21,637 bases of DNA from Candidatus Asgardarchaeum abyssi (lineage in GTDB: Archaea; Asgardarchaeota; Asgardarchaeia; Asgardarchaeales; Asgardarchaeaceae), in the NCBI GenBank assembly GCA_040225955.1, contig JBECUL010000037.1, forward strand, positions 1-21,637, written 5' to 3'. The notes beneath the pieces are model-generated. The model saw only the letters and a list, made by a program, of their open reading frames with translations. It had not been told where the DNA came from and did no database searches. Both the position numbers and the translations under genes were made by a program. Numbering within the stretch: the stretch's first letter is position 1; every line of letters starts with the position of its first letter. Shown here piece after piece: positions 1 to 21,637 of this stretch.

Positions 1-1
1 T

Positions 2-67
2 CGTAAGCTGAAGCGGTTCAATAATATGGCGGAATTGGGTAAGAGGGTGCTGTTGGAGGTGACATAA
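2..67 (+). CDS. 3' end of an ORF entering from the left edge, product unknown (possibly a transposase)
   Basis: Frame +2 is open from the edge: RKLKRFNNMAELGKRVLLEVT*. The region is GC-richer than the host genes and is followed by a hairpin at 139-165. Confidence 0.3.
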   Translation, partial: RKLKRFNNMAELGKRVLLEVT

Positions 68-138
68 AAAATAAAAGGGAGTAACGAGAACGGGTTATAG
101 AGCGACGAAGTTTTTCATAGAAAAATAAAAATAGAAAA

Positions 139-165
139 CAGGGGCTTTTGGAATCCAAACCCCTG
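139..165. repeat. Imperfect hairpin (terminator or mobile-element end structure)
   Basis: CAGGGG-CT-TTTGG-AAT-CCAAA-CCCCTG forms a stem with a 2-nt bulge. Confidence 0.45.
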
Positions 166-262
166 TATCATCCAACACTCCCTTGTCTCCCCCTAAAAGG
201 GAATAACAACCCCTCTGTATTTTCCGACTCCAACAGTCATATATATTTTTTCTTCTCTTCTG

Positions 263-276
263 TTTTTAAACTTTTC
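263..276 (-). promoter_or_regulatory. Leftward archaeal BRE/TATA promoter
   Basis: Minus strand reads GAAAAG-TTTAAAAA, which predicts a transcription start near 240. Confidence 0.45.
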
Positions 277-305
277 TTATATAACCTTTTTTCCAATAAA
301 AGAGC

Positions 306-323
306 AAAATAAGACCTTATTTT
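306..323. promoter_or_regulatory. Palindrome, candidate operator
   Basis: AAAATAAG-AC-CTTATTTT has perfect 8-bp arms. AAATAAGACC recurs at 378-387. Confidence 0.3.
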
Positions 324-547
324 TTAAAAATAGTCGTAATTCTTTTCGTTTTTCAATAAAAAAGAAGAATTTTTACCAAATAAGACCATATAAGAGTTAT
401 TTTTCTCATTTTACCTTGTGATTTTTTATAATTTTCTGAAAAATAAATAACAATTTATACATTTTGAATCGTAAAAATTTTATTATGTTATTATCATTAA
501 AAGATATTGTTTTTTATAAAAAATAATAAAATTAATAGTGTGAGAGT

Positions 548-2170
548 ATGACTGTCGAGCTTGAAAAGCTTTTCAATAAGTACATAAATTACATTGCTGA
601 TGAGTATGGTCTTAAAGTACCTGATCTATTGCCACATATTACCCTTAAAAGGATTGATCGTTACTGCGAAGTAGGGGAACTAAAATGGTCTTGGGGTGTT
701 TGTTATAAAAACAAAGAAGAAATCATAGTTGATGAAAATCTTGATAATAAAATAATAAAGCTTGTCCTAGCTCGTGAAGCCTTTAATTTGTGTATTCCAT
801 CGTCGATATCACATATAGAAATAGCTAAGGATTTAGGATGGGCATTTGCATTAAATATAACGAAGGATAAAAAACTTCAAAAGGAATGGATTAAAATATG
901 GAACAAAATCGTTGGTAGCATTAAGGTGAATCATTTACTTTATTGGCCATCTAACTTCTTTTATGCTGCCTATGTTATAAAAAAAGATCAATTTCTTAAG
1001 AAATTAATTTTTTACTTTAAGTGGCTCGAGAAAGAAAATATAAAGGTGAGCGAAGAAAATTACGTAAAACTAATAAAGGAAATGCTTGGCGAGCTAGGAT
1101 TCAAGTTCAGTGATACGGATATTAAAATAATAGATCTATTGATTAAGAACCCGAATGTTACCAATAAGGAAATTGCAGAAAAGATTAACATATCGTACCA
1201 GACTGTACATAAAAGAGTTAAGAAACTTAAAGAGATTGGTGTATTACATTGTGATTGGTATATTAATTATCAGAAGATTGGTGTAAATATTTTAAACTAT
1301 CACATCGATCTATTAAACAAAGATGATAGTATAAAAGAAACTTTAAAGAGAAATCCTTTTTTGTATGCACTTACAGAATATTATGATACTTTGAAAAGTT
1401 ATGATGCCACTTTTCTTGTTCCACTTCATCCTCATAACTTTCATCTGATGAATTTGCTTGAGAAACCATTGGAAGAACATTGTCACAATTTGATAGTTTT
1501 TAGACCCTTTTGTGCTCGTTATGGCTGGAATTTCCGTCTTTATGATTCAAAGTCTCATAGATGGAATTTCAATCCTGATGTATGGCTGTTAACTGTAAAT
1601 AGAATGAAAGATTATGCAGATTTGATATATCCTTGTCCAGGCAAGCTTCCTGATATGAAGAGAATAGTTAATATAGATAAGAGAGATATAGAGATACTAT
1701 ATCATGTTAGCGTAAAAGGTATTTCATCAATCCGTGCTCTAAGGAGCATATTAAAAATAAATACAAATGAACTTATAGCCAGAATTAATAGATTAAAAAA
1801 GAATGGAGTTCTCTTTAAGCAAGTAAGTCTTCGTTTCACAGGCTTAACAGACAATCTCTCTATCTTTCTAAAGATGAAAAAAGAGAACGCTCCTCTATAT
1901 TTTATTGCAATATCACAGATACCTTATCGTTATTCATTAGCGCAATATGAAAATAATTTGTTTGTCATCAAGGGCATTTTATTTCTACCTAAGGGAACTG
2001 CAATAAAAATGATGCAATACCTCTATACATTTTTCTCTAAATATACTGAGTTTATAGATATACACTTTGGTGGTTTGTCCCTAAGCACTCTTAGTCCTTT
2101 TAATCCATCTTGGTGGGATGAAAAAAGAAATTGCTGGAAAGCCTATGATGAGATTATGGAGACATACTAG
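548..2170 (+). CDS. Large transcriptional regulator: N-terminal degenerate IrrE/ImmA-like domain plus two Lrp/AsnC-type wHTH modules
   Basis: 540 aa. HTH1 is DTDIKIIDLLIKNPNVTNKEIAEKINISYQTVHKRVKKLKEIGVL and HTH2 is DKRDIEILYHVSVKGISSIRALRSILKINTNELIARINRLKKNGVL. Each is followed by a RAM-sized alpha/beta segment. Confidence 0.8.
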   Translation: MTVELEKLFNKYINYIADEYGLKVPDLLPHITLKRIDRYCEVGELKWSWGVCYKNKEEIIVDENLDNKIIKLVLAREAFNLCIPSSISHIEIAKDLGWAFALNITKDKKLQKEWIKIWNKIVGSIKVNHLLYWPSNFFYAAYVIKKDQFLKKLIFYFKWLEKENIKVSEENYVKLIKEMLGELGFKFSDTDIKIIDLLIKNPNVTNKEIAEKINISYQTVHKRVKKLKEIGVLHCDWYINYQKIGVNILNYHIDLLNKDDSIKETLKRNPFLYALTEYYDTLKSYDATFLVPLHPHNFHLMNLLEKPLEEHCHNLIVFRPFCARYGWNFRLYDSKSHRWNFNPDVWLLTVNRMKDYADLIYPCPGKLPDMKRIVNIDKRDIEILYHVSVKGISSIRALRSILKINTNELIARINRLKKNGVLFKQVSLRFTGLTDNLSIFLKMKKENAPLYFIAISQIPYRYSLAQYENNLFVIKGILFLPKGTAIKMMQYLYTFFSKYTEFIDIHFGGLSLSTLSPFNPSWWDEKRNCWKAYDEIMETY

Positions 2171-2201
2171 GTGGGAGTTTCTCTATGTCTAAATGAAATA
2201 A

Positions 2202-3179
2202 CTAATAGCGCTTGATATCCTTATTCAATAAATCACTATGTTTTATAAGGCTCTCCATGATTGTTGCCATCGTTGAGAGTGAAATATTTTTTGTGTTTCT
2301 AAACAAATTTTCATTATGTATTAATATCTCGAAAAACAACTTCCTAATACGCCTGCCAGAGAGTCCTTCAGTCATTTTAATAAATCTCTGTAAATACTTC
2401 TCATAATCCTTATCATTTTTCTCCATTAATCTGTTATTAAAAATGCTCTCTAAGGCACTTAAAGTGTCTTCTATAATCAACTTTCTCATTTTTTCATTCG
2501 GTAGGTCTATCCTTATCAACAAGTCAACTCTATCAACAAAAGCCTCATCAAGGGCTTTGGGATAATTTGAGGTTGTTATAAGATAAAGATTATCATTTCT
2601 TGACAATAAATCTAACTGGTTCAACGTTTCATTAATTCCTCTGAAAACATCAATTGGATTTACATCAGAAATCGCTACACCTCTACTTACGAGAAGAGAC
2701 TCTACTTCATCAACAAGTACAATAACTTGCTTATTATCATCTGCAATACTATTGAGATACGTAAATGCTAAATTAATAAATTTAGGTGTTTCTCCAAGAT
2801 ACTTAGAAAGCACACTAGGAGCACTAATCTCAAAAAATAATACCTCTCCACTATAATTTAATTCATTGTAGAGTGTTTGTGCAAAAACATTAGCTAAACC
2901 TCTTGCTAATGATGTTTTTCCAGTTCCTGGTGGGCCATATAAAAGAAGTAACCTATGAAGAGCGAGCGATAAGTCTTCGATACCTTTGTTTTTCGTTCGA
3001 AAAAGCAATTTTAAGTAATTTAAAAGTCGAGTTTTAATTTCGGGTGGAACAAAAATTTTATCCCAAAAACTATTCCAGTCATTCCTAGGCAGTTTAATTG
3101 CAATTGAAAAATAGGCTAAATATTCTGGTGGTATATCAATAGTATAATCTATAGGAAAATCGCTTTCCCTGCGACTCAT
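2202..3179 (-). CDS. Pch2/TRIP13-family AAA+ ATPase
   Basis: Walker A GPPGTGKT, Walker B VLVDEVES, NPIDVFR helix, TTSN sensor 1, AFVDRVD arginine finger, GLSGRRIRKL sensor 2 and an N-terminal LP...WD motif. The start is placed at ATG 3179 because GGTG and a TATA box (about 3195-3205) lie upstream; the track's TTG at 3248 is less likely. Confidence 0.85.
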   Translation of the reverse strand: MSRRESDFPIDYTIDIPPEYLAYFSIAIKLPRNDWNSFWDKIFVPPEIKTRLLNYLKLLFRTKNKGIEDLSLALHRLLLLYGPPGTGKTSLARGLANVFAQTLYNELNYSGEVLFFEISAPSVLSKYLGETPKFINLAFTYLNSIADDNKQVIVLVDEVESLLVSRGVAISDVNPIDVFRGINETLNQLDLLSRNDNLYLITTSNYPKALDEAFVDRVDLLIRIDLPNEKMRKLIIEDTLSALESIFNNRLMEKNDKDYEKYLQRFIKMTEGLSGRRIRKLFFEILIHNENLFRNTKNISLSTMATIMESLIKHSDLLNKDIKRY

Positions 3180-3481
3180 AGTTTGCACCATTGATTTATA
3201 TAATTTTTGTAAGACATTAAAAAAGTAATTAATAAATTTTCCTTCCAAAATGTAACTTTATAATTAGGTGCAAAATTAACCTTTTTTGCAAATCTTGGTA
3301 CTAATCAGATTCACACGATAGTTTGAAAACAAGATATCCCTTAGAGTATCGATAATCTCCATTAACATCATTTTAGAATAAATAAAAAACTATACCAACC
3401 TAATTGCAATATATAACTTACTATTTCCTCCAGCAAACTTTCAAGTACGCGAGTATTAACAAATTGGGTTCGTAATTTTTA

Positions 3482-4432
3482 TCATTTAAACTTTGGTATG
3501 ATATGTTCCTCCACTATTCTCATCATTTCTATTTCATATTTGTATGGAAACATAAGTATCACAAGCTCGATGCCGAGTTTGCAATATTCTTTTAGTTTCT
3601 TAATTATATCATCTGGAATGCCTATTAAGAGGTTCTTCTTTTGTTCAAGAAAATCATTAGGAGAAATCCCTTTCCTCTTTGCAAGTTCTTTAATTTTACT
3701 CCATAAGGATTTTTCATTTTCAGCTATTACTGTGATTAACCCGATGGACTTTCTAATATCATTAAAATTTCTGTTTATTTCCTTACAGTATTCTTTTAAA
3801 ATCTCAAGTCTCTCCTTATACTTCTCAGGCGATAATGTCCAAGCAAAATTTAACCCATCTGCTAACTCTGCTGTAACTCTAAGAAGCCTATTACTAGTCC
3901 CACCTACCCATATTGGTGGATGTGGCTTTTGTACAGGCTTTGGAACATTAATAGCCTCTTTTATTCTATAATATTTTCCTTCAAAAGTTGGTGCATCTTC
4001 GGTCCACATCTTTTTCAGTATTATAATTGCTTCTCGCAACTGTTTTATTCTAATAGATGTTCTAGGAAAGGGTATTCCATATGCCTCATATTCAATCTCT
4101 TTCCAGCCAGCACCAATTCCAAACTCAACCCTCCCATTACTAATGACATCAACGCATGATACAATTTTAGCAAGGACCGACGGATATCTATATGACTGGC
4201 AAGTAACCAAAGTGCCAAGTCTTATCCTTTCTGTTTGCGTAGCGATTGCAGTTAAAATTGTCCATGTTTCGAAACAATTTTTATCTATTGAGTTCTTATC
4301 CAAGAAAAAATGGTCTGAAAACCATATTGAGTGAAAACTTGATTTATCCGCAGTTAAAGCAATCCTTTTTATTTCATCATAAGTAAATCCAAACTGAGGC
4401 TCTATCTGAATCCCAAACTTTAATTGGCACAT
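3482..4432 (-). CDS. LLM-class (probably F420-dependent) oxidoreductase
   Basis: WFSDHF, RLGTLVT..SYRYPSVLAK, DVISNGRVEFGIGAGW, PKPVQKPHPPIWVGG motifs. Confidence 0.92.
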   Translation of the reverse strand: MCQLKFGIQIEPQFGFTYDEIKRIALTADKSSFHSIWFSDHFFLDKNSIDKNCFETWTILTAIATQTERIRLGTLVTCQSYRYPSVLAKIVSCVDVISNGRVEFGIGAGWKEIEYEAYGIPFPRTSIRIKQLREAIIILKKMWTEDAPTFEGKYYRIKEAINVPKPVQKPHPPIWVGGTSNRLLRVTAELADGLNFAWTLSPEKYKERLEILKEYCKEINRNFNDIRKSIGLITVIAENEKSLWSKIKELAKRKGISPNDFLEQKKNLLIGIPDDIIKKLKEYCKLGIELVILMFPYKYEIEMMRIVEEHIIPKFK

Positions 4433-4511
4433 GAAAATCCCTCAAAAAAGTATAATTTAAATATATTCTGGTAATGATTAAAAGATAACTAATGGATAGA
4501 TCGATACATAG

Positions 4512-5327
4512 GTGTTATTCATTATGACATTATTACCATATATCTCTTTTCACACTCTTTTCATAATGCTTTTTGTGTGTATTATAATAGTGGCACTAAC
4601 AATCTACTCTCTCTACGTTTTCCCATGGATTACTGGCTATCTGAAACTTGAAGTACAAAATTTCAATATTAAAGAAAATTCAAGAATTCTAATAATATCA
4701 GATTTACATATTAAATATAAAAAACAAAGGCAACCGAACCTTGATAAACTTCTCAAGATAATAAGAGAAAAAGAGATAGACACGTTAATTATCGCAGGCG
4801 ACTTCTTAGATAATCACTTAAAAATATCTCTTAATCAGCTGAAAAATATAGTAATTGAAGGATTGTCAAAGATTGGGGTTGACAAATTTGCAAACTTAAG
4901 GGTTTTCTATGTAATGAGTCTATCTTCTCACGACCCAATAATTAATGACACACTCATTGAATTTGAACATGATGACTCCCTAAAAGTGACTATAGTACGA
5001 GGGGCTCTTAAAATAACTATTGGTAACTGTAACTTTTTAGTTCTTCATGGAGATTATGCAGCACGAAATGGTGCTGTAGCCAGGTTCATAAATCTGTTAA
5101 TGCTGAAACTTAGGAAACAGCAACTATATATAGAGAAGTTGTTAAAAAGAAAACTACAATTATCTAAGAATGAATGGTTAATTATGGGCCATACACATAT
5201 AGCTGGAATTGACTATAAGTATAAAGTCGCAAATTGTGGTTCTTGGAGCGGGCATCTTGGTAGATTTAAAACTGAAACTGCATTATTCTTAGAAAAAGGA
5301 TGTCGCTTTACTCTCCTACAACTATAA
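4512..5327 (+). CDS. Membrane-anchored calcineurin-like metallophosphoesterase
   Basis: N-terminal hydrophobic segment and ISDLH, AGDFLD, SSHD, LHGD, MGHTH, NCGSW motifs. The start may be ATG 4524. Confidence 0.85.
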   Translation: MLFIMTLLPYISFHTLFIMLFVCIIIVALTIYSLYVFPWITGYLKLEVQNFNIKENSRILIISDLHIKYKKQRQPNLDKLLKIIREKEIDTLIIAGDFLDNHLKISLNQLKNIVIEGLSKIGVDKFANLRVFYVMSLSSHDPIINDTLIEFEHDDSLKVTIVRGALKITIGNCNFLVLHGDYAARNGAVARFINLLMLKLRKQQLYIEKLLKRKLQLSKNEWLIMGHTHIAGIDYKYKVANCGSWSGHLGRFKTETALFLEKGCRFTLLQL

Positions 5328-5328
5328 T

Positions 5329-5943
5329 TTAGAATATTTTTTCTCCCATAACGTTCGGATTATTGTCGTATATTTCTTTTATTTCAAATATATAAACGGG
5401 AGTTTCTTTCCATTCTCGTCTTTCATACTGATCTGGAGTTACGTGAAACAAATCATGTACTGCGTTTACAAACTCCCAATAGAGGTCATCGGTATGAATG
5501 GTCGCTTTACATCGTACTTCATATGTTGTACTTGGAGGCATAAAGAATAATATTGTTGCATCGTTATTATCTTGCAAATTAATCCAAGTATGTTTTTTGG
5601 CGAGCTCAATTGTTGAAAGTTTATAGAAATCTACTTTTTCATCATCATACACGGTTTCCAATAGTAACCTTATTCTCTCTTTCAAGACTATATTCTTATT
5701 CAATGCCTCTTTTAACTTTTCAACGGAATCTTTCAAAAACTCTTCTTTAACAACAAATCCAACTCCTTTTATTGAAGCATTAAGTCCTGCTGGTCCATGT
5801 GTGATAATAGCAGGGGTGTGTCTTAAGAACCCTACAAGTGTATCTTCTTGTGTTAGCTTATTGTTTAGCATCTTCAATACGAGCTCTCTTCTCTCATAAA
5901 AAGCCCATTTTATAAATTTCTTAGGTATGGCTTTACTTACCAT
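5329..5943 (-). CDS. Conserved hypothetical protein, probable pyridoxamine 5'-phosphate oxidase-like FMN-binding split barrel
   Basis: HTWINLQDNNDATILF..P..TYEVRCKA and VYIFEIKEIYD resemble this fold. Confidence 0.6.
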   Translation of the reverse strand: MVSKAIPKKFIKWAFYERRELVLKMLNNKLTQEDTLVGFLRHTPAIITHGPAGLNASIKGVGFVVKEEFLKDSVEKLKEALNKNIVLKERIRLLLETVYDDEKVDFYKLSTIELAKKHTWINLQDNNDATILFFMPPSTTYEVRCKATIHTDDLYWEFVNAVHDLFHVTPDQYERREWKETPVYIFEIKEIYDNNPNVMGEKIF

Positions 5944-5954
5944 ATTTTTATCAC

Positions 5955-6701
5955 CTATCTGCTTATTTTTTCTTGAAAAATAGGCAGTGAGAATATCTGC
6001 TTCAAATTATTTATTATAAACTTAGGTATTTCCATTTCAGAGGACGGAGAAACATTTTTGAAAATGCCTCGTTTTATCCATACCGAAATAATTCCCACTC
6101 TATTAGCTCCAAGAATATCTGTTTTTACATTATCACCTATCATCACACACCTATTTGGCTTGGCTCTTGCAATTTTTAAGGCATATTTGAATACCTTTGG
6201 AGATGGTTTGTTGCACCCAACCTCTTCAGAAAATACCAATATATCAAAAAATTGCGAGATTCCTAATGCCCTTAATCTTTTCTCTTGGATCTCTATTAAT
6301 CCATCACTTATAATTCCCAATCTAATTCCTAGATTTTGGAGGCTCGAGAGTGTTGGAATTACATCAGGATACGGCTTTATGTTACTAAAAACATAATTCC
6401 AAAACTTCATTGTTAGCAGCTCAATTAAATCCTTATTGGGATTTATTCCTAAAATTTTTAGTGTTTCTCTAAATCTTATTCTTCTATCAAAAAGGCAAGG
6501 TTTTCCTCTATAGCGTTTATAAATGTTATCTGTTGCTTGTTTAAGTGCCTCTAAAAATTTTTTTGAGTTCGCTATTCCCAATGCTTGGATTAATTCTGCA
6601 ACTCCTTTGTTTGCAGCTTCCTTTACAGTTTCAAAATCATAAAGTGTTTCATCTAAGTCAAAAAACACAACATCTATATTCATCTTATCACCGGTCACCA
6701 T
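5955..6701 (-). CDS. HAD-superfamily hydrolase (subfamily IA)
   Basis: Motif I DLDETL, motif II ISDG, motif III KP, motif IV GDNVKTD. An alternative start is ATG 6683. Confidence 0.92.
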   Translation of the reverse strand: MVTGDKMNIDVVFFDLDETLYDFETVKEAANKGVAELIQALGIANSKKFLEALKQATDNIYKRYRGKPCLFDRRIRFRETLKILGINPNKDLIELLTMKFWNYVFSNIKPYPDVIPTLSSLQNLGIRLGIISDGLIEIQEKRLRALGISQFFDILVFSEEVGCNKPSPKVFKYALKIARAKPNRCVMIGDNVKTDILGANRVGIISVWIKRGIFKNVSPSSEMEIPKFIINNLKQIFSLPIFQEKISR

Positions 6702-6846
6702 TTACCTCTTACTTTGGTGATTTATACTATATATAAATTCAGTCAAAATGTCAATTCTACATTATTATGTGTTTATCTTTTGCTAAAAACTTATTACTAC
6801 CTATGACAAATCATTAGATATCTACGTAACTTACTTAATTATTTAG

Positions 6847-7668
6847 GTGGTCCACTTGGTTGATGAACGAATCGTGTTAAAAATTGGAGGATCTGTTCTC
6901 ACAGACAAAACAAAAGAAGAGCTATTGATAAAATCTGAGCTCATAGACAAAATTGCTGGTGAAATAAAATCTCTAATGGACAAAGGTTTCACATTTTGCA
7001 TAGTTCATGGAGTTGGAAGTGCTGGCCATCCCCCAGTTAAGAAATACAAATTACATTTAGGTTTCCAAAGTAAGGATCAATTAATTGGATATGCAGAAGC
7101 CCAAAATAGAGTAAATAGACTCAGACAGGAGGTTCTAGACTCCTTAGAAAGACATGGCGTTCCAGCTATCGAGTTCTATCCATCATCAATGATAATAAGT
7201 AACAAAATGATAGTAACAAAGTTTTTCTCTGAGGCTATGGAACGAATTGTTTCGACAGGTGTGGTGCCGGTTCTTTCTGGAGATATGGTTGCTGATCTTG
7301 CTATGGGGCTTTCAGTATGTTCAGGAGATATTCTTGTATTTGAGCTAGCACGAATATTTGGTTCTAAGAAGATTCTCTTTGGTGTTGATGTAGATGGTAT
7401 TTTCTCTGGTGATCCTAAGAAACAAGAAGCAAAGTTGATTGAAAACATTAACGTGGAACTATTACCTGAGTTGCTTAAAGAAGCCGGTGGTTCTTCAGGA
7501 ATTGACGTTAGTGGTGGTATGAAGGGCAAAATAAAGACCATGCTTCTGTACAAGAACTTCTTTGAAGATGGAGGAGAGGTAATAATTTTTAATTTAACAA
7601 ATCCAGAAAACCTTAGTAAGGTTTTAATGAATCCAGAGTCGGTAAAATTCACAGTTATCCGAAAATAG
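6847..7668 (+). CDS. ipk: Isopentenyl phosphate kinase (amino-acid kinase family)
   Basis: LKIGGSVLTDK, VHGVGSAGH (IPK-diagnostic His), VPVLSGD, SGD, DVDG, DVSGGMKGK. The start may be TTG 6856. Confidence 0.85.
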   Translation: MVHLVDERIVLKIGGSVLTDKTKEELLIKSELIDKIAGEIKSLMDKGFTFCIVHGVGSAGHPPVKKYKLHLGFQSKDQLIGYAEAQNRVNRLRQEVLDSLERHGVPAIEFYPSSMIISNKMIVTKFFSEAMERIVSTGVVPVLSGDMVADLAMGLSVCSGDILVFELARIFGSKKILFGVDVDGIFSGDPKKQEAKLIENINVELLPELLKEAGGSSGIDVSGGMKGKIKTMLLYKNFFEDGGEVIIFNLTNPENLSKVLMNPESVKFTVIRK

Positions 7669-7781
7669 GAGCCAATATCTTTAAATTTATTTTTATTTTT
7701 TATAAAATCCGCTTAAAGAATCTTTTTATATTACTTGATTTCAAATCACATTATCATCTATTTATATAAGGTGGTCTGCTG

Positions 7782-8549
7782 ATGAATAATCCAATACCAT
7801 TCCTGCCTGTCTTTGTATGGAACATGATAGCGGGCATAGTCTTTCCACTTGTTTACATATTCTTTGTCATAGGCCTCATGGGAAAACTTGTTGAGAAGGG
7901 TTTTCCTCAGGATCTATCAAGAAAAGTAATTCACATTGCTGCTGGTAGCTGGATATGGGTATGGCCTTTAATAGATCCCTCCGATGGATGGTCGTACATA
8001 TTTAACATAGCTGTTGCAGCCCTCTGGACTCTATTATTCATAAATAAAGGTTTAAAAGGAACGCCCGATGACACTGCTGTTAAAACCATGACACGAACTG
8101 GTAATCCAAAAGAGCTTCTACTTGGGCCACTATTCTTTACACTCTCAATGGAATATATTGGAATACTGCACTTTATGACATACATTGGTGTCGTAGTTAT
8201 GGGATATCTTGGTTGGGGCGATGGACTTGCGCCATATATAGGTGCAAGATACGGAAAGCATAAATACAAATTATTAGGCAGAGAGAAATCAATTGAGGGC
8301 AGTATAACTGTATTCCTTGCTGGATTCTTAGGAGCCTTGCTATTGTATGTCTTAGTATTCTACAGTTTTCCAACAATTGAGATGCTTATGTGGATGATAA
8401 TACTCGGTATTATTGCCACCATAGTTGAGGCAGTAAGTCCATCTGATGTAGATAACCTGCTAATTCCCGCTGTGTTATTAATCATAGCCTACATAATATC
8501 TGTTACCACTGGAATTTCTCTTTTCGAAACGGTAATCCCTCATTTCTAA
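7782..8549 (+). CDS. Phytol/farnesol/dolichol kinase-like integral membrane kinase (cytidylyltransferase family)
   Basis: Multiple transmembrane helices and SRKVIHIAAG, GWGDGLAPYIG, KSIEGS, DNLLIP motifs. Confidence 0.85.
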   Translation: MNNPIPFLPVFVWNMIAGIVFPLVYIFFVIGLMGKLVEKGFPQDLSRKVIHIAAGSWIWVWPLIDPSDGWSYIFNIAVAALWTLLFINKGLKGTPDDTAVKTMTRTGNPKELLLGPLFFTLSMEYIGILHFMTYIGVVVMGYLGWGDGLAPYIGARYGKHKYKLLGREKSIEGSITVFLAGFLGALLLYVLVFYSFPTIEMLMWMIILGIIATIVEAVSPSDVDNLLIPAVLLIIAYIISVTTGISLFETVIPHF

Positions 8550-8625
8550 TCTCTTTTTATATCTTTTCTTCAATTTCCGGCTTCTCCAAAATTTCATATA
8601 TCTCTATATCCATTCTTTATTAGAG

Positions 8626-9894
8626 TTGATGCTAATGATAATCCATCCATCTAAAAAGTTAATAGGAATGAAAAGTAGCCTTTTAAAAGGGAAAAGAATA
8701 ATTCTGGGTATCACTGGAAGCGTGGCTGCTATAAAAGCACCAGATATCGCACGCGAGCTAATGAGACACGGTGCTGAAGTCTTTACTGTGATGTCTGAAA
8801 TGGCTAAAAAAATTATTCATCCATATACGATGGAATGGGCTACGGGGAATCCCGTGATAACCGAGCTTACGGGAAAAATAGAACACGTGTCACTTGTAGG
8901 CGAAGAAGAACATATATCAGATGTTTATCTGATAGCTCCTGCAACTGCTAATACTATAAGTAAAATTGCAAATGGTATAGATGATACACCAGTTACAAGT
9001 GTGGCTACAGTAGCTCTTGGCTTAAAAATTCCTATAGTGGTTGTGCCAGCAATGCATGATGCCATGTATAATAATCCATTTGTAAAAGAGTCTATTGAAA
9101 AATTAAAGAGACTTGGTATATATTTTGTTGATCCATTGATCGAAGAGGGGAAAGCAAAGATCGCACCTCTTGAAGAAATAGTTCTTGAAGTTATGCGAGC
9201 TGCGTGTGATAAAAAGGATTTGATTAATTGTAACGTACTAGTAACTGGTGGTCCAACGCGAGAGTTTTTAGATCCAATTCGCTTTATTTCCAATCCAAGT
9301 AGTGGTAAAATGGGTTTGGCTATAGCCGAATCCGCATATATACGAGGAGCTAATGTCTATCTTGTTATGGGTCCTAACAATCTTTATATTCCGCGACAAA
9401 TAAATTGTGTATCTGTTACCTCTGCTCAAGAGATGTTTGATACTGTTTTTAAAATACTTAATAGGAGTAAAGCTGATATATTTATCAGCGCTGCTGCTGT
9501 TGCGGATTATACTCCAGAAAAGAGAGAGACTGCCAAAATACGTTCCGATAAAGAGAAACTCCAAGTAATTCTTAAGAAGACACAAAAGATAGTAAAAGAA
9601 GTCAAACGTAAATACTCAGATATTCTCGTTGTGGGATTTAAAGCAGAGTCAAATATGACGGATGAGGCGCTAATAAGAATAGCAAAGGAGAAAATTAATG
9701 AATACAATATAGATGCTGTTGTCGCAAATGATATAAGCAGGCAAGCATCTGGTTTCGGAAAGGACTATAACGAGGTAATAGTTGTTACAAAATCGGGATA
9801 CTATGAGAAAATAGGACCGAAGATAAAAATAGAAATAGCTGATAGAATATTTGATATTTTGAAAAGGGAGATGGCATCGAAAGATGAATCCTAA
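8626..9894 (+). CDS. coaBC: Bifunctional phosphopantothenoylcysteine decarboxylase / phosphopantothenate-cysteine ligase
   Basis: [68 protein letters not shown]. Confidence 0.96.
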
Positions 9895-10426
9895 AAAGCT
9901 AAGATTTCGAATTAAACTCTGGATTGAGCAAAACGGAGCAGACATATTAGGCGAAGGAGGGGCAGAGCTTTTAAAAGCGATACAAGAAACTGGGTCTATC
10001 GCCAAAGCAGCTGAGAAGATAGGAGTTTCTTATAAGTTTGCGTGGGCTTATATTAAGAAAATTGAAAAAAACCTTGGAGAGAAAATAGTTATTACTCATA
10101 AGGGCGGCGTTAAAAGGGGATGGGCAAAGTTAACAGAAGCTGGTGAGCAATTGCTTCAAATATATAACTTAGCATATTCTGAAATGAGAAACTGTTTAAC
10201 ATCCATTGAAACACCGTTGTCATTTGGTATTGTGAAAAATAATATAACAATAAAAATAAAGGAAATTCGAGAAGGGGAAGAGACATCAATAATAATTGGT
10301 ACTATTCAGAAAAATACAGCTTTAACCGCAGTAATAACGACTGAAGCTTTAGAAAGTCTCAATCTTAAGAAAGGTCTTCCATGTAAATTCTTAATAAAGG
10401 CGACAGCAATAAATGTGAGGTTATAA
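9884..10426 (+). CDS. modE: ModE-family molybdate/tungstate-responsive regulator (wHTH plus one TOBE domain)
   Basis: LLKAIQETGSIAKAAEKIGVSYKFAW, GG...G.A.LT and C-terminal TOBE VITTEALESLNL...IKA. Overlaps coaBC by 11 nt. Confidence 0.85.
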   Translation: MNPKKLRFRIKLWIEQNGADILGEGGAELLKAIQETGSIAKAAEKIGVSYKFAWAYIKKIEKNLGEKIVITHKGGVKRGWAKLTEAGEQLLQIYNLAYSEMRNCLTSIETPLSFGIVKNNITIKIKEIREGEETSIIIGTIQKNTALTAVITTEALESLNLKKGLPCKFLIKATAINVRL

Positions 10427-10428
10427 TA

Positions 10429-10638
10429 ATGGCCATAAGTGTAAGAAATATACTAGAGGGTAATGTTAAACGAATAAAGAAAGGAGACATACTTGTAGAG
10501 GTCACACTTGTTATTACAAAGGATCAAGAAATTAAAATTGTGGTTCCTAATAAAATTGTAAGAGAAATACGTCAAAAAAATCTAGAAGAGTTAGTAGTTG
10601 AAATTGATTCCCGTGCAATCGCGGTTCTAAGAGAATAA
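10429..10638 (+). CDS. Stand-alone Mop/TOBE-domain protein
   Basis: 69 aa beginning ISVRNILEGNVKRIKKG, matching the molbindin SARN.L.G.V..I pattern. Confidence 0.8.
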   Translation: MAISVRNILEGNVKRIKKGDILVEVTLVITKDQEIKIVVPNKIVREIRQKNLEELVVEIDSRAIAVLRE

Positions 10639-10772
10639 TACATGGATTGATTTTTGTTACAGCCCATCTCTATTTCTGAAAATTCTGAAACTTTACTCTG
10701 GAATAACAATATGTGTTTTTTGTAAAGAAATTTTTCCAAAAAAGCTTATAATTCTCTTCCTCACTCATATAT

Positions 10773-11377
10773 ATGGTGTCAATAATGCATTTATCTGAGG
10801 TGTTATCAGAGGAGGATCTATCACGGATTTTTGATATATTAAAGCATCCACTGCGGCGAGAAATTATCAGACAGCTATCTAATAAGCCTCAAACATACAC
10901 TCAAATCTTAAAGAAGCTTAATGTTAAAGAAAGCAGTTTTCTAAATTATCATCTAAGAAAAATGGAAAGCCTGCTTATTAGGAAGAGTAATGGAAAATAC
11001 GAATTAAATGAAATAGGTGCAATTTGTAGTCAACTTGTGCTTAGAGTTAAAGAGAATGTGAATATTAGTAGATTTAAGAATCTTCAACAAATGGTAATGC
11101 ACTTAAGATTAACTATGAATACGCTTCAGATAGTGTTTTTTCGCTTATAATTATTCTAGTTACGGAGCTTTGTGTAATAGATGTCATTAGTATATCATCC
11201 ATTATTAAAATCATCACATCTGGTATAGCTTTTAGTCTTGTTCTCATCTTTTTTCTTAGGAGAAAATATAACAAAAGTTATATGGACTACCAAAACAAAA
11301 GAGAGAGTATTTTTGGCATGCTAAGCCTTACGCTTACAATATGGATTTTAGTACAAATAATATTTGAATTGTTATAA
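10773..11377 (+). pseudogene. ArsR-type wHTH regulator with a C-terminal three-helix membrane domain, frameshifted at a T6 tract
   Basis: The HTH ORF 10773-11150 (IFDILKHPLRREII, LNYHLRKM, GKYELN) stops 9 nt after T6 at 11136-11141. The -1 frame is open for 78 codons to TAA 11375-11377 and is hydrophobic. Confidence 0.65.
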
Positions 11378-11487
11378 TAATTCCAGCTATTGTATAAAAA
11401 ATTAAAATTCTAATGTGCTACGAGGAACTTAAAATAGTAACTGAGGGAGAAACTTATCCTTCTTATTCAAAGAATAAAGAAAATAAA

Positions 11488-12435
11488 TTAATAAGTCTTT
11501 AAATATGTAGCTTCAAATCCTTTAATCAATTTAGTTAACGTATCATTAACTGGTGCTGCAAGATTATTTAAAATCGCTTGATAAACAATGGCTCCATTAA
11601 TATAATCTATCTCGGTCTTTCTCCTCTTCTCTATATCTTGCAACATAGAGCATTTGTTATTTGCTGTTTTTTGAGCTACTTCAAAAGTTTTAGAGAGAGG
11701 ATCCGATGGTAAAGTAATACCTAATTTTCGAGTTACTGCCAACCCCTCATAAATAACATTTTTCATAAGAGTCTTTAGTTCTTCATGTTCTAAAAGTTGC
11801 CCATTTTTGAGTCCTGTTATTGCTCCAATAGGGTTAATTGCTGCATTTATAAGGAGTTTTAACCAAACGTAGCTTCTTATATTATTCACTATTTTTGCAC
11901 TCATTTTAGTTTCTTCTTCCAATTTTTCTGCTATTTCTTTGATGATTCCCATTGAGGGTGCTCTAACTGGGCCGAAAATCAAGTCACCAAGTCCTGTATG
12001 TTCAACAACTCCTGGCTCTCTTAACATAGCAGCATGTGATATTACTCCTCGTATTAACAAAGCATCTCTTATAATGGCTCTAATTATATCCTCCAACCCT
12101 AATCCATTTTGTAAGGTTACAATATATTCATCCCCATTTACTATCTTATTTATTTCTTGGCTTGCAGTCTTTGTATCATAGGCTTTAACAGTTATAAAAA
12201 TCACATCAAAAGAAGGTTCATTTATTTCATCTACAGAAGTAAATGCGTCTATCTTAATAGTAAAATTTTCTAACGGTGAAATTACTCTAAGTCCATTTTC
12301 ATTTATAGCTCTCACATGTTTCTCTCTGCCAATAAGAATAACATCAAACCCTGCTTTCTTTAAGAAACCTCCTATTAGACTTCCAATTGCACCAGCACCG
12401 AAAATCAAAAGCCTTAAACTCATACTTTCCATCAC
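11488..12435 (-). CDS. panE: 2-dehydropantoate 2-reductase
   Basis: GAGAIG, VKAYD, LQNGLG, WLKLLINAAINP, SMLQD...TEIDYING. The start is probably ATG 12423. Confidence 0.95.
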   Translation of the reverse strand: MMESMSLRLLIFGAGAIGSLIGGFLKKAGFDVILIGREKHVRAINENGLRVISPLENFTIKIDAFTSVDEINEPSFDVIFITVKAYDTKTASQEINKIVNGDEYIVTLQNGLGLEDIIRAIIRDALLIRGVISHAAMLREPGVVEHTGLGDLIFGPVRAPSMGIIKEIAEKLEEETKMSAKIVNNIRSYVWLKLLINAAINPIGAITGLKNGQLLEHEELKTLMKNVIYEGLAVTRKLGITLPSDPLSKTFEVAQKTANNKCSMLQDIEKRRKTEIDYINGAIVYQAILNNLAAPVNDTLTKLIKGFEATYLKTY

Positions 12436-13227
12436 CTAATAGTTAAAAACCTCATCTATTATTATTCCCTTTTTTGACAGATTATCAAGTCTATTCTTAA
12501 TATATGCCAATACAGATTTTAAAATTTCCTTATTGTCATACTTCTCTTTTATATTCCTTAATTCACTCTTGGACATATTCTTAAACTCTTTACTATACTT
12601 AATTAACAAAGGCATGCATCTAACAATATTATCAACAATAGTTATATTTGCCCATTGCGCGGTTCTACTTAGTGGGTTCAAGTCGACAGCAATAACTGTC
12701 TTTCCAAGCTTTCTCAAAGCTTCAGTTCGATCTCCATCTTCTAAAGGTACAAAAACAACATCAGCTTTGTATATACCACGTACATCAACGATTCTACGCA
12801 TACTTGAAATTTCTGGTATTTTTGTCCAAAATTTTTCATCAACACCTAAAACATCTCTCGCACCACGTTCAATTAATTCTTTCTTAATAGCCTCTAATCT
12901 GCCTGGCTCTCTGTAAAATATATTAACTTCTATTTTTGCATTGGTAACCTCTGCCAACTCTATAACTTCTTTCGCAACAAGTGCTGCAACATTTCCATTT
13001 ACACTTATAACTGGATGTTCTGCGAGCAAAAACGTTGCAGCTGCAGCTTTTATAGCCTCCTCTGCTGGTGGAATTGTTTTTTCCCCTAGTAAATAATCAA
13101 AAGCCTCTCCTCTTCCATGTGCTATAAGTCCACTTTCAGTAACCACTTTTTTCTTTAATCCTTCAACTAATCGATGTCTAATCTTTAGAGACCATGCTCT
13201 AGGATGAGAATCTGGTATTTCACTCAT
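12436..13227 (-). CDS. Archaeal 4-phosphopantoate--beta-alanine ligase (phosphopantothenate synthetase, COG1701)
   Basis: IP.SHPR..SL..R, GLIAHGRGEAFDYLLGE, PVISVNGN, VPLEDGDRTEAL, DLNPLSRT. Confidence 0.96.
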   Translation of the reverse strand: MSEIPDSHPRAWSLKIRHRLVEGLKKKVVTESGLIAHGRGEAFDYLLGEKTIPPAEEAIKAAAATFLLAEHPVISVNGNVAALVAKEVIELAEVTNAKIEVNIFYREPGRLEAIKKELIERGARDVLGVDEKFWTKIPEISSMRRIVDVRGIYKADVVFVPLEDGDRTEALRKLGKTVIAVDLNPLSRTAQWANITIVDNIVRCMPLLIKYSKEFKNMSKSELRNIKEKYDNKEILKSVLAYIKNRLDNLSKKGIIIDEVFNY

Positions 13228-13228
13228 C

Positions 13229-13666
13229 TTATTTACCTCTCCTTATCCCTTTTATTCTTATCTCTTCCCCTAGAATATGTTTATCCACTGTAATATCTAT
13301 ATATACTGTGGCAATCAGCGCTAAAAGGAAAATGATTGCATATTCTACTATGTAGTTTGCAAATTTAAGTCCGGTCCAAAGAAAACCTATGGAAAATATC
13401 TCCTCGAATATAACCCATGTTGAAACGTAATATATCACCTTTGAGGAAAAAAAGATATTTTTGGAAATCACTGGAGTTAAATTAGACTTATGAATGTGAT
13501 AATATATCCATAATCCAAGGGTTATGAGCAATAAAATAAATGATACAAAAACTAAATTAAACTTGAGAAAAATAATAGCACTTAATATAATTACAACAAT
13601 AGAAGATAACCCTAAATATGCCAATAGCGCATCTTTTTTGACCCTAGCTCCGTAACTGTGTTTCAT
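13229..13666 (-). CDS. Hypothetical membrane protein (about 4 transmembrane helices)
   Basis: 145 aa with four hydrophobic stretches. Gaps to neighbours are 1 and 4 nt. Confidence 0.75.
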   Translation of the reverse strand: MKHSYGARVKKDALLAYLGLSSIVVIILSAIIFLKFNLVFVSFILLLITLGLWIYYHIHKSNLTPVISKNIFFSSKVIYYVSTWVIFEEIFSIGFLWTGLKFANYIVEYAIIFLLALIATVYIDITVDKHILGEEIRIKGIRRGK

Positions 13667-13670
13667 TTAT

Positions 13671-13988
13671 TTAATCCTCCAATTTTTCTCTTATAAGTTT
13701 AAAAGTAACTGTCCCTCCACAAGTAGTTGGAGGTCCTGGGTCTGGACATTGAAGATAACCAATATCGTGTTCTTTCCCTATACCTAATTCTTTAGCTGAA
13801 GAACCATGAATGAATGCAGACAATAAAGATAATAATGCACCAAAAGCGTGAATACAAACATTTGCAGACTTATTAGTATTTATATAGAATTTATCAATGA
13901 TTATTGTATCACCAAGTTTATATACTGGGCATTTTCCTTTAATATTCTCTACTTTTATCTGAATTCTATAACTACCCATATGAATCAC
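13671..13988 (-). CDS. TIGR04076-family Cys-motif protein
   Basis: GKCPVYKLGD, VCIHAF, LQCPDPG, GTVTFKL pattern. The start is probably ATG 13979. Confidence 0.8.
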   Translation of the reverse strand: MIHMGSYRIQIKVENIKGKCPVYKLGDTIIIDKFYINTNKSANVCIHAFGALLSLLSAFIHGSSAKELGIGKEHDIGYLQCPDPGPPTTCGGTVTFKLIREKLED

Positions 13989-14110
13989 CTTAAAGTGTTA
14001 TGGTGAACGTAAAGAGTATGTTTATATGATAATCTAAAATGCAATTATTAATATTTTTATATTTGAAAATATCTTAATTTTGTAAGTATATTTCCTTATG
14101 GGGTTTACTT

Positions 14111-14902
14111 ATGGCTTCTGAGCTTGTAGAGGAAAGACTAAAGGATATGCTGTTAAAGAAACAATTTAATGAACTTTCTAATCTTCTTCTAAGAAAATAT
14201 CCAAACAAAATAGACATGGTAATAAAATTCTTGAAAGATAAAAATCCAATGATAAGAGGGAATGCAGCTCTTCTAATAGGCCTTATTGGAGAGAAGAATC
14301 CTGATATTGTTTCAAAGGCAATTCCAGTCTTAGTTAAAATTATGAAGAAAGATAATGTTGCTGTTAAAACATCTGTTGTTATAGCATTAGGTCGTATTGG
14401 GAAGGGGAAAATAACTTTAGTTAGTCCAATAGTCCCAGAAATTATAAAATTTCTAAAACATAAATCCCCCGCTATGAAACAAAGTGCTATTGTTGCTCTA
14501 AGTCATATTGGTAGCATTTATCCTGGGGTTGTAAAAAAGGCAGTTCCTATGATAATTGCTATGCTAGATGATCCCGATCCCACGATTCGCGAAAAAGCAA
14601 TAATGGCAATAGGACTTATTGGAAGTGCTAACATACATATGGTTAAAGAAGCAATTCCAATTTTAATTGATCTTCTATCAGATGAGGATTCGTTGGTAAG
14701 ACGAGCAGCTGCTGAAACCTTAGGAATACTCTCAGAGCAGCATCCTGAGGGTGTAAGAACAGCAATCGTAAAGCTACTAAAACTACAAGCACAAGGGGAA
14801 ATATGGTATGTTAAAGAAATGGCTCGTGACGTACTGCAAGATTTATGCTCTAAGCTAGGAATCGATATAAGACTTATAGCAAAAGAAAAACAAGTCTTAT
14901 AA
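14111..14902 (+). CDS. HEAT-repeat protein
   Basis: About five 37-38 aa repeats of the form AIP.L..LL.D.D..VR..A..ALG.IG. Confidence 0.92.
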   Translation: MASELVEERLKDMLLKKQFNELSNLLLRKYPNKIDMVIKFLKDKNPMIRGNAALLIGLIGEKNPDIVSKAIPVLVKIMKKDNVAVKTSVVIALGRIGKGKITLVSPIVPEIIKFLKHKSPAMKQSAIVALSHIGSIYPGVVKKAVPMIIAMLDDPDPTIREKAIMAIGLIGSANIHMVKEAIPILIDLLSDEDSLVRRAAAETLGILSEQHPEGVRTAIVKLLKLQAQGEIWYVKEMARDVLQDLCSKLGIDIRLIAKEKQVL

Positions 14903-16369
14903 TCAGGTAAACAGAGCCAAGAATTGAGAAACAGAGCAGGTATCTCCTAACCCAACAGTTTTTAAGGGATTTTCAACAAACTTTATAGGTATTGCGATTA
15001 ATGAAAAATTATCTGTTTCTATAAATCCATCTTCAAGTAAATTTCCATCTGTAGCTGAATGTTTTTCTCTTATTAATTTATCTAAATAGTTCATAGTCTT
15101 AAATGCACGCTCTTGATAGTAAAAGGCATTCTTATTCTCTAGCATGTTTCTAATTTCCATTAGTGAAGGTTCTTTTCCCAAAATCGCTCTTACGGAAGTT
15201 ACCAATGAACCGAATAATGTAGCATTTAAGAATTTCTCAATTTTCATATCTCTGTTATTCGTTACTGGAGGAGTTATAAAGAATGTGGTATCGAAAGTGT
15301 GTAAATGAATTGATACGTTTATGTTTGATAAAATTTTAAGAAAACCAGTTAAAAGCTTTTTACATCTTTCCTCTATAGATATGTTAGTACTTTCCTTTGT
15401 ACCAAAAAAATAAATATAAAACTCATTTTCATTTAAGCTAATTATATCAACATGGGGTAAAATTGATTGTTTTATCTGACTAATGATATAATCATCAGCA
15501 GTTATTCCAAGCTCATATTTAATGAGGAGATTTCGGTTCGCTTCTTTGATTGCTTTAATGAAATTTATTGTTTCATTCATTCTCTCATCAATAAACTTCT
15601 TACCCAGTGAGGAATCGATCAAGTGATGACCTGCGATAATTCCTCCATGGAAATCTTTTGCATGAATCACAAGATATTCTTTAAGATGCTTGTCTATTGT
15701 AAGCATTGAATTTATTGGATCATATGTGGCGATAAACCTAGTACTATTTGGAACAATGAATGTTTTTCCATGAATTGCAGCAGAAAAGCCTTTTTTAAAT
15801 TCAAAAATCCAATGAATTAGCTCCTCCTTTTCAGTAGCTATTATATATGGAGAAAATAGCTTAATGCCTCCTCCAGAACTTCTAGCAACAAATATCTCTT
15901 TAAAGAGTAGCGATGCTAAAGTTTTGGTCATAACTGGCGCGTTTATGAGTATATTTTTTATACCTAGAACACTAGCGGTATTTGCCATAATTCCTGCTTG
16001 TCCACCTATTGAGAGTAGATCATACTGAACATTCTTATTTATCCAATGATATACATTCTCATCTACAATTTTCCACTCTTCTCCGATACCATGTTCCATA
16101 CAATAAGTAAGACCGATAAGTAAATCATCTAAATTCTTTATCTTTTTCTCTCTGAGTCTTTTTCTTTCTATTTTATTTATTTTTGTATTTTTTTCTAAAA
16201 GTTTTAAGAGCGAAGCATCTACCTCTCTTATGGCATCAACATTTATATTAAAACCAAAAAAGAAGTTTTTTAAGAAGAGAAACCTTGAGCTTACTGAATC
16301 GTATGCCGACCTATATTTTTCATCCCAAATTTTAATTAATTCCGTTATAGTTTTTTTAGTCATTTTCAA
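14903..16369 (-). CDS. ADP-dependent glucokinase/phosphofructokinase family protein, probably glucokinase-type
   Basis: GFNINVDAI, GGQAGIMAN, IHWIFEF, RFI, NENE (NxxE), HLHT, TVGLGDT with the catalytic Asp. The start is TTG 16369 or ATG 16363. Confidence 0.9.
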   Translation of the reverse strand: MKMTKKTITELIKIWDEKYRSAYDSVSSRFLFLKNFFFGFNINVDAIREVDASLLKLLEKNTKINKIERKRLREKKIKNLDDLLIGLTYCMEHGIGEEWKIVDENVYHWINKNVQYDLLSIGGQAGIMANTASVLGIKNILINAPVMTKTLASLLFKEIFVARSSGGGIKLFSPYIIATEKEELIHWIFEFKKGFSAAIHGKTFIVPNSTRFIATYDPINSMLTIDKHLKEYLVIHAKDFHGGIIAGHHLIDSSLGKKFIDERMNETINFIKAIKEANRNLLIKYELGITADDYIISQIKQSILPHVDIISLNENEFYIYFFGTKESTNISIEERCKKLLTGFLKILSNINVSIHLHTFDTTFFITPPVTNNRDMKIEKFLNATLFGSLVTSVRAILGKEPSLMEIRNMLENKNAFYYQERAFKTMNYLDKLIREKHSATDGNLLEDGFIETDNFSLIAIPIKFVENPLKTVGLGDTCSVSQFLALFT

Positions 16370-17718
16370 TCCTCAAAAGGTATTTCTATTTCCATATTTT
16401 CCTCTCTGTCAGTCAGCTGATTGTAATATTTCATTGAAATTGTTATTAATGTTCCTGGACTTACCCCCCTTATTTCTATATCAAATGAAACCTCTTCACG
16501 CTCTTTTATTTTCTCTAGGTTAAATTCGTTCGGCTCTATGGCTAAAACTGGTGAAAGTTTTATCGAAATATCAGATAATACAATTTTACTTATATTCTTG
16601 AGTAAGAGTAAATATTTGTTTTCTTGCCTTTTTATCACAAAAGCTTCAAATTTTGGTGTTTGCATTCTTTCTATATCTTTTTCAATAATTTTGATCAATG
16701 CAGGAACTCTTGGATATTTATCAGTGCGCATGACTTCTTTTATTTTTTCAAGCCGTTGATATATGTAATCGCAATCAATTCCAAAATTCTTAATTTTTTT
16801 CAGCTCCATATCGATTTTTCTAATCTTCTCCTCAACAGCCTCATTGAATTTATATCTTGTATTAACAAGTACTGAAAGAGAATCCAAAGCGTTTTTCGCA
16901 GCGTTATATTTTTTTGAGTCGATAAGTGAATTTATTCTCTCCGCAACTCTAATCGCATCATCCATATATATGTATTCTTTAAGGTCATTTAGTGCGCTTT
17001 TTAAACTCTCAAACCGATCAAAAATTTGTTTATAATCATTAATTACGTTGATAGCTCTATTTTTTATATCAGAATACTTAGTCTGCACTTCTTTAAATGT
17101 ATACTTCTCAAAATTATTGCGAAGAGCATTTATTTCCTCAAAGAAAGGTTCAACATTTACTTTGTTTTTATAAATCTCTAGTATCTCTAGGAATTCATCG
17201 ATATCCCCGACAATGTCTAACCATTCAGAATAATTAGAAAGTAGAGAAAAATACATCTCCTGACATTTTTTAAAGTTTTTATCAGATATATTCATAACTT
17301 TTATAGACTTTAGTTTTCTCCTTAAATCTGCAGGAATTGGGGTAGGTGAGCTCTCAATTCTTCTAATCAATATTGTAACTCTTTTCCTTAGTTGGTTAAT
17401 AATTCTTCCTTCCAGCGATGATGTGATCTCTTTAAGAGAGGCCTCTCTTGCTCTTTTTAGAGTCTCTAAGATATCGTTATATTTCTTTATTATAGCGAAA
17501 TCTTGCTCTATACCGTATCCTAATAAGTCTATAATCTTACTAATATAGTGTGTATTCTTGTTCTTAGAAAAATCGATTAACTTTTGTTTTATTAAATTTA
17601 ATATCTCGTCATCTCTCAAAGCATCTACGATATAACTAGGGGTCTCATTATAAATTTTATTAATTTCTTCAAAATCATCGGATTGAAGAGCGTGCCTTAT
17701 TATGTCTAGGCCAGACAA
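16366..17718 (-). CDS. Hypothetical protein: long helical/coiled-coil region plus C-terminal Ig-like beta-sandwich
   Basis: 450 aa, TTG start with GAGGG upstream. About 350 aa are charged and helical, then LLLLKNISKIVLSDISIKL...F.LEKI...EEVSFDIEI...ITISMKY suggests beta strands. Confidence 0.75.
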   Translation of the reverse strand: MSGLDIIRHALQSDDFEEINKIYNETPSYIVDALRDDEILNLIKQKLIDFSKNKNTHYISKIIDLLGYGIEQDFAIIKKYNDILETLKRAREASLKEITSSLEGRIINQLRKRVTILIRRIESSPTPIPADLRRKLKSIKVMNISDKNFKKCQEMYFSLLSNYSEWLDIVGDIDEFLEILEIYKNKVNVEPFFEEINALRNNFEKYTFKEVQTKYSDIKNRAINVINDYKQIFDRFESLKSALNDLKEYIYMDDAIRVAERINSLIDSKKYNAAKNALDSLSVLVNTRYKFNEAVEEKIRKIDMELKKIKNFGIDCDYIYQRLEKIKEVMRTDKYPRVPALIKIIEKDIERMQTPKFEAFVIKRQENKYLLLLKNISKIVLSDISIKLSPVLAIEPNEFNLEKIKEREEVSFDIEIRGVSPGTLITISMKYYNQLTDREENMEIEIPFED

Positions 17719-17913
17719 ATTAGGACCCTCAATTTATTATATTTCGTATATATAGAAAAATAAGAAATTAAGGATAAGAAATTTTCGCTTTTATTCGAGC
17801 TTCTCGTTGAGAAAATCGCTATATGCTTGCAAAAATTAAATTAAAAATCTTTTATTTTTTTGTAAAATTGTTGAATTTTCCAAAAATAGATAGTCTATAT
17901 GAGAGATTTTCAA

Positions 17914-18633
17914 TTATTCCTTTGTTAGTCTTATCATATAATCTACCACATACTCTTCAAGTAGATCATCAAAGGATTCCGGTTTATCTTCTTGTATCTT
18001 ATAAACATCAATACTTATTTCTTTATCCTTCTTTTTTATGTCATCAACTATATTATTAATGTCATCATCATCAATAATATTCATGTTTGGATCTTTTGAC
18101 AGTATCCCAATTAAAGAGAACTCATTGCAGTACTTCCTTGCTTCATTTATGAATTTTATTGCACTCTTGAGAGATGCAGGTTCTGAATATCTGAAGAATA
18201 CTATAACTCGCTGTGCACCATAATAAAACTTTGGCCGGATATGATGAAATCTATCATTTCCGTTAAGATGAAAAACTTGTAAAATTACCAAATATGTAGT
18301 TCTATCCTTCTCAAGAAGCAGCCTCGGGAGATAAAAATCAACCCCTATAAATAACAAATCCTGGAAACCCTTCTTAACGGAATCAAAATATTTACTCCTA
18401 TTAACTAGCTTTCGTACATCTTCTAATCTATCACCAATTAAAATAAACTTCAGATAAACAAGTCCTTTTTCTTTTATACTTTCTATGGGTTCTTCAGGAG
18501 GTATTCTTATTTTTATATCGAATGGATATTTTTTAGAGGCATCCTTATCACCTTTCGAATATCTCAAACTATGCACAAAAGTAGTACCAAGACATTCCTT
18601 GTAATTCTCCTTACTTTGTTCATCTCTTCTCAT
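17914..18633 (-). CDS. Rab-like small GTPase homologue with degenerate nucleotide-binding motifs
   Basis: LKFILIGD, IGVDF, ILQVFHLNGNDRFHHIRPKFYYGA, VIVFF...PASL follow the Rab G-domain order. There is no GKT/S, DxxG or NKxD. Confidence 0.75.
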   Translation of the reverse strand: MRRDEQSKENYKECLGTTFVHSLRYSKGDKDASKKYPFDIKIRIPPEEPIESIKEKGLVYLKFILIGDRLEDVRKLVNRSKYFDSVKKGFQDLLFIGVDFYLPRLLLEKDRTTYLVILQVFHLNGNDRFHHIRPKFYYGAQRVIVFFRYSEPASLKSAIKFINEARKYCNEFSLIGILSKDPNMNIIDDDDINNIVDDIKKKDKEISIDVYKIQEDKPESFDDLLEEYVVDYMIRLTKE

Positions 18634-18879
18634 TGTAGCCGCTCCTTGCTATTTGCAAGTATGTTATTATATACCTAACATAGCTAACTATTATATTAAC
18701 CTTATTACTAATTATTTTGCGAAATTTAGAAATAAATATTTTAGTAATCGGATATACTTACATCTTTTACAAATATAAAACATTTTTGCAAGTAACTTTT
18801 GTTTTAAAGAAAGAACATTTCAACGATAATAAATACTTAAACCTTGATGATAAAATTCCTCTGGCAACTCCTTCTATTT

Positions 18880-19446
18880 TCATTCAATGGGTTTTTTAAT
18901 TTCATATGGTTTCCATCCATGTCTTTGGCGAAAGTCATTAATAAGTTTAATCGCTTTTTCTTTTTCTTCCTTAGGCATCTTTTTACTTCTCAAGACACCC
19001 ATAAATAAAACGTATGTTCTCGCTTGTATGGTTCTTGGTGAAATCTCATGCTTTAAATCCTCCTCCATCTCATCAAGGATCGCCTTCACTTCCTCAGCAT
19101 GGCTTAATCCTTTCGCCCCTATGTCACGCACTTGCCATCCTAAGTATAAGTGACCCTTGTTAACGACGATAAATTTACCATCTTCATAAGTTATTCTTCC
19201 TTTGGTAATTCTATCATAAAACTCCCAGTTGTCTGCCCACTCTGGGTTTCTTTTTCTTAATTCCTTAAGCACAAATCTTCTAATTTCAGTGGTTCTCATC
19301 CCATCTGTGACCTTCTTCTCAATCTCATCTGCTATTTCGTGAGCATCCTTTTCTGTTGCTCCTGCATTCATACAGCTTCTGACTATTTTCTCTTTATCAA
19401 AATCTTCCTCTCTACCATCTACTTTTATAACTCTAATTTTCGCCAT
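18880..19446 (-). CDS. ATP-cone domain protein with unknown C-terminal domain
   Basis: VIKVDGREEDFDKEKIVRSC..AGA...TTEIR..V...L is an ATP cone. GAGGTGG ribosome-binding site upstream. Confidence 0.85.
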   Translation of the reverse strand: MAKIRVIKVDGREEDFDKEKIVRSCMNAGATEKDAHEIADEIEKKVTDGMRTTEIRRFVLKELRKRNPEWADNWEFYDRITKGRITYEDGKFIVVNKGHLYLGWQVRDIGAKGLSHAEEVKAILDEMEEDLKHEISPRTIQARTYVLFMGVLRSKKMPKEEKEKAIKLINDFRQRHGWKPYEIKKPIE

Positions 19447-19539
19447 GTTACCACCTCAAGTTTGATTATCCTCTATTAGTTTAAAAACTAATTAATTCCA
19501 ATCAATAAAATATTCATTTTATAAAGTGACTTTAAAATT

Positions 19540-19893
19540 TTACTCGAAAAGTAAGTTGTAATACTCCAAAAGCAGATCTTTTTCTCCTTCGACCTTAAAT
19601 TTGCCAGCAAAGTATGCAGAAAAAACATTCTGGTTTTTATTTAATATGTCTAAAACTACCTCTTTTTTTGCTGAAATTATTATATTTGGCACTATGTCTT
19701 CTTCAGCATCGACTTGTAATATCTCTATTGTGCCTCTTTTGAGTATTAATAACAAACCTTTGTTTTCATCAGTAATCTTTAATTTTACAATCAAATTAAG
19801 ACTTTTAAGTCTGTCAAGTTTCTTAGGATCCTTTAAAATGTTATTCTTTCTTTGCTTCAGAATTTCAATTAAATCATCCACCAATATCACCAA
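19540..19893 (-). CDS. SCP2 sterol/lipid-binding domain protein
   Basis: PNIIISA....LDIL.....FSAYFAGKFKVEG matches the SCP2 C-terminal pattern. Confidence 0.75.
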   Translation of the reverse strand: MVILVDDLIEILKQRKNNILKDPKKLDRLKSLNLIVKLKITDENKGLLLILKRGTIEILQVDAEEDIVPNIIISAKKEVVLDILNKNQNVFSAYFAGKFKVEGEKDLLLEYYNLLFE

Positions 19894-19929
19894 CTAATGA
19901 AAATAATAAATAATAAATAAAATCTTTAA

Positions 19930-19956
19930 TAAAGAAGTAAAAGAAAAGAAGGGTTC
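19930..19956 (-). terminator. Pyrimidine/T-rich archaeal terminator after the permease gene
   Basis: Minus strand reads GAACCCTTCTTTTCTTTTACTTCTTTA right after the stop codon. Confidence 0.4.
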
Positions 19957-20958
19957 TTAGTCGTATTTTATACGTGGATCTAGCCAGCCGTAAAGTAAGT
20001 CTGTGATAAAGTTTGCAAGGACAACTGAAATTGCTATGAAGTAGAATACTGCTTGTGCTACTGGCCAGTCCTCTCTAATAAGAGCCTCATAAATATACCT
20101 ACCAAGACCATACCACGAAAACACTGTTTCTGTAAGTGTTGCACCAGTCCAAAGGGTTGCTATACTAAGTGTAATTACTGTAATCATTGGTAGGAATGCA
20201 TTTTTCAAAGCATGTTTATATAAAACTGTTCTTTCATCGAGTCCTTTAGCTCTTGCAGTGACTATGTAATCCTCTGTTAGAACGTCCATTAAGCTGCTTC
20301 TCATAAGGATTAACCAACCACCAAATCCACCTATTGTCAAGACGGCTGCTGGTGTTGCAAGATGCCATAGGAAATCAAGAAATCTGGCTACAGGGTCTGA
20401 AGGGATCGGAACTGATTGAACACCACCTAATGGTACTAATTTTAAATAATAGCCAAAAATTAATAGGGCCACTAGACCAAGCCAAAATATTGGAATTGCG
20501 TAAATTGTCAAAGAAAGTGTAACTAAACCAACATCTATCTTCGTTCCATGCTTAGCCGCAGCAATAACACCTAATATTATACCAATAACCATCGCCGCTA
20601 TAGTTGCAACTCCCATGAGCCAAAGAGTATTCGGTAGTCTTTCCATAATACCTTCAATAACTGGTCGGGATTCGGTAAATGAAATTCCGAAGTTAAATGT
20701 TAGTGTATTAATCATGTAAGAAATGAAATAATCAACCCAGGTCCAAAAATCAGCATTAGGAGGTGGAATTCCCCATTGTCTTCTTAAAGCCTCAGCTCTT
20801 TTGGGATCTACTCTTTCGCCAAAGATATACTGATGAGCTGGATCAATGCCAAACAAGAAGGTATTGAGCCTAAAGATGAAAAAGTTAAAGGCAACAACTA
20901 CAATTACAAGCAAGATGCTGTTTATTGTCCTTCGCAGAACATATTCCTTCAAGCCCAT
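19957..20958 (-). CDS. Peptide/nickel ABC transporter permease (OppB/DppB type)
   Basis: FNFGISF, ERLPNTL, IPIFWLG, EAA loop EDYIVTARAKGL...KHALKNA, TETVFSWYGLG, DLLYGWLDPRIKY. Confidence 0.95.
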   Translation of the reverse strand: MGLKEYVLRRTINSILLVIVVVAFNFFIFRLNTFLFGIDPAHQYIFGERVDPKRAEALRRQWGIPPPNADFWTWVDYFISYMINTLTFNFGISFTESRPVIEGIMERLPNTLWLMGVATIAAMVIGIILGVIAAAKHGTKIDVGLVTLSLTIYAIPIFWLGLVALLIFGYYLKLVPLGGVQSVPIPSDPVARFLDFLWHLATPAAVLTIGGFGGWLILMRSSLMDVLTEDYIVTARAKGLDERTVLYKHALKNAFLPMITVITLSIATLWTGATLTETVFSWYGLGRYIYEALIREDWPVAQAVFYFIAISVVLANFITDLLYGWLDPRIKYD

Positions 20959-21083
20959 TATCTACACCCCGAAAGCTTAAGGGCATGAAAACTTGCACAT
21001 AGTATTTCATTATTTCAATACAAAGAATCAACTTATTTTATTAAAATATTTTGTAAAGAAATGTTGACTATGGAAATAAAAAG

Positions 21084-21233
21084 TCAAAGTTCGATCAATC
21101 CCGCGAATCTTTTTAATATATCCGTTCTAGTAACGATACCAATTTTTCCCTCACTATCTATAACAATAAGGCAACCGACATTTAAGCTTACCATTTTCTT
21201 AATAACGTTAAATATATCTTCATTTTCATTTAC
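21084..21233 (-). pseudogene. 3' fragment of a CBS-domain gene cut by an IS insertion
   Basis: VNENEDIFNVIKKMVSLNVGCLIVIDSEGKIGIVTRTDILKRFAGLIEL* is a CBS motif. Upstream the frame runs into IS DNA and meets a stop at 21327-21329 with no ATG. Confidence 0.8.
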
Positions 21234-21310
21234 AAGAATACCGCAGAAAGCCCCCAGATTATATCTGGGGATGAATGCAGTCTGGGAGGGAGGGGCTGGG
21301 TGGTGGGAAC

Positions 21311-21452
21311 TGCTTTGTTGAACAATTCAATGAATGGTTGCGTAATGTTATAATAGTATCGCTGATAAATGTGTTATATGCGATATCATAATAACTTGCT
21401 CTAAATTCCGATTTCATAACTTCAATATAACAATGTTTTGGTCAACAAAGCA
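21311..21452. mobile_element. 142-bp MITE-like element nested in the IS
   Basis: Terminal inverted repeats TGCTTTGTTGA...TCAACAAAGCA (11/11; 18/22 when extended), flanked by the direct repeat GTGGGAAC at 21303-21310 and 21453-21460. Confidence 0.8.
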
Positions 21453-21510
21453 GTGGGAACGCAAAATTTTAAAAACAACAAAGCAAACAAAAGAAGAAAT
21501 GTGAGTAGCC

Positions 21511-21637
21511 ATGCCAAGACGCAAACACGCCAAATGGAGAATAACGTACCACATCGTCTGGATACCAAAGTACAGGAAGAAGATTCTGAAAGGCCGCATC
21601 GCAGAAACACTGAGAAAAGCGATAATGGACAAGACCA
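21511..21637 (+). CDS. tnpA: IS200/IS605 Y1 (HUH) transposase, 5' partial
   Basis: MPRRKHAKWRITYHIVWIPKYRKKILKGRIAETLRKAIMDKT contains the YH.VW.PKYR..IL signature. TATA-like TTTTAAAAA at about 21467-21475. Confidence 0.92.
   Translation, partial: MPRRKHAKWRITYHIVWIPKYRKKILKGRIAETLRKAIMDKT

Follow-up and report, generated by a model that had tools for sequence, protein, structure and literature searches.

The TRIP13/Pch2 motor normally works with HORMA or anti-phage partners, and the question raised by this locus is what such a motor might do in an archaeon whose gene for it lies among metabolic genes. The window, by which we mean the whole stretch of DNA analysed (21,637 nucleotides), is the entire contig C37 of the source metagenome-assembled genome (MAG) of Candidatus Asgardarchaeum abyssi (2.64 Mb, 189 contigs, 93.5% complete, 7.8% contamination), and DNA of the stretch 2202–3179 is also present in several sediment and hydrothermal metagenomes. 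An earlier sequence-only reading had proposed a domesticated archaeal TRIP13 acting on unlinked HORMA proteins or on a new substrate and relevant to the origin of eukaryotic HORMA signalling. The features concerned are as follows (L003 and L102 are loci of relatives).

548–2170, plus strand: convergent gene for a 540-amino-acid wHTH/AsnC-type regulator, syntenic in L003 (36%) and not near the L102 copy of TRIP13
2202–3179, minus strand: TRIP13/Pch2-family AAA+ ATPase gene, 325 amino acids, a single AAA module without an N-terminal domain
2337–2366, minus strand: sensor 2 segment of the lid, residues 272–281, with R276
2529–2531, minus strand: presumed arginine finger R217, invariant among aligned relatives
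2565–2576, minus strand: presumed sensor 1, N205
2706–2723, minus strand: Walker B, ending in D157-E158
2790–2807, minus strand: pore loop 1, residues 125–130, with Y127/L128 aligned with human W221/F222 (PMC5717197)
2913–2936, minus strand: Walker A, residues 82–89
3180–3481, minus strand: AT-rich upstream region of 302 bp, presumed promoter
3186–3189, minus strand: GGTG, Shine-Dalgarno-like, just ahead of the ATG; L003 and L102 have comparable words
3482–4432, minus strand: luciferase-like monooxygenase gene, upstream of TRIP13
4512–10426, as a block: syntenic metabolic genes, common to GCA_052584985.1

The reading frame at 2202–3179 on the minus strand is open over all 325 codons with zero internal stops, the plus strand there is rich in stops, and the ATG at 3179 matches the N-termini of orthologues. 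Walker A and B, pore loop 1, sensors 1 and 2 and the arginine finger were all found, as had been claimed; the roles of N205 as sensor 1 and of R217 as arginine finger are those we assume from general knowledge of AAA+ proteins. The TRIP13-type motifs quoted in the sequence-only reading are likewise all present, with the correction that LP and W in the first of them are separated by three residues, not two. The claim that a large N-terminal domain is missing also held: the AlphaFold model (pLDDT 85, pTM 0.85) has only ~30 residues ahead of the AAA core, and the N-terminal domain of ~100 residues (PF23563) was not found by Pfam, by alignment or in the model. The Pfam TRIP13 lid profile matched under its cut-off (E = 7e-4), and no conserved C-terminal proteasome-docking motif was found in the protein. 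Residue E158 corresponds to human E253, the site of the trap mutant (PMC5717197).

Assignment to the TRIP13/Pch2 family was consistent across methods. The PADLOC model PDLC00915 for TRIP13 matched the protein with an E value of 5e-60, compared with 3e-21 for IetA and 9e-15 for the other TRIP13 model. A search of PDB sequences gave E = 3e-36 for Pch2/TRIP13 versus 6e-27 for CDC48, with C. elegans PCH-2 and human TRIP13 as the five best matches. The first 15 Foldseek matches of the AlphaFold model were all PCH-2, TRIP13 or E. coli Trip13, and TM scores by query were 0.69–0.75 for eukaryotic TRIP13/Pch2 structures (human 5VQA and 6F0X; C. elegans 4XGU). In a phylogeny that included CDC48, PAN, Vps4 and other AAA outgroups, the TRIP13 clade containing the window protein had an SH-aLRT support of 100, and grouping with generic AAA+ proteins was not seen. 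Given that profile, sequence, fold and tree all indicate TRIP13, the protein is not a generic AAA+ ATPase; it is a real, intact member of the TRIP13/Pch2 family, as first proposed. The source genome also encodes its own Vps4 (on contig C10), three CDC48s and a PAN-like ATPase, and the idea that the protein replaces Vps4 was rejected because of that Vps4.

The called neighbours of the gene are metabolic or regulatory, in agreement with the sequence-only reading, and the gene lies outside any defence island. The syntenic block comprises genes for a metallophosphoesterase, a 204-amino-acid ORF, a HAD protein, an AA_kinase, a 255-amino-acid membrane protein, a CoaBC-type flavoprotein and an HTH_1 regulator. 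The monooxygenase gene is missing at the relative's locus and is therefore not a conserved partner. A promoter of its own, also proposed earlier, is plausible for TRIP13 in view of the 302-bp gap and of the L003 orthologue, which is divergently transcribed; the TATA-like words lend it nothing, given that they occur at shuffle frequency (three seen, 2.3 expected), including the one near 3216–3223 that aligns with L003. A ribosome-binding-like GGT(G) word precedes the gene in all three Asgardarchaeia lineages. Elsewhere, the regulator at 548–2170 carries its wHTH/AsnC-type modules behind an N-terminal region and has a paralogue on contig C24. The window further encodes a HEAT/Armadillo-repeat protein (14111–14902), an ADP-dependent phosphofructokinase/glucokinase directly behind a 450-amino-acid helical protein on the same strand (14903–17718), a divergent Ras/Roc-like small GTPase domain (17914–18633; Pfam Ras E = 2e-6, partial match), and an ATP-cone protein with a stand-alone SCP2 sterol-carrier domain (18880–19893).

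The closest homologue (62%) belongs to a genome annotated as 'Ca. Asgardarchaeia archaeon' (GCA_052584985.1, locus L003), in which the neighbours of the orthologue match the source genome at 36–87%, the same metabolic block is present, and no HORMA or cyclase was detected within 10 kb. At L003:10941–13152, TRIP13 is separated from the regulator by a CARF-wHTH (Csa3-like) gene and a TPR gene; neither occurs in the source genome, and they were rejected as conserved partners. A more distant TRIP13 (about 41%) occurs at a different locus in a further Asgardarchaeia MAG (GCA_052584825.1) and in a related metagenome contig, 4 bp behind a lipoate-ligase gene and with no HORMA nearby. No neighbour gene was common to all three Asgardarchaeia lineages in the neighbourhoods fetched. 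Solo TRIP13 genes near lipoate-related genes were seen at L102:8938–10993, L006:2349–4305 and L020:1643–4226, the neighbours being a lipoate ligase, a lipoate synthase-like radical SAM gene and a dihydrolipoamide-dehydrogenase-like gene, none of which adjoins the window copy; this adjacency of three solo TRIP13s may possibly be due to chance.

Four Asgardarchaeia sequences form one clade (100/97), the fourth of which (P0004) is assigned to the class by similarity only. The class was first recovered as a single MAG (PMC10307638), and the source genome is the sole member of its class among the genomes compared. Profile searches of 399 further Asgard genomes, with the best five candidates per genome scored, yielded no other TRIP13. 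A match in G286 was a Vps4, with which the match in G287 grouped, and a match in G068 was a generic AAA protein without TRIP13 motifs; the latter (L197:1381–2286) is a small IetA/SpoVK-like ATPase that scored just over the classic AAA background. For the syntenic pair of TRIP13 genes, synonymous sites were saturated (pS 0.78) and pN was 0.25, compared with 0.24 for CoaBC and 0.23 for HAD; codon usage was at the genome median (CAI 47th and GC3 48th percentile), and in one metagenome strain six of seven substitutions in the gene were silent. Codon usage and amino acid divergence are thus like those of housekeeping neighbours, so that the description of the gene as domesticated holds, with monophyly over three lineages and synteny pointing the same way. 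The gene looks old within Asgardarchaeia and was not detected outside that class among Asgard genomes.

The same data bear on whether the gene is a decaying or neutral remnant of a type III CBASS operon. Although its best score is to the model of the two-HORMA Cap6, the motifs are intact, constraint is at housekeeping level, the gene is solo and devoid of CBASS context in relatives, and the protein falls outside the clade of the verified CBASS Cap6 of L022, from which starred branches separate it. The remnant explanation, in particular a recent remnant, is therefore largely refuted, and we give it hardly any chance.

Neither a HORMA protein, a CD-NTase nor an effector was found in the window or in the operon of the gene, and no HORMA was found in the neighbourhoods of relatives L003, L102 and L192. 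Profile searches of the source genome were also negative, both with Pfam bacHORMA_1, bacHORMA_2, HORMA and SMODS and with two PADLOC HORMA models and a cyclase model, and purpose-built profiles, derived from the HORMA genes that adjoin related ATPases, matched nothing in all six frames. The absence of HORMA or CBASS neighbours noted earlier thus extends to the genome as searched. Among 400 Asgard genomes, bacHORMA_2 gave no match over its cut-off; a weak HORMA match in G356 was an artefact on the opposite strand of an acetyltransferase-like gene, and candidates on contigs C2, C80 and C122 of the source genome were not significant. In a leave-one-out test, the profiles easily recovered typical HORMA2 proteins but failed on one divergent second HORMA (E = 0.08) and on two of the five Cap8-like proteins (E = 0.39 and 5), so that absence of HORMA is likely, short of proof.

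It would accordingly be conceivable that the ATPase still acts on an unlinked HORMA protein of the host, one of the two substrates first suggested; such a protein would have diverged beyond the reach of profiles or be encoded in unassembled DNA. Counterparts of the residues that couple p31comet–Mad2 to TRIP13 are present (an aromatic pore loop 1, and by alignment K133 for human K227 and N183 for human N278), near relatives are HORMA-linked, profile sensitivity is limited, and about 6.5% of marker genes are missing from the assembly. Nine HORMA profiles run over six frames of this 93.5%-complete genome nevertheless gave nothing credible, with divergent HORMAs being poorly recovered by such profiles. 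The best weak matches were a 637-amino-acid ORF, which looks to us like a beta-CASP nuclease, and a 140-amino-acid ORF with no HORMA among its Atlas matches. Moreover, none of the three loci has a HORMA nearby, whereas the prokaryotic HORMA-using systems compared here are operonic. The searches thus lend an unlinked HORMA substrate no support, although their sensitivity for divergent Cap8-like HORMAs was poor, and we consider such a substrate rather unlikely. Given that neither a HORMA nor an anti-phage partner was found, the window TRIP13 probably has another job. A scan for Thr/Ser-ladder N-termini as a mark of clients gave 17 matches versus ~40 expected and hence no client.

The relation of the protein to eukaryotic TRIP13 was addressed with a main tree (LG+C20, 66 sequences, 289 columns), with fragments, multi-domain matches of at least 700 amino acids and one-HORMA (E. 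coli-type) Pch2 left out of all trees; eukaryotic sequences are labelled mostly by motif and length rather than by name, P0139 is long-branched, and composition differs among sequences. The Asgardarchaeia clade falls within a larger prokaryotic TRIP13 group (97/80). Other members of that group include an acidic clade that is probably haloarchaeal, several cyclase-less systems of bacterial appearance, a bicupin-paired clade and the Cap6 of L022. The 97/80 branch separates the Asgardarchaeia sequences from eukaryotes, and the split is kept in an outgroup-rooted quick tree (SH-aLRT 92). Forcing the two together cost 28.7 log-likelihood units and was narrowly rejected (AU p = 0.045). Sequences nearer to eukaryotes than the Asgardarchaeia clade include P0163, P0175 (from a Ca. 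Xenobia bacterium) and P0239/P0274, and cyclase-less TRIP13-HORMA operons branch closest to eukaryotes, with weak support (81/56).

The sequence-only reading had also described the protein as a mosaic of bacterial-like and eukaryote-like segments. The listed segments do exist, but the 'eukaryote-like' label does not fit them, given that they occur in many prokaryotic TRIP13s (for example, P0007, P0126 and P0128); the pore-loop-1 word also occurs in Vps4 and CDC48. Motifs typical of eukaryotes (KWFSES, EPSD and RKLP) are absent from the window protein and partly present in P0163, P0175 and P0153. Judged from sequence comparison, these segments represent features of ancestral TRIP13 or of classic AAA proteins, and the protein is a deep prokaryotic TRIP13 rather than a mosaic. 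Homology of the bacterial N-terminal extensions of P0126 and P0007 to the eukaryotic N-terminal domain found no support (hhalign probability of 0.2%).

One reading of the Asgard host is that the enzyme is a relic, inherited vertically, of a TRIP13 that the Asgard ancestor of eukaryotes already had. It would then be a eukaryotic signature protein that most Asgard lineages have lost, and it would act either without HORMA or with an unrecognised proto-HORMA. If true, eukaryotic checkpoint remodelling would derive from the archaeal host and not from a CBASS operon acquired from bacteria. Among solved structures, the best matches are indeed eukaryotic, the clade branches deep with moderate backbone support, and the AU rejection is borderline. 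Set against this are the lack of a TRIP13 in the 399 other Asgard genomes, the persistent branch between the clade and eukaryotes, and the eukaryotic pore-loop and post-Walker-B motifs, which the window protein lacks and P0163 and P0175 partly have. A bacterial origin was also inferred by Tromer et al. (PMC6601020). We regard the relic reading as highly improbable. The Asgardarchaeia TRIP13 does not appear to be ancestral to the eukaryotic checkpoint enzyme, and its link to eukaryotes is weak; the suggested bearing on the origin of eukaryotic HORMA signalling is undercut by its place on the prokaryotic side of the tree, its restricted distribution in Asgard genomes and the presence of other prokaryotic TRIP13s nearer to eukaryotes.

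Several near relatives of the window TRIP13 sit in TRIP13 + HORMA operons in which no cyclase was detected. P0163 and P0239 are encoded in operons of TRIP13, a Cap8-like gene and HORMA2 without a detected CD-NTase (L107:10001–12357 and L188:7963–9761); P0163 is carried by an element with Cdc6 and an integrase (L107), and the L188 operon adjoins a HerA-like ATPase. The ATPases of L107 and L188 branch nearest eukaryotic TRIP13 with weak support, and P0163 has eukaryote-type motifs. The operons at L103:6609–10202, L104:2611–6214 and L016:4541–6588 look bacterial and are likewise cyclase-less; they combine TRIP13 and a Cap8-like gene with one or two genes of HORMA2 type, and some ATPases of this type have an extra ~90-amino-acid N-terminal domain with no shown homology to the eukaryotic one. 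In acidic, probably haloarchaeal TRIP13s (P0129, P0140, P0143, P0144, P0166, P0188 and P0214), a domain fused at the C-terminus matches Cap8-like HORMA proteins from operons (cross-profile E = 6e-8), and these TRIP13s are likely TRIP13-HORMA fusions.

A further conceivable role is that of a host counter-switch that resets HORMA proteins delivered by proviruses or integrated plasmids with TRIP13-HORMA modules. Integrated-element-like TRIP13 + HORMA loci do exist, and at least one of them, L107, shows archaeal marks (Cdc6 and an integrase). But these elements bring a TRIP13 of their own, the Asgard genomes searched yielded neither such an element nor a HORMA, and the gene is not in a defence island. 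We consider this role improbable.

We instead favour, at about an even chance, the view that the motor stems from a mobile TRIP13-HORMA module and has been re-used on a non-HORMA client in Asgardarchaeia. To our knowledge, every TRIP13 substrate that has been tested is a HORMA protein, which counts against such a client. On the other hand, independent TRIP13 lineages without linked HORMA (L018 and L023–L025; L006; L020) make a non-HORMA client plausible. On this view, the enzyme would be a protein remodeller of TRIP13 type, driven by ATP and standing alone, that became fixed in Asgardarchaeia. From what is known of the family, it would assemble into a spiral hexamer, its pore loops would grip an exposed unstructured terminus of the client and unfold it locally, and the client complex would thereby be reset or disassembled. 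In bacterial Pch2, a pore-loop spiral grips the extended N-terminus of the HORMA substrate, with the cyclase as adaptor (10.1101/694695), and human TRIP13 requires W221, F222, K227 and N278 (PMC5717197). Given that the window TRIP13 has kept an aromatic pore loop as well as the equivalents of K227 and N278, its threading machinery is probably functional.

As to history, an ancestor of the sampled Asgardarchaeia may have acquired the gene from a mobile pool of cyclase-less TRIP13 + HORMA modules. The HORMA genes would then have been lost, as would the C-terminal tail that several HORMA-linked relatives carry. That tail is absent from the window TRIP13, but tails are also short in the HORMA-linked P0163 and P0239, and its loss is therefore weak evidence. 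The motor itself would have been retained to serve a host client other than HORMA, in a housekeeping task such as activating, repairing or disassembling a metabolic or regulatory protein.

In the mainly open-access literature searched, we came across no earlier description of TRIP13 from Asgard archaea or of a solo TRIP13 from any archaeon, and the main text of two 2026 Asgard surveys does not mention TRIP13, Pch2 or HORMA. A small TRIP13 without an adaptor domain, kept without HORMA, would provide a clean test for non-HORMA clients of this motor family. It also cautions that an Asgard homologue of a eukaryotic protein need not have been inherited by eukaryotes. For the origin of the module, the cyclase-less TRIP13-HORMA operons may be of more consequence: they branch nearest to eukaryotes, with weak support, and at least one is carried by an integrated element of archaeal type.

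Comparison with known systems places the enzyme as follows. Vps4/CdvC, CDC48 and PAN share with it the classic AAA+ fold and a similar pore loop 1, but they score much more weakly and lie outside the TRIP13 clade; the protein lacks the MIT-type N-terminal domain of Vps4/CdvC and does not fall in the Vps4 clade. The two-HORMA Cap6 of type III CBASS (PDLC00915; P. aeruginosa type, 10.1101/694695; L022) is, like the window TRIP13, a single AAA module of ~300–325 amino acids without an N-terminal domain and belongs to the same TRIP13 clade (~32% identity to L022). Unlike Cap6, the window TRIP13 has no HORMA, CD-NTase or effector found in its operon or genome, keeps a pore loop 1 of the classic aromatic kind, has no histidine following the conserved NP.D motif, and forms a separate branch. 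Eukaryotic TRIP13/Pch2 proteins give the best sequence and fold matches, with catalytic residues and the K227/N278 equivalents conserved; the window protein differs in lacking the N-terminal domain and the eukaryotic pore-loop, EPSD and RKLP motifs, in having no detected Mad2-, p31comet- or HORMAD-like partner, and in not being sister to them in trees. Tromer et al. described TRIP13 in bacteria and Haloarchaea and did not mention the class Asgardarchaeia for it, and TRIP13 without an N-terminal domain was already known from CBASS and Haloarchaea (PMC6601020). The haloarchaeal HORMA-Trip13 operons (Tromer et al. 2019, PMC6601020) likewise contain an archaeal TRIP13 of prokaryotic type, but one that is operonic with HORMA, whereas the window TRIP13 is solo. 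The bicupin-paired bacterial clade (L018 and L023–L025) also has a HORMA-less TRIP13 among metabolic genes; the window TRIP13 has no bicupin gene directly upstream, no bicupin homologue was found in its source genome, and the two stand on separate branches.

Follow-up and report, generated by a model that had tools for sequence, protein, structure and literature searches.

The window, as we call the whole 21,637-nucleotide stretch of DNA analysed here, carries on its minus strand an open reading frame that a preliminary description had read as a Rab-like pseudoGTPase with the Rab family motifs kept and the nucleotide-binding motifs lost. Its product (hereafter the window protein) is 53% identical to its syntenic orthologue P0003, the nearest of its distant homologues, which is annotated as hypothetical in a genome of Candidatus Asgardarchaeia. 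The window's genome probably belongs to Asgardarchaeia too. The parts of the gene, with identities to P0003, and its two syntenic neighbours are as follows.

18880..19446, minus strand: stand-alone ATP-cone protein, the upstream syntenic neighbour
17914..18633, minus strand: Rab-like pseudoGTPase open reading frame, 239 aa, ATG at 18633, TAA at 17914, frame uninterrupted
18514..18633, minus strand: variable N-terminal tail, residues 1-40, 10/37 identical
18454..18513, minus strand: extension preceding strand β1, residues 41-60, starting KIRIPPEE, 18/20 identical
18412..18435, minus strand: broken G1/P-loop, residues 67-74, GDRLEDVR, with Asp-Val-Arg in place of Gly-Lys-Thr
18349..18396, minus strand: rewritten switch I, residues 80-95, with Phe95 for the G2 Thr; residues 80-96 are 17/17 identical
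18334..18348, minus strand: RabF1 IGVDF, residues 96-100, in strand β2; invariant, containing Phe100 of the aromatic triad
18214..18285, minus strand: RabF2-like strand, broken G3 and RabF3-/RabF4-like switch II; residues 115-140 are 20/26 identical
18091..18108, minus strand: broken G4, GILSKD, residues 176-181, Gly then Ile where Asn-Lys-x-Asp is expected
17986..18000, minus strand: G5 position, SAK motif absent, unconserved between orthologues
16366..17718, minus strand: 450-aa protein of no known family, the downstream syntenic neighbour

Every motif quoted in the preliminary description is present in this intact frame, including ILQVF (residues 117-121), HLNG (122-125), RFHHIR (128-133) and FYYGA (136-140). 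Approximately three additional residues separate G1 from RabF1, and the protein ends in IRLTKE without a C-terminal cysteine, Cys14 and Cys169 being the only cysteines. In DNA contigs from four runs the frame differs by single-letter variants only, and the labels of the sequencing runs in which the stretch occurs name metagenomes of marine, sediment and hydrothermal-vent origin; we know of no cultured host for the protein. A promoter scan with a bacterial model stayed at chance level.

Both sequence and predicted structure place the window protein among the Rabs. Pfam Ras matches residues 96-176 with 27.8 bits (cut-off 21.6, E = 2.2e-6), and the best sequence matches in the PDB are Rab35 and Rab1 (E ~1e-5) followed by Rab18 and Rab5, while a search of NCBIfam returned no match. 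AlphaFold produced the small-GTPase topology from a mixed alignment (pLDDT 88, pTM 0.86) and again from the orthologues alone (pLDDT 82), both models having the six-stranded sheet and five helices of a Ras-superfamily G-domain in small-GTPase order, to which residues 41-60 add a short strand followed by a turn (the strand appears in both). Rabs are the best fold matches of either model (Z = 17.9 and 17.1 to Rab23, rmsd 2.7-2.8, 163 residues), Foldseek likewise matches the model to Rabs, and the Rab-type G-domain that had been read from the letters is thus well founded. Several of the top fold matches are Rabs bound to their GEFs (Fuzzy-Inturned, TRAPP, SH3BP5, Rabex-5); we rejected this ranking as proof of an empty pocket, as GDP- and GTP-bound forms tie with them within 1 Z. 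RabF1 is exact and RabF2-F4 are recognisable, whereas RabF5 is missing: the sequence there is VFFRYS, and Arg148 stands where 91% of canonical domains have Asp.

The window protein fails to match an active GTPase at all five motifs G1-G5. The G1 pattern GxxxxGK[S/T] is replaced by GDRLEDVR, and by GERLEDVR in P0003, so that the P-loop loss is shared by orthologues; the G2 Thr is Phe95, G3 reads HLNG(N) here and HLNA(S) in P0003 instead of DxxG(Q), [N/T]KxD of G4 is GILSKD (GIKTRD in the orthologue), and G5 adds to the losses already listed in the preliminary description. An alternative P-loop register via Lys75 was rejected, as the orthologue has Glu there. In a comparison with 122 canonical Asgard Rab-like domains, the window protein retains 2/14 conserved G-motif positions, 11/17 RabF positions and 7/36 others (RabF versus other, p = 0.002), the others being perhaps undercounted because the C-terminal alignment is loose.

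The broken P-loop is itself conserved: 7/9 residues of β1 and the P-loop are identical with P0003, and invariant arginines and acidic residues sit within it; Arg69, Arg74, Arg79 and Lys81 are conserved nearby and could bind another anion. One would expect such conservation if the pocket had been remodelled to accept a different ligand (phosphate, a nucleotide of another kind, a metal or an anionic lipid), in which case the protein would act as a sensor and not as an empty scaffold. We regard this as unlikely, given that conservation between the orthologues is poor in the segments with the G4 and G5 loops (5/12 and 19/56 identical) and that both models begin helix α1 inside the P-loop, at residue 70, three after Gly67 and earlier than in a canonical P-loop.

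A gene that has lost its motifs might also be a decaying copy without function, on its way to becoming a pseudogene, or an artefact of assembly. Its narrow distribution and its long branch in trees would fit such an origin: no further orthologue was found in 60 or in 300 other Asgard genomes (nine candidates per genome were scored in the larger run) or in the genome contigs searched, the 50% cluster representatives included none beyond P0002, and the metagenome contigs searched contained one near-identical copy of the gene. However, six sequence variants and contigs from several samples all have an intact frame, dN/dS is 0.17 against the closer copy L005, and the same broken motifs are found in P0002-P0006, P0003 included, although the window gene and the P0003 locus are separated by a dS of ~1.8 with synonymous sites near saturation. 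The two loci also have a common gene order (ATP-cone, pseudoGTPase, 450-aa gene, ADP-dependent kinase, HEAT protein, phosphopantothenate synthetase). Because the motifs are equally broken across this near-saturated distance, dN/dS is low and gene order is conserved, we reject decay, which we consider barely credible; the purifying selection foreseen in the preliminary description is confirmed, and neither an absent fold nor orthologues with intact motifs, which it had named as grounds for abandoning the reading, were encountered. The window gene is therefore a Rab-derived pseudoGTPase candidate that is real and under selection, and it has the hallmarks of class i, a G-domain fold without G-motif residues that selection maintains.

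Two points concern the sequences compared. Between the window gene and L005, codons 61-106 (L005:3075-3230) carry 17 synonymous differences and one non-synonymous difference, whereas the remainder of the gene has 10 synonymous ones; this tract looks recombined (or the contig chimeric) while coding for an unchanged protein. Furthermore, the conservation profile between orthologues rests on one distant pair, because the orthologue is known from only two genus-level lineages.

Within this pair the constraint is uneven. Beyond the segments listed above, strand β2 is 10/10 identical, and taken together the effector lobe (the extension, β1, the broken P-loop, switch I, β2 and switch II) is 62/80 (78%) identical and the other lobe 39/99 (39%; p about 3-4e-7), whereas in the same two genomes a canonical Rab-like pair of orthologues is conserved evenly, at 59/78 (76%) and 80/107 (75%). 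This indicates that the effector lobe is as constrained as that of a working GTPase while the lobe with G4 and G5 has been released, in agreement with the earlier claim that the interaction surface is selectively kept. Rab effectors read an aromatic triad, which in Rab1b is Phe45, Trp62 and Tyr77; the corresponding positions in the window protein are Phe100, Phe121 and Phe136, all three of which are invariant between the orthologues. The sequence of switch I is new and resembles that of none of the genome's canonical Rab-likes, and in the orthologue P0002 it shows a single Lys-to-Arg change. This invariant segment is the least confident region of both monomer models, which would fit a loop that becomes ordered on a partner but could also be explained by the shallow alignment there.

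The preliminary description had proposed a scaffold or a decoy, and it is the scaffold, with a dedicated partner, that these data favour. As a decoy or fixed-state mimic the protein would bind the GEFs, GAPs or effectors of canonical Rab-likes and so damp or prime their signalling. The retention of RabF1-F4 and of the aromatic triad, the approximately 16 canonical Rab-like proteins encoded in the genome, and the GEF-bound Rabs among the top fold matches all speak for this model. If the protein were mimicking a particular Rab, though, its effector lobe should resemble one; instead it is ≤37% identical to any canonical paralogue, whereas most of these reach 45-62% with their own best partner, and with no paralogue matched a decoy of a Rab becomes less likely. 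In addition, switch I is rewritten, and being both new and invariant it points to a dedicated partner more than to mimicry, RabF1 and RabF2 double as core strands, and the fold ranking ties with nucleotide-bound forms as described above. We therefore consider a decoy unlikely.

The window gene probably encodes a nucleotide-free class i pseudoGTPase, a duplicated Rab-like (RasL) GTPase kept as a constitutive protein-binding module, as judged from the sequence comparisons and the predicted structures. In this model a RasL small GTPase was duplicated in this Asgard lineage and the copy lost nucleotide binding. The early start of helix α1 and the acidic residues would close the phosphate site, the hydrophobic residue at the G4 Asn position would close the guanine site, and with both sites closed the protein would be unable to switch; GTP binding is accordingly predicted to be absent. 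The invariant face, including Phe100, Phe121, Phe136 and switch I, would dock one conserved putative partner, in the role of a fixed subunit, an adaptor or an assembly chaperone. What counts against a scaffold is that the window contains no roadblock, longin or GTPase neighbour of the gene.

The window protein is not the only degenerate Rab-like of its genome, which in addition to the canonical proteins encodes a second, fully degenerate one and a third that has lost part of its motifs.

C45:11934-12848 (L027:4935-5849), minus strand: second degenerate Rab-like, 305 aa, with a 70-aa unassigned N-terminal domain and a Pro/Glu linker
C11:20722-21312, minus strand: Rab-like with G1 intact and G3 and G4 lost

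The orthologues of the C45 protein, P0051 and P0052 (62-66%), keep its broken motifs. This family and the window protein have some features outside the motifs in common and group in mixture-model trees, with support of 100/98 and 98/92 when the motif columns are included and 92/63 when they are removed, both being long branches; a common pseudo-Rab ancestor is plausible on these sequence grounds. A complex prediction of the window protein with the C45 protein scored 0.01, which weighs neither way.

To place these proteins among other Asgard GTPases we took a census, from Pfam Ras matches and the canonical profile, of six single-contig Asgard genomes and the window's genome; forms that have diverged beyond the reach of the profile escape it. 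Both G1 and G4 are absent from 7/234 Ras-like domains (two in the window's genome, one in G011, four in G258 and none in the other four genomes). The residue after the β5 Gly is Ile, Leu or Phe in all seven degenerate domains and Asn or Thr in all 187 intact ones, an observation to be read as a pattern rather than a statistic because some of the seven are related. We used the census for this purpose because the same count in 60 degenerate domains is circular, the profile having been built from such proteins. A large group, mostly annotated Hodarchaeales, contains every stage of motif loss beside its own canonical paralogues, with which its degenerate forms group instead of joining one pseudo-Rab clade, and a single origin of all degenerate forms is rejected (AU test, p = 0.003; eight degenerate rows, G-motif columns removed). 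Tentatively, and at somewhat less than even odds, Asgard archaea may repeatedly make nucleotide-free adaptors from duplicated Rab-like GTPases along one convergent route, by P-loop collapse and a hydrophobic plug at the G4 Asn, the window protein with its invariant switch I being a fixed subunit of an undescribed Asgardarchaeia complex. Scaffolding by pseudoGTPases would then have arisen not in eukaryotes alone but among their archaeal relatives too.

Several further loci came to light in these searches. At L030, L034 and L035, which are of Hodarchaeales type, tandem genes occur together with multi-domain proteins in which degenerate Rab-like domains are combined in twos or threes. Our Rab profiles detected no G-domain in the product of C17:14481-15551 (plus strand) of the window's genome. 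The G011 locus L159 (85-933) encodes a degenerate Rab-like domain after an N-terminal domain of ~100 aa of no assigned family; it was rejected as an orthologue of the window gene, being absent from the top matches of the orthologue profile. At L119/L122 (G001:C1:20778-21247) a canonical Rab-like gene is broken across two frames.

The window protein has its roots in the Asgard Rab-like family (PMC4915359, PMC10933270), and the Asgard origin suggested in the preliminary description is supported. Members of this family (RasL), including Thor-Rab, which has been solved with GDP (PMC10933270, PMC4915359), have in common with it the fold, RabF1-F4, the lack of a C-terminal prenylation Cys and the kind of organism (PMC10933270), but they keep G1-G5, of which the window protein keeps none; it differs further in its missing RabF5 and its conserved extension at the N-terminus. 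Eukaryotic Rabs such as Rab35, Rab1, Rab23, Ypt32 and Rab5 are its best sequence and fold matches and have aromatic residues at the triad positions; the window protein is ~20% identical to them and lacks the G motifs and the hypervariable Cys-bearing tail. By language-model features the nearest named clusters are IFT22/RABL5 and CPLANE2/RSG1 (0.93-0.94), whose G motifs are partly non-standard; this likeness is one of features and fold only, with lower fold scores (Z ~12), and IFT22 has been solved with GTP bound (6ia7).

Nucleotide-free G-domains are known as binding modules in AAGAB (PMC12490416) and in CENP-M and p190RhoGAP (PMC10211241). The window protein resembles AAGAB/Irc6, CENP-M and the pG1/pG2 domains of p190RhoGAP in having the fold without G motifs and in a protein-binding use that is either established or, as for the window protein, presumed (PMC12490416, PMC10211241, PMC5593906). 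Unlike these eukaryotic class i proteins it is archaeal, single-domain and clearly Rab-derived; the only homology seen is that of the fold, and none of them is among its top 50 fold matches. AAGAB binds through loops away from the switches (PMC12490416), whereas the constraint in the window protein lies on the switch face, and for this reason the AAGAB precedent leaves the interface unfixed.

PseudoGTPases are described from bacteria to human, with archaea unmentioned (PMC12490416), and phylogenetic surveys label long-branch Asgard GTPases divergent and exclude them (10.1101/2024.02.28.582541). In the literature searched (archaea or Asgard with pseudoGTPase or inactive GTPase, subscription papers outside) we found no description of archaeal pseudoGTPases or pseudo-Rabs. 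Our results suggest that archaeal relatives of eukaryotes, too, turn dead GTPases to use as binding modules, a practice described in eukaryotes. Counts of Asgard small GTPases, from which divergent copies are usually excluded, serve as evidence for eukaryote-like signalling; such counts would mix switches with probable scaffolds, because a few percent of the domains (7/234) apparently cannot switch yet are selected. It is this class-level observation that is relevant to eukaryote origins, the window gene itself being lineage-restricted. The gene offers a clean test case, with one domain, motifs entirely lost and an invariant surface marking the likely partner site.

We found no functional link of the gene to its syntenic neighbours, from which it is separated by intergenic gaps of ~150-250 bp. 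The C-terminal part of the ATP-cone protein is 81% conserved across genera and belongs to no named family, and the 450-aa protein is 38% conserved, with weak structural matches (TM ~0.3) to CARDB/Ig-like-containing proteins; in the other genus a PALP gene is inserted ahead of the 450-aa gene. The HEAT-repeat protein (14111-14902, plus strand) is 69% conserved across genera, and its stop codon abuts that of the convergent ADP-dependent kinase gene. At 2202-3248 (minus strand) lies a TRIP13/Pch2-like AAA+ ATPase (E = 3e-36 to Pch2), seemingly without the eukaryotic N-terminal domain; a Pfam search of the genome, run without a positive control, found no HORMA protein. Finally, the regions 6847-8549 and 8626-13227 hold an isopentenyl phosphate kinase beside a phytol/dolichol kinase-like membrane protein, together with CoA-pathway genes (CoaBC-like, ketopantoate reductase and phosphopantothenate synthetase).
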